Positions 1-64,000 of a DNA stretch of 64,000 nt are shown one piece after another. Position 1 is the first letter of the stretch. Every line of letters starts with the position of its first letter. The position numbers and the translations under genes are program-made. Below the pieces are notes generated by a model, which was not told the origin of the DNA, did not search any database, and saw only the letters and a list, made by a program, of their open reading frames with translations. Source of the DNA: Candidatus Caldarchaeum sp. (GTDB lineage: Archaea; Thermoproteota; Nitrososphaeria_A; Caldarchaeales; Caldarchaeaceae). The DNA lies in NCBI GenBank assembly GCA_038890155.1, contig JAWAFZ010000002.1, forward strand, positions 10,774 through 74,773. The letters are read 5' to 3'.

Positions 1-306
1 CTCGAGATCGCAAGAGCCTTGATGACCGGGCCTAAACTTCTTATGCTCGACGAGCCCTCCGCAGGCTTATCACCTCTGATGGTCAAGCAGGTGTACAGAC
101 ACATAGAGGATTTGCGCAGCAAGTCTATAACAATCTTACTCGTCGACCAAAACATCCAGCAGTGTGTTTCGGTGGCGGACTATGTCTACGTCCTCGAGCT
201 GGGCGAAATCCGTGGAGGCGGTAAGAAGTCGGAGCTATCGGAGTCTCTATCAGACCTCATCAAGACCTGGCTTCATCTCGAGCAGGGGAAAGAGGTGAAG
301 AGTTAG
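1..306 (+). CDS. ABC transporter ATP-binding protein, branched-chain amino acid type (LivF-like); 3' fragment entering from the left edge
   Basis: Frame 1 is open from nt 1. Translation LEIARALMTGPKLLMLDEPSAGLSP... shows the Walker B/D-loop (LLMLDEPSAGL) and H-loop region (ILLVDQN). Two Liv-type permease genes follow. Confidence 0.85.
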   Translation, partial: LEIARALMTGPKLLMLDEPSAGLSPLMVKQVYRHIEDLRSKSITILLVDQNIQQCVSVADYVYVLELGEIRGGGKKSELSESLSDLIKTWLHLEQGKEVKS

Positions 307-1193
307 TGGTTTTCACGGCTGAGGTTTTGTTCGGGCAGCTGATGGTCGGCGCCATACTCCTCGGGGGTGTATACGCACTGGTGACGATGGGGCTGGCTTT
401 GATATTCGGGGTGATGCGGATCCTAAACATAGCCCACGGCGAGTTCATAATCTTCGGCGCTTACGCAACATACTGGGTCTCGAAACTGCTAGGCTTGGAC
501 CCATTCATATCGATAGCGTTAGCCATCCCAGCCTCAGCCGTCCTAGGGTTTCTGGTCAACACGTTGATGATTAGGGGCTTGACGAAGAGCTTCGACGCCC
601 CCATCGTCTCCAGCTTCGGGCTGTTGCTCATCATGCAGGCGAGCATGCTGATCGCTTGGACGGGCGACCCAAGGAGCCTCGTCACCCCTTTCACGGCAGA
701 AAGCATAGCCGTGGGACCGTTGCTCGTCCCGGTCATAAGGTTGATAGCCTTCACTTTGTCGGTCTCCGTGCTGACAGCCCTGTATCTCTTCCTCACGAGG
801 ACTTTCGTCGGTAGAGCCATAAGAGCTATTGCACAGGACAGCGAGACCGCGGCCACGCTGGGTATTCCAGTCCAACGACTACAGTCGTTCACCTTCATCC
901 TGAGCACTTGCTTGGCAGGCCTTTCGGGAGGCTTGATAGCCATGCTTCTAAGCTTCCAGCCCACCTTCGGCCCCGAGTTCCTGCTCAAATCTTTCGTCGT
1001 GCTGGCTCTCTCAGGCGTGGGCAACATACCGGGAGTGATAGCTGGAGGGCTGATCCTTGGAATCGGGGAGTCTTACGGCTCGTTTTTCCTAGGGTCCGGG
1101 CTGAGGAACGTTGTGGCATATGCCCTGCTGATAGTTTTGCTTCTTTTTAGGCCTCGTGGACTTTTCGGAGAGAAGCAGGTGAGAGAGGTATGA
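306..1193 (+). CDS. Branched-chain amino acid ABC transporter permease (LivH-like)
   Basis: 295 aa multi-pass membrane protein. The N-terminus GQLMVGAILLGGVYALVTMGLALIFGVMRILNIAHGEF is typical of LivH. The GTG start overlaps the upstream stop by 1 nt. Confidence 0.85.
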   Translation: MVFTAEVLFGQLMVGAILLGGVYALVTMGLALIFGVMRILNIAHGEFIIFGAYATYWVSKLLGLDPFISIALAIPASAVLGFLVNTLMIRGLTKSFDAPIVSSFGLLLIMQASMLIAWTGDPRSLVTPFTAESIAVGPLLVPVIRLIAFTLSVSVLTALYLFLTRTFVGRAIRAIAQDSETAATLGIPVQRLQSFTFILSTCLAGLSGGLIAMLLSFQPTFGPEFLLKSFVVLALSGVGNIPGVIAGGLILGIGESYGSFFLGSGLRNVVAYALLIVLLLFRPRGLFGEKQVREV

Positions 1194-2107
1194 AGTTGGG
1201 ATTTGCTCTGGCTGCTGCTGGCATGGTGGTCCTGCTATCAATACCTACCATGGCTGCTGAAAACAACTTCATCATAACCCTAGCATTCATCTTCTCAGCC
1301 TACACAACGCTGGCGCTGGCGTGGAACATAGTAGGGGGCTTCGCAGGGCAGCTGAACCTTGGCCATGCAGCCTTCTTCGGCGTAGGGGCCTATGTTTTAT
1401 CCTTGTTTTCGACCGCCGGAATGCATCCCTACTTAGGCGTGCTGGGCGGTGGAGCTGCAGCAGTCGGGTTAGCTTTGTTGATGTCGCCTCTACTCAGGCT
1501 GCGTGGGGATTATTTCGCCATAGGCACGCTCAGCCTAGCTGAAGCCATCAAGATAGCGATCCTAAACGTACACGCATACGGCATGAGGGTTGCGCCGTAT
1601 CCAGGATTGGGCCGCATAGAGAACTACTACTTTCTCTCAGGGCTTTTGATCGCCGCATCCCTCACAACATACTTCATCCTAAGGTCGAGGCTCAAGCTAG
1701 CTCTCGTCTCGATCAGGGAGAACGAAGTTCTCGCCGCGGGGAGCGGGGTGAATCCTCTGAAGTACAAGGTCCTAGCCCTTGTCGTGAGTGGGTTGTTCGC
1801 CGGCTTGACGGGTGGAATATACGGCTACAACCTTCTATACGTTCCAGCGGAGCATGTCTTCTCGATAGAGTGGACGATAATCCCCCTCTTCATGGTTTTG
1901 ATCGGCGGCCGAGGAACGTTGACCGGCCCCCTGATAGGAGCCGTGCTCTACCTAGGCATCTACTACCTTCTCCAGTTCACGATAACGGAGATAAGCCTGC
2001 TTGTCTTCGGGCTGACAGTGGTGCTGATTATAAAATTCATGCCTCAGGGACTGGTTGAGACGGTTTTAATAAATAGGGTTGGGGTGAAGAGAGCCAGCAT
2101 TCCTTAA
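1190..2107 (+). CDS. Branched-chain amino acid ABC transporter permease (LivM-like)
   Basis: 305 aa hydrophobic protein with the LivM-like motif NIVGGFAGQLNLGHAAFFGVGAY. It has a 4-nt ATGA overlap with the livH-like gene. Confidence 0.85.
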   Translation: MKLGFALAAAGMVVLLSIPTMAAENNFIITLAFIFSAYTTLALAWNIVGGFAGQLNLGHAAFFGVGAYVLSLFSTAGMHPYLGVLGGGAAAVGLALLMSPLLRLRGDYFAIGTLSLAEAIKIAILNVHAYGMRVAPYPGLGRIENYYFLSGLLIAASLTTYFILRSRLKLALVSIRENEVLAAGSGVNPLKYKVLALVVSGLFAGLTGGIYGYNLLYVPAEHVFSIEWTIIPLFMVLIGGRGTLTGPLIGAVLYLGIYYLLQFTITEISLLVFGLTVVLIIKFMPQGLVETVLINRVGVKRASIP

Positions 2108-3480
2108 CGGGATTCCCAAGCCGGGAAGGGATATATCGGCGTAGTCGTAGCCTTGTCGGACGGCCATATTATCTCCAGCTTTCCGCCACGCCACTGCAAA
2201 AGCAGAATCAGCTTGTCGGTGTTGTTCATCTTGCCTCCGGGCCCGAAGCTAACGGTCCCCATCATGGTTTGGAACTGTAGGCTTGCGAGAGCTTCTCTTA
2301 TTCTCTCCCTGTCGAACACGCCGGCCCACTCCAAAGCCTTGACCGCGATCTGGCCCGTCGAGTAATGGATGCCCAGCAAGGTCGGAGGCCTGTTAGTCTC
2401 TTGACGATACTTCCGAACCAAGTCTGCAGCACCCGGAAGCGATTCATGCCATACAAAGGCGGCCGTCACGTACTCTGCGTCGGCTCCAAGCTGTGATCCG
2501 AACGTTCCCGTAGCCGTCCCCCTAGTGAAGGCCCAGATCTTTGGAGAAAACCTGAGCTCCTTGGCTATCTTGATCATGTTGATGGCGTCCGGCGGTCCTG
2601 GAATGGCACCCACCACGTCCGGGTTGAGCGCCTTTGTCTTCGTCACTAGAGCAGTCAGGTCGGATCCTGGGGTATACTTCTCACGCAGAACAATCTCATA
2701 CCCGTACTGTCTGGCGTAGTTTTCAAACCATGTTGCGTTGTCGGCGCCGAGGTCTGAAGCTTCCTCCCAGACAGCTATGGTTCGAGGCCTCTGGCCGGGT
2801 GGCAGGCTGTTGAAGTAGTTGAAGTATACGCCTACCTCGTCCCTTGCGAGGTGGAAATTCGAGAACAGATACCTGTACGTAGGGGGAATGAATATCTTCT
2901 CGGTCGTGGCCAGCACGCCGACTATCGGGGTTTTCGCCTGTTCGACCACAGGGGCGAGAGCTAGGCCGATGTGGCTTCCCGTCTCGCCGATGAGCAGGTC
3001 GACCTTGTCGACGTTGATCAGCTTCTCGATGTTTGCTAAAACCGTTGGAATCTCGCTCTTCGAGTCGTAGACGATGAACTCTATCGGGAGTTTACGGTCA
3101 TATCCCATGAGGTAGACGCCTCCGTCAGCGTTCACCTGTTTGAAAACTTCCTCGAGAGCCCATTTCTGCTCCGTCCCGAAGCCCGCCAAGCCGCCTGTCA
3201 AGCTTATCGAAGCACCAATTAAGATCCTATCGCGTGGAGGAGACCTAGCGCCTGTAACAGTTCTAGTCACGGTCTGCATCGCTGTCACGGTCTGGGCCCC
3301 GCCCGCAACTGTTCGTGTGACTGTCTCGACCCGGGTTCCTGAAGAGGAGCCGAGGAAATATCCTCCAACGCCAGCCACGACGCCGACTCCGACGATTGCT
3401 CCAGCGGCTAAGGTGTTGGTTATCGCTTGACGTCGAGTAATGGGTTTTTCTTTATTCATGCAGGTTTCAAGGTACATCAA
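2104..3480 (-). CDS. ABC transporter substrate-binding protein (type 1 periplasmic-binding fold, Liv-like), membrane anchored
   Basis: 458 aa with an N-terminal TM helix. A Thr/Val-rich linker (TVTRTV repeats) precedes a Leu/Ile/Val-binding-protein-like domain. It converges on the permease genes. Confidence 0.8.
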   Translation of the reverse strand: MMYLETCMNKEKPITRRQAITNTLAAGAIVGVGVVAGVGGYFLGSSSGTRVETVTRTVAGGAQTVTAMQTVTRTVTGARSPPRDRILIGASISLTGGLAGFGTEQKWALEEVFKQVNADGGVYLMGYDRKLPIEFIVYDSKSEIPTVLANIEKLINVDKVDLLIGETGSHIGLALAPVVEQAKTPIVGVLATTEKIFIPPTYRYLFSNFHLARDEVGVYFNYFNSLPPGQRPRTIAVWEEASDLGADNATWFENYARQYGYEIVLREKYTPGSDLTALVTKTKALNPDVVGAIPGPPDAINMIKIAKELRFSPKIWAFTRGTATGTFGSQLGADAEYVTAAFVWHESLPGAADLVRKYRQETNRPPTLLGIHYSTGQIAVKALEWAGVFDRERIREALASLQFQTMMGTVSFGPGGKMNNTDKLILLLQWRGGKLEIIWPSDKATTTPIYPFPAWESR

Positions 3481-3517
3481 AAACTTATAAGCTTTATCCG
3501 TAATCGGGCCACACAGT

Positions 3518-5770
3518 TCACTGACTCAGCTCAACAACACGTGTCGGCTCGCCGGTGTTTCGGCTGAATTTGTAGACATGCGCGTCTGTGCCCGTGAAGA
3601 GCTCTTCGTCGTGTGTTATTACTAGTACTTGGTTTATTGTTTGGGCTAGTGATGTGAAGAGATGGGATAGTCTTGACCTGTTCTCGGGGTCCAGATGCAC
3701 TGTCGGCTCGTCGAGGATGAAGATGCCAAGCCGTTCCGCCCCCAAGACATCGCCTATTGCGAGACGCAAAGCCAGCGCCACACCAACACGTTCACCCCCA
3801 CTCAACGAATCAACAGAAACCTCACGCCCGTGCGAAAAACATTCAACCACGACGTCCCCATTCTCCTCGACAACAGCTATGTCGTCCACCAGTAAGTTGA
3901 GAATCTCGACGTAGCGAGAAACCGCTTGAGAGACCTTCTTGACCGCCCAAGACCTGAGAGAACGCGGGACGTAGCCGTCTCTGCTGTAGACTTCCCTCCT
4001 GACGAGCTCAAGAAGCTCGTAGAATTTCACAGCCCGAATCAGCTTAGAGTGTATCTCCTGAAGAGTTTTCAGCTGATCCCAAACATTCTCAAGGTTTCTT
4101 TGCTCCTCGGCTATCCGGCCTCTGAGCATACCCGCCTCCCTCCTGACCTCGTTAAGCTCTTTCTCCAGTTCCTCAACAGTCCCGCTGTCTACTGCCGCCG
4201 CCTTGTCATAGTTAGATCTAATGAATTCAAACCATTCAGCCTCACGCCCCCCAAGCCTCGACAACGGCTCTAGCCCCCGAACATCTATTTCATGCAGCTT
4301 CTTCGTCTTCATCCCCTCAACCAGCCCGCTCAAATCTCTGCATGTTTGCTTAAGGTCCTCCAGCATCCGTTTGTCTGAGATACGTCTATTCTCCAGCCAT
4401 AGTTTGGCTCTCCCTAGTCTTTCCCTAAACTTATCCACAGTAGTGCCGTCAAACGTCTTGAGTTCTTCAAGCCTCTCGTCTACCCCTGTTGATTCTCTCC
4501 TCTTGGCCTCAAGCTCCTCTTTCAACCTAGCTATCAACTCCCGCAGCTCCTGCACCATGCAGCCTACGCCGTTGGCGCGGCCGACCTCATGGGCCTCAAC
4601 AACCAACTCCGGCAGGCTCCGAGACTCAGCCTTCACTACATCAGTCAGCCTACCAGCCTCTTCAACCAGTCCACGGCCGGCGGCTTCCAAGGCTTTTTCA
4701 GCCGCATCGATAATCCTAGCGCCAACCTCAACGGCTCTGTTTCGAACCTGCTCCAAGCCCGTGGCCTGCACGCTGAGCGCTGCATTCTTGTTGAGTGCCT
4801 CAAGCCTTTTTTCCTCCTCCTTCAGCCGCTTTCGAAGAGCCTCAACATCCCTGTCAATAACCGTCTTCCTCTCTCGGACTTCGTCCAGTTCCTTCTCGAC
4901 CTTCCTGAACTCGGCCTCCCTCTCCACAACAGAAATATTTTCCTCCGCCTCGACGATGTCCCTCGCCATGTCCTTGATCCATGTCTCGGCCGAGTTTAAC
5001 AGGTTCCTGAGGGCTGTTTCGGTCCTCACACGCGTTTCGAACAAGCTCCTGAGACGCTGAGCCTTTTCCTCGAGCTTCTTCTCACGCTCCGTGATGGCCT
5101 GCAACAGGCTCGTGTCTTTGTCCAACTCTTCGGCAATCCTCTTCTGTTCCTCCTCCAGCTGTTTTAGCCGTTCCTCTAGATTTCCTGCGTCGGAGACGGA
5201 GAACTCGAGCTCCTTCCTAACCCTTTCGTCAAACATTTCGATGATTTTCTTCATGTTGTTGTACGCCGCTTCCGACCCTATTCCTATAAGGTCGTCGAAC
5301 AAGTTTTTCAGCTCCCTAGGCTTCATCGAGATTATTCTGTCAAGCTCTCCCTGTTGGACGACGACGCATGACTTCAGCTTTTCATAATCCAGTCCAAACA
5401 AGTTGGCGATGTACTCTGCCACGCCCTGCTTTCTCCTCTCGCCGACGATTACGGGCTTGCCGTCTTTTGTGACCTCGGCGTGCTCGAGCCCTCCATCCTT
5501 CCCGAAGGCCCTAGAGACTGTATACCGGCTTCCGTTGTAGAAGAGCTCAACCTGAACCTTGCCCCCCCATCCATACAGATTATTCACGACGTTCCGCACC
5601 TCTCCACGGCTTTGTCTCCCGTAGAGACAGTACAGCAGGGCGTCTACGACAGAGCTCTTGCCCGCACCATTACGTCCTATGAAGACGTTGAGCCCTCTCC
5701 TCAGCTCAAGCGACGTCTCCCTGTGCGACATGAAGTTCCTAATCTCAATTCGCTCTATCAACAACTTCAC
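3518..5770 (-). CDS. rad50: DNA double-strand break repair ATPase Rad50
   Basis: Walker A GRNGAGKSS, Q-loop VVVQQGELD, long E/K/L/R coiled coil, signature SLSGGERV, Walker B IFILDEPTVHLD, H-loop VITHDEE. The maximal ORF runs to 5872. I place the start at GTG 5770 (VKLLIERIEIRNF), the usual Rad50 N-terminus, overlapping the mre11 stop. Confidence 0.9.
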   Translation of the reverse strand: MKLLIERIEIRNFMSHRETSLELRRGLNVFIGRNGAGKSSVVDALLYCLYGRQSRGEVRNVVNNLYGWGGKVQVELFYNGSRYTVSRAFGKDGGLEHAEVTKDGKPVIVGERRKQGVAEYIANLFGLDYEKLKSCVVVQQGELDRIISMKPRELKNLFDDLIGIGSEAAYNNMKKIIEMFDERVRKELEFSVSDAGNLEERLKQLEEEQKRIAEELDKDTSLLQAITEREKKLEEKAQRLRSLFETRVRTETALRNLLNSAETWIKDMARDIVEAEENISVVEREAEFRKVEKELDEVRERKTVIDRDVEALRKRLKEEEKRLEALNKNAALSVQATGLEQVRNRAVEVGARIIDAAEKALEAAGRGLVEEAGRLTDVVKAESRSLPELVVEAHEVGRANGVGCMVQELRELIARLKEELEAKRRESTGVDERLEELKTFDGTTVDKFRERLGRAKLWLENRRISDKRMLEDLKQTCRDLSGLVEGMKTKKLHEIDVRGLEPLSRLGGREAEWFEFIRSNYDKAAAVDSGTVEELEKELNEVRREAGMLRGRIAEEQRNLENVWDQLKTLQEIHSKLIRAVKFYELLELVRREVYSRDGYVPRSLRSWAVKKVSQAVSRYVEILNLLVDDIAVVEENGDVVVECFSHGREVSVDSLSGGERVGVALALRLAIGDVLGAERLGIFILDEPTVHLDPENRSRLSHLFTSLAQTINQVLVITHDEELFTGTDAHVYKFSRNTGEPTRVVELSQ

Positions 5771-6878
5771 ACCTCTCACTATAATGTTTCCATACAAGCT
5801 CGAAAGCATGCTTGACAGCTCCCTCAACAAGCAATCGCCTAAACTCGCCTGTGAAGAAGACGGCGTCAACATCGTCCTTTATGACCTCGGAAGCCAGCTT
5901 CACCAACTCTCTTTCTATGTTCGGCGGCTCATCGTAAACCAAGCCGTTGCCTCCCCTGACAACCTGCATGATTCTTCCGCCGTGCAGCAAGTACTTCTCC
6001 GAAAGCTCCTCCTCCAGCTTCCGCATGTTCTTGCGCTCGGTTGTGCGGACCATGAGTGAGAGGAGTGGTTTTTTCACGTGGTTTTCGGACAATAGCTGTG
6101 AAACCATCATCCCCACGTCTTCTTCATCCACCTGCCTGACGATCTTCGGCCTTACATTGCTCAGCCTCACCCATTCAAGCTCCGGCTCCCTTCCAGAAAG
6201 GTCGACAAGGTAGAACCCGCACTCGTCTGGGTCGTCTATTTTAGTCCAGTGCAGGGCGCCAGGGTATGCTAGAAGGCCTCTGCCTTTTACTCGTCTGGAG
6301 GGGTTGTGGATGTGCCCCATCGCATAATAGTCGAATTCGTCGGGAATCACCGCTAAGGACAAATCTCCAGCCGGGCCGTGAAGCTCGTGGAGCCCTTGAT
6401 GGAGGATTAGAATTTTCCTCCTCGAGCCGGTGTTTCGTGCTTCGGCCGCTATCTTCTCGAGCTTATCCTCGAGCTTTCTCGTGAATGCTTTGTGATGCCT
6501 CATCAAGCCGAACACGCTTATTTGTTCATCGCCGTGTCTCCTTCCGTCGCCAACGTACTCTGCGAGTCCGAGAACGGAGTCGAGCAGGAGCGGGTTGGGC
6601 GTCCCCGGGTAGCTGGCTATGTCGTGTTCGCCCAAAGTGAAGTAGGTTTTTACACCGCTTTGGGAAAGTCGGCCGAGCTCCGCCAGTAAAACCTTCAGCG
6701 GCGTCCCGTACACGAGTGGTTTGTTCAGTATGTCGCCCGAGTGGACAACAACACGGACGTGGTCCTCCAGTATAACATCCACCGCTTCTCTGAAGGACTC
6801 GTAATGGTCTCTCTCCCTCTCCTCATCCTCACCCATGTACCTGCCAAGATGTGTGTCAGAAAGGTGGGCGATGATCAT
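5745..6878 (-). CDS. mre11: DNA double-strand break repair nuclease Mre11
   Basis: Calcineurin-type phosphoesterase motifs: IAHLSDTHLG, VVHSGDILN, LGEHD, ILILHQG, AMGHIHNP. Confidence 0.9.
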   Translation of the reverse strand: MIIAHLSDTHLGRYMGEDEERERDHYESFREAVDVILEDHVRVVVHSGDILNKPLVYGTPLKVLLAELGRLSQSGVKTYFTLGEHDIASYPGTPNPLLLDSVLGLAEYVGDGRRHGDEQISVFGLMRHHKAFTRKLEDKLEKIAAEARNTGSRRKILILHQGLHELHGPAGDLSLAVIPDEFDYYAMGHIHNPSRRVKGRGLLAYPGALHWTKIDDPDECGFYLVDLSGREPELEWVRLSNVRPKIVRQVDEEDVGMMVSQLLSENHVKKPLLSLMVRTTERKNMRKLEEELSEKYLLHGGRIMQVVRGGNGLVYDEPPNIERELVKLASEVIKDDVDAVFFTGEFRRLLVEGAVKHAFELVWKHYSERCEVVDRAN

Positions 6879-8344
6879 GGCCTTATCAAGTCTTCAGGAG
6901 ACGAAAGCGTTGCTTCTCTGTCCTCCAGCCATTGTTTGACGGCGTCGAGGTCTCTGCCGATGAGTTTCTCCTCGACTCTGTCCACCAACACGAGCGTGGT
7001 TGTTTTTACCCACTGTCCTGCCAAGATCATTTCTCCTGTGTTGAGGCAAGGTAGGTTAACGCCTAGCTCTTCTGACACGAAATCTGTGGATTTTGTGATG
7101 AAGGCTTGGTCTTCTGGATGGGTTATTCCAGATATTGCGAAGCTGCCCATCTGGCTGACGACGTCTGGGTCCAGCCTGTTGGGCCTCTGCGACACGATGA
7201 TGAGCCCTACGCCGAACTTCCTCCCCTCTCTAGCAACTCTCGAAACAACATCTGCGCATTCGCTGCCGCCCTTGTCGGCTGGGATGAAGACATGAGCCTC
7301 CTCCACAGCGACCAGCACGGGCGAGGTGAATTTAGCGTCGTAGCCTAAAACAGCGTTCTTGCGGTCGTTAAGTATCTCCATCAGAAAGTGGCGTAGAAGT
7401 ATCTGGGCCTGTTTCTCCGTGAACTCGGAGAGGTCCACCACGTTTATTCTGTTCCTCTTAAGCGACTCGAGCACGGTTCTGCTTTTTTCATCGAATATTC
7501 GGCCCTTTATGGTGAGGGCTCGTTCTATTATTTCAAGCAGTCTGGATGCAGTTTGGGCTCTGTTTGAATCGCTGTTGTCGTCGTTCGCTATGTCGCTGAG
7601 CCTGTTTCTCAAATCCTCCCAGAAGTTTTCCCTTGTCCGAGAGTCTCTGAACACGTTCGAGAGGATGCTTCTCTGTTTCTCAGCGCTTGAGCGGATGTCG
7701 AGAAGGTCGGCTAATTCCTCTGAGTCTAGGTTTCTGGGGTTGATGCGTGGAGCGACGTAGTGTGTTTTCCTGCTTTTCATCTGGCTGTACTCGGCGTGGT
7801 AGTCGAAGATGACCATGGTGCCGTTTTTCTCGGCGGTCCTCCTAGCTATGAGGGCGAGAAGGTTTGACTTGCCCTTACCTGTTGTCGCCAAGATGGCTAG
7901 GTGTCTAGACGCTACTTTGTTCAAGTTCACGGCGACTCCGACGCTCGGCCTCCTCAGCAAACGCCCCACCTCAACCCATTCCTCGCCCTCCATCCTGTAC
8001 ACAGCCCTCAGCAACTTGTCGTCAACCTCGTAGACGTACGAGCCCGGCTCGGGTGGAATGGATGGAGTGGCTGGCATCCAGCCGTCTCGGAACATGCCGA
8101 GAGCCCTTGCTAGGCAGGTGTAGCTTCTGTCCCGTGGGTTGTGTTTTGAGGCTCGCTGGGCTTCTTCGGCCGTGATGAAGTCTCTGACGGTTGACAAGAG
8201 CTTGCTCTCGGTCTCCGAGCGCTCAACCATGTAAAGGACCTGGCCTTCAGCTGCGTCAACCATCACAAACTCCCCCACCTTGACAGGTCTGTTGGACAGG
8301 AACACGACGCGGTCCGGCATCGACCGTCCTACAAGTATCCCCAC
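6875..8344 (-). CDS. herA: HerA bipolar DNA helicase (FtsK/HerA superfamily ATPase)
   Basis: N-terminal barrel region (VGEFVMVDAAEGQVLYMVE), Walker A TTGKGKSN, Walker B LVAVEEAHVFIP. 4-nt overlap with mre11. Confidence 0.9.
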   Translation of the reverse strand: MGILVGRSMPDRVVFLSNRPVKVGEFVMVDAAEGQVLYMVERSETESKLLSTVRDFITAEEAQRASKHNPRDRSYTCLARALGMFRDGWMPATPSIPPEPGSYVYEVDDKLLRAVYRMEGEEWVEVGRLLRRPSVGVAVNLNKVASRHLAILATTGKGKSNLLALIARRTAEKNGTMVIFDYHAEYSQMKSRKTHYVAPRINPRNLDSEELADLLDIRSSAEKQRSILSNVFRDSRTRENFWEDLRNRLSDIANDDNSDSNRAQTASRLLEIIERALTIKGRIFDEKSRTVLESLKRNRINVVDLSEFTEKQAQILLRHFLMEILNDRKNAVLGYDAKFTSPVLVAVEEAHVFIPADKGGSECADVVSRVAREGRKFGVGLIIVSQRPNRLDPDVVSQMGSFAISGITHPEDQAFITKSTDFVSEELGVNLPCLNTGEMILAGQWVKTTTLVLVDRVEEKLIGRDLDAVKQWLEDREATLSSPEDLIRP

Positions 8345-8345
8345 G

Positions 8346-9218
8346 CTACTCAGGGCTCAACACCTCCCTAGCTTGCTCAAAACTAGCAAACCCTGCAGCC
8401 TCGGCAAGCATGACCATCAACTCGTACGAGAAGCCGGCTCCTTGATGAGCTGTCAACAGCTCCGCCGGATATCCCTTGACCGACGTGGTGGACAGAGCAT
8501 CCATCAACCTTTCTATGTCGGAGGCCGAAACGGGCTGGGTGGACTCGAAATGAAGCGCCGGCGTGTTTTTAGCGAGTCGTGCGTAGAAGACCCAGACGTA
8601 GCCGCCCAAGGTCTCCAACTCTCTGGCAGTCGGTAGTGTGTATCCCGTTTCAGAGGTTGATTTGTTGATGTAGTAAACGTCCCCAAGCAGACCTTTAAAC
8701 ATGCTGTTGTCCTGCGAATACTTTGAGACGAAGAAAATTCTTCTGTCCAGAAGTGGTCTGAGGTTTGCCAGATACTCGTTGAACATCTTTAACCCCTTCA
8801 GACGGGATGCTTTTACAGTTCTTGCGAGCAGAGAACCGTCGACAAGTGTGTAATCAAGGTCTGCGGCTGATTCCGCTGCGAGCCTATGTTCGTGAGACTC
8901 GGCTACGGCTTCAACGTATAGTTGGGGGAGAAGTCCCTCAGTTCTGGCGACCAACTCTACTTCAGCAACTGATGGCACTACATCATTACCGCCTCTGTCA
9001 ACGGCAACCGCCTTCAAACCGTAAAGGAAAAACCCATGATACAGTAGCGTATTCCAACCGCTGTCAACAGCAGCCACAGACGACTCTACGGCTCTAGGTT
9101 CGTAAACATTCCACACCGCTTCAGCGTCCTTTAGATAACGCTTGGCATCGTCTCCCTCCAGTATTTCACGGCTTCGTACACCCAGGCCGACCGCCTTACT
9201 GAACAGACTTTCCAGCAA
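8346..9218 (-). CDS. nurA: NurA 5'-3' nuclease
   Basis: NurA-type motifs VAAVDSGWN, TLVDGSLLAR, FFVSKYSQ and VKGYPAELLTAHQ. It lies immediately upstream of herA (1 nt spacer). Confidence 0.8.
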   Translation of the reverse strand: MLESLFSKAVGLGVRSREILEGDDAKRYLKDAEAVWNVYEPRAVESSVAAVDSGWNTLLYHGFFLYGLKAVAVDRGGNDVVPSVAEVELVARTEGLLPQLYVEAVAESHEHRLAAESAADLDYTLVDGSLLARTVKASRLKGLKMFNEYLANLRPLLDRRIFFVSKYSQDNSMFKGLLGDVYYINKSTSETGYTLPTARELETLGGYVWVFYARLAKNTPALHFESTQPVSASDIERLMDALSTTSVKGYPAELLTAHQGAGFSYELMVMLAEAAGFASFEQAREVLSPE

Positions 9219-9942
9219 CTTGCTGAAAGATTGTCCCGGACCCTTATTATTCTTTTTTCATTCCGACGAATGCGTTGTCGACAAATAGGCTTTGGGGAGT
9301 TTCTTGATGTCGTATTTCTTCAAGCCTCCACAACTCTTTCGACTTCGACCAGCATGCCGCCTAAGACCCTAGGGTACACCTGCCAGAAGACACTGAACCT
9401 GTCCCTGCACCACCCGCACTGCCCCGCCTCCGGGTCTGAAGAAAGCCTACTCCATTAGTAGTCAATTTCCTCCTGCGTGCCGCAAAGAACACTTCGTCGG
9501 AGTCGTGGGAACCGTCGACGTCGGCAAACCACCGCCCGATGAGCTTAAACACATGGATGGCGTGGTTGGTGAGAATTTTTGAGTTTGGGAAGGGCCTTGA
9601 GATGGTGTTTGTTGTAGTGTTGGTGCGTCAGAAGCGGAATGGGGTAAACAGTTGCGGGGAAGTGGTTTACGCTTCATCGCTGAGGCGGAGGTCGGTGATT
9701 TCTCGACCGTGTCATCCAGAGAAAGCTTCTTTCTCGCCTGCGTTGCGGTGCTGAAGTTAGGGATGTTGGGGAGTTGAAGCCAGCAAAGGGCCTGCGTTTA
9801 TCGCAGCAGGATTGCATCCGGCCGGCTCAAGCCGGAGGATCGTCGAATTTCCTCTAGGGGTTGGCTCTAGGCTGCAGTACGGGCTTGATGCTTGTTCAGC
9901 TTTGTTGTCAAGCCATGAGGCACTATTGTTTGGCCTGCTTTT

Positions 9943-11517
9943 CTACTCGATGACATTCGTCCTAGACTGTTCTCTGAGGAACGTCAGCAAGTAGTGCGGG
10001 CCTCCCACTCCCTTCCCTGTTGCTCCGCTTGCCTTCCAGCCGACGAATGTCTGGGCCCCTGGCCAGGCTCCCGTCGTAGAACCCCCCTTCCTGTTGGCGT
10101 AGGTCACGCCGAACTCGATGTTGCTGAAGAAATACTCGACTTCCTTGGTGTCTTCTGAGAAGATGCCTGCTGTGAGGCCGTACTCTGTGTCGTTGGCTTC
10201 ACGCAACGCCTCTTCGAGTGTCTCGAACTCGTCGACCAGGAGTATTGGTAGAAAGAGCTCCTGCTTGAAGAGCGGGTGGCCTCTCGGAAGTTTGTCGATT
10301 ATCGTCGGCTGCACGTAGTAGCCTTTGTCAAACTCTCCCCCCGCAAGCACCTCCCCTCCGTACAACACCTCTCCGCCATCTCTCTTCGCCATTTCAACGT
10401 AGCGTCTGTAGTTTTCGACCGCCCTTGCGTTTATCACAGGCCCGAGGAAGACTTCCCTACGGCGCGGGTCTCCTATCTTGACCATGCTGGTCTCCTTCAC
10501 CAACTCGTCCAAGAACTTCTGCTTCACCTCCTTCTGGACGTAGAGCCGTGAGGTTGCAGAGCACTTCTGGCCTCCGTAGCCGAAAGCGGCCCTCACAACG
10601 CCGAGAACGGCTTTCTTGACGTCGGCTTTGTTGGTGACGATGGTCGGGTTCTTGCTGCCCATCTCGAGGAGTATGGGCTTGGGGTAGGGCTGGGATGATG
10701 TGAACCTCCGGTAAAGCCTCATGCCGACTTCTTTCGATCCTGTGAAGGCTATTCCAGCTACGTCAGGGTTGGAGACGATTTCGTCCTCGAACGCCGACCC
10801 CGGCCCCGTGAGGTAGTGGAGTACGCCTGCTGGAACGCCCGCATCTCTGAAGACTCGGTAAAGGAGGAGGCCTGAAAGAGGTGTTTCGCTGGTCGGTTTG
10901 AAGACCACGGTATTGCCTGTGATCAGGGCGCCCATCATCATGCCGTTCGCCAGCATGAACGGGAAGTTGAACGGTGAGACGACGACCCACACGCCGTAGG
11001 GGCGTGCAACCATCCTGCACCCCTCTCCGGGGCCGCCGGGGCCCATGTCCCTCTCGTAGCCGTTGTTCTCCTCCATAACCCGGGCGTAGTACTTCAAGGC
11101 GTCCACCGCCTCCCAGCACTCCGCCAAAGCCTCGAGCCTGTTCTTCCCAGCCTCGTACGTGATTACGGCTGCTATCTCGAACTTCCTCTCATCGATAAGC
11201 TCAGCCGCTCTGAGGATTATCCTGACTCTCTCACGCCAGTCCAAGTTCGACCATTCTTGGAAACTTTTCTTAGCTTCCTCGACAGCTCTCCTCATGTGGC
11301 CTGCGTTGCCCTTCTGGAAGTATCCGACGACGATGGACCTGTCTACCGGGCTTCTCTCCTCGAACTCGCCGTCCTCTGAAAAAACCTCCAGCCCCGCTAT
11401 GTACATGGGGTAGTGTTTTCCAAGGTATTTTGACCTTACGTCCTCCAGAGCCTTCTCGTAGGCAGGATGCAGGCTTTCGTCGGCGAAAAGAGAAACATAC
11501 GTTATTTTAGAAGACAA
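9943..11517 (-). CDS. Aldehyde dehydrogenase family, 1-pyrroline-5-carboxylate dehydrogenase-like
   Basis: 524 aa with ALDH motifs FTGSKEVG, LEMGSKNP and catalytic Cys GQKCSATSRLYV. Overall layout resembles RocA/PutA-type P5CDH. Subfamily assignment is less certain than family. Confidence 0.8.
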   Translation of the reverse strand: MSSKITYVSLFADESLHPAYEKALEDVRSKYLGKHYPMYIAGLEVFSEDGEFEERSPVDRSIVVGYFQKGNAGHMRRAVEEAKKSFQEWSNLDWRERVRIILRAAELIDERKFEIAAVITYEAGKNRLEALAECWEAVDALKYYARVMEENNGYERDMGPGGPGEGCRMVARPYGVWVVVSPFNFPFMLANGMMMGALITGNTVVFKPTSETPLSGLLLYRVFRDAGVPAGVLHYLTGPGSAFEDEIVSNPDVAGIAFTGSKEVGMRLYRRFTSSQPYPKPILLEMGSKNPTIVTNKADVKKAVLGVVRAAFGYGGQKCSATSRLYVQKEVKQKFLDELVKETSMVKIGDPRRREVFLGPVINARAVENYRRYVEMAKRDGGEVLYGGEVLAGGEFDKGYYVQPTIIDKLPRGHPLFKQELFLPILLVDEFETLEEALREANDTEYGLTAGIFSEDTKEVEYFFSNIEFGVTYANRKGGSTTGAWPGAQTFVGWKASGATGKGVGGPHYLLTFLREQSRTNVIE

Positions 11518-11627
11518 GCTCTCACCTGCTTCAAGAGGTTTCTAGCGCCGTTAAATATCTTTTCCGGCGACACCGACATCCCTGACATGTTCGTCTAATC
11601 TTAAAGCCTACCGAAAGCCGCTTAACG

Positions 11628-12560
11628 TTGATGAACCCGTTGACTCTCCTCGTCAAGCCTCACCAGTTCTTCAGCCTCCTAGAGTCGGTGTCAAGCGTAA
11701 GGAACGGGCTGACAATCTTCACGGCCGCCGCCATAACTCAGATACTTGCTGGGCTTGTGTTCCTCAGCTTCAAAACCGTTTACGAGGTCGGGCTGGAGGC
11801 TTACTCGCTCGTCGAGATCAGGTTGTTCAGATGGGACTACGTGGTGATGTCAAGCCTCACGACCGTCTTCGTCGCCGTAGTTGTCCTCGTAGGCGTGGGC
11901 AGGATTCTTGGACGAGTGTTCGGCAGACAGGCTCCACCTATGAAGACGTTCATAAACGCCGTATTCCACGTCTTCCTCATAGTCGCGGTGGTCAACGCTT
12001 CGTACGTAGTCCTCGCCTCAGCCTCTCCTCCTGAAAAGTACTACATCTTCGGAGTCGAGCTTACCGATGTGGTGTTCTACAACGTCTCGCTAGGATACAC
12101 AGACATGGCTGGAGAAAAGGTCTTGGTTGAGAACAGCATCCTGTACGCTAAGCAAGCCAACATATCGCGTGTCTACGCCGACACGAAGCCTGTCCAGACA
12201 GGCGCCTTCACCGCTGAAGAAGTTTCTAGGATAATGGCTGAGACGGAGCTCCGGGCTGTTTTGCACAGACCTTCCTCACCGCCTTACACGATGCCCGAGA
12301 CCGTTGAAGCGAGTTCGCTCAACTTCGACGACGTTGAAGCAAAGAACATCGTCCTCACCTCCGTCGCCGCCGTGAGAGACGAGCCTGGAACGTTCCTCGT
12401 CCAGCTTAGTCTCGCCCGCAACGTTGTCTGGCGCGTGCTTACGTCGGCCTACCTAGGAATAGCCGTCTACGTTCTTCACAAAACTTCGAAGAAGGTGATG
12501 CTTATCATCATGCTGGCGGCCTACCTAGCTTCGGCAAACCTCGTTCCTAGTCTCTTCTAA
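11628..12560 (+). CDS. Hypothetical multi-pass membrane protein with a central soluble insert
   Basis: 310 aa with about 5 predicted TM helices and an extracytoplasmic segment of about 120 aa. I recognise no family motif. Confidence 0.5.
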   Translation: MMNPLTLLVKPHQFFSLLESVSSVRNGLTIFTAAAITQILAGLVFLSFKTVYEVGLEAYSLVEIRLFRWDYVVMSSLTTVFVAVVVLVGVGRILGRVFGRQAPPMKTFINAVFHVFLIVAVVNASYVVLASASPPEKYYIFGVELTDVVFYNVSLGYTDMAGEKVLVENSILYAKQANISRVYADTKPVQTGAFTAEEVSRIMAETELRAVLHRPSSPPYTMPETVEASSLNFDDVEAKNIVLTSVAAVRDEPGTFLVQLSLARNVVWRVLTSAYLGIAVYVLHKTSKKVMLIIMLAAYLASANLVPSLF

Positions 12561-13263
12561 CCTTTCCCTCAACCGTAATCTCGCCAGCCATGACACGTGT
12601 CGTTGATATGGGCCGTCCGTCTTCAGCAACAACCAGTGGGCAGACGAGGACGTCGAGCGGCTTCATCATCCTCTCAGCTCTCTTTGCGTTGATCTCTACG
12701 GCTCGGCCTGCGGTTGCGGGGCTTACGACCAAAGCCTCTATGGTTGGGTCCTCCACGGAAGGTCCGTAAGGGTCTTCGATGGGGATGAGCTGAGTTCTGT
12801 CGAGCCATCCTTGGTCGTTGAGGAATCGTCGGAGGCTTCGGAGCCGTTCCTCCTGTGGAGGTATTGGATGTTTCTTAAGGAGCTTGGAGGCGAAGCTGTC
12901 TGATGTGATGCCGATTATCACTCTCTCCGAGTTGCAGAAGGCTGTTAAGAGCAGAACCATGTGGCCGGCGTGTATGGTTGAGAAAGTGCCGCCCAGAGCC
13001 GCTAAACTGTAGCGTGGTTTGTTCGAACACCCCTCCTTAAGCATCAGCAAAACCTCCTCCCCGGTCTTCCTCAGCTCCCAGAGAATAACCAAGGCCTCTC
13101 CTCGGGTTATGCCAAGCCTTCTAACAAGCTCTTCAGCCGAGACGTCGGGCTGGCTAAGTAGTATCTTGTCCCGCACGTAGGCCTTGTGCGCTGGGTACAT
13201 CGGAAGGGAGTGAACGGTCTCGACCAGCGTAGCCCAGTCTATCTTTGGATGGGCGGCGGTCAT
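12547..13263 (-). CDS. Archaeal phosphopantetheine adenylyltransferase (cytidylyltransferase fold) with an N-terminal HTH-like extension
   Basis: Nucleotidyltransferase HxGH motif (GGTFSTIHAGH) and the C-terminal ISTTRV motif typical of the archaeal PPAT/COG1019 family. About 75 extra N-terminal residues. Confidence 0.7.
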   Translation of the reverse strand: MTAAHPKIDWATLVETVHSLPMYPAHKAYVRDKILLSQPDVSAEELVRRLGITRGEALVILWELRKTGEEVLLMLKEGCSNKPRYSLAALGGTFSTIHAGHMVLLLTAFCNSERVIIGITSDSFASKLLKKHPIPPQEERLRSLRRFLNDQGWLDRTQLIPIEDPYGPSVEDPTIEALVVSPATAGRAVEINAKRAERMMKPLDVLVCPLVVAEDGRPISTTRVMAGEITVEGKVRRD

Positions 13264-13333
13264 GAGCCTGATTCACTGTCTCGGTATATTACATTATTGG
13301 AAAAACTTATTATTCCTTGATAGTGAGCGTTCT

Positions 13334-13594
13334 ATGGGCGGGATGACTGAGGACAGACACGCTCTCGAATCGCTGACGGAACAGCTTGAGTACTGTGAGA
13401 GGATGCTCTCCATGGAGGCCCGTCTCGACCTCGTCGTCGTCATCTTGGAGGAGATGATCGAGAAGCTATCCACCCAAAACCCGGGAATAGACGAGCAGTT
13501 TAGGAAGACCATCCTCGAGAGGGCTAAGATAACCTACCACAGGGCTAAAACTCTCCTCTACCTTGCCGAGGAGGCTAAGGGAACGAAGTACTAA
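13334..13594 (+). CDS. Hypothetical small helical protein
   Basis: 86 aa from ATG 13334 (the ORF track extends to 13262). Predicted all-helical and charged. Codon usage looks native. No recognisable motif. Confidence 0.3.
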   Translation: MGGMTEDRHALESLTEQLEYCERMLSMEARLDLVVVILEEMIEKLSTQNPGIDEQFRKTILERAKITYHRAKTLLYLAEEAKGTKY

Positions 13595-13628
13595 ATTTAA
13601 TAAAATCGGCTTACTTCTGTATGGCAGC

Positions 13629-15065
13629 ATGGATGACCTTCTGGACTTGGTTCTGAGAAAAGGAGGCGAGCTCGGCGCATCCTACGTCGAGGCCCGGTTC
13701 CAAGCAGACTACAGCTCGGAGATACTGCTCAAGAACGGGGTGCCCGAGGTTTCAGCTGACTCGGTCGAGAAAGGCATAGGTCTGCGTGTTCTGGTTGACG
13801 GCAGCCTCGGGTTCGCCTATGTTAATAGGCTTGAGAGGGCCATGGTTAGGAAAGCTGTTGTAGAAGCATTCTCAGCCGCAAGGGCTTCGGCACGCAAGTC
13901 GCAGAAAATCAGGATGTCGGACGAGAAGCTTGCATCCGCCTCCGACTTCAAGAAGCCGAGGATACGGTACGAGGACGTGGCCGTCGAGGACAAGATGGAA
14001 TACTTGAAGGAGGCCGACAGCAACGCAGTCGCAACGGCTGAGAAACAAGGCGTCAAGCTCGTCTCGAGGATAATAACTGTGGGCAGGTGGGACACGGAGA
14101 AGCACGTGGTAAACAGCGACGGAGGCGATGTAAGATACAGAGCATGCAGAGCGGTCTGCAACTACATAATCACGGCCTATAGTCCGCAGAGGGGCTCGGT
14201 TCAGAGGTTTGAAAACCTCGGCGAAACAGCTGGCTGGGAGGCGGTGGAGAGATGGGACCTACCCGGCAGGATTGGTGCAGAGGCGGGCGAGATCAGTCAA
14301 GCACTAACAAAGGCTGTCGCTCCGCCAAAAGAACCATGCAACGTTGTCCTAGGGTCTGAGATAGTCGGCTTGGTCTGTCATGAGTCCTGCGGGCATCCGG
14401 GGGAGGCTGACAGGATGCTGGGCCGTGAGGCTGCGCAGGCTGGCGAGACCTATGTCAAGCCCGGTCTTCTCGGGACAAGGATAGGCAGCGACAGGGTGAC
14501 GGTTGTAGACGACCCACGGCTTCCGAGGTCGTTCGGATACTACCTGTACGACGACGAATGTGTTCCAGCGGTTGAGAGGGTTTTGATCGACAGGGGGGTT
14601 TTGAATGAGTTGTTGCACAACAGGGAGACAGCCGCCGACCTCAACACGCACAGCAACGGAGCCTCGAGGTCGAGCATGTACAACCGTGAGCCTATCGTCA
14701 GGATGGCCAACACCTACCTCAAGCCCGGAGACCACAGCCTCGAGGAGTTGTTTGAGCTCGCTGGGAACGGTGTTTACATCAAGTCTTACCAAGAATGGAA
14801 CATAGACGACCGCAGGTGGAACCAGAGATACGTCGGTGTTGTCGCCTACCTCATACGGAACGGCAGGCTGGCTGAGATGGTCAGGAATCCCATCCTCGAC
14901 CTAACCACGAAAGGCTTGTGGTCTTCCGTCGATGCTGTGGGTAAAGACCTAGGCTTCTATGCCGGATACTGCGGTAAGGGAGACCCCATGCAGGGTATTC
15001 CAGTCTGGTTCGGAGGGCCGTCTGTGCTGCTGCGCAACGTGAGGCTGGGGACTAGGAATGAATGA
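13629..15065 (+). CDS. TldD/PmbA-family metalloprotease (TldD-like)
   Basis: HESCGH zinc motif and C-terminal GYCGKGDP/GxP motif typical of TldD. Start set at ATG 13629 (MDDLLDLV...), not the upstream ORF extension. Confidence 0.85.
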   Translation: MDDLLDLVLRKGGELGASYVEARFQADYSSEILLKNGVPEVSADSVEKGIGLRVLVDGSLGFAYVNRLERAMVRKAVVEAFSAARASARKSQKIRMSDEKLASASDFKKPRIRYEDVAVEDKMEYLKEADSNAVATAEKQGVKLVSRIITVGRWDTEKHVVNSDGGDVRYRACRAVCNYIITAYSPQRGSVQRFENLGETAGWEAVERWDLPGRIGAEAGEISQALTKAVAPPKEPCNVVLGSEIVGLVCHESCGHPGEADRMLGREAAQAGETYVKPGLLGTRIGSDRVTVVDDPRLPRSFGYYLYDDECVPAVERVLIDRGVLNELLHNRETAADLNTHSNGASRSSMYNREPIVRMANTYLKPGDHSLEELFELAGNGVYIKSYQEWNIDDRRWNQRYVGVVAYLIRNGRLAEMVRNPILDLTTKGLWSSVDAVGKDLGFYAGYCGKGDPMQGIPVWFGGPSVLLRNVRLGTRNE

Positions 15066-15441
15066 CGAGGGTAAGGACGCTGAAGACTTGGAGCTGAAGA
15101 GAATCCAGCTGCGAAGGATGATGAGCTTAGCGGCAAGGATGTCGGAGAAGAAGGAGCAGCAGCCGCAGCAGAAGCAGACGCCGCTGGACGTGCTGAAGCC
15201 TCATCTCGGCCCGAGAGGCGACGAGGTGCTGCAGGCAGCTTTAGAGCAGTATCCGAGCGAGGCCATGGCTGTTGTCGAGAGGCTTGCCGAGCTGGTTAAG
15301 TCGGGACGCCTGCCTGAAAAGATAGACGGGGGAGACCTTTACAGCCTCTTCAGAGGCCTCGGCTTAAGGGTAAAAGTGGACACAAAAATTCTGTACGTGA
15401 AGAGGGGGGAGGCAAAGGATTTGAAGGAGTTTTTCAAGTAG
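15058..15441 (+). CDS. PDCD5/TFAR19-like DNA-binding protein (COG2118 family)
   Basis: 127 aa with an N-terminal charged helix (LELKRIQLRRMM). The core LQAALEQYPSEAMAVVERLAELVKSGRLPEKIDGGDL aligns by eye with the PDCD5 core. Confidence 0.65.
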   Translation: MNDEGKDAEDLELKRIQLRRMMSLAARMSEKKEQQPQQKQTPLDVLKPHLGPRGDEVLQAALEQYPSEAMAVVERLAELVKSGRLPEKIDGGDLYSLFRGLGLRVKVDTKILYVKRGEAKDLKEFFK

Positions 15442-16032
15442 CTACCAGTCGGATCTGTTTGTGTAGGGTATGCTCCAGAGGACCACAGACAACGCAACGG
15501 CTTTGAACCATGCGTTGTACATCTTCTCAACGTCCTCAGCCGAGTGCCCCTTCTTGGCTAGGAAAGGCTTTATGGTAGCGGTTATCGGGACGATGAAGGC
15601 TATCAAGTACCTCAGAGGGATGTGGTCGACCGAGTCCACCCCGTCGGTCTTGTTCTTCTTCTCCCGGTGATGACGCCTTCCTATCTCGTACTGGTAGTTA
15701 AGCCATTCCCTGTCGTAATCTCTGAAGCACGTGTCGAGTATCCACTGGCCGAACCTCTTCCTAACGGCTTCAAGGTAAGCTCCTATCGGCTGTCCCGTCT
15801 TCCTGTCGCCGAAGTAGTGGACGAGATGCTTGTGCGAACCCACCCAGCCGTACCAAAGGTCTAGGACGTCGTTTACCTGGTCCTTAAGAACCTCGCCCGC
15901 CATCCTCAGGTATTTGATGTCCTCGTCAGTCATCAAAACTGTAGTCTTCAGCAGCTTGAACTCCTCGTCGGATACCGGTGCAGCAGGAAGCTCCTTCGAC
16001 CCGTACTTATAGCCAGGTATCTGTGAGGCCAT
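15442..16032 (-). CDS. Protoglobin (single-domain archaeal globin)
   Basis: 196 aa, near-collinear with known protoglobins: IPGYKYG, DLWYGWVGSHKHL, YLEAVRKRFGQWILDTC, YQYEIGRRHH (proximal His region), IPLRYLIAFIVPITATIKPFLAKKGH, MYNAWFKA. Confidence 0.85.
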   Translation of the reverse strand: MASQIPGYKYGSKELPAAPVSDEEFKLLKTTVLMTDEDIKYLRMAGEVLKDQVNDVLDLWYGWVGSHKHLVHYFGDRKTGQPIGAYLEAVRKRFGQWILDTCFRDYDREWLNYQYEIGRRHHREKKNKTDGVDSVDHIPLRYLIAFIVPITATIKPFLAKKGHSAEDVEKMYNAWFKAVALSVVLWSIPYTNRSDW

Positions 16033-16154
16033 GGCTCTGTGGATTCGTTCACCGTATTTGAGAGTATGCTGACAAAACGGTTAGCTGCTTACCGAAACGT
16101 TAGTCGTGGCTTGGATGGAAAAGGATTAAGCCTAGTGATTTTATTGTTGATGGG

Positions 16155-16892
16155 TTGAAGGCTGAGCAGAGCAGGGTTGTTGAGGTGGCGGAGACGGCGT
16201 CAACGTTCGACGAGGCAAGGAGCCTTGGAACAGTTGACGAGGGAGCTGCGGTGTACACGAGAAGCCAGAGGACTGGGGTCGGCAGGCTCAAGCCCGTCAA
16301 AACCGGAGGACTTTGGTTCACCTCGGTCATCTACCCCCGGCTGAGCGCCACCACCTCGCCCTTGCTGATTTTGACGACGGCGCTGTCCGTGGTGGAGGGA
16401 ATCGCCCGGACCACCGGCCTACAGCCGCTCCTCAGATGGCCCTCCGAAATCACGTTGGGCGGGCTTAGAGTCGCAGCTGTCTCGGTTGAGATCGATGCTT
16501 TCAACGACTTGATCGTGAGAGCCTACGCTGGAGGAGGAGTTTACTGCAACGTCAAGCTGGAGGAGTCCGAGTCAGGTGGGCTGGGCGACAGCACGTCGTT
16601 ATCGGCTGAGGTGGGCGGCGAGGTTGACGAGAAACAGCTGCTGCAGAACATACTCACCGAATTCGCCAGAGAGTACGACCTCTACAAGACGGGTTGGAGG
16701 GTTGAGCTCATCGAAAGGATAAGGGACGTGATGGAGTTCATAAAGACCACCGTCAGCGTGACCCTATCCAACGGCACACAGCTTATAGGCTACGTCGAAG
16801 ACCTCGACGACCTCGGCCGCATATCTCTCAAGGTGGACCAGGAGAGAATATTCTTGGCTCCGGCTGACGTCGAGAGCATCTCTCTCTTTTAG
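16155..16892 (+). CDS. Biotin protein ligase-like (BPL/LplA catalytic fold) protein
   Basis: TTG start. ETASTFDEA resembles the BirA STN motif and LRWPSEITLGG resembles KWPND. The biotin-binding GRGRxGR loop is degenerate (TGVGRLKP). Confidence 0.55.
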   Translation: MKAEQSRVVEVAETASTFDEARSLGTVDEGAAVYTRSQRTGVGRLKPVKTGGLWFTSVIYPRLSATTSPLLILTTALSVVEGIARTTGLQPLLRWPSEITLGGLRVAAVSVEIDAFNDLIVRAYAGGGVYCNVKLEESESGGLGDSTSLSAEVGGEVDEKQLLQNILTEFAREYDLYKTGWRVELIERIRDVMEFIKTTVSVTLSNGTQLIGYVEDLDDLGRISLKVDQERIFLAPADVESISLF

Positions 16893-16926
16893 AAACGTTT
16901 TTGAGTAGCCGTGGGAGCTCTGATGC

Positions 16927-17637
16927 ATGGAGCCGCAGCACCTCAAGACGAAAGACGTGGCTAAGCGTGTGGTTGCTGCAGGAGACCCTGCCCGGGTTGT
17001 GCAGCTTTCGAAGATGCTTGACAGCCCGAGGCTGGTCAACGAGAACAGGGGCTTCATAACCTACACCGGGTCTTTTCAGGGCGTTCCCGTGACGGTTGCC
17101 TGCCACGGCGTCGGAGGGCCTTCGTCGGCCGTCGTTTTCGAGGAGCTCATTATGCTGGGGGCGAGGCTGATAATCAGGCTCGGGACATGCGGAGCCTTCG
17201 TCAAAGGAATTAAGAACGGCGAGATAATCATACCCACAGGGGCAGCCTACATAGGGGGGACGTTGAAGCAGTACATTCCAGAAGTCCACATAACTCCTGT
17301 GCCGAGCTACGAAGTGCTGACAACGCTGGTCAACGAGGTGAAGAGCCAAGGCCTAACCAGCTACGTGGGGCCCGTCTTCTCGAGCGACGCCTTCTACGCC
17401 GAAGACCCTGAATTCGCGGCCAAGTGGGCTAAAAGAGGCTACGTAGCCGTAGAGATGGAGTGCGCAACCCTTTTCGGCCTAGGAATGATGAGAGGGGTTA
17501 AGACAGGGTCAGCCCTACTCGTCAGCGACAACCTAGCTGAGATGACTCCTATGGTAGACGCGGAATACTTGAAGCCTTTCGTAGAAAAGGCTGGCAGAGC
17601 CGTTCTGTCGGCTGCCGTAAAAGCCCCACTCGACTGA
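16927..17637 (+). CDS. Nucleoside phosphorylase, PNP/UDP family 1 (purine/uridine/MTA phosphorylase type)
   Basis: 236 aa with GDPARV, VACHGVGGPSSAVVFEELI, RLGTCGA and VEMECATLF motifs. Confidence 0.8.
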   Translation: MEPQHLKTKDVAKRVVAAGDPARVVQLSKMLDSPRLVNENRGFITYTGSFQGVPVTVACHGVGGPSSAVVFEELIMLGARLIIRLGTCGAFVKGIKNGEIIIPTGAAYIGGTLKQYIPEVHITPVPSYEVLTTLVNEVKSQGLTSYVGPVFSSDAFYAEDPEFAAKWAKRGYVAVEMECATLFGLGMMRGVKTGSALLVSDNLAEMTPMVDAEYLKPFVEKAGRAVLSAAVKAPLD

Positions 17638-17688
17638 GACCCTGCTTTATCTTTATTTTATCGTGGAAAACCTAGCAACGGAAGATAC

Positions 17689-18690
17689 ATGTTGCTGGAG
17701 CTGGGTCACTCGCTTTTGACCATGATGCCGCCCGAGGCAGCTCACGATATTGGTCTGCAGCTTCTAAGGCTTGTGCCGCGCATGGCTGACCCTGACGACG
17801 AAGCGCTGTGTTTGGATGTTAAGTTTGGACGTTTAAAAAACCCCGTGGGTCTGGCGGCAGGGTTCGACAAAACAGGCCGGCATCTCAGCGGTCTGGAGAG
17901 GCTTGGGTTCGGCTACATGGTGGTCGGCACGGTGACCATGAACCCGAGAAAAGGGTTGAAGAAGCCGCGTATTGTCCGTAGGAAGGAGGAGATGGGGCTC
18001 GTCAACGCCATGGCTTTCCCAAACCCCGGACTGAGAAAGTTTATCCAAAACATGTCCGAGAAAAAGAGTGTTAGGACTCCTGTTCTGGTCAGCTTGAGCG
18101 ACGAGAACGAGCAAAACCTTGTGGAATGTTATGCGGAGGTTCAACCTTATGCCGTAGGAGTCGAGATAAACCTAAGCTCTCCAAACACGCCTCCTCTACG
18201 GAGCTACTTCCAGCCTGAAAAGTTCAGACAAACAGCCGAAGACTTGCGGTGTCGCAAGCAAAAGCCAACCTACCTAAAAATACCTTCGCCCATCACGAAG
18301 GACGAGCAAGAAGCGGTGTACAGAGCTGTGAAAGTCTGGCACGACGCAGGCTTCGACGGCATCACGGCGGTCAATGCCATGCTTGTCGACGAGCCGAGGG
18401 TTTCCGCTGGACGGGGAGGCTTAAGCGGTAAGCCGCTGTACAGATACATGCTCAGGACGGTAAAGGAGGTTAGAAAGATGTTTGGGGAGGAGTTTGAAAT
18501 CCATGCTGTCGGCGGCATCTTCACAGGCTCCGACGTGCTCGAAACTCTTACCAGCGGCGCCAACACGGTCCAGATCCATACGGCGCTGGCTTACAGAGGC
18601 CCTAAAGCAGTTAGACAGATCGTTGCGGAGCTTAGAAAAGCCATGGCCGAAAGACGTCTACTCTCGTTAAAAGCTCTTCCACAGCTTTAG
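17689..18690 (+). CDS. pyrD: Dihydroorotate dehydrogenase (class 2-like)
   Basis: GLAAGFDKTG, EINLSSPNTP, GGLSGKPL and AVGGIFTGSD motifs. Confidence 0.85.
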   Translation: MLLELGHSLLTMMPPEAAHDIGLQLLRLVPRMADPDDEALCLDVKFGRLKNPVGLAAGFDKTGRHLSGLERLGFGYMVVGTVTMNPRKGLKKPRIVRRKEEMGLVNAMAFPNPGLRKFIQNMSEKKSVRTPVLVSLSDENEQNLVECYAEVQPYAVGVEINLSSPNTPPLRSYFQPEKFRQTAEDLRCRKQKPTYLKIPSPITKDEQEAVYRAVKVWHDAGFDGITAVNAMLVDEPRVSAGRGGLSGKPLYRYMLRTVKEVRKMFGEEFEIHAVGGIFTGSDVLETLTSGANTVQIHTALAYRGPKAVRQIVAELRKAMAERRLLSLKALPQL

Positions 18691-18751
18691 CTCAGTAGAA
18701 CAAAGTTTTTGACTTCTTCTAACTCCATACATCTTTATACCGCTTAACATC

Positions 18752-19591
18752 TTGACGGGTGTGCGTGCCCAGCTGGCCGTCTCCACGCTCATAGTATTCG
18801 GCTTGGTCTTGATAGGTTTAGGGTTTGTTGGAGTCCCTTACGTCTCTACTTCAGAAGATTCTGTAGTTGTACAAACCTCCTCTATGCGGACGATTAAGGC
18901 TGAAGACGCCACTTGGTCGGCTTTAACTGAGACAAACACCGTTGAGCTTGTCTCGACTACAAGGCTTACAACCACCATCACCGAAACCTATCACACAACA
19001 ACCACGTCGCTTAGAACCATAGCCCACATAGACAGTATAATCATAACCGCCGGCTCAGCCCTCGTCCTAGGGCCGTTCGAAGTCAACCCACCCGCAACCA
19101 TCGCAGTATCCTGGTCTTCAGACAACCGGCTAGAGGTTTACACCGCTTCTGCGAAGACGCTCGGCAACCGGAGCGGATGGATACTTCTAGGAGACGGCGC
19201 CAACGGCCTAAACAGCTTCAGCCTAACTGAACCCGGGCCGACCTACTTCGTCCTAAGCACGCCGGCTGAGCCGGCTGTTCTGAATTTTTTGAGGATTTTA
19301 GCCAACGAAACCATGACGACTCACGGAGAGGAAGTGAAGGCCGTCGTCTATGAAACCACGGTGAGGACAATTCTGCCAAGCTTTACGACGAGGACGGTAG
19401 GCTACACGACTTTAATCACCACGACCGTCATGGAGTATTTCACGCTCGCCGTGGCAACAACCCTTACAGAGACAAGGTACGCCGACCTCAGCTTCATGAC
19501 CGTTATGGGCTCATTCCTAGTCTTCGCAGGCTTGCTGGTGATGATGCTCCTGCTACGAACCGTCGGCAGGCCTTTAGACAAAAACATGTAA
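18752..19591 (+). CDS. Hypothetical Thr-rich surface protein with N- and C-terminal TM anchors
   Basis: 279 aa. An N-terminal TM, Thr-rich stretches (TTRLTTTITETYHTTTTS) and a C-terminal TM plus basic tail. Confidence 0.45.
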   Translation: MTGVRAQLAVSTLIVFGLVLIGLGFVGVPYVSTSEDSVVVQTSSMRTIKAEDATWSALTETNTVELVSTTRLTTTITETYHTTTTSLRTIAHIDSIIITAGSALVLGPFEVNPPATIAVSWSSDNRLEVYTASAKTLGNRSGWILLGDGANGLNSFSLTEPGPTYFVLSTPAEPAVLNFLRILANETMTTHGEEVKAVVYETTVRTILPSFTTRTVGYTTLITTTVMEYFTLAVATTLTETRYADLSFMTVMGSFLVFAGLLVMMLLLRTVGRPLDKNM

Positions 19592-19625
19592 GAACTATTA
19601 TACTGGCCTCGTCGGCTTTAGGTAC

Positions 19626-20987
19626 GTGTCGGACAGGGTTGTAGACCAGATAGTTCGATTCGTCTCCTCAAAGACGTTTCTGAGGGAGGACGTGGCTGTA
19701 GAGGTCAAGAGGAGAGTGTTAGACAGCGTGGGATGTTTCTTTGGAGCATTCCACGAAGGTGTTTCGAAGGCTTCACGTCAGGCGGCTTCGAGGCACGAGG
19801 CGAAAACATCGGGCGCGGCCCTCTGGCTCACGGGCATGAAGACGACGCCGGAATGGGCTTGCTTCGTCAACGCCGTCGGTGTTAGGGCGTTGGACTTCAA
19901 CGACACCTACCTCTCGAAGGAGCCGCTTCATCCCAGCGACATGATTCCAGCTTTAGTGGCTGTTGGCGAAGCCTGCGGATCAAGCGGGAGGGAGCTGGTT
20001 GAAGCGATTGCTGTCGCGTACGAGGTTGGATGCCGGCTCTGCGACGCCGCCAGCCTGCGGAGGAGGGGGTGGGACCACGTTAACTTCACGATGGTGGGTG
20101 CTGTCGCAGGTGTTGGAAAGCTGATGACGCTTGATGAAGAAAGGCTGGCGAACGCCCTGTCGCTTGCCGTAATCCCTCACGCAGCCATGAGACAGACCAG
20201 AGCGGGGGAGCTGTCGATGTGGAAGGGTGCGGCTGCGGCCAACGCCTGCAGGAACGCCGTGTTTGCATGCATGCTTGCCGAGAACGGCATGACGGGTCCC
20301 TCCCAGCCGTTCGAGGGCGAGATGGGTTTCTTCAGACAAGTCTCGGGCGAGCCCTTCACGCTCGACACGCTTACTCCGGGCAAGCCTCCTGAAATGGTGC
20401 TCAAAACCTACCTCAAACACCATCCAGTAGAGTACCACGCCATGACAGCCGTCGACGCGGCTCTCAAGATAAGACACGAGGCCCATCCAGCCGACATAGC
20501 TGAGGTCAGGGTGGACACCTTCGAAGCCTCTTACACCATCCTAGCCAAAGACCCTGAGAAGTGGAGGCCAGCGACGAGAGAGACAGCGGACCACAGCCTT
20601 CCCTACATAGTAGCAGCCACGCTGCTCGACGGAGGCGTCTGGCTCGACAGCTTCACCGACGAGAGAATAAGCCGGGAAGACATAAAGCAGTTCATCAACA
20701 GGGTAAAGGTCTACGAAGACCCCGTGCTCACAACCAAGTATCCGGAGGAGCTGCCGAACAGAGTCTCTGTTGTTTTGAGGGACGGGAGACGGCTGGAGGC
20801 CTCGGAGGCGATTCCACGAGGCCACTACAAGAACCCGATGACGGATGAGGAGGTTAAGACGAAGTTCAACAGGCTTTCTGCAAGGTTGTTGGACGAGGAG
20901 CAGCGGAAGAGGGTGTTCGAGGTGGTTGAACGCCTCGACAGGCTGGGTAGTGTCTCAGAGCTTGTGGAGGTGCTGGTCGTAGGATGA
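19626..20987 (+). CDS. prpD: MmgE/PrpD family protein (2-methylcitrate dehydratase-like)
   Basis: 453 aa with family-typical length and motifs (NDTYL..HPSD, TADHSLPY). Overlaps the downstream citrate synthase gene by 4 nt. Confidence 0.85.
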   Translation: MSDRVVDQIVRFVSSKTFLREDVAVEVKRRVLDSVGCFFGAFHEGVSKASRQAASRHEAKTSGAALWLTGMKTTPEWACFVNAVGVRALDFNDTYLSKEPLHPSDMIPALVAVGEACGSSGRELVEAIAVAYEVGCRLCDAASLRRRGWDHVNFTMVGAVAGVGKLMTLDEERLANALSLAVIPHAAMRQTRAGELSMWKGAAAANACRNAVFACMLAENGMTGPSQPFEGEMGFFRQVSGEPFTLDTLTPGKPPEMVLKTYLKHHPVEYHAMTAVDAALKIRHEAHPADIAEVRVDTFEASYTILAKDPEKWRPATRETADHSLPYIVAATLLDGGVWLDSFTDERISREDIKQFINRVKVYEDPVLTTKYPEELPNRVSVVLRDGRRLEASEAIPRGHYKNPMTDEEVKTKFNRLSARLLDEEQRKRVFEVVERLDRLGSVSELVEVLVVG

Positions 20988-22078
20988 GCCAGTACGTGGC
21001 GGGGCTGGAGGGAGTACCTGCGGTAGAGTCTACGATAAGCACCATCGACGTCGAGAACAGGCGCATAATAATCAGGGGCAAGAGCCTTGAGAAGCTGGCG
21101 CGTGAGAACAGCTTCGAGGAGGTAGCCTACCTTCTTCTCTACGGCAAGATGCCCGACGGGGACGAAGTCAGGGCGTTCAGGGAGGAGCTGGCGTCCAACA
21201 GGACTATCCCGGGGCAAGTGGTCGAAGCCTTGAAGAGTCTTCCCTCAAGCACCCATCCCATGGACGCCTTGAGGACAGGCGTCTCGACGCTAGCTCCGTA
21301 CGACCCTGAGCTTGACGACACTGCCTTGGAGGCGAATAGGAGGAAGGCCGTGAGGCTAATCGCCAAGACGGGGGTTTTGACCGGAAACCTCGACAACCTG
21401 CTGTACAGAAGAACATGGAACCAGTCTTTCAAGGAGCTCAACCACTCGGAGAACATCTTAACACTCATCAAGGGCAAACCTGTCGAGGAATGGGTTGCAA
21501 AAACGTTTGAAACACTCTTCATACTCTATGTCGAGCATGAGCTTGCGGCGTCCACTTTCGCGGCACGCGTCATCGCCTCAACGCTGTCAGACATGTACGG
21601 TGCTTTTGTCGGCGCCATAGCGGCTCTGAAGGGACCGTTGCATGGAGGTGCGAACGAGAAGGCTGTCGAGGTTTTCGAGCAAGACGTGGTGGGGGCTGAA
21701 AAGCTGGTTAGGGAGAAGCTGGCTAGGAAGGAGAGGGTGATGGGGTTCGGGCACAGGGTTTACAGGCGGGGGATAGACCCTCGAGCCGAGGTCGCCAAGC
21801 AGCTGCTCGAAGAAGCTTGTAGGATTGTCGGCGACGACAGGCTTTACCGTGTGGGCGACCATGTCGAGAGGCTCATGGAGAAGGAGAAGAACCTCTACCC
21901 CAACCTAGACTTCTACGCCGCCGCCCTATACAAGCTCATGGAGATACCGCCACGCCTATACACACCCATATTCGTCGCCTCGAGGACGGCTGGATGGGCT
22001 GCCCACGTGGTTGAGCAGCAGGCCGACAACAGGCTGTTCAGGCCTAGGGCGATATACAAAGGCCCGGTCGAGGACTAG
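20984..22078 (+). CDS. Citrate synthase / 2-methylcitrate synthase
   Basis: HELAASTF, GPLHGGANE and GFGHRVY catalytic motifs. Coupled to the prpD-like gene. Confidence 0.9.
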   Translation: MSQYVAGLEGVPAVESTISTIDVENRRIIIRGKSLEKLARENSFEEVAYLLLYGKMPDGDEVRAFREELASNRTIPGQVVEALKSLPSSTHPMDALRTGVSTLAPYDPELDDTALEANRRKAVRLIAKTGVLTGNLDNLLYRRTWNQSFKELNHSENILTLIKGKPVEEWVAKTFETLFILYVEHELAASTFAARVIASTLSDMYGAFVGAIAALKGPLHGGANEKAVEVFEQDVVGAEKLVREKLARKERVMGFGHRVYRRGIDPRAEVAKQLLEEACRIVGDDRLYRVGDHVERLMEKEKNLYPNLDFYAAALYKLMEIPPRLYTPIFVASRTAGWAAHVVEQQADNRLFRPRAIYKGPVED

Positions 22079-23229
22079 TCTGGCCAGCTCTCCCACATCC
22101 TCTCTGCCAACTTACCGTAGCGTGTGAAGAGATGAATCCTGTCCGCAGCCCTCTCCCTCGACTCTCCAAACTTCTCCAGAAAACGTTGAACCTTCTCGAT
22201 CAAGATTTCCTTAAGCTCGCCCGTCAAAAGCTTGCCTGAGACATAGTCGCTTCTTATCTGCTCAACCCGCCGGTCATCCTCCTCGAAGAAGTAGTAAAGC
22301 CACTGGAATGCAACGTCCACGTCGGGGTTGCCTCCCAGCTTCCTGTGCAGCTCGACGGTCGGCTGGCCTCCTGAGTAGGCCTGCCAGATCTTCCTCCTCA
22401 CGTCCTTAGGGTTGTCCGTGAGGAAAACGGCGGACTCGGGCTGGGAAGCGCTCATCTTACCCGCTGGACCGGTCAAAGGCATCAGGAAACGGCTGTGAAT
22501 GGCGGCGGACTTGTAGAAACCAAGCCCCTCCGCTATGTCTCTCTGTATCCTCCAGTATGGGTCTTGGTCTATTGCCGCAGGTATCAGGCACCTCTTACGC
22601 TCGAACAGCGTGGGCACTATCTGGACAGCTGGGAAGAAAGCCATCCCTATGTTGGTCTGGTCGTTGAACCCGAATACCGCTCGAACCCAGCTGAAGTTTA
22701 CCTTCCTAGCGACTTTGAGGACCAGCCTATACATCCTGCCCATGAACTCCGTGTTCCTGAAGATGAACGTGCGGTCGGGGTCGAACCCCACAGCGGCTAT
22801 GTTGAGCATGTTGTCGTTAGACCAGTAAGCCGTGTCCTCCAGCGATAGCCCCCGGCTCTCCTCGAGAAACTTCTCATCGTCCGTCAGCTGGATGTAAAGG
22901 TTTACTTCGAATCGTTCCTGAAGCCACTTCGTAAAGTAGAACGGAATAATGTGCCCGATGTGCATCGGCCCGCTTGGGCCCCTGCCTGTGTAGAGGAAGA
23001 AGCCTCTACCGGCCTCGTGGTCGTCGAGAACAAGGTCCACGTCCCTATGGGAGAAGAAGACACGGCGCCTCAGCATGTGGTTGTTTCCACGAGCCGCCTT
23101 CACAATCCTGTCCATCAGCTTGTCCGAGATGAGCTGAGTTCCGAACTCTTGGACGAGCCTCTCGTAGTTGACAGCGCCCTCGACATCCCAAGGTGTGACT
23201 CGAAAACCTTCGGACTCGTCCATGCTCAA
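22075..23229 (-). CDS. trpS: Tryptophan--tRNA ligase (archaeal/eukaryal type)
   Basis: VTPWDVEG..NYERL N-terminus, HIGH motif (GPMHIGH) and KMSKS variant (GKMSAS). Confidence 0.85.
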   Translation of the reverse strand: MSMDESEGFRVTPWDVEGAVNYERLVQEFGTQLISDKLMDRIVKAARGNNHMLRRRVFFSHRDVDLVLDDHEAGRGFFLYTGRGPSGPMHIGHIIPFYFTKWLQERFEVNLYIQLTDDEKFLEESRGLSLEDTAYWSNDNMLNIAAVGFDPDRTFIFRNTEFMGRMYRLVLKVARKVNFSWVRAVFGFNDQTNIGMAFFPAVQIVPTLFERKRCLIPAAIDQDPYWRIQRDIAEGLGFYKSAAIHSRFLMPLTGPAGKMSASQPESAVFLTDNPKDVRRKIWQAYSGGQPTVELHRKLGGNPDVDVAFQWLYYFFEEDDRRVEQIRSDYVSGKLLTGELKEILIEKVQRFLEKFGESRERAADRIHLFTRYGKLAERMWESWPD

Positions 23230-23399
23230 CCACCTTCCGCAATCGTGAAACCTTTGGACAACATAGGCTTAGGCGTTAGAGCAGCGCCAAAGACATCCAC
23301 CCGTCGAGTCCCCGGTCATGCTGCAACTCCTGCCGAAGGAAGGATAAAAACATGACGGAGGCCATAAAAACAAGCAGATTATAATGAACATGATGGTTT

Positions 23400-23831
23400 G
23401 TGAGTTCGGCGGTTGCTTCCAAAAGGTTTAGCGATGAGTTCGCCCTCATGCAGGATAAGACGGTAAAAGTTGTCTCCTCCACAGGCGTTTACACGGGCCG
23501 TGTCCTAGCCTACAACCCCAGCGACTACAGCCTCTGGATGGCTGACGTGAGAGACGACGCCGGAAACACCTACAGCAAGCTGTTCATAGCCGGCCGCAGC
23601 ATCTCCCGCATCGAGGTCCTCGAAGCCGGCCCCGACATGTCAGCTCTGGCAGAAAGGCTCAACCGCCTGTTCCCCAACCTAGTGGTCTACCACAAAGAAT
23701 CCGACACAATAGTCGTGATGGACCGGGTGAGGGTGTCGAGGGAGGGCGTCTTCGGCGAAGGACCTGCGGCTGAGAGGGTGAAGAGAGTCTACGAGGAGTT
23801 CATGAAGGAGTACAGGGCGAGGCCTTCCTAA
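23400..23831 (+). CDS. Hypothetical protein, possible Sm-like fold plus C-terminal domain
   Basis: KTVKVVSSTGVYTGRVLAYNPSDYSLWMADV...KLFIAGRSISRIEV resembles the Sm1/Sm2 pattern. GTG start, and ATG 23448 is an alternative. The assignment is weak. Confidence 0.35.
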   Translation: MSSAVASKRFSDEFALMQDKTVKVVSSTGVYTGRVLAYNPSDYSLWMADVRDDAGNTYSKLFIAGRSISRIEVLEAGPDMSALAERLNRLFPNLVVYHKESDTIVVMDRVRVSREGVFGEGPAAERVKRVYEEFMKEYRARPS

Positions 23832-23900
23832 GCATCCCCTATTTTTATTAATGGGCTCTTCCGGGCTGGATAATCTTTTTATAGCGACTGTTTAGACGGC

Positions 23901-25532
23901 GTGTTAGCCGTCTCTAAGGTGGTTCCTTTGGCCAAGTGGCGCACTCTTGTCCACAACGGGGTTGCTCTCCCACCTCCCTACCAGCCTAAAGGGCTTTCAA
24001 TAAGGATTAGGGGGGAGGAGGTTAGGCTGGACCCGCTGCAGGAGGAGATGGCTTACGCTTGGGGGTTGAAGAAGGACACGCCCTACGTCGAGGACCCGGT
24101 CTTCAGCAGGAACTTCCTCAACGACTTTCTCAAGACGTTCAACGGCCGCTACTCGGACGTCTCGCTGGAGGAGGTCGACTTCAGCGAGGTTTTTGAATGC
24201 GTCGAGAGGGAGCGGAGGCTCAAGCAGGACCCTGACTACAGGAGAAAGCTGTCAGCTGAGCGTAAAAAGGTGAGAGAGGAGCTCAAGGCTCGCTACGGAT
24301 GGGCTGAGATGGATGGTAAGAGGTTTGAAGTAGCTAACTGGATGGTCGAGCCTCCGGGCATCTTCATGGGCCGTGGCGCCCACCCTCTCAGGGGTAGGTG
24401 GAAGCCGAGAATCTACGAGCGGGACATAACGCTCAACCTCGGCGAGGACGCGCCCATACCTCCTGGAGACTGGGGTCAGATAGTCCACGACCACGATTCG
24501 ATGTGGCTGGCTAGGTGGAACGACAAGCTTACTGGGAAGGAGAAGTACGTCTGGCTGAGCGACACAGCAGACATCAAGCAGAAGAGGGACAGAAGTAAGT
24601 ACGACAAGGCCTTGGTGCTCGAGAGCCATATAGAAACGGTGCGCAGGAAGATTATGGAGGGGTTGAAGTCGAGCGACCCAAAGCACCGTGAGGTGGCGCT
24701 GGCATGCTATTTGATTGACAGGCTAGCTATGAGGGTGGGCGACGAGAAAGACCCCGACGAAGCCGACACAGTAGGAGCAACGACGCTGAGGGTGGAGCAC
24801 GTCAAGCTGTCGAGGCAGGTCGTCGAGTTCGACTTCCTGGGCAAGGACAGCGTCAGATGGCAGAAGCAGTTAGACCTGCGGGAAGAGCCTCCGGAAGTAT
24901 ATGACGTCTTCAGAGAGCTTCTCAACGGCAAGAAGGAGGGCGAGCAGATCTTCCAGAGCATCAACAGCAGGCACGTCAACAGGTTTCTCGGACAGGTCGC
25001 TAAAGGCCTTACGGCGAAGGTCTTCAGGACATACATAGCGACAAAGGTAGTCAAGGATTTTCTGTCTTCTGTCCCACGTGAGGAGGTCGCCTCAGCCGAC
25101 AGGGCGGTCTACTACGCCAGGCTGGCCAACTTGAGGGCGGCCGAAGCCCTTAACCACAAGAGAGCTCCACCGAAGAACTGGGAGTCCTCCATCATGAAGA
25201 AGGAGGAGAGGGTTAGGAGGTTGATGGAGCAGCTGAAGGAGGCTCAGACGGAGAAGAAACGAGCTCGTCTTGCCTCCAGCCTCGAGAAGGCTAGGCTGGC
25301 GTTGGATTTGGCTGTCAAGGTGAAGGACTACAACCTGACCACCTCTCTCCGAAACTACATAGACCCTAGGGTTTTCAAGGCGTGGGGTAAAATGGCAGGT
25401 CTAGACTGGAGGAAGATTTACACGGCTTCGTTGCTGAGGAAGTTCGGCTGGGCTGAGAGAGCTGAGGTTAAGAGGTTCGCAGGGTTGTTCGGCGGGGCTA
25501 GGGCGGTGCTTGCTGTGGACCGTGTGGACTGA
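23901..25532 (+). CDS. DNA topoisomerase IB, eukaryote-like
   Basis: Collinear with eukaryotic Topo I core and catalytic domains: WRTLVHNGVALPPPY, GRGAHPLRGRWKPRI, EKYVWLSDTADIKQKRDRSKYDKA, ACYLIDRLAMRVGDEKDPDEADTVGATTLRVEHV, FDFLGKDSVRW. The active-site Tyr context is TSLRNYIDPRV. Confidence 0.9.
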   Translation: MLAVSKVVPLAKWRTLVHNGVALPPPYQPKGLSIRIRGEEVRLDPLQEEMAYAWGLKKDTPYVEDPVFSRNFLNDFLKTFNGRYSDVSLEEVDFSEVFECVERERRLKQDPDYRRKLSAERKKVREELKARYGWAEMDGKRFEVANWMVEPPGIFMGRGAHPLRGRWKPRIYERDITLNLGEDAPIPPGDWGQIVHDHDSMWLARWNDKLTGKEKYVWLSDTADIKQKRDRSKYDKALVLESHIETVRRKIMEGLKSSDPKHREVALACYLIDRLAMRVGDEKDPDEADTVGATTLRVEHVKLSRQVVEFDFLGKDSVRWQKQLDLREEPPEVYDVFRELLNGKKEGEQIFQSINSRHVNRFLGQVAKGLTAKVFRTYIATKVVKDFLSSVPREEVASADRAVYYARLANLRAAEALNHKRAPPKNWESSIMKKEERVRRLMEQLKEAQTEKKRARLASSLEKARLALDLAVKVKDYNLTTSLRNYIDPRVFKAWGKMAGLDWRKIYTASLLRKFGWAERAEVKRFAGLFGGARAVLAVDRVD

Positions 25533-25566
25533 TAGGTACTTTTGCATACTTCCCGGTTGAAGTATT

Positions 25567-25618
25567 TTCGATATTTACATAAAATATATATGAAAATTCG
25601 AATATACTAATGTTCGAA
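25567..25618 (+). promoter_or_regulatory. Candidate promoter/operator of the dsrE-tusA-sqr-arsR operon
   Basis: A/T-rich TATA-like stretch ATAAAATATATAT (about 25579-25591) lies 33-45 nt upstream of ATG 25624. Three TTCGA(A) cores occur at 25567, 25597 (perfect palindrome ATTCGAAT, 25596-25603) and 25613. Confidence 0.3.
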
Positions 25619-25623
25619 GAAAC

Positions 25624-26124
25624 ATGACCCAAGCAACACTCTCAACTCAAGCCAAGAAACCCGAGCAAACATCCAAGCTCTGCATAATCCTGTCGAAAGG
25701 AACTCTCGACATGGCCTATCCTGCCTTCATGCTCGCCAACGCAGCGGCCGTCATGGGCTACGAGGTCCACATCTTCTTCACATTCTGGGGAATGGACGTA
25801 ATCAACAAAAAGAAGATAGACAGCCTCAAGATAGCTTCAGTCGGCAACCCCGGCCTCCCGATGCCCAACATCCTCGGAATCCTCCCAGGCATGACCAGCA
25901 TGGCGACGAGGATGCTTAAGGGGAAGATGCTCAAGCAGAAGGTTCCGTCCATCAGAGAGCTGGTGAAAAACGCCAAGGACGCTGGCGTCAAGCTTCACGC
26001 ATGCTCAACCACCATGGACGTCATGGGTCTCAAGAAGGAGGACTTCATTCCCGAGGTTGACGACGTGGTGGGGGCTGCGACGTTTATCCAGCTCAGCGAG
26101 GGCGGCCAGGTAATCTTCATCTAG
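25624..26124 (+). CDS. DsrE/DsrF-like sulfur-relay family protein (COG2210 type)
   Basis: 166 aa. KLCIILSKGTLDMAYPAFMLANAAA...IFFTFWG and the conserved Cys context LHACSTTMDVMG. Confidence 0.75.
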   Translation: MTQATLSTQAKKPEQTSKLCIILSKGTLDMAYPAFMLANAAAVMGYEVHIFFTFWGMDVINKKKIDSLKIASVGNPGLPMPNILGILPGMTSMATRMLKGKMLKQKVPSIRELVKNAKDAGVKLHACSTTMDVMGLKKEDFIPEVDDVVGAATFIQLSEGGQVIFI

Positions 26125-26139
26125 GAGGTGGACGAGCAC

Positions 26140-26385
26140 ATGAGTCAGGCTAGTAGGCGTGTGATAGACTCGAGGGGGAGCTTCTGCCCAGGCCCGTTGA
26201 CAGACCTCTTCAAAGCATACAAGGAGGCTAAGAACGGCGATGTCTTGGAGCTGCTGGCCACAGACCCAGCCGCCAAGTCCGACGTACAGGCGTGGGCTAG
26301 GAAGACAGGCAACATCGTCGAGGAGATTGTGGAGGAGCAGGGGTACGTAAGGATCGTCGTCCGTGTGGTTGCGAAAAGTGGCTGA
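26140..26385 (+). CDS. tusA: TusA/SirA-family sulfurtransferase
   Basis: CPGP active-site motif (DSRGSFCPGPL). ATG 26140 is preceded by the SD-like GGAGGTG at 26124-26130; the ORF track start 26128 is that GTG. Confidence 0.8.
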   Translation: MSQASRRVIDSRGSFCPGPLTDLFKAYKEAKNGDVLELLATDPAAKSDVQAWARKTGNIVEEIVEEQGYVRIVVRVVAKSG

Positions 26386-26388
26386 GAA

Positions 26389-27567
26389 ATGACGAGCAAA
26401 ATACTCGTCGTGGGCGGCGGCACCGGCGGAACTCTGACAGCTAACCTGCTGGCACGCCGGCTGAAGAACGAGATAAAGAACGGCCTTGTCTCACTGACTC
26501 TTGTAAGCGGCAGCGACCAGCATTTCTTCCAGCCCTCCAACCTAGACATAGCCTTCAAGGGCGCAAAGCCTTCTACATATGTCAGAAACCAGCGAAGCCT
26601 ACTCCGTAGCGAGGTAGCTTTTATCAACGAGCCGGCTCGGAAAATAGACCTCCACAACAGAAAAGTCGTAGCTGGAAGGGAAATCGAGTACGACTACCTT
26701 GTGATAGCTACAGGATCCGTGGCGGACCCATCCCTCACGCCGGGATTGGCCGAAGGTTCGTACAACTTCCACACGACGCCGTCGGCCGCTGAAGGGCTAT
26801 GGAAAGCTCTCCAGAGGTTTGAGGGAGGTAGGGTTGTCGTAGCAATAGCCGGCGTGCCTCATAAATGCCCGCCAGCCCCGACAGAAGCCATGTTCCTACT
26901 GGACGACCACTTCAGAAACCGGGGAATACGTGATAAAGTCGAGCTGACCTTCCTAACACCTTACCCGCATGCATACCCCGCCAAGCCGATAGCCGCAGTG
27001 GTCGAGCCCTTGCTGGAGGAGAGAAACATCACCGTCTCGCCCTTCTTCAACGTGGAGAGCGTCGACCCGATCAAGAGAACCATAAACTCAGCCGAGGGCG
27101 AGGAGGTTAAGTACGACATCCTGATATCCGTCCCACCCCACCGAGGAGCAGAAGTAGTTCTATCGTCGGAACTAGGGGACAAGGACGGGTGGATACCTGC
27201 GGAAAAGCACACGATGCGTGTTAACGGGTTTGACGACGCCTACGCCTTGGGCGATGCCACCAACATCCCGATATCCAAGTCAGGCGTGGTGGCTCACCTG
27301 CAGTCAGGAGTAGTGGCCCACAACATCGCGGGCAAGATACTTGGGGTCAACGGCGAGCGGCGGTACAACGGAAGAATTAACTGCCCGCTCGAGGTAGGCG
27401 GAGGCAGGGCCCTGTTCGTTTCAGGGTCTTACACAAGGCAGCCTCAGCCCATGAAGCCCACCCGTCTCCGCTACTTGATGAAGAAAAGCTTCGCAAGACT
27501 CTACTGGCTGATGCTCAAGGGCACGCTCGAGCCCATCTTCGACGTCTACCTCAGGGAGGAGTCTTGA
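26389..27567 (+). CDS. Sulfide:quinone oxidoreductase-like FAD-dependent pyridine nucleotide-disulfide oxidoreductase
   Basis: Rossmann motif ILVVGGGTGG, SQR-type Cys contexts PHKCPPAPTEA and RINCPLE, and GDATNIP. Confidence 0.75.
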   Translation: MTSKILVVGGGTGGTLTANLLARRLKNEIKNGLVSLTLVSGSDQHFFQPSNLDIAFKGAKPSTYVRNQRSLLRSEVAFINEPARKIDLHNRKVVAGREIEYDYLVIATGSVADPSLTPGLAEGSYNFHTTPSAAEGLWKALQRFEGGRVVVAIAGVPHKCPPAPTEAMFLLDDHFRNRGIRDKVELTFLTPYPHAYPAKPIAAVVEPLLEERNITVSPFFNVESVDPIKRTINSAEGEEVKYDILISVPPHRGAEVVLSSELGDKDGWIPAEKHTMRVNGFDDAYALGDATNIPISKSGVVAHLQSGVVAHNIAGKILGVNGERRYNGRINCPLEVGGGRALFVSGSYTRQPQPMKPTRLRYLMKKSFARLYWLMLKGTLEPIFDVYLREES

Positions 27568-27881
27568 GCGTCAGCGAAGCCATCACGTCCGAGAAGTTCT
27601 ACGAGGCCTTAGCCGAGTTCTGCAAGGGGCAGGCTCATCCGAAACGGTTGATGATCCTCCACTTGCTGATGGAGGGGGAGAAGTCTGTCGGCGAGATTGT
27701 CGAAGCCCTCGGAGCCGGCCAGCCCACCGTCTCCCAGCACCTCAACTACATGAAGCGGAGCGGGGTCGTCGAATCGAGGCGAGAAGGCAACATCGTATAC
27801 TACAGGCTCGCGGACAAACGGATAGCCGAGGCATGCAGCATCATCTCACGAATCGTGAAAGAAAGAATAGCTGGCAAGTAA
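27564..27881 (+). CDS. ArsR/SmtB-family transcriptional regulator
   Basis: HPKRLMILHLL...SVGEIVEALGAGQPTVSQHLNYMKRSGVVESRREGNIVYYRL. Only two Cys (C20, C91), and no alpha3 CxC or alpha5 metal site. Confidence 0.85.
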   Translation: MSVSEAITSEKFYEALAEFCKGQAHPKRLMILHLLMEGEKSVGEIVEALGAGQPTVSQHLNYMKRSGVVESRREGNIVYYRLADKRIAEACSIISRIVKERIAGK

Positions 27882-27973
27882 ACGTCCTGTATCCCCGACG
27901 GCTTGGAGGCAGCTTTCCTCTAGGTTCAAACAGGTATGCGGTTGGGCTGTTGGTAGTCGACGACGCCTCGTGT

Positions 27974-28381
27974 CTAATCCGTCGCCGGGCCCGCTGAGTA
28001 AAGCTCCTGAAGAATATCTCTCACGGAGACGACGCCGACAAGCTTGTCTCTCTCGTCAACCACGACGATGTGCCTTATCCTGTGCTTGCCCATGACTTGA
28101 GCAGCATCCTCAATCGTCTTGTCCGACCGCAGCTTGATGATGTCGGTTCGTGTTATCTCCTTTACTTTTTTGTCGAGGTTCTTCTCCTCAGCCAACGACC
28201 TTATGACGTCCCTCTCCGAAAAAACTCCCACTATGTCGTTTCCCTCGACCACTACCAGAAACCCTATGTTCTGCTCAGCCATCAACTTGATTACGTCGTG
28301 AAGCGTTGCGTCGCCGTTGACGGTTATGGGTCTTTTCCTAATCAGCTCTTTTATCTTCAACAGGATAACTTGCACGGCCAC
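27974..28381 (-). CDS. CBS domain-pair protein
   Basis: 135 aa with two CBS repeats (..HDVIKLMAEQNIGFLVVVE.., ..AAQVMGKHRIRHIVVVD..). Confidence 0.85.
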   Translation of the reverse strand: MAVQVILLKIKELIRKRPITVNGDATLHDVIKLMAEQNIGFLVVVEGNDIVGVFSERDVIRSLAEEKNLDKKVKEITRTDIIKLRSDKTIEDAAQVMGKHRIRHIVVVDERDKLVGVVSVRDILQELYSAGPATD

Positions 28382-28419
28382 GATATATAACAGTTGCGTC
28401 AGAATAATCTCTTATAGTT

Positions 28420-29832
28420 ATGAAAACAAGATTCAGTACGTTGAGCACGGTTGGGCTGGTAGGCTTGGGCGTGATGGGCCAGAACCTAGCCAAGAACATC
28501 GCCTCCAAGGGTTATGAAGTCGTGGTTTACAACAGGTCGAGGGAGAAGACCGACAGCCTTGTCTCGTCGGTGAGGGAGATCAGGCCTTCGTACAGCCTCG
28601 GACAGCTGGCAGCCATGCTTGAAAAACCCCGCCGTGTGATTCTGATGGTTGAGGCAGGCCGTGCGGTGGATGCCGTGCTGGACGAGCTCACGCCACACCT
28701 CGATAGCGGGGACTTTGTCTACGACTGCGGAAACTCCCACTACGTTGACACCGAGAGGAGACAGGCCTCTCTAAGCCGTGTCGGCGTCGTGTTGTTGGGT
28801 GTCGGCATAAGCGGCGGCGAGGAAGGAGCGTTGAAAGGCCCTTCGGTCATGGTGGGAGGAGAACTGAAGGGCTTCGAGTCGACGGAGGCTTTGTGGAGGG
28901 CTGTGGCGGCGAGAGCCGACGGCGACCCGTGTGCTGGATACATGGGAAGGAAGGGAGCGGGCCATTTCGTAAAAATGGTTCACAACGGGATCGAGTACGC
29001 AGTTCTCCAGCTCATAGCCGAGACCTACGACATCCTCAAAACAGGGCTCGGAAAATCAAGCGACGAGATAAGCGCTGTGTTCGCAAACTGGCGGAACACG
29101 GAGCTCTCATCCTACCTCGTCGAGATATCTGCGGAAGTTCTTTCATTCAGAGACCCTGAGACAAACAAGCCCTTGGTCGAGCTCGTCTTGGATAAGGCTG
29201 AACAGAAGGGGACGGGGAGATGGTGTGTGCAGGCTGCGGCTGAGCTGGGCGTCCCAACCCCCTCCATAGACGCAGCACTCTCCGCTAGGAACATCTCAGC
29301 CCTCAAGCCTCTGAGAACATCGCTGTCGAAAGCTTACGGACCAGGACCGGCTGTGAGGAAAGCAGGCATCAACATGGTTGAGGTGCTCAGGGATGCTTTC
29401 TGGTGCACCTCCCTAATCAGCTTCGTCCAAGGCCTCAGCTTGATACAGGCAGCTTCGCAGGCCTACGACTACGGCATAAACATCGACGAGGTGTTGAGGG
29501 TCTGGAGGGCGGGATGCATAATAAGAGCGTCGATGCTCAGAGACCTCCGCACCGCTCTGGCTGAAGTTGGCGACGCACAGCAACTCCTCAGGGCTGGCTT
29601 CCTCGCATCCCAGCTGTCGGAGAAAGAGAAGAGCTGGAAGAACGTAATAACCTACGCTAAGGAAGCCGGCATACCGACTCCGGTTCTCGACGCATCCTAC
29701 AACTTCTTCCTCTCAATCAAAAGGGAGAGGCTGCCGGCCAACCTGATCCAAGCCCTCCGAGACAGGTTCGGAAGCCACGGCTACGAACGCGTCGACAAGA
29801 CGGGGAAGCATCACTCCAGCTGGAAACCTTGA
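28420..29832 (+). CDS. gnd: 6-phosphogluconate dehydrogenase, decarboxylating (full-length type)
   Basis: VGLVGLGVMGQNLAKNIASKGY NAD(P) fold, GISGGEEGA, GAGHFVKMVHNGIEY, and a C-terminal RDRFGSHGYER tail. Confidence 0.9.
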   Translation: MKTRFSTLSTVGLVGLGVMGQNLAKNIASKGYEVVVYNRSREKTDSLVSSVREIRPSYSLGQLAAMLEKPRRVILMVEAGRAVDAVLDELTPHLDSGDFVYDCGNSHYVDTERRQASLSRVGVVLLGVGISGGEEGALKGPSVMVGGELKGFESTEALWRAVAARADGDPCAGYMGRKGAGHFVKMVHNGIEYAVLQLIAETYDILKTGLGKSSDEISAVFANWRNTELSSYLVEISAEVLSFRDPETNKPLVELVLDKAEQKGTGRWCVQAAAELGVPTPSIDAALSARNISALKPLRTSLSKAYGPGPAVRKAGINMVEVLRDAFWCTSLISFVQGLSLIQAASQAYDYGINIDEVLRVWRAGCIIRASMLRDLRTALAEVGDAQQLLRAGFLASQLSEKEKSWKNVITYAKEAGIPTPVLDASYNFFLSIKRERLPANLIQALRDRFGSHGYERVDKTGKHHSSWKP

Positions 29833-30084
29833 GACGTCAACCCTATATCATATGTCAAAGCTGTGGTCGACAAGATGTACGGGGATGGCCTGCTCCAGTC
29901 ACGTAGGTTTACTTTACCGAACATGCTATATCTGAATTCCTTAAAACATACATTATAAGGAGGAAAAATAGGGGAGAGTATGGCTGGAGGCCTGCCGGCA
30001 AGAACAACTTCGCTGTTATCCATTTGTTGGGGTTCACCGGTTAAAACGGTCCAGCGTCATACCAAGGCTTTTCCGGAAAAATGG

Positions 30085-30093
30085 TTTTTAAAT
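30085..30093 (+). promoter_or_regulatory. TATA-like box upstream of tRNA-Thr
   Basis: TTTTTAAAT lies about 30-37 nt upstream of the mature tRNA 5' end, consistent with a short processed leader. Confidence 0.4.
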
Positions 30094-30121
30094 CCTTGAC
30101 GAACCATCTGAGCGGCGGAGA

Positions 30122-30196
30122 GCCCTGGTAGCTCAGCCCGGTTAGAGCGGCCGCCTCGTAAGCGGCAGGTCGAGGGTTCAAAGCCCTCCCAGGGCT
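30122..30196 (+). tRNA. tRNA-Thr (anticodon CGT)
   Basis: Manual cloverleaf. Acceptor stem GCCCTGG/CCAGGGC; D arm GCTC..GAGC; anticodon stem GCCGC/GCGGC with loop CTCGTAA; T arm GAGGG-TTCAAAG-CCCTC. 75 nt, no intron, no encoded CCA. Confidence 0.9.
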
Positions 30197-30272
30197 ACTT
30201 TCCTCCAGCCGGTTTGTTTTCAGCCATGATGTAGAACGTGTTTTTCCTCGTGTCTGGACAGCAGGTTGATGG

Positions 30273-31361
30273 TTATATCTCGTCGAGTACACGTTTGAAC
30301 GTTGTTAAGAATTTCTCGTTCTCACGCCTAGACAACACCGTTACCCTGAGGCAGCCGTCGACCGTGTCGGAGAGGTTCCTGACCACGATGCCCCTTCTCA
30401 TCAACTCCTCATGAATTCTTGACGCGTCAACGCCCTCCATCTTGAGGAGCAGGAAGTTAGCCTTGGAGTTGATGACCTTCACACGCCTGTCTTTCTCCAG
30501 CTTTATCCTCAAACGCTCTCTTTCAGCCACGACCCGTGCCACCCATTTCTTGATTGTTGAGACATCCCTCAAAGCATGCTCGGCAAGCTCCAGAGATATC
30601 ACGCTCAAGCTGTTGGGGGGCCTTACCTTGTTCAAATCCCTCACAGTTTCCCTCGCCGCAAGTGCGTAGCCAACCCTCACACCGGCCAACGAGAAGGCTT
30701 TAGACAGAGTTCTCACTACAACGAGGTTGGAGTAGCTCGAAGTCAGGTCTGCGAACGTCTGGCCTGCATACTCGTAGTATGCTTCGTCGACGACTATGAT
30801 GGCGTCGAGCTCTTTCAGCAGTTTAACTAGGTCTGTTCTTTCGACGAGGTTGCCTGTGGGGTTGTTTGGGCTGCATAGAAAGACCATCCGAGTCTTGTCG
30901 CCTGCTTTGGAAAGCAAGGACTCGACGTCGTCTCTGAAGTCCGGCTTACGGGCGACACTTACAACCCTGCCACCCATTACCTCGACGCAAATGCGGAAGT
31001 AGGAGTAGGTGGGGCTGCTCACCATGGCGACGTCATCCCTGCCGACGTATGCCTGGGCTGTCATCATCAAGCATTCGTCAGCCCCGTTCCCGACCAAGAT
31101 CTCGTCAACATCCCTACCCGTGTAATCGCTCAGAGCAACTCTCAACGCCCTGTACGTGGTGTCGGGGTATAGGTTGACGGGTAGCGAAGACAACCTTTTG
31201 GAGAGGAGTTTAAGCCATTTTGAAGGCCTGAACGGCGAGGTGTTAAGGTCCATCCTGATTATTTTCTCAGGTTTGAGCCCGTATCTCTGCGCTATCTCAT
31301 AGGAAGGCGTCTCCCACGAGTAGGGCACGAAACTGCTGAGCTCCGTCCGAATGCTCGGCAT
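30273..31361 (-). CDS. hisC: Histidinol-phosphate aminotransferase (class II aminotransferase)
   Basis: NTSP, LYPD, GNGADE, SPTYSYF, CSPNNPTG and VVDEAYYEY, with the PLP-Lys context RTLSKAFSLAGVRVGY. Confidence 0.8.
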   Translation of the reverse strand: MPSIRTELSSFVPYSWETPSYEIAQRYGLKPEKIIRMDLNTSPFRPSKWLKLLSKRLSSLPVNLYPDTTYRALRVALSDYTGRDVDEILVGNGADECLMMTAQAYVGRDDVAMVSSPTYSYFRICVEVMGGRVVSVARKPDFRDDVESLLSKAGDKTRMVFLCSPNNPTGNLVERTDLVKLLKELDAIIVVDEAYYEYAGQTFADLTSSYSNLVVVRTLSKAFSLAGVRVGYALAARETVRDLNKVRPPNSLSVISLELAEHALRDVSTIKKWVARVVAERERLRIKLEKDRRVKVINSKANFLLLKMEGVDASRIHEELMRRGIVVRNLSDTVDGCLRVTVLSRRENEKFLTTFKRVLDEI

Positions 31362-31410
31362 GCTGGTGAGGCTCTGACGCCTCTCCTAATATAAGCATGA
31401 ACGTTAACCA

Positions 31411-31418
31411 TTTAAATA
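31411..31418 (+). promoter_or_regulatory. TATA box upstream of tRNA-Ile
   Basis: TTTAAATA lies at -32 to -25 relative to the tRNA 5' end. Confidence 0.45.
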
Positions 31419-31442
31419 CAGATTGGCCTCGTTTAGGGACGT

Positions 31443-31517
31443 GGGCCGGTAGCTCAGCATGGTTAGAGCGTTCGGCTGATAACCGAAAGGTCGGGAGTTC
31501 GAATCTCCCCCGGCCCA
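31443..31517 (+). tRNA. tRNA-Ile (anticodon GAT)
   Basis: Manual cloverleaf. Acceptor stem GGGCCGG/CCGGCCC; anticodon stem TTCGG/CCGAA with loop CTGATAA; T arm GGGAG-TTCGAAT-CTCCC. 75 nt, no intron. Confidence 0.9.
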
Positions 31518-31639
31518 GCCGTCCTACCTGACTGGAGGGAATACTGTGGTTAGGGTTGGTGGATTACCTGAAGACCGTCATCCCTGATACGCTTATATCT
31601 TAGTTTGAGCTCATGTGATGTAAACAGAACCCGAAGGGA

Positions 31640-32131
31640 TTGTTGATGTCGGCTTATGAGGAGAGGCTTGAAAAAGCAACGAGCTTCGAGGAGGTTTACA
31701 GGCTTGTGAAAGCACTCGTCATGGAGAGGTACGGCCTCCGCAGGGCCGGGATGGGCTTGGTTCTGGCCGACCTTCCGTCTCAGCTTCTGGCTTACCATGA
31801 AGTAGGGTCAAACTCCATCGTCGTCAACAGAACGCTTCTGAACGCCGTCTCATCAATCAGCAAGTCGAGGAAAATAGTCAACAGCTATGTCTTCGTCATT
31901 CTTCTCCACGAGTATCTTCACACGCTGGGGTTTGACGAGCGGCAGACGAGGGAGCTTGTGAAGGAGGCTGTCTCATCCGTCTTTCCGTTCGAGCATCCTG
32001 CAACAAGGCTGGCCACTTCATCGGTCTACGAAGTCTTCCCAGAGCTCCGCAACATACCGCTGGCTCCAGGCCCTTCCAAGCCAGTATTAGTCAAGGACTT
32101 CGACACAGAAGGCCTGAACTACATAGGTTGA
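31640..32131 (+). CDS. Hypothetical protein with an HExxH motif (putative small zinc metallopeptidase)
   Basis: 163 aa. The only recognisable feature is ILLHEYLHTLGFDE (HExxH). Confidence 0.4.
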   Translation: MLMSAYEERLEKATSFEEVYRLVKALVMERYGLRRAGMGLVLADLPSQLLAYHEVGSNSIVVNRTLLNAVSSISKSRKIVNSYVFVILLHEYLHTLGFDERQTRELVKEAVSSVFPFEHPATRLATSSVYEVFPELRNIPLAPGPSKPVLVKDFDTEGLNYIG

Positions 32132-32175
32132 TGTGAAAAAGATATATACGTCATTAATAGGAGAGCCTACACGGC

Positions 32176-33378
32176 TTGAGAAGTACGCAGGAAATACTGA
32201 AGAAGCTGGAGAGGATCGAGAGGCAGTACCTACTAAGTATGAGGAATTCCGAGGACCCGAAAGCTGTCTCATACTACTACGGCTGGCATCATGCCCTCGA
32301 ATGGGTCAGGAAAAGAGGAGACCAAGTGATTGTCGATGAAGTGGTTGGCACAGGAAGGTGCAGCGGCTGCGCAGCATGCGTAGCCATCTGCCCGACCAAC
32401 GTCTTCGACTACGTGGAGGATAAGCCGATAAACACAAGGCTCAACCACTGCATAGACTGCGACTTGTGCGTCGAATCATGCCCCGAGCTTCATCTTTCGG
32501 ACGTCGACGTCGAGATGAAGTCCCTCGATAGCTACGCTTCCCGAGATGACGGCTTTGGACGGTACGGCGACGTTTACCTCACGAGGAGCGCTCGGAGCGA
32601 GATCCTTAAACGTTCTCAGGACGGCGGTACTGTCTCGTCTATTCTGGTGTATTGTCTGGAGAAAGGCTTGATCGATGCAGCTGTTGTCTCGACTACAACT
32701 CCGGAGAAACCGCTATACCCAGCGGCTCGTCTTGTGTTCAGCCCTCAGGAGGTTCTCGAATGCGCAGGGTCGAGATACACCTACGCACCTAACTTGCTGG
32801 CTCTGAGAGAGGCTTACGAGAGGGGGGTCGACAGGCTGGCTGTGGTCGGCGTGCCCTGCCAGATCGACGGGCTTAGATATCTACAGCATTCGACTCCAGA
32901 CCTAGAGGTGGCTAAGTGGTACGAAAAGCATGTCGTCTTCAGCGTAGGGCTTTTCTGCTCAGAGGTCTTCACCTACCAGGGTTTGATGAGGTACTTTGAT
33001 GAAGTGAAAGTTGACTCGTCCATGGTGGAGAAGATAAACATCAAAGGCAAAGTCATAATAACGATGAAGAATGGCGAGGAAATAGTCAAGCCGCTGAAGC
33101 AGCTCCACAAGTACGAGAGACCTGCATGCAGGTTCTGCAAAGACTACTCCGCCGAGCTGGCTGATATCGCATGCGGAGGGCTTGCGACGAAGGGATGGAC
33201 GATCACGGTTCTTCGGACCAGGCCGGGGCTTTCGATAGTGGAGAGCGCCATCAGAGACGGGATGCTGGAGGCTAAGCCGATCAGTTTGGAGGATGAGCCG
33301 ATGAAGCTTCTGAGGAAATTGTGTTTGAATAAAAGAGAAAGGCCTTCGCCGCCGCTGAAAACCATGTTCAGCGTTTAA
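32176..33378 (+). CDS. FrhB/FdhB-family protein (coenzyme F420 hydrogenase/dehydrogenase beta subunit-like) with an N-terminal 2x[4Fe-4S] ferredoxin domain
   Basis: Two CxxCxxCxxxCP clusters (CSGCAACVAICP, CIDCDLCVESCP) precede FrhB-like N and C domains (QDGGTVSSIL, VVGVPCQIDGLR, CRFCKDYSAELADIACGG). TTG start, with ATG 32239 as an alternative. Confidence 0.75.
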   Translation: MRSTQEILKKLERIERQYLLSMRNSEDPKAVSYYYGWHHALEWVRKRGDQVIVDEVVGTGRCSGCAACVAICPTNVFDYVEDKPINTRLNHCIDCDLCVESCPELHLSDVDVEMKSLDSYASRDDGFGRYGDVYLTRSARSEILKRSQDGGTVSSILVYCLEKGLIDAAVVSTTTPEKPLYPAARLVFSPQEVLECAGSRYTYAPNLLALREAYERGVDRLAVVGVPCQIDGLRYLQHSTPDLEVAKWYEKHVVFSVGLFCSEVFTYQGLMRYFDEVKVDSSMVEKINIKGKVIITMKNGEEIVKPLKQLHKYERPACRFCKDYSAELADIACGGLATKGWTITVLRTRPGLSIVESAIRDGMLEAKPISLEDEPMKLLRKLCLNKRERPSPPLKTMFSV

Positions 33379-33384
33379 CCCTCT

Positions 33385-33639
33385 CTATTCCTTCTTGAGT
33401 TCTTCGTTCAGCTCTTTCTCTATTTCCTCCAAGGGTTTCGGTGGAGGAGTTGTTGCAAGGGTGTATCCTATCCATCCGATTATCCCTAAGACTCCTGCGA
33501 CCGCTATGAACCCCGTGAGCTTGAGCAACAATAGGTCGAGGCCTGCTAACGGTGGCAGGAAAAGGATCCAGCCATAAACAACGACTCCAAGAACGCTGCC
33601 CAGCAACAGAACGGCTCCAAGCGTCTGGTCTCTGGCCAT
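33385..33639 (-). CDS. Small membrane protein (2 TM, charged C-terminal tail)
   Basis: 84 aa from ATG 33639. Two hydrophobic helices are followed by PPPKPLEEIEKELNEELKKE. It diverges from the first wHTH paralog across an ATATAAA box (33663-33669). Confidence 0.45.
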   Translation of the reverse strand: MARDQTLGAVLLLGSVLGVVVYGWILFLPPLAGLDLLLLKLTGFIAVAGVLGIIGWIGYTLATTPPPKPLEEIEKELNEELKKE

Positions 33640-33701
33640 GGTCAAAAAGCCGACCAAACCGCATATAAACTTAACTTTAGGAGATAACAAGCCTGATCGG
33701 C

Positions 33702-34166
33702 TTGACTGAGGGTTCTAAGGTCGTCGTAAGGATTAGGCATGGAGAAAGGGAGGTGGAGTTTGAGGGCAGCCGTGAGGAGGTTTGGGCAGCGGTCAACAAG
33801 TACTTCTCCGAGACTCTCGGCCCTGTCGAGATTGTGTCAAGGCTTCGAGGTCAAGTGGACGTCTCCGAGATTGCGGCTAAGCTGTCGGGTAAAGTTCTTT
33901 TAAGCGATGGAAAAGTGGACGTGCTAGTCCAAGGAGACGCCAAGAAGAGAATAATTCTGTGTTTGGCGGCTGTTTTCGTCGGCAGGAGGATGGGGATGGT
34001 TGGAACCGATTTCCTATCCCCAAAGGAGGTCGCAGGCATCCTTCGCATAGACGAGCGGGTTGCGAGGGCAAGGCTTAGCGAGCTGTGGAAAAGCGGCTTG
34101 GTGGACAAGGACGAAGACGGACGATACAGATTTAAGCCTTTCACATCACTCAAACTAATCGAGTGA
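33702..34166 (+). CDS. Uncharacterised two-module protein, paralog 1 (N-terminal beta-hairpin/helix module plus C-terminal winged helix)
   Basis: TTG start. The N-module VVVRIRHGEREVEFEGSREEVWAAVNKYF aligns with paralogs 2 and 3. The C-module LSPKEVAGILRIDERVARARLSELWKSGLVDKDEDGRYRF looks like a wHTH. Confidence 0.55.
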   Translation: MTEGSKVVVRIRHGEREVEFEGSREEVWAAVNKYFSETLGPVEIVSRLRGQVDVSEIAAKLSGKVLLSDGKVDVLVQGDAKKRIILCLAAVFVGRRMGMVGTDFLSPKEVAGILRIDERVARARLSELWKSGLVDKDEDGRYRFKPFTSLKLIE

Positions 34167-34173
34167 AGGGGAG

Positions 34174-34656
34174 ATGACGAACCTCCGGGTTTCCATAGCT
34201 TACGGAGAGTTAAAGGCAGAGTTTGAAGGAGCGCCGGAAGACGTTTACGTGCAGGTCGTGAGGTTTCTGGAGCGTTCGATACCAGGATTCGTTCTGGCGT
34301 CCAAGCTCAACGCTTTCCCCGGCGCCGAGGAGCTGCTCACAAAGCTCAGCGACGTGCTGGCTTACACGACAGCCGACGGCGTGTTCGTCAAGAAATCCCT
34401 ATCCGACATGCCTACCTCAAGCGCCCTCCTGCTGTATGCGGCTTCTAGGTATATCAACAACCTCCTCGGGTTTTCCGATAGACAGGAGTTTTCCTCGTCG
34501 GAGCTTGCTGGGGCTTTGGCGAAGCCTGAGAAAACTGTGTCGGGCCGGTTGACCGAGCTCGTTCAGCGTGGTTTTCTGAAGAGGGTTGGTAGGGGTGGAT
34601 ACGTCATAACACCTCATGGTCTGGCCTATCTTGTCGAGTCGTCCGCCAGCATCTGA
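34174..34656 (+). CDS. Uncharacterised two-module protein, paralog 2
   Basis: N-module LRVSIAYGELKAEFEGAPEDVYVQVVRFL. C-module FSSSELAGALAKPEKTVSGRLTELVQRGFLKRVGRGGYVITP (wHTH-like). Starts 7 nt after paralog 1. Confidence 0.55.
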   Translation: MTNLRVSIAYGELKAEFEGAPEDVYVQVVRFLERSIPGFVLASKLNAFPGAEELLTKLSDVLAYTTADGVFVKKSLSDMPTSSALLLYAASRYINNLLGFSDRQEFSSSELAGALAKPEKTVSGRLTELVQRGFLKRVGRGGYVITPHGLAYLVESSASI

Positions 34657-35036
34657 GAGCTTGTCTCAGAGTTTTTAGAGGCTTCGACGTAGACATACCT
34701 GCGTGGCTCGCCCACCCTTTCGAGCACTCCAGACCTCACTAAGTCTAGCAGCACGTGGGCTACGGCAGTCGTGTCGTAGAGAAAACCTCGACGCTCCAGC
34801 TCAGCAGCCACCTCCGACAGGGTTTTGCCGTTCTTCATCCATCCAACATGCACGAGTTCTTCGACGGCTTTACGGCATGTGATTGGTTTCTTGAATGATG
34901 CGGACCTTGTGGGCTGTGGCTCGGCCGTTTTTAGGGCTGTGAGGACGTTCTTGACGGCTTCCTCTATCTTGTCGATGGGGGCTTCGACTTCTACGGTGGC
35001 TGTTCCCGTGGTTATTTTTATCTTGATCGTGCTCAA
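34626..35036 (-). CDS. Uncharacterised two-module protein, paralog 3
   Basis: N-module IKIKITTGTATVEVEAPIDKIEEAVKNVL. C-module KTLSEVAAELERRGFLYDTTAVAHVLLDLVRSGVLERVGEPRRYVYV (wHTH-like). Its 3' end overlaps paralog 2 by 31 nt. Confidence 0.55.
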   Translation of the reverse strand: MSTIKIKITTGTATVEVEAPIDKIEEAVKNVLTALKTAEPQPTRSASFKKPITCRKAVEELVHVGWMKNGKTLSEVAAELERRGFLYDTTAVAHVLLDLVRSGVLERVGEPRRYVYVEASKNSETSSQMLADDSTR

Positions 35037-35068
35037 TTGTTTCCACTGTTTTGTTCATCTTGCGCAAC

Positions 35069-35078
35069 ATTTATATTT
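35069..35078. promoter_or_regulatory. Single A/T-rich box shared by divergent genes (paralog 3 and nurA2)
   Basis: ATTTATATTT lies about 35 nt from both ATG 35036 (minus strand) and ATG 35108 (plus strand). It is the only TATA-like element in the 71-nt spacer. Confidence 0.35.
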
Positions 35079-35107
35079 GTCCCAGCAACAGAAAACATAA
35101 CGAGTTG

Positions 35108-36130
35108 ATGACCAAGATGACCAACCAATACCTTCACCAACTAACACCCACACCAGACCTCATAGACCTACTAAAAACTTTTTCCTCTGTAGCTGAATAT
35201 ACCGTTAAACATCTGCATGGCTCGGAGACCCTGCCCCTCCAAGCCGACGACGACTACCCCGACCTGCCCATCCAGCTTCTCACGGCAGACTCGTTCGAAA
35301 CCATCCCAATCACTAACTCAAGCAACTCAGTCCCCGTAGTGGCCTGCGACATGTCCACAGTCAAGGTTGCTGAAACCACTCGTGGAAGCGTGTGGGCTGT
35401 TAGGGGAAGCATAGTCATCAGGCATGGCCCCGAGCTGACGGCGTCCGTCGTCGGCCCTTTCATCTACAACATATCAGCCTACACAGCGGCAAAAATAGTC
35501 GACGCCCTACTCGCCTCGCTGGGTGCTCGCCGGAGGATTAGGTTCCTAGACGTCTCAACCGCCCCAAAAATCGTCAGCAACCTGTTCGAGAAACTTATCC
35601 AGCTCTACGCCGGAACTTTGGCCAAGGACGGGCTGCTCCTGGTTGACGGTGCTTTGACCGCAGGACCTATGGACAGCCCCCCGGCCGTTGTCGAGAAAAT
35701 CGTGGAAACCACGCTCGGCTCAAGCTACGGCGTCATAGCCTTCTCCAAGTCCACTACTCTCATGCTCTACGGGCAAAGAATAACCTCCTACGCAGCCGGA
35801 ACCCCGCCTCCCTACGTCATTAAGCTGCCCACGCTGAGGGACATGGTCGTGAGGAACGGGTCGGTCTACGTCGCACGTCTGTCTTCAGCACGAACTCCTT
35901 TCCGAGTCGACGTCGTCTCAAGAACGAACGACGAGCAAGTTTTCAGCCTACTTCTTTCAAGCGATAACATCGTAAACGGATACCCCGAATCCCTGATACT
36001 CGCGCATCATCTAGCTAAACTCAACAGGCTCGACGTCCTAGGCATAAGCACACGTCTCGAAGTCCTGATGAGGATGAAGATTCCAAAGAACGATGTCAGG
36101 TCGATGCTGTTCACTCCGATCGACGGGTGA
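35108..36130 (+). CDS. NurA-like nuclease, second copy
   Basis: Motif-for-motif match to the NurA at 8346-9218. VVACDMSTVK matches VAAVDSGWN; LLLVDGALTAG matches TLVDGSLLAR; VIAFSKSTTL matches FFVSKYSQ; VNGYPESLILAHHLAKL matches VKGYPAELLTAHQ. Start set at ATG 35108 (ORF track 35051). Confidence 0.7.
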   Translation: MTKMTNQYLHQLTPTPDLIDLLKTFSSVAEYTVKHLHGSETLPLQADDDYPDLPIQLLTADSFETIPITNSSNSVPVVACDMSTVKVAETTRGSVWAVRGSIVIRHGPELTASVVGPFIYNISAYTAAKIVDALLASLGARRRIRFLDVSTAPKIVSNLFEKLIQLYAGTLAKDGLLLVDGALTAGPMDSPPAVVEKIVETTLGSSYGVIAFSKSTTLMLYGQRITSYAAGTPPPYVIKLPTLRDMVVRNGSVYVARLSSARTPFRVDVVSRTNDEQVFSLLLSSDNIVNGYPESLILAHHLAKLNRLDVLGISTRLEVLMRMKIPKNDVRSMLFTPIDG

Positions 36131-36137
36131 ACGACCC

Positions 36138-37637
36138 ATGAGAATTCTAACGAAAAGAGGCGACCTTCTCGAGTTAATATGCGTTCCAGCCGAGTTAGTC
36201 TTCGAGATAGGCGACTATCTAAGGATATCTCAGGAAGGACGAACGATGCTCGTCCAAGTGATAGACGTCTCCTATCCGGAGCTGCCTGGAACGGCCGAGG
36301 ACCTCCTCAGGGACATGGTTCTTCAAGAGGTTGAGGGCAGGCGTGTGCTTGATGTTTACGACACGGATTCGGTGTCGATGTTGCTGAAGGAGACGAGGCT
36401 CGTACTGGCTAAGATAAGGGTTGTTGTTGACGAGGGACGTCTTCGCCACAACTCCTCGTGGATTCCTAGCCGTTATTCATCTGTTTTTGAGAAGGCCACA
36501 AACGACTTTCTTCAAAAAATTGTCCACGGCGGATGTGCTGGGCCTTTCTTCACGGTCGGCGATGTAGGGAACGAGCCCTTTTCGCTGTCTCTGCGTGGGC
36601 TAGACGGCTGCTTAACCATCGTCACGGGAAAGAAGGAGAGCGGTAAATCTCACTTGGCTAAAGTTTTGGTGGAATCGCTGGCTTCTCACGGAGCCACCGT
36701 TCTGGTCTTCGACGTCAACGGTGAATACCTCCAACTGGGCAAGACAGTTGAAGGCAAGAAAAGCCACATAGCTGATTCAATCCACGTCCTAGAACCGGGT
36801 AGGAACTTCAGAGCTAGCTTGAACAGCATGGGGCTCAAAACCTTTCTAGACATACTGGAGCATGTATACGCCACGCCTTCAACGAGCCTGAGGGAGCTTG
36901 CGAGAGTATGGAAGAACGCCGAGCGACGTGGCGAAGTTAGCTTGGAAAACCTGCTGACCGCCGTGGAGAAAGAGAACATGAACGAAGCTGTTAGGGAGGC
37001 TCTCTTATCCAGGCTTCAGAGCGTCAAGTCTTCAGGCTTCTTCGACGAGCACCATAACACGGACATCGAAGAGGCTTTATCCAACAAGCCAAACGGAAAC
37101 GTCGCCGTCGTCGACCTGTCGAGGATGCTGCCCAGCACTCGAAGACTAGTTGTCGAGTACCTGCTGAGCCGTCTCTCCGGACTCCTAAGCATGAACAAGC
37201 TCGACCCGGTTTTCCTTCTAGCTGAAGAGGCACATCTCTACCTCCGTGAAACCTACTGGGAAGACATAGTGACCAGAATGAGGCATCTGGGTGTCTTCCC
37301 GGTGATAGTGACGAACCAGCCTGACACGATTCCTGAACTGGTTTACAGACAGGCTGATAACATTTTTCTCTTTAACTTCACGAACGACTCGGACCTTGAG
37401 AAGATTGCGAAGGTTTCGAAGGTGGACGCCGAGACTGTGAGAACCTTGGTTAAGAAGATGCCTCCGAGATACTGCTTGGTCATCGGAAGAGTTGTAAGCG
37501 ACATACCTTTGATGGTTAGGGTGAGGCCGAGCAGCTTGATGACCATGGGGAAGACTAAACTGTTTTTTAGAGACCGTGAGCTGAGGAGGAGAAGGGATGA
37601 GAAACAACAGCCTGAGGAGCGTCTACAAATTCCATAG
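36138..37637 (+). CDS. HerA-like FtsK/HerA-superfamily ATPase, second copy
   Basis: N-terminal barrel-like region (IGDYLRISQEGRTMLVQVIDV), Walker A GKKESGKSHLAKV, Walker B VFLLAEEAHLYL. ATG 36138 lies 7 nt after the nurA2 stop. Very basic C-terminal tail. Confidence 0.8.
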   Translation: MRILTKRGDLLELICVPAELVFEIGDYLRISQEGRTMLVQVIDVSYPELPGTAEDLLRDMVLQEVEGRRVLDVYDTDSVSMLLKETRLVLAKIRVVVDEGRLRHNSSWIPSRYSSVFEKATNDFLQKIVHGGCAGPFFTVGDVGNEPFSLSLRGLDGCLTIVTGKKESGKSHLAKVLVESLASHGATVLVFDVNGEYLQLGKTVEGKKSHIADSIHVLEPGRNFRASLNSMGLKTFLDILEHVYATPSTSLRELARVWKNAERRGEVSLENLLTAVEKENMNEAVREALLSRLQSVKSSGFFDEHHNTDIEEALSNKPNGNVAVVDLSRMLPSTRRLVVEYLLSRLSGLLSMNKLDPVFLLAEEAHLYLRETYWEDIVTRMRHLGVFPVIVTNQPDTIPELVYRQADNIFLFNFTNDSDLEKIAKVSKVDAETVRTLVKKMPPRYCLVIGRVVSDIPLMVRVRPSSLMTMGKTKLFFRDRELRRRRDEKQQPEERLQIP

Positions 37638-38220
37638 GAGGAAGATTCTGAGAACTCTGAGAAGTTTCAGGGAGAACAGGAAAGACCCTTCGCGAGTCTG
37701 GGAGGAGCTGGTCTTCTGTCTCTGCACTCCTCAGACCAGAGCCCGCAACGCCTTAAACGCTGTAGAGAAGATGAGAAGCCTCGGTCTGTTGAATAACCCT
37801 GACAACGTCAGAACAGCTCTGGTGTTAAAGGAGTGCGGCGTACGCTTCCACAAAACGAAAGCAGACAACATACTGCAGGCTTTCAAGCAGTTCGGCGACA
37901 TCCTCGACAAGCTGAAGTGCGAGAAAGATGTTTTCAAGCTCAGGGATTACTTGGTTAACAACGTCAAGGGCCTGGGCATGAAGGAAGCAAGTCATTTTCT
38001 CAGGAACATAGGGTTTGAAGACTGCTCCATAATAGACCGCCACGTGCTCAGCCACCTTGTCTCCGCAGGCGTTGTCCGCAGCACGCCTAGAAGCTTGACG
38101 AGGAAAAGATACCTGATTCTGGAGAGGAAGTTCAAGCTATACGCCGAGAAGTCCGGGTTCAAGCCGAGTGTGCTCGACCTCGTGGTCTGGGCTGCTGCCA
38201 CGGGCGAGGTTATCAAATGA
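37597..38220 (+). CDS. ogg: 8-oxoguanine DNA glycosylase/AP lyase, archaeal Ogg2 family (HhH-GPD)
   Basis: Near-collinear with archaeal Ogg2: ELVFCLCTPQT, and VKGLGMKEASHFLRNIGFEDCSIIDRHV (catalytic Lys and Asp context). Overlaps the herA2 3' end by 41 nt. Confidence 0.85.
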   Translation: MRNNSLRSVYKFHRRKILRTLRSFRENRKDPSRVWEELVFCLCTPQTRARNALNAVEKMRSLGLLNNPDNVRTALVLKECGVRFHKTKADNILQAFKQFGDILDKLKCEKDVFKLRDYLVNNVKGLGMKEASHFLRNIGFEDCSIIDRHVLSHLVSAGVVRSTPRSLTRKRYLILERKFKLYAEKSGFKPSVLDLVVWAAATGEVIK

Positions 38221-39149
38221 GGCCCGTGTTGAGCGAGGATCTTAGGGCGTTCTTGACGGAGTTCGCTCCAGAAAACTTCGAACCAATCGTCGAGATGTAT
38301 TCCAAACCTCTGCCTGAAACCTTCCGTGTCAACACGCTTAAAACCTCCGTCGACGAATGCGTGGACCTATTGGCTGAGGAGGGTGTTAGAGTCAAGCCTG
38401 TCGAATGGCTGGAGAATGGGTTTTACGCGGAGCCTACGGGGGTTTTGACGACGTCCATATGGCACATGCTTGGCTTGGTCTACATGCAGGGCCCTGTTTC
38501 GATGCTGGTCGCTGAGGTTTTGGACGTAATGCCGGGGGACAGGGTTCTAGACCTGTGCGCAGCCCCTGGAAGCAAGTCCACGTACATAGCCCAGAGACTT
38601 CAAGGGAGGGGAGTTGTGGTAGCCAACGACGTCTCGAGCACACGGATCAAGGCTTTAACCTCCAACCTTCAACGCTGCGGCGTGGTAAACTGCGTCGTGA
38701 CACTGTCCGACGGTAGGTGGCTTGGAAGACGCATGGAAAACCACTTCGACAAAGTTCTCGTAGACGCGCCCTGCAGCTCGCTCGGCGTCGGCTCAAGGCA
38801 CTGGAAGGTTCTGAAGACTTGGAGCCCGAGGTACTCGGCCCGGATCAGCCGACTTCAGCTAAGCCTTTTACTCTCAGGGTTCATGGCTTTGAAGCCCGGG
38901 GGAACGCTGGTCTACGCAACATGCACCTACCACCCGTTCGAGAATGAAGCCGTTGTTTCGGAGCTGCTGGAGAGGCGTGAGGACGCTGAGGTATTGAGCC
39001 TCAGCCTGAGAGGCCTCAGCCACAGCAAGGGAGTTGCGAAATGGCGGGATTACGTTTACAGTCAAGAGGTTGAGAAGACTGTAAGGGTTTATCCTCACCA
39101 GTCGGGCGCTGAAGGCTTCTACATAGCTAAGCTCATGAAGAAGAAATGA
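38217..39149 (+). CDS. RNA cytosine-C5 methyltransferase, NOL1/NOP2/Sun family
   Basis: SAM motif DLCAAPGSKS, with catalytic Cys motifs VDAPCSSLG and LVYATCT. ATGA overlap with ogg. Confidence 0.85.
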   Translation: MRPVLSEDLRAFLTEFAPENFEPIVEMYSKPLPETFRVNTLKTSVDECVDLLAEEGVRVKPVEWLENGFYAEPTGVLTTSIWHMLGLVYMQGPVSMLVAEVLDVMPGDRVLDLCAAPGSKSTYIAQRLQGRGVVVANDVSSTRIKALTSNLQRCGVVNCVVTLSDGRWLGRRMENHFDKVLVDAPCSSLGVGSRHWKVLKTWSPRYSARISRLQLSLLLSGFMALKPGGTLVYATCTYHPFENEAVVSELLERREDAEVLSLSLRGLSHSKGVAKWRDYVYSQEVEKTVRVYPHQSGAEGFYIAKLMKKK

Positions 39150-39598
39150 GGAGGCTGAGCATGGACCGCTGGAAGGAATTCGCCGAGTCGGTGAGGAAGC
39201 ATCTAGGAGCCGTGCTGGCGACGGAGGAGCTGGTCCTGCTGGAGGCAGGTGAGGGCAGGGTTAGAGCCACTACAACCGAGGCGCTGGAAACAGCTTCCAT
39301 GATGAAGGGAGTTCAGCTTGTCGGGTTGTACGTAGGCAAGAAGAGGGGGGAGCTTACGACCCTCACGATTGAGGGCTGCATGCTGATAGCTGAAATAGAT
39401 GCGAGGTACGTCGTCGAACTTACTAGGGAGCAGGCGCTCATGTGGATGAAGGGCGGGCCTGTTAAGGTGGATGCGCAGAGCCGAGCCGTTCTCGGAAAGT
39501 ACAAAAGATTCTACCTAGGCACAGCCTTGGTCGACAGGCTCGGAAACGCCTACCCGCAGATACCCCTGTGGCGAAGAATACCGCCCGCAGTCGAGTGA
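39146..39598 (+). CDS. NIP7-like pre-rRNA processing protein (UPF0113, PUA-type C-domain)
   Basis: The N-terminus MRRLSMDRWKEFAESVRKHLG and the core LVGLYVGKKRGE..LTIEGCMLIAE..YVVELTREQALMWMKGGPV align by eye with yeast Nip7. ATGA overlap with the NSUN gene. Confidence 0.6.
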   Translation: MRRLSMDRWKEFAESVRKHLGAVLATEELVLLEAGEGRVRATTTEALETASMMKGVQLVGLYVGKKRGELTTLTIEGCMLIAEIDARYVVELTREQALMWMKGGPVKVDAQSRAVLGKYKRFYLGTALVDRLGNAYPQIPLWRRIPPAVE

Positions 39599-41800
39599 TC
39601 ATCTGACAGAAAGCTTGAGGGGCAAGTACCTGCTGACGTGGTATATGGCGTAGCCTGCCACGTTTTCAACCTCTGAAAACTCGTTGACCTCTGTCTGAAG
39701 CTGTATGGCGGGAGTCATCCAACCCTCAGCTATGTCCATGGCGTGCACTGTGAAAAGGACTTTTTTACTGGAGTTTTTGGCAACGACTGCATGAAGCATT
39801 TTTTTGTAGTTCGCGACGGTGTGATTCCCCGTAAGAGGGTCTTTGATCGACCTAATGAAGGGGTTCGTCACCACAACCAAGTAGTCAACCATCCTGTATA
39901 GATCGTTGCTCGAGTTGACATAGCTGTTTGGGTTTTTGGCGGACATCGGGTCGTATTCCAGAAAGACCTCAAGACCGCGTGCTTGCGAGAGTCTTCTAAG
40001 ATGGCTGAGGTATATGTGGATGCCTTCAACCACTTTGTCGCTGCTCCAGTCTGCCCCCGTAAGGTAGATGCCTTCAAACCCCATCGAAACTGCGGAGGAA
40101 ACAGTTTTCTCGGCGAAGACCTCGGCGAAGTCAACTCTGCATGCGAAATCTATGTCTCCAGACCTGTCGACGCATTCTGGAAAGTCTCCCACCAGTTTCG
40201 ACGAGTTAAACCCATGGTAGCCGTAGTGGACGGAGGTGTATCTTGACTTCAGGTAAACGCCTAGCAGAGGACGGACGCCTGCAGACTTGACAGCATCCAC
40301 CAGCTTCCTGATGTCTTGTTGACTCCACTCGTTGTTGGAGAGCTTGAACCTAAAGCTCTTGGAGTAATCGCCTCCGTAAAGCACGCCGTCGGGACCTATC
40401 GGAAAAACCAGATGGGTTAGCTTGAACCTTTCTACTAAAAACTCAGCGTTGTATTCGTCGACTTTGTCGAACAGAGACTCGAGCCCCTCCGAAACCCCCA
40501 CTCTAAGCCTAGTAGGCGGTAGTGTTATCCCATGCCCGGTAGGTAGAAGCCCGACTACAAGAGATAGTATTATGATCAGGGATATGAAGGTTATCCGCTG
40601 TAAAGTCCAGACGGTTTTGCTCTTTTCCCGTAGCATGTTGACAAAGATGGTGATGAACCTGCTCCCTCCCAGCAGCCCGGAGAATATCAGCATAGCTCCT
40701 CCCAGCGTAAGCGACTCGACCTCCCTAGAAACGACTATCCTTCCGATGTTCCTCAAGTCGAAGATGGCTAGTATGGCTTGTGCTGAAGCGACGAACAGAA
40801 GGCCGGCTAGAATAAGCAAAGCTGTATTTAGGTAGAGTTCCCTCGACCTTCGGTATAGCACGTACAGCAGAAGCAGGGGAAGGACCCATAACACGTACTG
40901 CACGTTTACTTTCGCTGAAGTCGCCAAGAATGCGAGCAGGGTTGCTGTCCATAGGTCGAACAGGCCAGAGCTCCGCCTAAGGCCTTGTTTCATCGAGTAG
41001 TATAGGAGTATTGCAAAGAACCCGTAAGATATTACTGGAATGGCGGGCGGGGGAGACACAACTGATAGGACAGTCCAGTAGCTGAAACTTCCGATGTTTC
41101 CAAAATGGTAGAGGAGCTTGTCTATCAGGGGAAGAGGGTTGTTCAGGAAAGGTGCCGCCGGAAGTATAAACCCTGTTGCCGCTGTTCCGAAAAAGGTCAA
41201 CGTCTTTCGCGTCGGAGTGTTTTGTATGAAACGCATGTACACGATCGACGGTACGACCAACAGTAGGGGGAAGATCTTGACTGCGCCTCCGAGGCCCAGT
41301 AAGAAACCAGCCCCGTGGGTTCTGCCACGCAGCATCATAAGGAGGCTGTAGAGGCTCAACGCAACTGCAACCGAGTCGAACATTCCCCAGACAGAAGATA
41401 TGGCTATGACGAGGGGGTTGAACAGCCAAAGCAGAGCAGCCTTCCCCGCATGCCTGACTAAGCCAAGCTCTCCAGCGATCTTCGATATCAGCACTGCGAC
41501 CACTAAGTCAGCCGCTACTATCGGAGCTTTCAGGATCAAAACCTGCACGTTGAGGCTGCTGAGCACGGGCGAAGCTAGGCTGACTAGGCCAACCCAGTAA
41601 AGCCATACAGGAGGGTACGTGTAAAACCCCCACGGAAAATCCGTCAAACTCTTGACCTCGTACACGTTGATGCCCCTCGAGAAGAGCTCGCCACTCTGAA
41701 CCCAGACGTAAACATCCCACGAATGCCCTGTGAATGGTGCTAAAACCAGCCTAATGGATGCTGCCGCTAAGTAGAGGAGCACCATCTTGGCTGAAGACAT
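39599..41800 (-). CDS. GT-C-fold membrane glycosyltransferase-like protein with a large C-terminal extracytoplasmic domain
   Basis: 733 aa. The N-terminal ~420 aa has 12 or more TM helices and a first-loop acidic motif (GHSWDVYVW, FPWGFYTYPPVW). The C-terminal ~300 aa is soluble with alternating beta/alpha character, possibly glycoside-hydrolase-like. No WWDYG motif, so it is not AglB. Confidence 0.6.
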   Translation of the reverse strand: MSSAKMVLLYLAAASIRLVLAPFTGHSWDVYVWVQSGELFSRGINVYEVKSLTDFPWGFYTYPPVWLYWVGLVSLASPVLSSLNVQVLILKAPIVAADLVVAVLISKIAGELGLVRHAGKAALLWLFNPLVIAISSVWGMFDSVAVALSLYSLLMMLRGRTHGAGFLLGLGGAVKIFPLLLVVPSIVYMRFIQNTPTRKTLTFFGTAATGFILPAAPFLNNPLPLIDKLLYHFGNIGSFSYWTVLSVVSPPPAIPVISYGFFAILLYYSMKQGLRRSSGLFDLWTATLLAFLATSAKVNVQYVLWVLPLLLLYVLYRRSRELYLNTALLILAGLLFVASAQAILAIFDLRNIGRIVVSREVESLTLGGAMLIFSGLLGGSRFITIFVNMLREKSKTVWTLQRITFISLIIILSLVVGLLPTGHGITLPPTRLRVGVSEGLESLFDKVDEYNAEFLVERFKLTHLVFPIGPDGVLYGGDYSKSFRFKLSNNEWSQQDIRKLVDAVKSAGVRPLLGVYLKSRYTSVHYGYHGFNSSKLVGDFPECVDRSGDIDFACRVDFAEVFAEKTVSSAVSMGFEGIYLTGADWSSDKVVEGIHIYLSHLRRLSQARGLEVFLEYDPMSAKNPNSYVNSSNDLYRMVDYLVVVTNPFIRSIKDPLTGNHTVANYKKMLHAVVAKNSSKKVLFTVHAMDIAEGWMTPAIQLQTEVNEFSEVENVAGYAIYHVSRYLPLKLSVR

Positions 41801-41842
41801 ATCTATTTTTACAGCTTCAAATTCTATTTAAGTGATTTCAGC

Positions 41843-42727
41843 ATGGATGTCGGCGGTGAGCTGGGTTTTCTTCTCCGGCAGCGAGAGACGTTCCTAGGCG
41901 TTGAGACGAGGCTCGACGAATCTAGTTATTTTTTCTTCGGCTTCCCTTATGATTTGACGAGCTCGTTCAGGCTTGGTGCACGGCACGGCCCCGAGGCTGT
42001 GAGGAGGTTCAGCGCAAACCTCGAGGTAAACAGCTTGGTCAAGCCTTTCGACGCAACGTCAGCCAAGGTGTTTGACGGTGGGGACATAGCCTACGACAAC
42101 AGGCTATCGACCATGCTGAAACGTGTCTACCGAGTTGTGAAGAAGACGGTGGAGCTCGGGAAGACGCCTGTGATGGTTGGGGGCGAGCATACGGGGACTC
42201 TGCCCGCCACCCTAGCCCTCGGAAACAAGGCGTCGGCCATCGTTGTGCTAGACGCGCACTTCGACCTGAGAGAGGAGTACGGAGGTCTTAGAGTAAACCA
42301 CGCTACTTACCTGCGCAGGCTGTTGGAGAAGAGGCCTGAGATGAAAACTGTTCTGCTGGGGGTTAGGGGATACGACCTAGCTGAGGAGAAGTTCGCTCGG
42401 GATAGGGGCATCGTCTACGTCAAGGCCTCTGAAGTATGCGACGTCTCGAGGACATTTAGGCTTTTGAGAGATTGTTTGAAGGGGCGAGATGTTTACGTTT
42501 CAGTCGACGTTGACGTGCTCGACCCCTCGTATGCACCGGGAGTGGGAAACCCGGAGCCGGGAGGCTTGACAGTAAGCGAGGTGGTGGAGCTGGTTCACTA
42601 TCTCGGAGGCTTTAGGCTGGTTGGGTTCGACTTGATGGAGGTCAACTCGGTTTACGACAACGGCCTAACGGCAGCAGCCGCCACACGGATACTCGTAGAG
42701 CTCCTCGCTTGCAAGGCGGAAAGCTAA
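41843..42727 (+). CDS. speB: Agmatinase/arginase-family ureohydrolase
   Basis: Mn-binding motifs GGEHT, LDAHFDLR and SVDVDVLDPSYAPGVGNPEPGGL. Confidence 0.85.
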   Translation: MDVGGELGFLLRQRETFLGVETRLDESSYFFFGFPYDLTSSFRLGARHGPEAVRRFSANLEVNSLVKPFDATSAKVFDGGDIAYDNRLSTMLKRVYRVVKKTVELGKTPVMVGGEHTGTLPATLALGNKASAIVVLDAHFDLREEYGGLRVNHATYLRRLLEKRPEMKTVLLGVRGYDLAEEKFARDRGIVYVKASEVCDVSRTFRLLRDCLKGRDVYVSVDVDVLDPSYAPGVGNPEPGGLTVSEVVELVHYLGGFRLVGFDLMEVNSVYDNGLTAAAATRILVELLACKAES

Positions 42728-42757
42728 AAAGCCATCACAAGAGGTGTTAGGCTGGAG

Positions 42758-45226
42758 ATGACGAACTATTTTCTGCTGGGAGTCGGCTACGACGGCCAGG
42801 AGAAGAAAGCCTTTCTCAAGCTGTTGGACTTAGAGAGCGGAAGGACCGTGGTCAAGCTGGACACGACGGGTCATAAGCCTTACTGCTTGAGCGACCTTCC
42901 GGCTGAACAGCTCTCCAAAGACCCTCAGTTGAAGGAGGCTGGAGCCGTTGAGTTTGTGGAGGTTGAGAAATACAACAGCCTCTCGGATGGAAGCGTCTTG
43001 ATGACCATGATAAAGGCTTCAGACCCGTTAGCCGTCGGCGGCTCCAAGAAATCTATCAGGGAGAGGCTCAAGTGCTGGGAGGCCGACATCCCGTACCATC
43101 TTAACTACGTCTACGACACTAGGCTCATACCAAGCCTTGTGTATGTGCTGGACAACGGCAGCCTAACCCCTGTCCTAGGCGACGATGAAAAAGTAAACCA
43201 GATACTTGCAAGGTTTTTCCACGACGCTTCGCCTGAAGAGGTTGAGGAAACAAGGAAATGGCTGAAGATCCTCGAGTCCGAGCATCCTGTCATAGACTTT
43301 GTGGCACTTGACATAGAGATCATAGGCGAATCACCGACCCGTGTACCGTCCCCCTCCAACCCCGAGGACAGAGTAGTCGCTGTCTCTCTTTCGGGAACGA
43401 GAAACATGAGTAAAGTTCTCGTCCTCAGGAGGAACGACGTTGACATGAAGTTTGAAGGCGGCGAATATGCTCTCGAGGTTTTCGACGACGAGGCTCAGCT
43501 GCTGCTGAGATGTTTCGAGATACTCGAGGAATACCCCGTCGTAGCCACCTTCAACGGGGACGATTTTGACCTGCCATACTTGAGGAACCGTGCCGAGAAA
43601 CTCGGAATACCACGCAGCAAAATCCCCATCAGCATAGGAAGGGACGGCGCCACCCTCCGGAGGGGAATACATCTAGACCTGTACCGCTTCTTCAACAACA
43701 AATCCGTCCAAGTCTATGCCTTCGACAACAGGTACCGTGAGCATACTCTGGACGGGGTGGCCAAGGCTCTTCTAGGGGTTGGGAAGGTGCAGGTTGAGAA
43801 GCCGTTGGGGGAGCTGAGGATTCAGGAGCTTGCCGAGTACAGCTACAGGGATTCACGTCTGTTGAGAGATTTGGTGGAGTCCGGCGACCGGTTGCTGCTT
43901 AGGCTGATGGCTGTGATCTCACGCATAAGCAGAATGCCTCTGGAAGACGTCTGCAGGCATGGAGTAAGCGGCTGGATAAAGAACCTGCTCTACTGGGAGC
44001 TGAGAGGTTTGAACTGGCTGATTCCCTTGAAAGAGGACCTTGCCTCTAAAGGAGGGACGAGCACCAAGGCAATCATCGAGGGGAAAAAGTACAGGGGAGG
44101 GTTGGTTGTTGAACCGATCCCGGGAGTCCACTTCAGTGTCACCGTTCTTGACTTCGCATCGCTGTATCCCAGCATACTCAAGGAGTACAACCTCAGCTTC
44201 GAGACTATAAACTGCAGCCATCAAGAGTGTAGGAGCAACAGCATACCTGAAACAAGCCACTGGGTTTGTTTGAGGAAAAGAGGCCTACAGAGCAGCATCA
44301 TCGGCGTGATAAGGGACATCCGTGTCAAGTGGTACAAGCCGATGGCCTCCGACAAGACAATCACCTCTGTCCAGAGAGGCTGGTACGAAGTTGTGCAGAG
44401 AGCTTTGAAGGTTTTCCTCAACGCTAGCTACGGGGTTCTGGGCTTTGAGGAGTTTCCGCTCTACTGTCCTCCTCTGGCGGAGAGCACGACTGCGATAGGG
44501 AGGTATGTCTTCCAGTCGGCTGTCGAGAAGGCTAAATCCCTCAACGTCCAGGTTGTTTACGGCGACACGGACTCCATCTTCCTGAAGACGACTGAGCCTG
44601 AGCAGATAAGCCAGCTGATTAAATGGGCTGCCGAGAAGTTCAAACTATCCCTCGAGTTCGACAAGGTCTACAGGTACGTTGTTTTCAGCAGGCGTAAGAA
44701 GAATTATCTAGGCGTGACTGATAGGGGAGTAGTTGACGTCAAAGGGTTGACGGGGAAGAAGAGGAACATACCTGTCTTCATCAAAGAGGCTTTCGACGAC
44801 ATGCTGAGGCAGTTGGCTGAGGTCAAGACCGAGGAAGACCTGGAGAGGGTCAAGCGGAGGATACGTGAGGTCATAGCGACGTGGTACTCGAGGCTCAAGA
44901 ACCGAACGTTCGAGATCGACCAGCTTGCTTTCAGGGTGATGATGTCCAAGACGATCGAACGATACGAGAAGACCACTCCTCAGCACGTCAAGGCAGCTAA
45001 GAAGCTGCAGAGCTTGGGCGTGAAAGTGGGGCCCGGGGACATAATAAGCTACGTCAAGACGAGGGACAAAGAGGGTGTGACGCCTCTCCAGCTAGCGAGG
45101 AAGGAGTCTGTGGACGTCGACAAATACATCGAGTACATGAGGTCTACGTTCGAGCAGGTGCTTGACCCGCTTGAAATTGACTTCGACGGAGTGGTTGGAC
45201 TGACGAGCTTGGAGAGCTTTATGTAA
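42758..45226 (+). CDS. polB: DNA polymerase, family B
   Basis: Exo I (ALDIEI), Exo II (FNGDDFDLPYL), motif A (DFASLYPSI), motif B (KVFLNASYGVLG), motif C (YGDTDS). No intein. Confidence 0.92.
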   Translation: MTNYFLLGVGYDGQEKKAFLKLLDLESGRTVVKLDTTGHKPYCLSDLPAEQLSKDPQLKEAGAVEFVEVEKYNSLSDGSVLMTMIKASDPLAVGGSKKSIRERLKCWEADIPYHLNYVYDTRLIPSLVYVLDNGSLTPVLGDDEKVNQILARFFHDASPEEVEETRKWLKILESEHPVIDFVALDIEIIGESPTRVPSPSNPEDRVVAVSLSGTRNMSKVLVLRRNDVDMKFEGGEYALEVFDDEAQLLLRCFEILEEYPVVATFNGDDFDLPYLRNRAEKLGIPRSKIPISIGRDGATLRRGIHLDLYRFFNNKSVQVYAFDNRYREHTLDGVAKALLGVGKVQVEKPLGELRIQELAEYSYRDSRLLRDLVESGDRLLLRLMAVISRISRMPLEDVCRHGVSGWIKNLLYWELRGLNWLIPLKEDLASKGGTSTKAIIEGKKYRGGLVVEPIPGVHFSVTVLDFASLYPSILKEYNLSFETINCSHQECRSNSIPETSHWVCLRKRGLQSSIIGVIRDIRVKWYKPMASDKTITSVQRGWYEVVQRALKVFLNASYGVLGFEEFPLYCPPLAESTTAIGRYVFQSAVEKAKSLNVQVVYGDTDSIFLKTTEPEQISQLIKWAAEKFKLSLEFDKVYRYVVFSRRKKNYLGVTDRGVVDVKGLTGKKRNIPVFIKEAFDDMLRQLAEVKTEEDLERVKRRIREVIATWYSRLKNRTFEIDQLAFRVMMSKTIERYEKTTPQHVKAAKKLQSLGVKVGPGDIISYVKTRDKEGVTPLQLARKESVDVDKYIEYMRSTFEQVLDPLEIDFDGVVGLTSLESFM

Positions 45227-45227
45227 G

Positions 45228-46454
45228 TCAGCGGTCGGCCTCTACCGGCCAGTAGTTTAGCGACCAGTAGATGGGCGGTATGTTGGCTATCTGCTCTCCC
45301 CTAAGCAGGTGCTTCATCACGGGCAGCAGCCTGAACGACGGTGGGCTTATCTTGACTCTGTAAGGCTTATCGCCTCCCTCGCTCCTGACGTAGTACATCA
45401 TCTCACCCCTAGCCGCCTCGGTCCTAGCCACCGCCTCTCCGGCAGTAACCCTGATGTTGATTGGGTGCTGCTTGACCTTGACAGGGCCGTCCGGCATCAT
45501 CTCGACAGCTTGGCTTATTATCTTAGTGCTCTCACGCATCTCCCTGAACCCGACAACAGCTCTGTCATAACAGTCTCCCCTAGATCCTACAGGCACTTCG
45601 AACCTCAGCTGAGGATAGGCGTCGTACGGGTTGTTCACCCTGTTGTCATACTTGACTCCCGAAGCTCTCAGCGTCGTGCCCACCGCACCTAAGCGGACAG
45701 CGTCAGCAGAGCTGAGAACCCCTACGTCTCGAGTCCTGCTGATGAACAGCTCGTTGTTGAAGAACATGTCCCAGTAGTCGTCCAGCCTGCTGTCGAAGAA
45801 CTCGCAGACGGCTAGGACATACTTCCGAAAGTCTTCGGCGTCGTGGGCTAGTTCTTTACCAGTAGCCATCCTGTAGTAGCGTGAAAACTCTTTGACCAGC
45901 GTGGAGGGAACCTTTTTGGGAGCATCGTTCCGAACTCCTCCGGGCTCGAAGAAAGCGTGCGTAATCCGCTGCCCGCCTATGAGAGACGTAAGGTCGACCA
46001 AGTATTCACGGTCGCCGAAGCACCACAGGAACATGGTGGTGTGGCCGAGGAAGACTCCGTAGAGGGCGAACCAGTAGAGGTGGCTTGCTATGCGCTGGAG
46101 CTCAGCCATTATCACTCGGAGGAACTTCGCCCTTTCAGGCGGCTCAACACCCATGAGCTTTTCAACAGCCAAAACGTACGGGTGCTGTATGCCTGCTGAA
46201 TCAAGGATCACGGGCCTCTCGAGGTGGGGTATGTTCGTTATCCATGTCTTGTACTCTGCGAGCTTCTCCTCCCCGCGATGGACGAAGCCAGGGTCGGGGT
46301 CGGCTTCTACGACTGTGTCCCCTGAAACTGTTATGACGAGCCTAAAGTGTCCCGTCCCCGGATGCTGAGGCCCATAGCTCACCTTTAGAGCAGCCTCTCC
46401 AACGTCGTAGAACTCCAGCGTTCTGACCTTCTCCTTCTCCTCTATGACAGTCAT
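45228..46454 (-). CDS. nuoD: NADH-quinone oxidoreductase subunit D (49 kDa subunit)
   Basis: GPQHPGTGHFRL, ERPVILDS.., and C-terminal SLNYWPVEADR typical of NuoD. Confidence 0.9.
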   Translation of the reverse strand: MTVIEEKEKVRTLEFYDVGEAALKVSYGPQHPGTGHFRLVITVSGDTVVEADPDPGFVHRGEEKLAEYKTWITNIPHLERPVILDSAGIQHPYVLAVEKLMGVEPPERAKFLRVIMAELQRIASHLYWFALYGVFLGHTTMFLWCFGDREYLVDLTSLIGGQRITHAFFEPGGVRNDAPKKVPSTLVKEFSRYYRMATGKELAHDAEDFRKYVLAVCEFFDSRLDDYWDMFFNNELFISRTRDVGVLSSADAVRLGAVGTTLRASGVKYDNRVNNPYDAYPQLRFEVPVGSRGDCYDRAVVGFREMRESTKIISQAVEMMPDGPVKVKQHPINIRVTAGEAVARTEAARGEMMYYVRSEGGDKPYRVKISPPSFRLLPVMKHLLRGEQIANIPPIYWSLNYWPVEADR

Positions 46455-46460
46455 TAATAA

Positions 46461-46949
46461 TCACCTACCTGGAGCCTCATAATCCTTCAGCATCGGAGGG
46501 ATGTCGCTCCAGTACTCGGGAAGAAGAAGCCTCCTCAAGTCTGGATGACCTTCGAAGACAACACCAAACATCTCGTAAACCTCCCTCTCGTGGTAGCCGC
46601 AGCTAGGCCATACCTCGATCAACGACGTCATTCTAGGCGCTGATTTGTCTAGCTTGACCGACAGAGCTAGGTCCGAAGCATGGAGTTCGGGGCTGCTGTA
46701 GGAACCCAAGTGGTAGATTACCTCTATTTTGTTCTCCTTCTTAAGGAGTCTGCTCAAGTCGACGCCAGTTACAGCCTTCACGTGGTCGAACCCAAGGTTG
46801 TCCCGAAGGTAAAGGGCCAGGGATTTGACCGCGGAGGCGTCAACGACTATCTTGACGAGCTTCTTCTCGTCTATAGTTTTTTCCAGAACGCTTGACCCGA
46901 ACTTTCCGTCGACTGCTTGAACCACCGTTTGCAGAGACATCAACCCCAC
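46461..46949 (-). CDS. nuoC: NADH-quinone oxidoreductase subunit C (30 kDa subunit)
   Basis: Core WPSCGYHEREVYEMFGVVFEGHPDLRRLL. Confidence 0.85.
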   Translation of the reverse strand: MGLMSLQTVVQAVDGKFGSSVLEKTIDEKKLVKIVVDASAVKSLALYLRDNLGFDHVKAVTGVDLSRLLKKENKIEVIYHLGSYSSPELHASDLALSVKLDKSAPRMTSLIEVWPSCGYHEREVYEMFGVVFEGHPDLRRLLLPEYWSDIPPMLKDYEAPGR

Positions 46950-47632
46950 CTACCGTAGAGTATTTTTTCACGCAGCAGTAGAATTCCCTGGAATAAGGTT
47001 TCAGGCCTTGGGGGACATCCAGGCACGTAGACGTCGACGGGGAGTATGTCGTCTATGCCTTGAACAACGTTGTACGAGTCCTTGGCGTACAAGCCTCCGC
47101 TTATTGCGCAAGCCCCCATGGCTATCACCCACTTAGGGTCGGGCATCTGGTCGTAGACGAGCCTGAGCCTCATAGCCATCTTGGAGGTCACGGTTCCTTC
47201 AACGACCAGCACGTCGGACTGTCTCAGGCTCCCCGTAGCAGGCAGCCATCCGAACCTCTCCGGGTCGTAGCGGGGTGAGTGGGTGGCTGCGAACTCGACT
47301 GAGCAGCAGGCCGTCGTGATGTGTGCGGGGAAGAGGGAAGCCATCCGTCCCCAGTTGAGGAGATAACGGATGAGCCTGAAGTCTCTGAACCTGTACAGGA
47401 AATAGTTCACGCCGCTACGGTCCTCCGCCCTGTGAACCTTGTCGACCCCGTACTTCGACACCGTTTCGTCGACCTGCTTTGACGGAACCTCCGACTCCTC
47501 AACCATTCTCACAACGGAGTCCGAGTCGACGTGCCTGTAGCCGAATATACCTGTTTTGACGTATCCTGGGAAAGGCGTTCTCGGGGAAGGCCACATGCTT
47601 GCCTGAATTTGTGCCGGGTCATTTTTAAACAT
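46940..47632 (-). CDS. nuoB: NADH-quinone oxidoreductase subunit B (20 kDa, N2 cluster subunit)
   Basis: NWGRMASLFPAHITTACCSVEF, GACAISGG and GCPPRPE cluster-ligand motifs. There is a long N-terminal extension relative to the core, so the true start may be internal. Confidence 0.85.
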   Translation of the reverse strand: MFKNDPAQIQASMWPSPRTPFPGYVKTGIFGYRHVDSDSVVRMVEESEVPSKQVDETVSKYGVDKVHRAEDRSGVNYFLYRFRDFRLIRYLLNWGRMASLFPAHITTACCSVEFAATHSPRYDPERFGWLPATGSLRQSDVLVVEGTVTSKMAMRLRLVYDQMPDPKWVIAMGACAISGGLYAKDSYNVVQGIDDILPVDVYVPGCPPRPETLFQGILLLREKILYGRWG

Positions 47633-47638
47633 ATGCGT

Positions 47639-48313
47639 TCAACCATAGAAAAACCATTCTGTCCTACCTCTTGCTTTGAAGGGCAGCGACAAGACCAGCC
47701 CCGCTAAGAAACCACCCACGTGGGCGGTGTATGCGATCGTGCTGAAGGGAGTGGTCAGCATGAAGAGTGTTTGGATGAGTATGAAGCCGATTATTACAGC
47801 GAAGGCTGGCGCGACGATGGGGACGAACCAGAGGAATGCATAGAGACGTCTGTGGGGGAAGAAAACCAAGTAGCTGCCCATTATTCCAAAGATGGCTCCG
47901 GACGCTCCTATCGAAGGAATCAGGCAGGCTGCTGGTATCGGCCTCATGGCTGGCGAGCATTCGAGTGAGAGGAAGAAAACGAAGTAAAATATGTGGAATA
48001 GAGCCGCCGCCACACCGCTCACCATGTAGACGAAGAGAAACTTAGCGCTCCCCAAATAAGACTCCACATCCCTGCCGAAAAGAAAAAGGCTGTACATGTT
48101 CAGCAGTATGTGGAAGAAATCGATGTGGACAAACATGTAGGTAATGAGCGAGAAGATGTTGAGGCCGTTGAGGATGAATATAGGGACCGTGCCGAAGGTG
48201 TAAAGGAAGGAAGTTAGCTGGTTTTGATTGGTGATGAACAGGTTGACCGAGGCCCAGACAACCGTGTTGATGGCTATCAAGACATACGTGAGCCTCGGCC
48301 GTGCTTCATACAT
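47639..48313 (-). CDS. Rhomboid-family intramembrane serine protease
   Basis: 6-7 TM helices, with HxxxN (HILLNMY), catalytic GASGAIFG and HVGGFLAG motifs. Confidence 0.8.
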   Translation of the reverse strand: MYEARPRLTYVLIAINTVVWASVNLFITNQNQLTSFLYTFGTVPIFILNGLNIFSLITYMFVHIDFFHILLNMYSLFLFGRDVESYLGSAKFLFVYMVSGVAAALFHIFYFVFFLSLECSPAMRPIPAACLIPSIGASGAIFGIMGSYLVFFPHRRLYAFLWFVPIVAPAFAVIIGFILIQTLFMLTTPFSTIAYTAHVGGFLAGLVLSLPFKARGRTEWFFYG

Positions 48314-48344
48314 GTTGCTATGTCTCGAATGCTTCTTGATAAGT

Positions 48345-48701
48345 TTAGAGTAGTGGAAGGCTTCCCGTCACCTTGTCTATCTCCTCTTCCGGAGCAGGTC
48401 CTATGCCAACTGCTGTTGCAGTCCCTGGAGGAAGCTCTGTAAGGCCCGCGTCCTCAACTATTTCGAAAGGGAGGCCTCTGACAGCGCATGCAGATGCAAC
48501 TCGACGCAGCTCTTCCTCCGAACTAACCTTCAGCACGACTTTTTTCTGACCCCTGTCAAACCACTCCCTCACCCATTCAGGCTTTCTACGCCTAGCCGCC
48601 TCCAGAGCAAGCACGGCCGCATGGGAAGCCTGTGCCGCCGTCTTGCCCACGCTCATCCTGAGGTCGATGCGTATCACCAACACCTGTTTATATCCACGCA
48701 C
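48345..48701 (-). CDS. pth: Peptidyl-tRNA hydrolase, archaeal Pth2 type
   Basis: 118 aa. KQVLVIRIDLRMSVGKTAAQASHAAV, then DAGLTELPPGTATAVGIGP. Confidence 0.85.
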   Translation of the reverse strand: MRGYKQVLVIRIDLRMSVGKTAAQASHAAVLALEAARRRKPEWVREWFDRGQKKVVLKVSSEEELRRVASACAVRGLPFEIVEDAGLTELPPGTATAVGIGPAPEEEIDKVTGSLPLL

Positions 48702-48717
48702 GGCGATCGCTGTACAG

Positions 48718-49524
48718 ATGTTGGATAAATACGTGAAAAAGCCCGTAGTGGCCCTGTTGACCGACTACGGCTCAAAAGACACATACGTTTCAGAGGTGAA
48801 GGCGGTTATTCTGAAGCACAACCCCGACGCAGTCCTAGTGGACATAACTCACGAGGTCGAGTCCTTCAACATCCTCCAAGGAGCATTCCTACTCAAAATT
48901 GCAGCCAAGACATTCCCCGACAACACGGCGTTCCTAGCAGTCGTCGACCCCGGGGTAGGCGGAGAACGGGACGCGGTCCTAGTCGAATCACGTAGGGGAA
49001 GAGTCTACGCAGGGCCCGACACAGGCCTGCTCTACCCAGCTGTCAGCGGTGAGGGTGTTTCGAGAGTTTGGAGGATAAGGACCGAGACACTGGAGAACGT
49101 CTCGCCCACCTTCCACGGCAGGGATGTCTTCGCCGAGGTTCTCGGCAGGTATCTGTCGGGCGGGGATTGGAAAAAGCATGTGGAGGAGAAGGAAGCTATG
49201 GTTGTCCTCAGCCTGCCCGAGCCTAAGTGGTCTGGAGAAGGCTTGGAGGCGACAGTCATGCATCTGGACAAGTTCGGAAACGTGATCCTCAACATCTACG
49301 GCGGGCTTCCAGAAGGCTGGAGAGCCGTCGACATCTCAGCCGAAAGCAAAACCTTAGAGAGAGTTCCAATCGCTTCATACTACTCTCAAACCGCCTTGGG
49401 CAAGCCTCTTCTCGTCGTCGGCGGGACGGGTTTCTTGGAGGTCTCGGTCAACAGGGGCAGCGCTGCGCAGATGCTTCAAGTTAAGCCGGGCGACACAATC
49501 ATCCTCGTCAAAAGTCGTTCTTGA
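48718..49524 (+). CDS. SAM hydroxide adenosyltransferase (SAM hydrolase, DUF62 family)
   Basis: VALLTDYGSKDTYVSEVKAVI, VVDPGVGG, FHGRDVFA and DKFGN motifs. Start at ATG 48718, since the upstream ORF extension overlaps pth antisense. Confidence 0.8.
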   Translation: MLDKYVKKPVVALLTDYGSKDTYVSEVKAVILKHNPDAVLVDITHEVESFNILQGAFLLKIAAKTFPDNTAFLAVVDPGVGGERDAVLVESRRGRVYAGPDTGLLYPAVSGEGVSRVWRIRTETLENVSPTFHGRDVFAEVLGRYLSGGDWKKHVEEKEAMVVLSLPEPKWSGEGLEATVMHLDKFGNVILNIYGGLPEGWRAVDISAESKTLERVPIASYYSQTALGKPLLVVGGTGFLEVSVNRGSAAQMLQVKPGDTIILVKSRS

Positions 49525-50026
49525 GAAGTGATGAGAGACGCTTCTCGCAGCCTATGCTGGACAGATATTCGGCTGCTGCTGGATGAAGCCTGCTTCTCCA
49601 ATCCCCGGCCTGGGCTATCAGCCTGCGTATCTCAGTCCCCATCAAACGGCTGCGGTCGTAGAGAGGGACGGGCTCAACCCTGAAACCCTGCTCCTCGAAC
49701 AAGACCCTGACCAAGCTGTTGTTGCTGTAAATTGTCTGGAAGAGGGGGCACATGGAGACGACTCTGGAGACCCAGAGCCTGTGCTCGCCGATGTCGGGGA
49801 TGGGTATTATGAAGCATCTCGCCAAATCTACTCCCGAGCTTTTTAGGCTGCGGTGGATGACCTCTATTCTCTCCCCGGCTGTGAACGGGTTTTCAACCGT
49901 GTGGCTGTACTGTGCGCTTCCAACTCCCACGATGCATTCATCCTCCCGCTCAAGAATGTAGTCGACAGCCTTGAGATGACCCATGTGGAAAGGCTGAAAC
50001 CTGCCGATGAAAAGCCCCCTCTTCAT
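49508..50026 (-). CDS. Nicotinamide-nucleotide adenylyltransferase (archaeal NMNAT)
   Basis: RGLFIGRFQPFHMGHL (HxGH variant) and GTEIRRLI (ISSTxxR-like). Confidence 0.85.
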   Translation of the reverse strand: MKRGLFIGRFQPFHMGHLKAVDYILEREDECIVGVGSAQYSHTVENPFTAGERIEVIHRSLKSSGVDLARCFIIPIPDIGEHRLWVSRVVSMCPLFQTIYSNNSLVRVLFEEQGFRVEPVPLYDRSRLMGTEIRRLIAQAGDWRSRLHPAAAEYLSSIGCEKRLSSLLKNDF

Positions 50027-50046
50027 CTCCGTCGAAACACATCAAC

Positions 50047-51141
50047 TCATATATTATTGTTGACGTGCGACGTTCCCTCGATTGTTATGACAGCCCTCTC
50101 GTTTACCCCTCCCTCAACTCTTGCCCTGCACCCCGTCAACGCTTCGCAGACTTTTATACTCGTGGCTGTGTGGCTCGTGAGCCTCGACACTTCATAAACC
50201 GACCTGCCGTCAGCAAGAGCAGAGTATATCACCAGCATGTCGCCGAGATGCTTATCGACGGGAGCTCCCCGGCTAAGCTCGTCCACCAACTCGGCCGCAG
50301 CCTCCTCGCCAACCCTCTCCGCAGGAACTCCACGCTCGCCCAGCTTGTCAACTCCCAGAACCACGCCGCCCTCGCAGAAAGCCATCAGGAAGATGCCGGC
50401 ACCCGGGTCAACGGCGCATCTCTCGTCCCTCTCGTCGAGGGACTCCCTGCTTATGGAGACACGCCGATATCCCTTCGCTACGAGATGCTTTTCGCAGGAT
50501 GAAGCCATTCTCTCAGCGACGTGAGCTGGAAGCTTCGAAGTGTAGGCAAGCCCTACTATCTCCAAAATCTTAGGCCTGCCGACGAGGTTTAAAGCTGTGA
50601 GCTTCTTGACCGGCCGGACATAGCCTTCGACGATTCCCCCTCCACGCGGGTAGAAACCTCTCCTCAGCAGCTTGACGCCGGATTCTACGCCGGCATGGGC
50701 TATCGTGGGGATGAAAATTTTTTCAAAGTATTCGATGGTTGGAGCGTTGGGGTTGTTTGTCCCTCCTCGGATGGTGAAGGTGCTGGGTGTGGAGCCGAAG
50801 CAGAGGACGGGGAGCAGCGACTGGAGTACGAGGGTTGTGCTGCCGGCCGTCCCAGTATCAAGGCTGAGGCTGGATGCCTTGATTTTTCCAGGGCTGAAAC
50901 GCAGCTCCGTGGACCCTAGCTCAGCTCCCTGCAGCTTACCCGAGCAGGCTAGGCTCACCGCGTTCACGGCCGTTAGATGCTGGTGTCGGAGACCCGGGTT
51001 CTGCCTCTTCTTCCTGATGTTGTACACATGCAGCTGCTTCCCCAAAATGGCTGAAAGGGCTACAGCAACACGGAGAACCTGCCCACCGCCCTCCCCGACC
51101 GAGCCGTCCAGGCTTAAAAACTCCTCCATCCCCCACAACAT
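50047..51141 (-). CDS. rtcA: RNA 3'-terminal phosphate cyclase
   Basis: LDGSVGEGGGQVLRVAVALS, RGGTNNPNAP, and the active-site His context VDKHLGD. Confidence 0.85.
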   Translation of the reverse strand: MLWGMEEFLSLDGSVGEGGGQVLRVAVALSAILGKQLHVYNIRKKRQNPGLRHQHLTAVNAVSLACSGKLQGAELGSTELRFSPGKIKASSLSLDTGTAGSTTLVLQSLLPVLCFGSTPSTFTIRGGTNNPNAPTIEYFEKIFIPTIAHAGVESGVKLLRRGFYPRGGGIVEGYVRPVKKLTALNLVGRPKILEIVGLAYTSKLPAHVAERMASSCEKHLVAKGYRRVSISRESLDERDERCAVDPGAGIFLMAFCEGGVVLGVDKLGERGVPAERVGEEAAAELVDELSRGAPVDKHLGDMLVIYSALADGRSVYEVSRLTSHTATSIKVCEALTGCRARVEGGVNERAVITIEGTSHVNNNI

Positions 51142-51221
51142 CCTCCAGCCTCACTTTTTATGGATTGGCGTGCTAACAGTTAATTAATGGGAAATACAGA
51201 CCTAACTTAAGGGTTCGAGAG

Positions 51222-51827
51222 TTGGCAGCACCTCTTTACTATCCGGGAGCGACGACCGTGGGGATAAGAGGCCAGGATTGCGTCGCTATAGCTGCTGAGA
51301 AAAGGTTCGCATACGGCTACTTTGTGATGTCCAAGCAGGCTCGTAAAGTCTTCAAGATTACCAACAAAGTCGGAGCTGCCTGCGCCGGTGTTGTCGCCGA
51401 CATGCAGAACCTGATCAAGGAAGTCACGGCCATGGTAAACCTTTACAGGCTTGAGCAAAACTTGGAGCCTAGCGTAAAGACCGTCGCCAAAATTCTTTCC
51501 TGGAACCTTTTCGGAAACAGGTTCTTCCCTTACTTCATGGAGACCGTCGTCGGAGGGGTTGACAGGGCGGGGGCCCACGTGATAGTGCTCGACCCCCTAG
51601 GCTCGATGATTGAGGATGATTATGCGGTCGTGGGTACGGGTGCCGAGGTTGCGGTGGGCGTCATCGAGAACCTTTACAGAAGGGACATGGGGCCGTCGGA
51701 GGTGTACGACCTGGCCGCGAGAGCGATCAAGGCGTCCATCGCCAGGGATGCTGGCAGCGGGAACGGCATAGACATCCTGCTCTACACCGCATCCGGGCTT
51801 GTAGCCGAGGACACTATAACCGTCTAG
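51222..51827 (+). CDS. psmB: Proteasome subunit beta
   Basis: Short propeptide, then the catalytic Thr context GA|TTVGIRGQDCVAIAAEKR. TTG start. Confidence 0.9.
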   Translation: MAAPLYYPGATTVGIRGQDCVAIAAEKRFAYGYFVMSKQARKVFKITNKVGAACAGVVADMQNLIKEVTAMVNLYRLEQNLEPSVKTVAKILSWNLFGNRFFPYFMETVVGGVDRAGAHVIVLDPLGSMIEDDYAVVGTGAEVAVGVIENLYRRDMGPSEVYDLAARAIKASIARDAGSGNGIDILLYTASGLVAEDTITV

Positions 51828-51872
51828 CCGACTAGAATATTTAAATTGTCGTTATAGAAAATCACGCTGAGG

Positions 51873-52604
51873 TTGTGGAATCTCTCGCTGAGGGAGAGGG
51901 TTCTGATTTACCTGGCCGAGAGAGGAGCTATCACCAACAGTCTCAAGATAACAACTCCCATCATATCAAAGCAGTTTGGCACTTCGCAGCAGTCAGCATC
52001 CAGGCTGCTCATCATCCTAGAGAGGGAGGGGCTGATCGAGAGAAGGGTTGTTGGCAGAACAAGCTACGTCAAAATGACTCAGAAAGGCGTTTCCAGGCTT
52101 CTCGACCTGTACCTAGCTCTCAAGATGATTTTTGAGAAACCTGTTAAAATAGTCCTTGAGGGGCGAGTCTTCTCCGGCTACGGCGAGGGCTCGTACTACA
52201 TGAGCCTTCCAGGCTACGTCCAGCAAATGATCGAAAAGCTCGGCTTCATACCGTACCCCGGGACGTTGAACGTCTTGCTTCTGTCGAAGGACTCCATCGA
52301 GAACAAGCTGTTCCTGCAGAAGAACGCCGACATCGAGGTCAGCGGGTTCAAGGACGAGCGGCGAACCTACGGCTCAGTCAAGGCCATAAAGGTTTTGATA
52401 AACGAGTCGGAGCCCGCGGTGATGGTCTTCCCAGAGAGGACTCTGTACGACAGCTCCGTCGCTGAGCTGGTTGCGCCGGAAAACTTGAGAAACAAGCTGG
52501 GGCTGAGCGACGGCTCACTCGTGAGGATCTCGGCAACGCTTTCGCCGAAGATGTTTTACGAAGGTTTCAAGCCAAGCACGTCGTTAACGTTCTCGCCGAG
52601 CTAG
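51873..52604 (+). CDS. ribK: CTP-dependent riboflavin kinase fused to an N-terminal wHTH (RbkR-type bifunctional regulator/kinase)
   Basis: The N-terminal ~80 aa is wHTH (ISKQFGTSQQSASRLLIILEREGLIER). The C-terminal archaeal RibK core is GRVFSGYGEGSYYM...GFIPYPGTLNV. Confidence 0.75.
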   Translation: MWNLSLRERVLIYLAERGAITNSLKITTPIISKQFGTSQQSASRLLIILEREGLIERRVVGRTSYVKMTQKGVSRLLDLYLALKMIFEKPVKIVLEGRVFSGYGEGSYYMSLPGYVQQMIEKLGFIPYPGTLNVLLLSKDSIENKLFLQKNADIEVSGFKDERRTYGSVKAIKVLINESEPAVMVFPERTLYDSSVAELVAPENLRNKLGLSDGSLVRISATLSPKMFYEGFKPSTSLTFSPS

Positions 52605-53030
52605 TATCCTTCTTATTACGTCGCTGCTGCTCATGGGGTTCACACGATAACGCCTCAACGTAGCCACCCTAACCCTCAAACCCCTCGACCTGCAGTACTC
52701 AAGGAATTCCTTCTTGATCTTCTTCTGGTCGTAGCCGAAAGCAACTATGTCGGGCTTCACCCTCCTCATCACCTTGTCGAAGGAGAGAGGGTCGTATCCG
52801 ACTATGGCCTCGTCGACCGGTTTCAGGTTTTTAATCATCTTCCTACGCTCGCTGGCAGGGAATACAGGACGTCGTCGCTTATTCTTCCAGACAGTTTTGT
52901 CGGAAGCTATCAGCACAACTAGCTTGGACCTTCTTCCGCCCAGCTTCTTGGCGTCGTTAAGCATCTTTATGTGGCCTAGGTGAAGGATGTCGAAAGCCCC
53001 CGTGGTCAGCACGACCTTCGCCCTCACCAC
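52584..53030 (-). CDS. ribL: FAD synthetase, archaeal RibL type (cytidylyltransferase fold)
   Basis: VVLTTGAFDILHLGHIKML (HxGH) with a C-terminal SSSDVIRRI motif. Its 3' end overlaps ribK by 21 nt. Confidence 0.75.
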   Translation of the reverse strand: MVRAKVVLTTGAFDILHLGHIKMLNDAKKLGGRRSKLVVLIASDKTVWKNKRRRPVFPASERRKMIKNLKPVDEAIVGYDPLSFDKVMRRVKPDIVAFGYDQKKIKKEFLEYCRSRGLRVRVATLRRYRVNPMSSSDVIRRILARRER

Positions 53031-54043
53031 TCGAAATCCACCTCCCCCCTGAGCCTCAAGGCGTCGAGAAGGCCCTCGGCATAACCGACTGATAGCAGAG
53101 CGTTTACAAAGTCTCCGGACTCCATGAACTTCTCCGCATCCTCCACGTAGCAGTTCACGTAATTAACATATTGCTTGAGATGCTCAATCCTTCCAGATTT
53201 CTCGATGAACTGCCTGCATTTATCCAAGTACGCAGAAACCCTTTCGGCCACGGGGTTTGGCGGGACCATTCTCTCCACGGTCTCCGGGTTCAAGGCGTAA
53301 GTCTTGACGACTTCCTTCTCTGAAAAATGCAGAGCAGAAGGTATTATCAGGCAGTGGGGTGAAGGTGGATAATTCTCCACGAGAAGCTCCTCCACTCGTC
53401 CAGCTTTAACGACTTGGTCTGAATGCCCCACCCGGGCCAAGGCTATCGCCAGGGTCTTCTCGTCGACCACTCTCTTCCCCATGTTCGCGGCGGCTTGCAT
53501 GAGTTTATTCAAACCCACGTCAACGCTTAGGCCTCCTTCAGCCGTGTCGAGTAGGAGGAGTGTGTGGGCTTGCCTGGACAGGTTCTCCTCCAGGATTTTG
53601 ACAGGCTGGGTGTAAAGGGCTGGGTCTTCAGTCTTTGGGAGGGTTGCTGTTTTTCCGAATTTATACACGTGCAGGCCTGATAGGCTGATGGCTGCGGAGA
53701 TTATCGAGACTCCGTTGACAACCTCCACCTTGACTCCCTTCCGGGCCGCTATCTCCATCATCGACGAATGTGTCGTCGCTATGAAGGGGTCGCCGGGAGC
53801 AAGGACGCCAACAACCTTCGTCCTCGCATCAGCTACCACTTTATGGGCCTCTTCTTCCAGCATCCTCCTGTAGGATTTGACCAAAGACTTGGCCAAACCC
53901 TCTACGTACTCCAGCGTCCGCTCATCCCAGAAGCTCGTGTAGCAGTCGACGTACACAACCTCGCACCTCTTCAACGCCTCCACAGCTCCGAGCGTGAGGG
54001 AGCTTGGAGGGCCTAGACCGCCTCCGATAAAGACCAGCGTCAT
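53024..54043 (-). CDS. dphB: Diphthine synthase (tetrapyrrole-methylase fold) with a ~80 aa C-terminal extension
   Basis: Collinear with archaeal DphB: VYVDCYTS, PGDPFIATTH, GLHVYKFGKTATL, AHTLLLLD, PPSPHCLIIPSALH. The extra C-terminal helical module ends ..GDFVNALLSVGYAEGLLDALRL. Confidence 0.8.
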   Translation of the reverse strand: MTLVFIGGGLGPPSSLTLGAVEALKRCEVVYVDCYTSFWDERTLEYVEGLAKSLVKSYRRMLEEEAHKVVADARTKVVGVLAPGDPFIATTHSSMMEIAARKGVKVEVVNGVSIISAAISLSGLHVYKFGKTATLPKTEDPALYTQPVKILEENLSRQAHTLLLLDTAEGGLSVDVGLNKLMQAAANMGKRVVDEKTLAIALARVGHSDQVVKAGRVEELLVENYPPSPHCLIIPSALHFSEKEVVKTYALNPETVERMVPPNPVAERVSAYLDKCRQFIEKSGRIEHLKQYVNYVNCYVEDAEKFMESGDFVNALLSVGYAEGLLDALRLRGEVDFEW

Positions 54044-54085
54044 CTCATTCGACGTTATATTTCGCTGGTTTATAGGGGATTAGGT

Positions 54086-55132
54086 TTGAAGGCGGTTGTT
54101 CTCGCGGCCGGGTTCGGGAAGAGGCTACGGCCTTTGACAGTCAACAGGCCTAAGCATATTCTTCCTCTTGCTGGAAAGCCGCTGGTCGCTAGGACGGTCG
54201 AGGCTTTGGTCGACTCGGGTGTTGAAGAGGTTGGCGTCCTAGTTGGCTACCGTTCTGAGCTGATAGCCGACGCCTTGAGAAAAATCGACCAAAACCGTGT
54301 GAAGTACATCGTGCAGAAGAACATAGCGGGAACGGGGGCAGCTGTGATGGAGTGTAGGAGTTTCTTGGCCGGGCAGGAGCATTTTCTAGTCGTTTACGGA
54401 GACCTGACCCTCGATGCTGGTGCTTTGAAGGAGTTTTTGAGCTTCTTCCACGGGGCAGGCTGGGACGGAGCCGTCGCTGCCGTCGAGGTCGGGGAAACAG
54501 GAGCCTACGGAGTTGTCGAGGCTCGAAACTCTCACCTCGTCAGGATAAGGGAGAAGGAGGATGTTAGCGGGCCTATAAACGCCGGTGTCTACGTGCTGGG
54601 AAGCTACGTCTTCGAGGCTCTCGAGAGGGTTGGTCCATCCCCACGTGGAGAGGTCGAGCTAACGGACGCCCTCAACCTCCTAGCTTCCTCCGGCAGGAGG
54701 ATAGGGGTCAAGCTGTTTGAGGCAGGGTGGTGGTATGACATAGGCAGGCCCTCTGACTATCTTGCCGCCAACCACGCCTTCCTCAGAAGAATCTACGGCG
54801 AAGGTGTATTTCTCGAGGGCGGTGTTGAGGTAGGGGACGGGACCTCCGTCAGAGGCCCTGTATACTTGGGGAGGAATGTTAAGGTTGGGAGCATGTGCGT
54901 GCTGGAAGGGCCTGCGATGGTCTGCGACTATTCCACAATCATGGCCGGAAGCCATGTGAGGAGAAGCATCCTCTTAGAGAACTGTGTGGTCGGGCCTGAA
55001 AGCAAAGTCGTTGACAGCATCCTGTGCGAGGGTTCAGCCTTTCCGAAGGGGTTGGAGGTTGCTTCGAGCAAGTTCCCCGCCTACGTCAGCGAGCCCGGGC
55101 TCGTCGTCGAAGACAGGCTCAGGGTTGTATGA
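54086..55132 (+). CDS. Sugar-1-phosphate nucleotidyltransferase with a C-terminal left-handed beta-helix
   Basis: MKAVVLAAGFGKRLRPLTVNRPKHILP (GxGxRxxPxT), with hexapeptide-repeat-like segments at the C-terminus. Confidence 0.8.
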   Translation: MKAVVLAAGFGKRLRPLTVNRPKHILPLAGKPLVARTVEALVDSGVEEVGVLVGYRSELIADALRKIDQNRVKYIVQKNIAGTGAAVMECRSFLAGQEHFLVVYGDLTLDAGALKEFLSFFHGAGWDGAVAAVEVGETGAYGVVEARNSHLVRIREKEDVSGPINAGVYVLGSYVFEALERVGPSPRGEVELTDALNLLASSGRRIGVKLFEAGWWYDIGRPSDYLAANHAFLRRIYGEGVFLEGGVEVGDGTSVRGPVYLGRNVKVGSMCVLEGPAMVCDYSTIMAGSHVRRSILLENCVVGPESKVVDSILCEGSAFPKGLEVASSKFPAYVSEPGLVVEDRLRVV

Positions 55133-55808
55133 GACCGCTTCTCAGCATGCTCCGCGCAACTAGCTTGGCTACACGTACGGGCTCGGGATAGCGGCCGCTC
55201 AGCGTGAACTTGTTGATGAGACGCACAGCCTCGTCAAGCTCGACGCCGAAACACCTCACGTACAGGTTGTACCCAGTCTTTAAAACTACTCTATAACGTT
55301 CCCCGTTGCCCCTGTGTATTTCAAGCCTCCTACTCCAGTCGTCTGGAAAACGACGGATAAACACGTCGTCCAGCCCCTCTGAGTCTCTGTAGCTTATGCA
55401 GACCAGCGGCGTGGCCGTTGTTCGAAAAACTTTCGGAAGGTCCACGACGTTGAACCAGCTGATGACGCTTCCTCCCAGCATGGTGAAGTTGATGTCTTCA
55501 CGCTCGAGGTTGCGCCAGACAGACATTATCGAGTCGGTTGAGTCAAGCCCTCCGACGCTGCATGCGGCGACTCCGACGCCGTCGATCAGAAGGTCTGAAC
55601 GCATGACTACGCCGGCGATGACCGCCTTAGACCCAGCTTCCTTCCTGAAGCTTTCAGCGAATCCTAAGCACCTTATTCCTTTCTTATCTATGTTAACCGT
55701 CTTCGGCAAGAGCTTCCACAACCGTCTTCCAAGCACGTGCCACGTTGTCTGGGCTGTACCCGCCCCCACCCATGCCCAAGATCCTGCCGCCGCATTTTTT
55801 GCCGGCAA
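55119..55808 (-). CDS. UPF0215/DUF99 family protein (EndoV-like fold)
   Basis: GIRCLGFAESF...VIAGVVMRSDLLIDGVGVAACSVGGLDSTDSI is typical of DUF99. The maximal ORF overlaps the upstream HDAC gene by 116 nt, so the likely real start is internal (for example TTG 55709). Confidence 0.6.
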   Translation of the reverse strand: MPAKNAAAGSWAWVGAGTAQTTWHVLGRRLWKLLPKTVNIDKKGIRCLGFAESFRKEAGSKAVIAGVVMRSDLLIDGVGVAACSVGGLDSTDSIMSVWRNLEREDINFTMLGGSVISWFNVVDLPKVFRTTATPLVCISYRDSEGLDDVFIRRFPDDWSRRLEIHRGNGERYRVVLKTGYNLYVRCFGVELDEAVRLINKFTLSGRYPEPVRVAKLVARSMLRSGLIQP

Positions 55809-56652
55809 GAGACTTGAGAGACCTGGCTGCGTGTCTGTGTGCCTCCGGCGAGTACTGAAGGCTTGTCAGAGGGTCGCCTCTCAAGCCGTCAGCCCCCGAC
55901 TGTAGCAGGAGAAAGTCGAACTCGAATTTCTCCAGAAAATTCATAATCTCTTCGAAGGCTTTGATGAATTCGTCGTCTCCCGAGAAGGGCATCAGAGGGA
56001 CGTTGAGCTTGGTTCCTCGGGCCTTCCCCTCGCCCGTCTCGTTGCGGAAGCCTGTTCCCGGGTACAGGGTTCGGCCGTCTTGATGTATGTCGGCGAAGAT
56101 TACCCGTTCGTCGCTGTAAAAGTCGTAGCAGACTCCGTCGCCGTGATGGGCATCGATGTCAACGTAGGCTACGCTGTTTATTCCATCTGTCCTGAGAAGG
56201 TACTCGATGGCCACGGCTGCGTCGTTGAATATGCAGAACCCTCCAGCCCTGTCTCGCCGGGCGTGGTGAAGACCTCCCATGGGGTTGAAGCCTACTCGGT
56301 ATCTTCCACTCAAAACGCCCCTGAGAAGCGTGAGCGTCGTTCCAACAACGTAGGACGCCGCCTCGAAGCATCCGGGGAAGGCGGGCGTGTCGCCGTAGTC
56401 GAGATACCCGTGCCCGTGCCTGCATCTCTCCTCCACATACTTAACATAGCCGTCTGTATGGAAAAGCTCTATCTCAGAGACATCCGCCATAGCCGGCTTG
56501 ACGAACTCGATTCTGCTCAACAAAGGCTGGTCTTTCTCCAAGAGCTCGTAGAACCTTTCGAGCCTTGTCCTGTTGAGTGGATGTGGGTCTGGGAAGCTGT
56601 AGAGAAAGAGCTCCTCCCCCTTGGCCACGGCTACGGACGACATTCTCCTCAT
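55693..56652 (-). CDS. Histone deacetylase-family protein (AcuC/acetylpolyamine amidohydrolase-like)
   Basis: GGLHHARRDRAGGFCIFND, VDIDAHHGDG and GGGGY motifs. Confidence 0.85.
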   Translation of the reverse strand: MRRMSSVAVAKGEELFLYSFPDPHPLNRTRLERFYELLEKDQPLLSRIEFVKPAMADVSEIELFHTDGYVKYVEERCRHGHGYLDYGDTPAFPGCFEAASYVVGTTLTLLRGVLSGRYRVGFNPMGGLHHARRDRAGGFCIFNDAAVAIEYLLRTDGINSVAYVDIDAHHGDGVCYDFYSDERVIFADIHQDGRTLYPGTGFRNETGEGKARGTKLNVPLMPFSGDDEFIKAFEEIMNFLEKFEFDFLLLQSGADGLRGDPLTSLQYSPEAHRHAARSLKSLAGKKCGGRILGMGGGGYSPDNVARAWKTVVEALAEDG

Positions 56653-56674
56653 AGAAAGGAGTCTGTGCGACGGA

Positions 56675-56680
56675 TTTATA
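56675..56680 (+). promoter_or_regulatory. TATA box in the divergent HDAC / Y-family polymerase spacer
   Basis: TTTATA lies about 36-41 nt upstream of GTG 56716 and about 25 nt upstream of the minus-strand ATG 56652. Confidence 0.35.
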
Positions 56681-56715
56681 CTTCCCCCGCATGGTTTTTC
56701 AAGGGCTTGAGCAGA

Positions 56716-57804
56716 GTGGTGCTCTTCCTCGACCTCGACTACTTCTTCGCTCAGGTTGAGGAGGTTGAAAAACCTGAGTACAGAGACAGGCCTCTGGTTG
56801 TCTGCGTGTACTCGGGAAGGACTGAATCGAGCGGCGTCGTCAGCTCAGCCAACTACGTGGCCCGGAGGTACGGGGTCAAGGCCGGCATGCCCATAAGGCT
56901 AGCCATGGGCAAGCTTCCCAGCGACTCGGTCTACCTTCCCGTGAGGATGGAACACTATCTCAAAGTCTCCAGAGATGTGATGGACATAGCGAGGAAGTAT
57001 TCGGCGAAGATGCGGGTCGAAAGCGTGGACGAGGCAGTCCTCGACGTGACCGAGGTGGTGGACGGGAGTTTCGACAAGGCTAGAGAACACGCCGCCAAGC
57101 TGAAGACCGAGATACTTGAGAGAAAATCCCTGAAGTGCAGCGTCGGAGTGGCTCCCAACAGGGTTCTGGCTAAGATGGCGGCGGAGGCAGCGAAGCCCGA
57201 CGGGCTGAAGGTCGTCAACCCTGAGGAAGTCGGCGTTTTTCTCGCAGGCCAGCCTGTCGAGGCTCTTCCGGGTGTCGGGCATAAGACGAAGAGCCTGCTT
57301 GAGGATCTGGGTGTCAGGACCGTGGCCGACTTGGGGAGGCTGGACATAGATGTTTTGGAGAATGTCTTCGGCCCTAAGAAAGCTAGGTACGTCTACTTGG
57401 CTTCGAGAGGCTTGTTCGACGAGCCTGTGCAGGAAAGGGGAGCGGCGAAGCAGGTGAGCAGAATCCTTACGTTGAAACGGAACACACGGAGCTTGGACGA
57501 GGTCGAACACGCCTTAGCCAAGGCCTTGACGCAGGTCTTGAACAGGCTCAGCAGCCTCCGCATGGCTGCAACCCGTCTAGGAATCATAGTCATCACTTCG
57601 GAGATCAAGACATTCACCAAACAGGTTGAAATAAGGCCGGGGTCCTCGTACGACGAGCTGATGAGGTTGTTGAGGAGCATGCTTCAGCAAGTGCTGAGCG
57701 AAAATCCTTCTTTGATGCTTAGGAGACTGGGGGTTAGGATGTCCGGTCTGCTGAGCCTGACAGGCCAGAGCACGCTCACGGCTTGGAGTGAACATGAATC
57801 ATGA
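56716..57804 (+). CDS. dinB: Y-family DNA polymerase IV (Dpo4/DinB)
   Basis: VLFLDLDYFFAQVEE, SANYVARRYGVKAGMP, ESVDEAVLDV, VGVAPNRVLAKMAAE and LPGVGHKT. Start at GTG 56716; the ORF-track extension to 56080 is antisense to the HDAC gene. Confidence 0.88.
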   Translation: MVLFLDLDYFFAQVEEVEKPEYRDRPLVVCVYSGRTESSGVVSSANYVARRYGVKAGMPIRLAMGKLPSDSVYLPVRMEHYLKVSRDVMDIARKYSAKMRVESVDEAVLDVTEVVDGSFDKAREHAAKLKTEILERKSLKCSVGVAPNRVLAKMAAEAAKPDGLKVVNPEEVGVFLAGQPVEALPGVGHKTKSLLEDLGVRTVADLGRLDIDVLENVFGPKKARYVYLASRGLFDEPVQERGAAKQVSRILTLKRNTRSLDEVEHALAKALTQVLNRLSSLRMAATRLGIIVITSEIKTFTKQVEIRPGSSYDELMRLLRSMLQQVLSENPSLMLRRLGVRMSGLLSLTGQSTLTAWSEHES

Positions 57805-58214
57805 ACTTGCGGAGCATCTTAGCTGGCACCGAGATGGTTAGGTTCGCCAAGTTTGCCGTTGTAGGCCTTGTGGGGCTTGCGCTAAACACAGTCCTGCTCT
57901 ACTTGCTGACGACCTTTGTTTTTGGGGAGAGGCTTTACCTGATTGCAGCCGTCCTCAGCCTCGAGGCCTCGATACTCAACAACTTCCTGCTCAACGAGTA
58001 CTGGACGTTCAAGGACCGTGTGGCTGGCGGAGGGTTTTTCAAACGTGTGCTGAAGTTTCACGGGTCGAGGGTTCTGGGAGCTGCCACGAGCATCGTGGTG
58101 TTGTTTCTTTTAACGGAGTACATGGGTCTCTACTACCTTGTCTCTAACCTCGTCGCCGTGGTTTTAGGAACGGCTGTCAACTACTTGACAAGTAATTTCT
58201 GGGTGTGGGCATAA
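57801..58214 (+). CDS. GtrA-family membrane protein
   Basis: 137 aa with 4 TM helices. FAKFAVVGLVGLALNTVLLYLL and C-terminal NYLTSNFWVW. ATGA overlap with dinB. Confidence 0.75.
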   Translation: MNLRSILAGTEMVRFAKFAVVGLVGLALNTVLLYLLTTFVFGERLYLIAAVLSLEASILNNFLLNEYWTFKDRVAGGGFFKRVLKFHGSRVLGAATSIVVLFLLTEYMGLYYLVSNLVAVVLGTAVNYLTSNFWVWA

Positions 58215-58235
58215 GCAGCTTATTACTATCCTTAT

Positions 58236-58871
58236 ATGCGGACAATCGCAACTAGCAACGCCATGCATAACACAAACACCACGAAGAAAGTAGCCCTCGC
58301 ATCGGCTTTCAGCGCTCTCGGAATAGTGATATCCCCTCTAATGTTCGAGTGGCTGGGCTCACGAGCGTTCCCCGGACAACACTTCATAAACGTACTCACG
58401 GGAGTGATCCTCGGCCCTGTCTGGGGAGCTGTAGTGGCCTTCATCATCGGGACGGTAAGGATGGCTCTCGGAACGGGGACTATCTTCGCCTATCCAGGAG
58501 GAATTCCCGGAGCTGTTCTCGTCGGGCTGGCGTTCACTCTTCTGTCCAAGCTTACATCCTCGAGGATCCGCTACGCCGCAGCCCTAGCCGAGCCGGTTGG
58601 AACCGTGCTGATAGGAGGCACGCTCGCCATAACAGTCGTCGCACCCTACGTAGGCGCAGCAGTAGGCCCCGCCGCCATAATGCTCCGGAACGTCGAGACG
58701 TTAGGCTTCTTCCCAGCCCTGCTAATACTTTGGGGAGGCTGGGCTATAAGCTCCTTCACAGGTGCGCTGGCAGGGCTCGTCTTTCTCGCCGCTGCGGAGA
58801 GATACGGAGTCCTAAAACGCATATTACCGGCGGGGGTCAAGAAGAGCTCAGCTGATAAAGAATGGAGGTAG
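58236..58871 (+). CDS. thiW: ECF-type S-component-like membrane protein, ThiW-like
   Basis: 211 aa with 5-6 TM helices. VALASAFSALGIVISP...FPGQHFINVLTGVILGP resembles ThiW. Lies in a cluster with thiDN. Confidence 0.55.
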   Translation: MRTIATSNAMHNTNTTKKVALASAFSALGIVISPLMFEWLGSRAFPGQHFINVLTGVILGPVWGAVVAFIIGTVRMALGTGTIFAYPGGIPGAVLVGLAFTLLSKLTSSRIRYAAALAEPVGTVLIGGTLAITVVAPYVGAAVGPAAIMLRNVETLGFFPALLILWGGWAISSFTGALAGLVFLAAAERYGVLKRILPAGVKKSSADKEWR

Positions 58872-59422
58872 ACAAATTTCTCCGCAGGAGGACGGTCATC
58901 TATGGAGAGGCTGGGTCGGGGAAGACACGGCTTCTAGCACATCTTCTCTCAAGGCTGAAGGCTGTCCTAAACCCGTTGGACATAACGGTCGTCGACATCG
59001 CGCCCGAGAGGATTGGCGAGGTGGGTGGGCCACTCACCGTGTACGCCGACATGAGCGGAATGAGATACCTGAGGCCAGCACGAGTCTACGCACCTAGGTT
59101 GATGGCCTGCAACGCGGAAGACCTCAGAAGATACGTAACCTTGAACGTCGAGGAAGCACGTAAATGTCTGCAGGCATATGCTTCAAACCCGACCCCCGTG
59201 CTCGCCGTCAACGATGCGACGATATTTCTTCACGGAGCTGAAGTGAACGAGCTCCTCGGCTACGCTGCCAAGGCCTCGACTTTCATGGCTACGGCCTACT
59301 ATGGTGAGAAGCTGTCGGAAGACTACGGCACTGGTCTTTCGTCCAGCGAAAGAAGCAGGGTCGAAGAACTTCTAAAGCATGTTGACGTGAGGCTCAGGCT
59401 TAATTCCGACCATGAATCCTGA
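58862..59422 (+). CDS. P-loop NTPase of unknown function
   Basis: Walker A VIYGEAGSGKTRL and a possible Walker B PVLAVNDAT. 186 aa. I recognise no further family. Confidence 0.5.
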   Translation: MEVDKFLRRRTVIYGEAGSGKTRLLAHLLSRLKAVLNPLDITVVDIAPERIGEVGGPLTVYADMSGMRYLRPARVYAPRLMACNAEDLRRYVTLNVEEARKCLQAYASNPTPVLAVNDATIFLHGAEVNELLGYAAKASTFMATAYYGEKLSEDYGTGLSSSERSRVEELLKHVDVRLRLNSDHES

Positions 59423-59427
59423 AAACC

Positions 59428-60678
59428 GTGGTCGTCTGCGTCTTCGAGGACAGCTGCGTCGAAAACCTCGCCCCCCTGACGTCGACAAGGCCGGCCTACG
59501 ACCTCCTGTGCGGCACCTCTACGTTGCTGCAAAAGATCCTCCAATTCAGCCATGAACAACCCACCGCCCATCTTTTCACAAGGCCCTACTTGAGCGAAGT
59601 CGTGAGGGAACGTTTTCAGAGACTTCCCGTCAACATGGCTCCGCTCGATGAAGAACTTCTGCTGGTCAACGGATGCATGGTTGTCGACGAGGTGTCAGGA
59701 GCAGCTTTGAGGTCTGTCAAAAAAGGCGAGGCCTTGACCGTGGAGGGCCGTGTCGCCGCGGCTAGGGTGGACGGTAGAAGCCTGCCGGCTGAGTTCTTCG
59801 ACTCCTTGATGGGGGGAGATGTTGCGTCGACGCTTAAGCAAGCTGTTAAGGTTTGGAGGGAAGCCGTAGAGGTCAAGCTGGTCGGGCGTCCGTGGGACCT
59901 GATTGAGCTCAGCACCCGCCTCGTTGGACCAGAGGTTTCAGGAAAGCCCGCCAACCATCCCAACTCTCTGGGAAGAGTTTACGTGGGCGAGGACGTGGAC
60001 TTGTCGCCACAAGCCTTCATCGACGGCAGGAAAGGCCCAGTAGTTTTGGACAGCAGCTCGACCGTCGAGCCTTTCTGCAAGCTCGTGGGTCCTGTTTACG
60101 TGGGAAGGGGTTCGGTTGTGTTTTCGGGCTCGGTTGTCGTGGATAGTTGCATAGGCCCCGTCTGCAGAGTCGGCGGAGAGGTCGACTCGTCCATAATCAT
60201 GGGCTACTCCAACAAAAGGCATTACGGTTTCCTAGGCCACAGCGTCGTCGGCGAGTGGGTAAACTTCGGAGCTGGAACAACGGTGTCGAACCTGAAGAAC
60301 ACCTACGGGACGTTCAGGCCACAAGTTGGAGGGAGAAGAGTCGACAGCGGCCGTATCTTCATGGGGTCTTTCTTCGGCGACCACGTCAAGACAAGCATAG
60401 GCTGCATGGTCTCCGGAGGGTTGAGCATAGGCGTCTGCAGCCACCTGTTCAGAGAAGTCAACACAGACGTTCCGGCTTTCACCATCCACACCCCCTCCGC
60501 GAAGACAGAGCTGTACCTCGACTCAGCCATCACGACCGCCAAGAGGATGATGGCCCGCAGGAACAAAGAACCAACCGAGTCCTACGTCAGAATGCTCGAA
60601 ACCCTGTTCAGGATGACTCACAAGGATAGAAGGAGGCTGGGGGTTAAGACGGGGAAGGCCAGCTTTTATAACAGCTAG
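59428..60678 (+). CDS. Putative sugar nucleotidyltransferase-like protein (NTP_transf_4-like N-domain plus hexapeptide-repeat beta-helix)
   Basis: GTG start. The N-terminus VCVFEDSCVENLAPLTSTRPAYDLLCG lacks the GxGxR loop. The C-terminal half has imperfect hexapeptide repeats. Confidence 0.55.
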   Translation: MVVCVFEDSCVENLAPLTSTRPAYDLLCGTSTLLQKILQFSHEQPTAHLFTRPYLSEVVRERFQRLPVNMAPLDEELLLVNGCMVVDEVSGAALRSVKKGEALTVEGRVAAARVDGRSLPAEFFDSLMGGDVASTLKQAVKVWREAVEVKLVGRPWDLIELSTRLVGPEVSGKPANHPNSLGRVYVGEDVDLSPQAFIDGRKGPVVLDSSSTVEPFCKLVGPVYVGRGSVVFSGSVVVDSCIGPVCRVGGEVDSSIIMGYSNKRHYGFLGHSVVGEWVNFGAGTTVSNLKNTYGTFRPQVGGRRVDSGRIFMGSFFGDHVKTSIGCMVSGGLSIGVCSHLFREVNTDVPAFTIHTPSAKTELYLDSAITTAKRMMARRNKEPTESYVRMLETLFRMTHKDRRRLGVKTGKASFYNS

Positions 60679-60692
60679 CCTAACGTAAACCC

Positions 60693-62048
60693 ATGGTCAG
60701 GAGAGTTCTGACGGTAGCAGGATCTGACTCGGGAGGAGGGGCTGGAATACAGGCGGACCTCAAGACCTTCGCAGCCCACGGAGTTCATGGAATGTCGGCG
60801 ATAACCTGTATAACCGCCCAAAACACCGAGACGGTTTCAGCCATACAGCCCATCCCCGCCGAGATAGTGAGGGAGCAGATAAGAACAGTAGTGGAAGACA
60901 TAGGCGTCGACGCCGTCAAGACAGGTATGCTTTTCAGCAGCGAGATAATAGAGGCTGTAGCGGACGAGCTTGAAAGAGTCGATTCACCCGTGGTGGTTGA
61001 CCCCGTGGCCGTCGCCAAGAGCGGGGCACGGCTTCTGCAGCAGCAGGCTGTCGAGACCCTCGTCAAACGTCTTCTACCTATAGCGGACATCGTCACACCC
61101 AACTTGAACGAGGTGAGTGTTTTGACAGGATTTAGGGCGGCTTCCGTGGACGAGATGGTCTCCGCTGCAGAGAAGATAGCGGAAATGGGGCCCGAGGCCG
61201 TGGTTGTTAAAGGAGGACATCTTCAAGGCCCTAAGACCGTCGACGTTCTCTACTACTCCGGCAAGACCTATTTGTATGAAGCCGATAGAATACCCACGAA
61301 GAACACTCATGGAACAGGCTGTTGCTTCGCTTCAGCCATAGCCTCCAACCTCGCTAAAGGCTACAAGGTTCCTCAGGCCGTCAGGCTCGCTCAGCAGTTC
61401 GTCGTCGAAGCCGTCAGGAGAGGCTTGGACATAGGCAGGGGACACGGCCCCATACATCCGACAGGTCGGCTGTACACGATGGCTTGCAGGATGGAGGCGT
61501 TGGAAAACCTCAGGGAGGCGTTGAGGATGATTGGGGATGTTGAGGAGTTCGCCGAGCTCATTCCCGAGCTGGGGTCGAACTTTGTAGCAGCTTCAGCAGA
61601 CGCCTCAGATGTTGACGATGTCGCCGCCGTTCCGGGAAGAATAGTCAGGATAGGTGAAGGATTCAAGCCTGTTTCGGAGCCATGGCTCGGAACCTCGAGC
61701 CACGTTGCCAAAGCAGTACTCACAGCTCTAAAGCACGACCATTCAGTGAGAAGCGCGATAAACATACGTCTCGACGAGGAGGTGTTGAAGAAGATAGAGG
61801 CTGCGGGACTGTCCGTGTCAAGCTACGACAGAGCCAAGCAGCCCGAACAGGTCAAGACAACAGAGGGGATGACTATCCCATGGGGTGTTGAGGAGGCCAT
61901 CAAATCCGCCGGCGGCGTGCCTGACGTAGTCTATCACTTAGGAGAGGTTGGCAAGGAGCCCATGGCAATCGTCTTCGGCCAAGACCCCTTCGAAGTAGTC
62001 AGGAAAGTCGTCAAAATCCTCAGCGGGCCCTCGAGGGGAGAGAGTTGA
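60693..62048 (+). CDS. thiDN: Bifunctional hydroxymethylpyrimidine/phosphomethylpyrimidine kinase plus thiamine-phosphate synthase (ThiD-ThiN fusion)
   Basis: The N-terminal ThiD core has [21 protein letters not shown] and [13 protein letters not shown]. The ~180 aa C-terminal domain has the length and position of ThiN. Confidence 0.85.
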
Positions 62049-62932
62049 AGCCCTCGTTCGGAGTATGCCTCCTCAACTTCGGCAACTACGTCTCCGCCGA
62101 CTCTATCCTCAAGTCAGCTCAGGACTCTGAGGAGATCGGTTTCGACTCGGTCTGGGCGACAGACCACCTCCTCATGCCGCCGGGCATGAGACACCCCTAC
62201 GGCAGGATAATTGAAGCCCTCACGGCGATGTCTTTCGCCGCCTCGGCGACGGAGTATGTGAAGATAGGGTCGTCGGTCTTGGTTCTTCCCATGAGGGAGC
62301 CTGTCCAAGTGGCGAAGAGCTTGGCCTCGATAGACGTCGTCAGCGGCGGTCGCGTGATTGCGGGCTTCGGAGCCGGATGGTGCAGGGAAGAATACCGAAG
62401 CCTAGGGATGGATTTCCACAACAGGGGAAAGAGGTTCGACGAAGCGTTGAGCCTGGTTAAAACGCTTTGGAAGGGCGGTGAAGTCAGCTTCAGTGGAAGA
62501 TACTATAACGTGGAGGGAGGTGTCTTCGAGCCGGCTCCAGCTCAGAAAGACGGGATACCTGTGTGGATAGGAGGCAACAGCGACAAGGCTTTCAGGAGGG
62601 CGCTGAACCACGGCGACGGCTGGCACTTCACCGGCATGCCCGTCGAAAGAGTGAAGACTCTTCTTGGAAACGCAAGCCTGCGTCAGAATTTTATCGTCTC
62701 AGGAAGGCTTACAGTCGATTTTTCAGGCAAGTCCCCTAGGCTCACGAGGTCTCGTCTGGGAGAAGAGAGAGTAATAGTCTCGGGAAACGTCGACTACGTA
62801 ATCGAAACGCTGTCAAAGTACATCGAAGTAGGCGTGTCATACTTCGTGCTCTACTTTGGCGACAAGCCAGTGGATCAGTACGTAAAGGACATGGAGAGGT
62901 TCGCCAAGGAAGTGGCGCCGAGCTATGTATAA
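62045..62932 (+). CDS. LLM-class (luciferase-like) flavin/F420-dependent oxidoreductase
   Basis: FDSVWATDHLL, IGSSVLVLPMREP and GFGAGW motifs. Confidence 0.8.
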   Translation: MKPSFGVCLLNFGNYVSADSILKSAQDSEEIGFDSVWATDHLLMPPGMRHPYGRIIEALTAMSFAASATEYVKIGSSVLVLPMREPVQVAKSLASIDVVSGGRVIAGFGAGWCREEYRSLGMDFHNRGKRFDEALSLVKTLWKGGEVSFSGRYYNVEGGVFEPAPAQKDGIPVWIGGNSDKAFRRALNHGDGWHFTGMPVERVKTLLGNASLRQNFIVSGRLTVDFSGKSPRLTRSRLGEERVIVSGNVDYVIETLSKYIEVGVSYFVLYFGDKPVDQYVKDMERFAKEVAPSYV

Positions 62933-62957
62933 ATTAACCGGGAAGAAGCATTAATCG

Positions 62958-63422
62958 ATGGACGTCTCTAGAGTGTTTCAACTCACCGCCTCGACGACGG
63001 CGCTGGCTGTAGCAACAATGGGTTTAGGCAGCTACGTGAGTAAGGTAGGAGCAGGCCTCGCGTGCCCAGACTGGCCTCTCTGCCCCCTAGAAGCTGATAC
63101 TTTAATCCTTCTGGAGTTCAGCCACAGAATAATTGCTTTCACGACGTTCTTGACGGGCTTGGCTTCTTTCATAGCCTCCATGAAGGCGCCCAGCTACAGA
63201 GGTCGTAAACTAGTCTTCATCGGCTTCACCATCCTAGCTTTGCAGGTCTTCATCGTCGGCGCCCTAGTCATATTCACCATGCTTCCACCGCTTGTTGTAG
63301 CCATCCACCAAGCCGTCGCAGCCACCGTCGTAGCCTTCTACGCAGCCGCTGCAACCGCCTCTTACTACGCCGTCGGTGGGAAACATAAAAATAGAGCTGA
63401 TAACGTGATCAGCCATGTCTGA
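62958..63422 (+). CDS. ctaA: Heme A synthase, short 4-TM form (CtaA/COX15 half-size type)
   Basis: 154 aa with 4 TM helices. GAGLACPDWPLCP motif plus His residues in TM helices (EFSHRI, AIHQAV). Confidence 0.7.
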   Translation: MDVSRVFQLTASTTALAVATMGLGSYVSKVGAGLACPDWPLCPLEADTLILLEFSHRIIAFTTFLTGLASFIASMKAPSYRGRKLVFIGFTILALQVFIVGALVIFTMLPPLVVAIHQAVAATVVAFYAAAATASYYAVGGKHKNRADNVISHV

Positions 63423-63648
63423 CCTAAGGCCTGCGGACTACGCCGTGCTTACTGGAATGATCATCGGGTTGTTCGCAGCTCTCATGCTTGTCGGCAACTT
63501 CGGAAACCTTTACCAGCCTCTATCGCCTGAAACCGTGGCCATAAACCGTCTTTACCAGTTCATATACATCTCAGGCTCAGCGGTCGGCTCCATCTTCCTA
63601 GGGGCGTTGTTCTTCATAATATACAGGTTCCGGGAAAAAGGTGCCTGA
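63415..63648 (+). CDS. Small 2-TM membrane protein (possible accessory oxidase subunit)
   Basis: 77 aa with two hydrophobic helices. Overlaps the ctaA 3' end by 8 nt and ends 3 nt before the coxII-like start. Confidence 0.35.
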   Translation: MSDLRPADYAVLTGMIIGLFAALMLVGNFGNLYQPLSPETVAINRLYQFIYISGSAVGSIFLGALFFIIYRFREKGA

Positions 63649-63650
63649 CG

Positions 63651-64000
63651 ATGGAGAGAGCGAAAATTGTTGAGAACGCCACCATAGTTGGGGCGTTGAT
63701 ACTTTTCGCAATAATAGGCTTCGAGTCCTGGCTTGTTCTGAACCAGCTTGAGGCCGAACGGCCCGCGGACATAGTCATACGTGTCGAGGCTCGACAGTTC
63801 GCCTGGCAGTTCATCTACCCCGACGGCTCGACTCAGGCAGAGATTCGAGTAAAAGCTGGGCAGACGGTCAAGCTGGAGCTCCACTCCGCCGACGTTATCC
63901 ACAGCTTCTTCATACACGACTTCGGGCTGAAGAAAGACGTGATACCTGGGAAAACCAACGTCCTCTACTTCACTCCTCAAGTACCTGGAAAATACTTAAT
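63651..64000 (+). CDS. Heme-copper oxidase subunit II (cupredoxin), 5' fragment running off the right edge
   Basis: ATG 63651, open to the window end. An N-terminal TM precedes VEARQFAWQFIYPDG...VKLELHSADVIHSFFIHDFGLKKDVIPGKTN, typical of the CoxII cupredoxin domain. Confidence 0.75.
   Translation, partial: MERAKIVENATIVGALILFAIIGFESWLVLNQLEAERPADIVIRVEARQFAWQFIYPDGSTQAEIRVKAGQTVKLELHSADVIHSFFIHDFGLKKDVIPGKTNVLYFTPQVPGKYL

Follow-up and report, generated by a model that had tools for sequence, protein, structure and literature searches.

A second, divergent NurA-HerA pair and a family of small predicted winged-helix proteins as a probable conserved module in Caldarchaeum and related archaea

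In a 64,000-nt stretch of Candidatus Caldarchaeum sp. DNA (GCA_038890155.1, contig JAWAFZ010000002.1, positions 10,774 to 74,773 of the forward strand; hereafter the window), genes for a divergent NurA-family nuclease (NurA2) and a divergent HerA-family ATPase/translocase (HerA2) lie beside three genes for small proteins, A, B and C, and we are highly confident that the genes of this module form a conserved functional unit. The module is chromosomal and vertically inherited in Nitrososphaeria, including Caldarchaeales, and in Bathyarchaeia. Elsewhere in the window, at 3.5-9.2 kb, is the canonical rad50-mre11-herA-nurA operon; Pfam agreed with its placement in a preliminary description of this DNA, which had also correctly positioned the open reading frames of NurA2, HerA2 and the small genes (Table 1). 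A genome scan identified the NurA2 family in 404 species genomes, the best 80 of which belonged to Caldarchaeales, other Nitrososphaeria and Bathyarchaeia. Gene order was compared across 89 loci from these three groups, and small-protein genes upstream of NurA2 were counted at the 71 of these loci that had sufficient upstream sequence.

Table 1. Features of the module, its neighbours and the canonical operon, in window coordinates
Feature	Position	Strand	Basis or remark
Rad50	3518-5872	-	Pfam
Mre11	5745-6878	-	Pfam
HerA1 (canonical)	6875-8344	-	Pfam DUF87, 140 bits
NurA1 (canonical)	8346-9218	-	Pfam NurA, 58.7 bits
Small two-TM membrane protein	33385-33690	-	Open reading frame within the region first reported
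Small protein A, 154 aa, AB branch, first gene of the A-B unit	33702-34166	+	Paralog of B
Small protein B, 160 aa, AB branch	34174-34656	+	Open reading frame, AlphaFold2
Small protein C, 136 aa, divergent from NurA2	34626-35036	-	Open reading frame, AlphaFold2
Bidirectional promoter region, 71 nt	35037-35107	.	Spacer between C and NurA2
NurA2, 340 aa, divergent NurA-family nuclease	35108-36130	+	Pfam NurA, active-site residues
HerA2, 499 aa, divergent HerA-family ATPase/translocase	36138-37637	+	Pfam DUF87/HerA
Ogg-type 8-oxoguanine DNA glycosylase	37597-38220	+	Pfam Ogg-HhH, 173 bits

HerA2, which in the window starts 7 nt past the NurA2 stop codon, directly followed NurA2 in 88 of the 89 loci. 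One to four small-protein genes were present upstream of NurA2 in 70 of the 71 loci counted, and the immediate upstream neighbour was C, usually divergent, in 61 of the 71; C-like genes were found in 76 of the 89 loci overall, and C was the steadiest companion of the pair. Every Caldarchaeales-type locus had an orthologue of A at the equivalent place, and in Geocrenenecus-type loci C was the only small-protein gene within 7 kb. An AB-type gene stood directly upstream of NurA2 on the same strand in six loci, and one Bathyarchaeia subgroup had four such genes in tandem directly upstream of nurA2-herA2, again on the same strand. The only families present in at least 70 of the 89 loci were AB, C, NurA2 and HerA2; each flank family occurred in 30 or fewer, the flanks varying between GatDE, Ogg/RsmB, CdvB/Vps4, GlmS and Nudix genes. 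When loci were anchored on C rather than on NurA2, the module was present in four out of four. The adjacency of the small genes to the pair, on which the preliminary description had made its proposal depend, is therefore conserved in relatives beyond general synteny, as the four module families were kept while the flanks were replaced.

These comparisons also bear on the reading that there is no functional unit and that the small genes adjoin nurA2-herA2 through inherited gene order only. At genus level, synteny does extend over the full 12 kb, the unrelated genes for FrhB, Ogg, RsmB and a glycosyltransferase included. However, the small-protein genes stay in place across classes in which the flanks have been replaced, their association with the pair persists through rearranged architectures (a divergent C, or the four tandem AB-type genes), and the promoter common to C and NurA2 is itself conserved. 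We consider mere inherited gene order extremely improbable, and it was largely ruled out by the 89-locus comparison together with the C-anchored loci.

Two genes at the edges of the module fell outside it. The Ogg gene, co-oriented with HerA2 and overlapping it by 41 nt, was downstream of HerA2 in 28 of the 89 loci, all of Caldarchaeales type, its place being taken elsewhere by CdvB-like/Vps4, GlmS or Nudix genes; the glycosylase is a lineage-specific neighbour outside the conserved core. At the other end, the preliminary description had counted the region from 33385 as part of the winged helix-turn-helix (wHTH) module, but the first open reading frame there encodes a two-TM membrane protein. 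Because its orthologues are mostly 84 aa long, a start at 33639 is suggested for it, and it accompanied the module in 24 of the 89 loci, all of the Caldarchaeum/Pelearchaeum type, which are the closest relatives.

The Pfam NurA model matched NurA2 at 26.1 bits (cut-off, GA, 21) over its C-terminal quarter only, and matched 24 of 31 NurA2 relatives. Residues D81, D180, K214, Y292 and H300 were invariant among 94 members of the family and E161 nearly so; the conserved residues have counterparts in D58/E116/D133/K202/Y298 of Sso NurA, to which, as to NurA1, the NurA2 profile aligned weakly. Given these conserved catalytic residues, we predict an active nuclease of the RNase-H-like type in NurA2, and the catalytic-looking motifs listed for it earlier (VVACD, LVDGAL, FSKST and GYPESLILAHH) were all found in the translation, as were the Walker A (GKKESGKS) and Walker B (LLAEEAH) motifs of HerA2. 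HerA2 matched Pfam DUF87/HerA at 74.9 bits against a cut-off of 23.2, and Walker A, Walker B (in the longer form FLLAEEAH) and downstream ATPase motifs were conserved among 80 HerA2 sequences. Its family profile aligned with residues 20-458 of HerA1 at 96.8% probability, the N-terminal barrel region included, and its closest solved relative was Sso HerA (4d2i, E 1.9e-6), which is consistent with HerA2 being an ATPase that combines a HAS-barrel with a RecA-like domain.

Both proteins scored far below the NCBIfam equivalog models for the repair enzymes (NurA2, 20 versus 400 bits; HerA2, 37.8 versus 800 bits). A NurA2 profile search returned 370 representative clusters, of which 246 reached E<=1e-10, and NurA1 of the same genome reached 10.5 bits against this profile; HerA2 and HerA1 were 25% identical. 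NurA2 and HerA2 are thus not recent duplicates, an origin which the preliminary description had named as grounds for abandoning its proposal, and by these sequence comparisons they are members of an old distinct clade. Moreover, where Sulfolobus NurA has Phe300, a residue that contacts HerA, NurA2 has an invariant Glu, and for this reason NurA2-HerA2 probably does not cross-pair with HerA1-NurA1.

The small proteins had been described as clear paralogs of each other, a statement which held for A and B (BLASTP E 9e-13; hhalign 99%, E 6e-18) but less directly for C. No relationship of C to A or B was detectable pairwise or by narrow profiles; C joined them with broad family profiles only (hhalign 94%, E 1.6e-7, 116 columns) and through a common predicted architecture. 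In the AlphaFold2 model of B (mean pLDDT 85.4) a beta-hairpin (residues 4-19) is followed by helices (21-57), a second hairpin (62-72), a further helix (81-97) and a wHTH (108-155). That of C has a beta-hairpin (3-20) and helix (24-37) at a pLDDT of ~60, a disordered stretch (38-53) and a wHTH (54-118) at ~90, in which the recognition helix and wing residues T90, A91, H94, R107, G109, R112, Y114 and Y116 were invariant across classes. We therefore place A, B and C in a single new superfamily, in whose predicted architecture a beta-hairpin and helix at the N terminus precede a winged helix at the C terminus.

No characterised regulator family was found for these proteins in Pfam, NCBIfam, PADLOC or Foldseek searches, in keeping with the failure of the preliminary description to place them. 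Matches in the first three were all below cut-off and to generic wHTH models, A having no Pfam family, and Foldseek returned generic wHTH folds only (E ~5e-3; for B, CRP/MarR-type matches at TM 0.25-0.40). The B family comprised 14 clusters at word-index sensitivity, those named by their source being "hypothetical", and the C family 2236 clusters, among the 120 listed of which there was no Pfam domain and nearly all source names were likewise "hypothetical". The B and C genes are convergent, with 3' ends overlapping by 31 nt, and a terminator-like hairpin lies at 34652-34670, by the 3' end of B.

The spacer between C and NurA2 has the length and TATA-like box previously noted, the box being TTTATATTT at 35070-35078, ~30 nt from the start codons of both genes. 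It also contains a conserved promoter element, GCAACATTTATAT (35064-35076), and a 4+4 palindrome, TTGCGCAA (35060-35067). The exact element GCAACATTTATAT occurred once in the 64-kb window, and 64 of 86 loci carried a degenerate form of it in the NurA2 promoter, whereas just six further matches turned up in 1.09 Mb when both strands were scanned; the element is thus specific to the locus, and it is conserved across classes. Flanking inverted repeats were significant relative to shuffles in 23 of 59 distinct promoters, those of non-Caldarchaeum Nitrososphaeria having invariant arms and a variable centre and those of many Bathyarchaeia being imperfect; the window's own palindrome TTGCGCAA was not significant against shuffles (p 0.22). 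On these sequence features C is a candidate operator-binding regulator of the C/NurA2 promoter, and the conserved element might, instead of being an operator, be a BRE/TATA of unusual strength.

From the sequences we infer complex formation, operator binding by C, a role for A and B and a cellular pathway, and the mechanism as a whole, in which a nuclease-translocase core, the regulator C and the DNA-binding partners A and B serve housekeeping genome maintenance, has in our estimate about an even chance of being right. By analogy with canonical HerA-NurA, a HerA2 hexameric translocase capped by a NurA2 dimer would thread and digest DNA ends with ATP, the pair having presumably co-evolved apart from the Mre11-Rad50-linked HerA1-NurA1 of the same genome. 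C, as a dimeric winged-helix protein, would bind the conserved element and the inverted repeat abutting BRE/TATA and, at this single bidirectional promoter, would therefore govern the nurA2-herA2 operon as well as its own gene. A, B and the extra paralogs of other lineages would bind DNA, assemble into oligomers by way of the N-terminal beta-hairpin module and serve as partners that load the HerA2 motor or target it to DNA, occupying a place that may be likened to that of Mre11-Rad50 in the canonical operon.

A divergently transcribed wHTH gene is the classic layout of a transcription factor, and A and B may for that reason be regulators rather than subunits. It is possible, although we are doubtful, that all three small proteins are ordinary transcription factors which control nurA2-herA2, and possibly other genes, without contacting the enzyme complex. 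The wHTH is the sole recognisable domain of A, B and C, with MarR, BlaI, Fur and CRP-type regulators as the nearest folds; the promoter from which C diverges is conserved and has inverted repeats; and in some Bathyarchaeia the A/B genes are 1-5 kb from the pair. However, it would be unusual for three to five paralogous regulators to be kept beside one two-gene operon across two archaeal classes, the four tandem AB-type genes in Bathyarchaeia resemble operon subunits, and no palindromic elements were found upstream of the A-B unit. In addition, the low confidence with which the N-terminal hairpin module of C was modelled alone is as might be expected of an assembly interface.

HerA translocases have been recruited repeatedly outside end resection, as in the Sir2-HerA and DUF4297-HerA immunity modules. 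A module of this HerA-plus-effector type, comparable also to the CRISPR-linked nurA-csm6-herA, would act against viruses or plasmids with the wHTH proteins as sensors or regulators. HerA-family ATPases are reported to work together with nucleases in defence (PMC11291478), a CRISPR-associated nurA-herA pair is known in Pyrobaculum (PMC3396285), and HerA2 weakly matched PADLOC mad8 (62 bits) and HerA defence models. These defence matches were superfamily-level only (NCBIfam HerA_antiphage, 32.5 bits where the cut-off is 800), and PADLOC gave no match for NurA2 or C. Near the loci there were no cas genes or repeat arrays, and in the window no CRISPR-like repeats. We regard a defence role, one of the options raised in the preliminary description, as quite unlikely because the locus is single, syntenic and flanked by housekeeping genes (GatDE, Ogg, RsmB, CdvB/Vps4, GlmS), because HerA2 similarity declines with taxonomic distance (E ~1e-270 for Caldarchaeum, ~1e-185 for the other Nitrososphaeria, ~1e-145 for Bathyarchaeia), and because no relatives were found in a viral contig collection or in plasmids.

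The pair might alternatively pump DNA, either when chromosomes are segregated or resolved at cell division or when DNA is transferred or taken up, on the model of FtsK, TdtA or the Ced system, with NurA2 trimming DNA and the wHTH proteins marking chromosomal sites. In 21 loci from non-Caldarchaeum Nitrososphaeria, genes for a CdvB-like ESCRT-III/wH protein and Vps4 are just downstream, in Thermus transjugation the HerA-like TdtA has a NurA-like nuclease as its partner (PMC5365140), and HerA2 weakly matched the NCBIfam CedD model (34.9 bits). Nevertheless, we give this reading little credence: the Cdv adjacency is lineage-restricted and could reflect synteny alone, canonical HerA1 matches CedD better (93.8 bits), and the module has no conserved membrane or pilus component to accompany it, the small TM protein being limited to Caldarchaeum-type loci.

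As a conserved core-chromosome module, these genes best fit another option of the preliminary description, that of a module for regulated or targeted DNA processing or for specialised repair. Its cellular role would be housekeeping genome maintenance, for example by acting on certain kinds of DNA end or lesion to process them, and not defence against viruses. A second NurA-HerA pair accompanied by a new small-protein family points to an unstudied genome-maintenance machine.

The window carries two sets of NurA and HerA genes, the copies of the canonical rad50-mre11-herA-nurA operon (HerA1 and NurA1, minus strand) and, separated from it by ~26 kb, a second pair on the plus strand (NurA2 and HerA2) that is preceded by the genes for three small proteins, A, B and C. 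The gene calls of the preliminary description for both NurA-HerA sets and for A, B and C agreed with the ORF listing and the profile scans; the leftmost stretch of the region covered by that description, however, encodes a small two-TM membrane protein and not a winged helix-turn-helix (wHTH) protein.

Positions of the genes of the two NurA-HerA sets and of their neighbors in the window
Feature	Position	Strand	Remarks
Rad50	3518-5872	-	canonical operon; ORF listing and profile scans
Mre11	5745-6878	-	canonical operon; ORF listing and profile scans
HerA1	6875-8344	-	canonical operon; DUF87, 140 bits
NurA1	8346-9218	-	canonical operon; NurA, 58.7 bits
Two-TM membrane protein	33385-33690	-	small; likely true start gives 33385-33639
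Small protein A	33702-34166	+	upstream of NurA2
Small protein B	34174-34656	+	upstream of NurA2
Small protein C	34626-35036	-	divergent from NurA2
NurA2	35108-36130	+	Pfam NurA PF09376, 26.1 bits (GA 21)
HerA2	36138-37637	+	Pfam PF01935 DUF87, 74.9 bits (cut-off 23.2)
Ogg (8-oxoguanine glycosylase)	37597-38220		overlaps HerA2 by 41 nt

The 3' ends of B (+) and C (-) converge with a 31-nt overlap (34626-34656), and a terminator-like hairpin with a T-run lies at 34652-34670 (+ strand), within the end of C. A histidinol-phosphate aminotransferase-like gene flanked by tRNA-Thr(CGT) (30121-30198) and tRNA-Ile(GAT) (31442-31520) is located 2-5 kb upstream of the module, in a region that is syntenic in relatives. 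The 163-aa ORF at 31640-32131 (+) belongs to a family (c16) whose orthologues are ~160 aa in length without a precomputed Pfam match, and which is kept upstream of an FrhB-like gene in 17 loci.

Homologues place the window in Candidatus Caldarchaeum, which was previously assigned to the Aigarchaeota. In Caldarchaeum relatives the entire region is syntenic, and so that level alone proves nothing about the module. When GTDB species, each represented by one genome, were scanned with a 31-sequence NurA2 alignment as query, at least 404 of them proved to have a NurA2 relative, and the best 80 of these 404 are from Caldarchaeales genera, other Nitrososphaeria and Bathyarchaeia; cluster look-ups extended the NurA2 family to the Conexivisphaerales, the Culexarchaeia, thermophilic Nitrosocaldaceae and one Anoxybacillus. 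When the 1298 neighborhood genes of 89 loci were clustered, the only families present in at least 70 loci were AB (the branch containing A and B), NurA2, C and HerA2, with all others in 30 loci or fewer. HerA2 directly follows NurA2 in 88/89 loci, C-like genes are present in 76 and A/B-like genes in ~70 of the 89, and between one and four small-family genes were found in 70 of the 71 loci having at least 3 kb of upstream sequence. In a reciprocal check, loci anchored on C contained the module in 4/4 cases. The gene order of the window (A B, then divergent C, then NurA2 HerA2) is extended in other Nitrososphaeria by a further branch of the small-protein family, c22 (c22 A B, then divergent C, NurA2 HerA2). 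Bathyarchaeia of one type have C' A B and a gap before divergent C and NurA2 HerA2, while those of a second type have four AB-type genes on the same strand directly 5' of NurA2 HerA2. The association persists despite this rearranged architecture. A neighborhood survey had been proposed in the preliminary description, and its outcome was that the small proteins stay with NurA2-HerA2 across lineages while the flanks change.

Among those flanks are GatD/GatE upstream. On the downstream side, Caldarchaeales have Ogg-RsmB-prePUA, other Nitrososphaeria have either GlmS or a CdvB-like gene with Vps4, and Bathyarchaeia have a Nudix gene. The Nudix (MutT-like) gene is convergent in many Bathyarchaeia (family c17, loci L050-L088, e.g., L066:9314-9760 (-)). 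In a set of non-Caldarchaeum Nitrososphaeria (loci L023-L041), GatD-GatE directly precede the small-protein genes, and directly 3' of HerA2 lie the gene for a CdvB-like coiled-coil protein that has a winged helix at its C terminus and the gene for Vps4 (MIT + AAA) (example pair, L039:9671-10411 (+) and L039:10408-11586 (-)). Ogg and Nudix families are both capable of acting on oxidized guanine, and their presence beside the module may be a functional hint or a coincidence. Links to oxidized-guanine repair (Ogg/Nudix) or to cell division (CdvB/Vps4) are lineage-restricted and are considered weak hints. The two-TM protein was ruled out as a Ced-like membrane partner, since its presence beside the module is restricted to the closest relatives. 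It is limited to Caldarchaeum/Pelearchaeum-type loci plus two weak matches elsewhere, its orthologues are mostly 84 aa with no Pfam family, and its C-terminal tail, GWIGYTLATTPPPKP[LI]EEIEKEL[ND]EELKK, hardly varies among relatives; the gene diverges from A across a TATA-like box at ~33664-33671.

The claim that the window holds a second NurA-HerA pair with retained motifs was upheld, with both proteins scoring above their Pfam cut-offs and the relevant residues conserved in alignments of 94 NurA2 and 80 HerA2 sequences. HerA2 is placed in the DUF87/HerA family by its score and by its Walker A (GKKESGKS) and Walker B (FLLAEEAH) motifs, which are kept together with downstream motifs in the 80 sequences. 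HerA2 and HerA1 share 25% identity over the ATPase core, and the alignment of the HerA2 family profile with HerA1 (hhalign, residues 20-458 versus 19-451, 96.8%) spans the N-terminal barrel and the ATPase of the canonical protein, which implies that HerA2 has the N-terminal domain of HerA1, a putative HAS-barrel. The closest solved structure to HerA2 is HerA of Sulfolobus solfataricus (Sso; PDB 4d2i). Against the NCBIfam equivalog NF040937 (HerA_Thermprot, cut-off 800), HerA2 scored 37.8 bits and HerA1 289.8.

For NurA2 the Pfam match is confined to the C-terminal part (residues 256-304), and 24 of 31 family members matched Pfam NurA at E<=0.01 (best 4.4e-9). Seven residues (D81, D180, K214, R266, Y292, L296 and H300) are invariant among 94 diverse sequences and E161 is nearly so (>=90% conserved). 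The catalytic residues of Sso NurA are D58/E116/D133, and its active site also contains the conserved pair K202/Y298 (PMC3326311). HMMER aligned the DGSL and GYP motifs of NurA2 to that protein, and the catalytic Asp/Glu/Asp and the Lys/Tyr pair are both present, consistent with membership of the NurA family. The relationship to the canonical copy is distant: NurA1 of the same genome reached 10.5 bits against the NurA2 profile, the two proteins share a short C-terminal match only, and NurA2 scored 20.1 bits against the NCBIfam equivalog NF041033 (NurA_Sulf, cut-off 400). A full HMMER scan with the NurA2 profile recovered 370 representative clusters, 246 of them at E<=1e-10. The same profile found nothing specific in a PDB sequence search, in which Sso NurA reached only E 0.02; the top match, a designed PPR repeat protein, was dismissed as spurious. 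NurA2-HerA2 are an old and distinct pair and, judged from the retained residues, an apparently active one. Phe300 of Sso NurA lies within the HerA-binding patch, and F300E was among the interface mutants made (PMC3326311). The equivalent residue is Ala in NurA1 of this genome and Glu in NurA2 (GYPE), and from this Glu we infer that NurA2 may have a separate interface to HerA that would not cross-react with the canonical pair. A NurA2-family member was also found in the bacterium Anoxybacillus rupiensis (P0127, E 1.9e-28), and locus L081 is labeled 'Candidatus Acidoferrum' but is Bathyarchaeia-like in appearance; these occurrences could be due to horizontal transfer or MAG contamination.

All three small proteins had been described as clear paralogs of each other. 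This is the case for A and B, whereas C had no significant relation to A/B in pairwise comparisons or with narrow profiles, and joined them only when profiles were built from all 89 loci. With those broad profiles, AB was matched by C (hhalign probability 94%, E 1.6e-7), by a plus-strand C-like branch (96%, E 3.5e-9) and by c22 (93%, E 3.6e-7), and we consider A, B and C to represent one new superfamily, with 1-5 paralogs per locus. AlphaFold2 models have a common plan, an N-terminal beta-hairpin and helix followed by a C-terminal wHTH, with an extra alpha/beta middle part in A/B. That the proteins match no known family, as previously noted, was borne out by structure and profile searches alike: Foldseek with C and B returned generic wHTH regulators only (E ~2e-3 to 6e-3), the N-terminal beta-hairpin-helix module of C and B had no Foldseek match in the PDB, a PDB sequence search with the C profile gave nothing specific, and Pfam, NCBIfam and PADLOC scans gave sub-threshold, generic wHTH matches. 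C scored 20.1 bits against both BlaI/MecI (PF03965) and MarR-type (PF13463) models, for which the cut-offs are 22.6 and 22.2, and sub-threshold Penicillinase_R (BlaI/MecI) matches occurred in 35 of 72 C members. Clustered at the 90% identity level, the C branch comprises 2236 clusters; among the 120 listed, none has a Pfam domain, and where a source name is given it is nearly always 'hypothetical'.

C and NurA2 diverge across the 71-nt spacer noted in the preliminary description, and its TATA-like box is indeed present there (TTTATATTT at 35070-35078). When the intergenic regions between C and NurA2 were aligned at their TATA boxes, a conserved promoter element emerged, [GA]CAA[CT]A[CT]TTA[AT]A[AT], which is found at this promoter in 64/86 loci and elsewhere only six times in 1.09 Mb (both strands); the 64-kb window contains a single copy of the exact form. 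The coding sequence of C starts ~30 nt from the same TATA box, which suggests that one promoter serves both directions, with leaders that are short or missing. Inverted repeats are located directly upstream of the TATA box, on the C side. Nitrososphaeria other than Caldarchaeum have (T)TGCTCAA-N-TTGAGCA(A), in which the center varies but the arms do not (p<=0.01 each), and in some Bathyarchaeia the arms are 6-10 bp; in the window's own promoter the inverted-repeat test yielded TTGCGCAA alone, which was not significant. The sequence CTCAANTTGAG is almost exclusive to the C/NurA2 promoter (20 of 21 placeable matches). The recognition helix and wing of C are invariant across the two classes, and based on the match between this invariance and that of the cis element, C was assigned as a putative operator-binding regulator with a candidate operator at the C/NurA2 promoter.

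The main rival to a wider role for the small proteins is that all three are transcription factors only. Their C-terminal wHTH has the same fold as MarR/BlaI/MecI repressors, and C, like those repressors, is divergent from its likely target and adjoins an inverted repeat. However, the wHTH is the sole shared part, and the order of the modules is reversed: BlaI/MecI/MarR regulators have an N-terminal wHTH and a C-terminal dimerization domain, whereas in the AlphaFold2 models of the small proteins an oligomerization-like module is N-terminal and the wHTH C-terminal. Palindromes of the C/NurA2 promoter were sought upstream of the A-B unit and were not found.

The second pair belongs to the same two families as the canonical HerA-NurA (Sso HerA 4d2i, NurA 2ygk), with adjacent, co-oriented genes and with the NurA D/E/D set, K/Y pair and HerA Walker A/B in common. 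As such, NurA2-HerA2 probably works like the canonical complex, as an ATP-driven nuclease-translocase. Unlike the canonical pair, with which it coexists in this genome, it is deeply diverged (HerA 25% identity, NurA profiles that barely detect each other), and it is joined to wHTH small proteins instead of Mre11/Rad50, families that were absent from the conserved neighbors of NurA2-HerA2 in all 89 loci. Extra pairs are known elsewhere: Pyrobaculum has three co-evolving nurA-herA pairs, one of them CRISPR-linked (nurA-csm6-herA; PMC3396285), and in Sulfolobus there is another nurA-herA operon (SiRe_0094/0095, Saci_0148), the second of that genus, whose promoter is bound and controlled by Csa3a and aCcr1 (PMC5587795, PMC9976892). 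Like NurA2-HerA2, these are co-evolving extras beside the repair operon with no function assigned; the papers on them report no wHTH paralog family, the comparison here being with the published descriptions. They are from Thermoproteia, whereas the NurA2 clade is seen mainly in Nitrososphaeria and Bathyarchaeia, and the literature search found no paper joining NurA/HerA to Bathyarchaeota or to a wHTH paralog family. In contrast to the CRISPR-linked Pyrobaculum pair, NurA2-HerA2 has no CRISPR or cas genes nearby, with no csm6/cas families among module neighbors in 89 loci and no CRISPR-like repeat arrays in the window.

The anti-phage systems Sir2-HerA and DUF4297-HerA (PDB 8j4u/8su9, 9c1m) likewise combine a HerA-family hexameric ATPase with a nuclease-type effector, and have weak ATPase-core sequence similarity to HerA2; the effector in the module, however, is NurA rather than Sir2 or DUF4297. 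Scores against the anti-phage NCBIfam models NF042943 and NF042944 were 32.5 and 17.4 bits (cut-offs 800 and 850), the best PADLOC hit was a partial match to mad8 (62 bits), and over enzymes and small proteins together PADLOC and NCBIfam gave superfamily-level or generic wHTH matches only. The module resides in the core chromosome with housekeeping flanks, HerA2 similarity declines with taxonomic distance, and no relatives of the module were found in the viral contig collection or in plasmids. Of the roles initially suggested, defense is disfavored by these observations and a regulated DNA-processing or repair function is favored by the core-chromosome, vertical-looking pattern; together with the lack of cas genes, the pattern favors a housekeeping DNA-processing role over defense.

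On the basis of this housekeeping pattern we propose that NurA2-HerA2 would act as an ATP-driven nuclease-translocase parallel to, and insulated from, HerA1-NurA1, that C would regulate it, and that A/B may be DNA-binding partners in the place held by Mre11-Rad50 in the canonical operon. We also entertain, as a doubtful possibility, that the small proteins are stoichiometric subunits, in which A/B (and C) hetero-oligomers assembled through the N-terminal beta-hairpin module recognize a specific site or structure in DNA, where they load the HerA2-NurA2 motor. If true, this would constitute an unrecognized, Mre11-Rad50-independent genome-maintenance pathway ancestral to Nitrososphaeria and Bathyarchaeia.

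Extra archaeal NurA-HerA pairs have been noted since 2012 without an assigned function, and databases name the extra NurA copies all 'DSB repair nuclease NurA', which we flag as an annotation problem because it merges the NurA2 paralog with the repair enzyme. One clade of extra pairs now stands apart as an ancient module of its own, present in no fewer than 404 species genomes, with its best-matching loci from two abundant, largely uncultured archaeal classes. A large uncharacterized superfamily, with 2236 clusters in the C branch alone, is attached to the NurA2-HerA2 clade. The clade, the superfamily, the deeply conserved promoter element and the candidate operator together provide testable handles on genome maintenance in lineages in which DNA repair is poorly understood.
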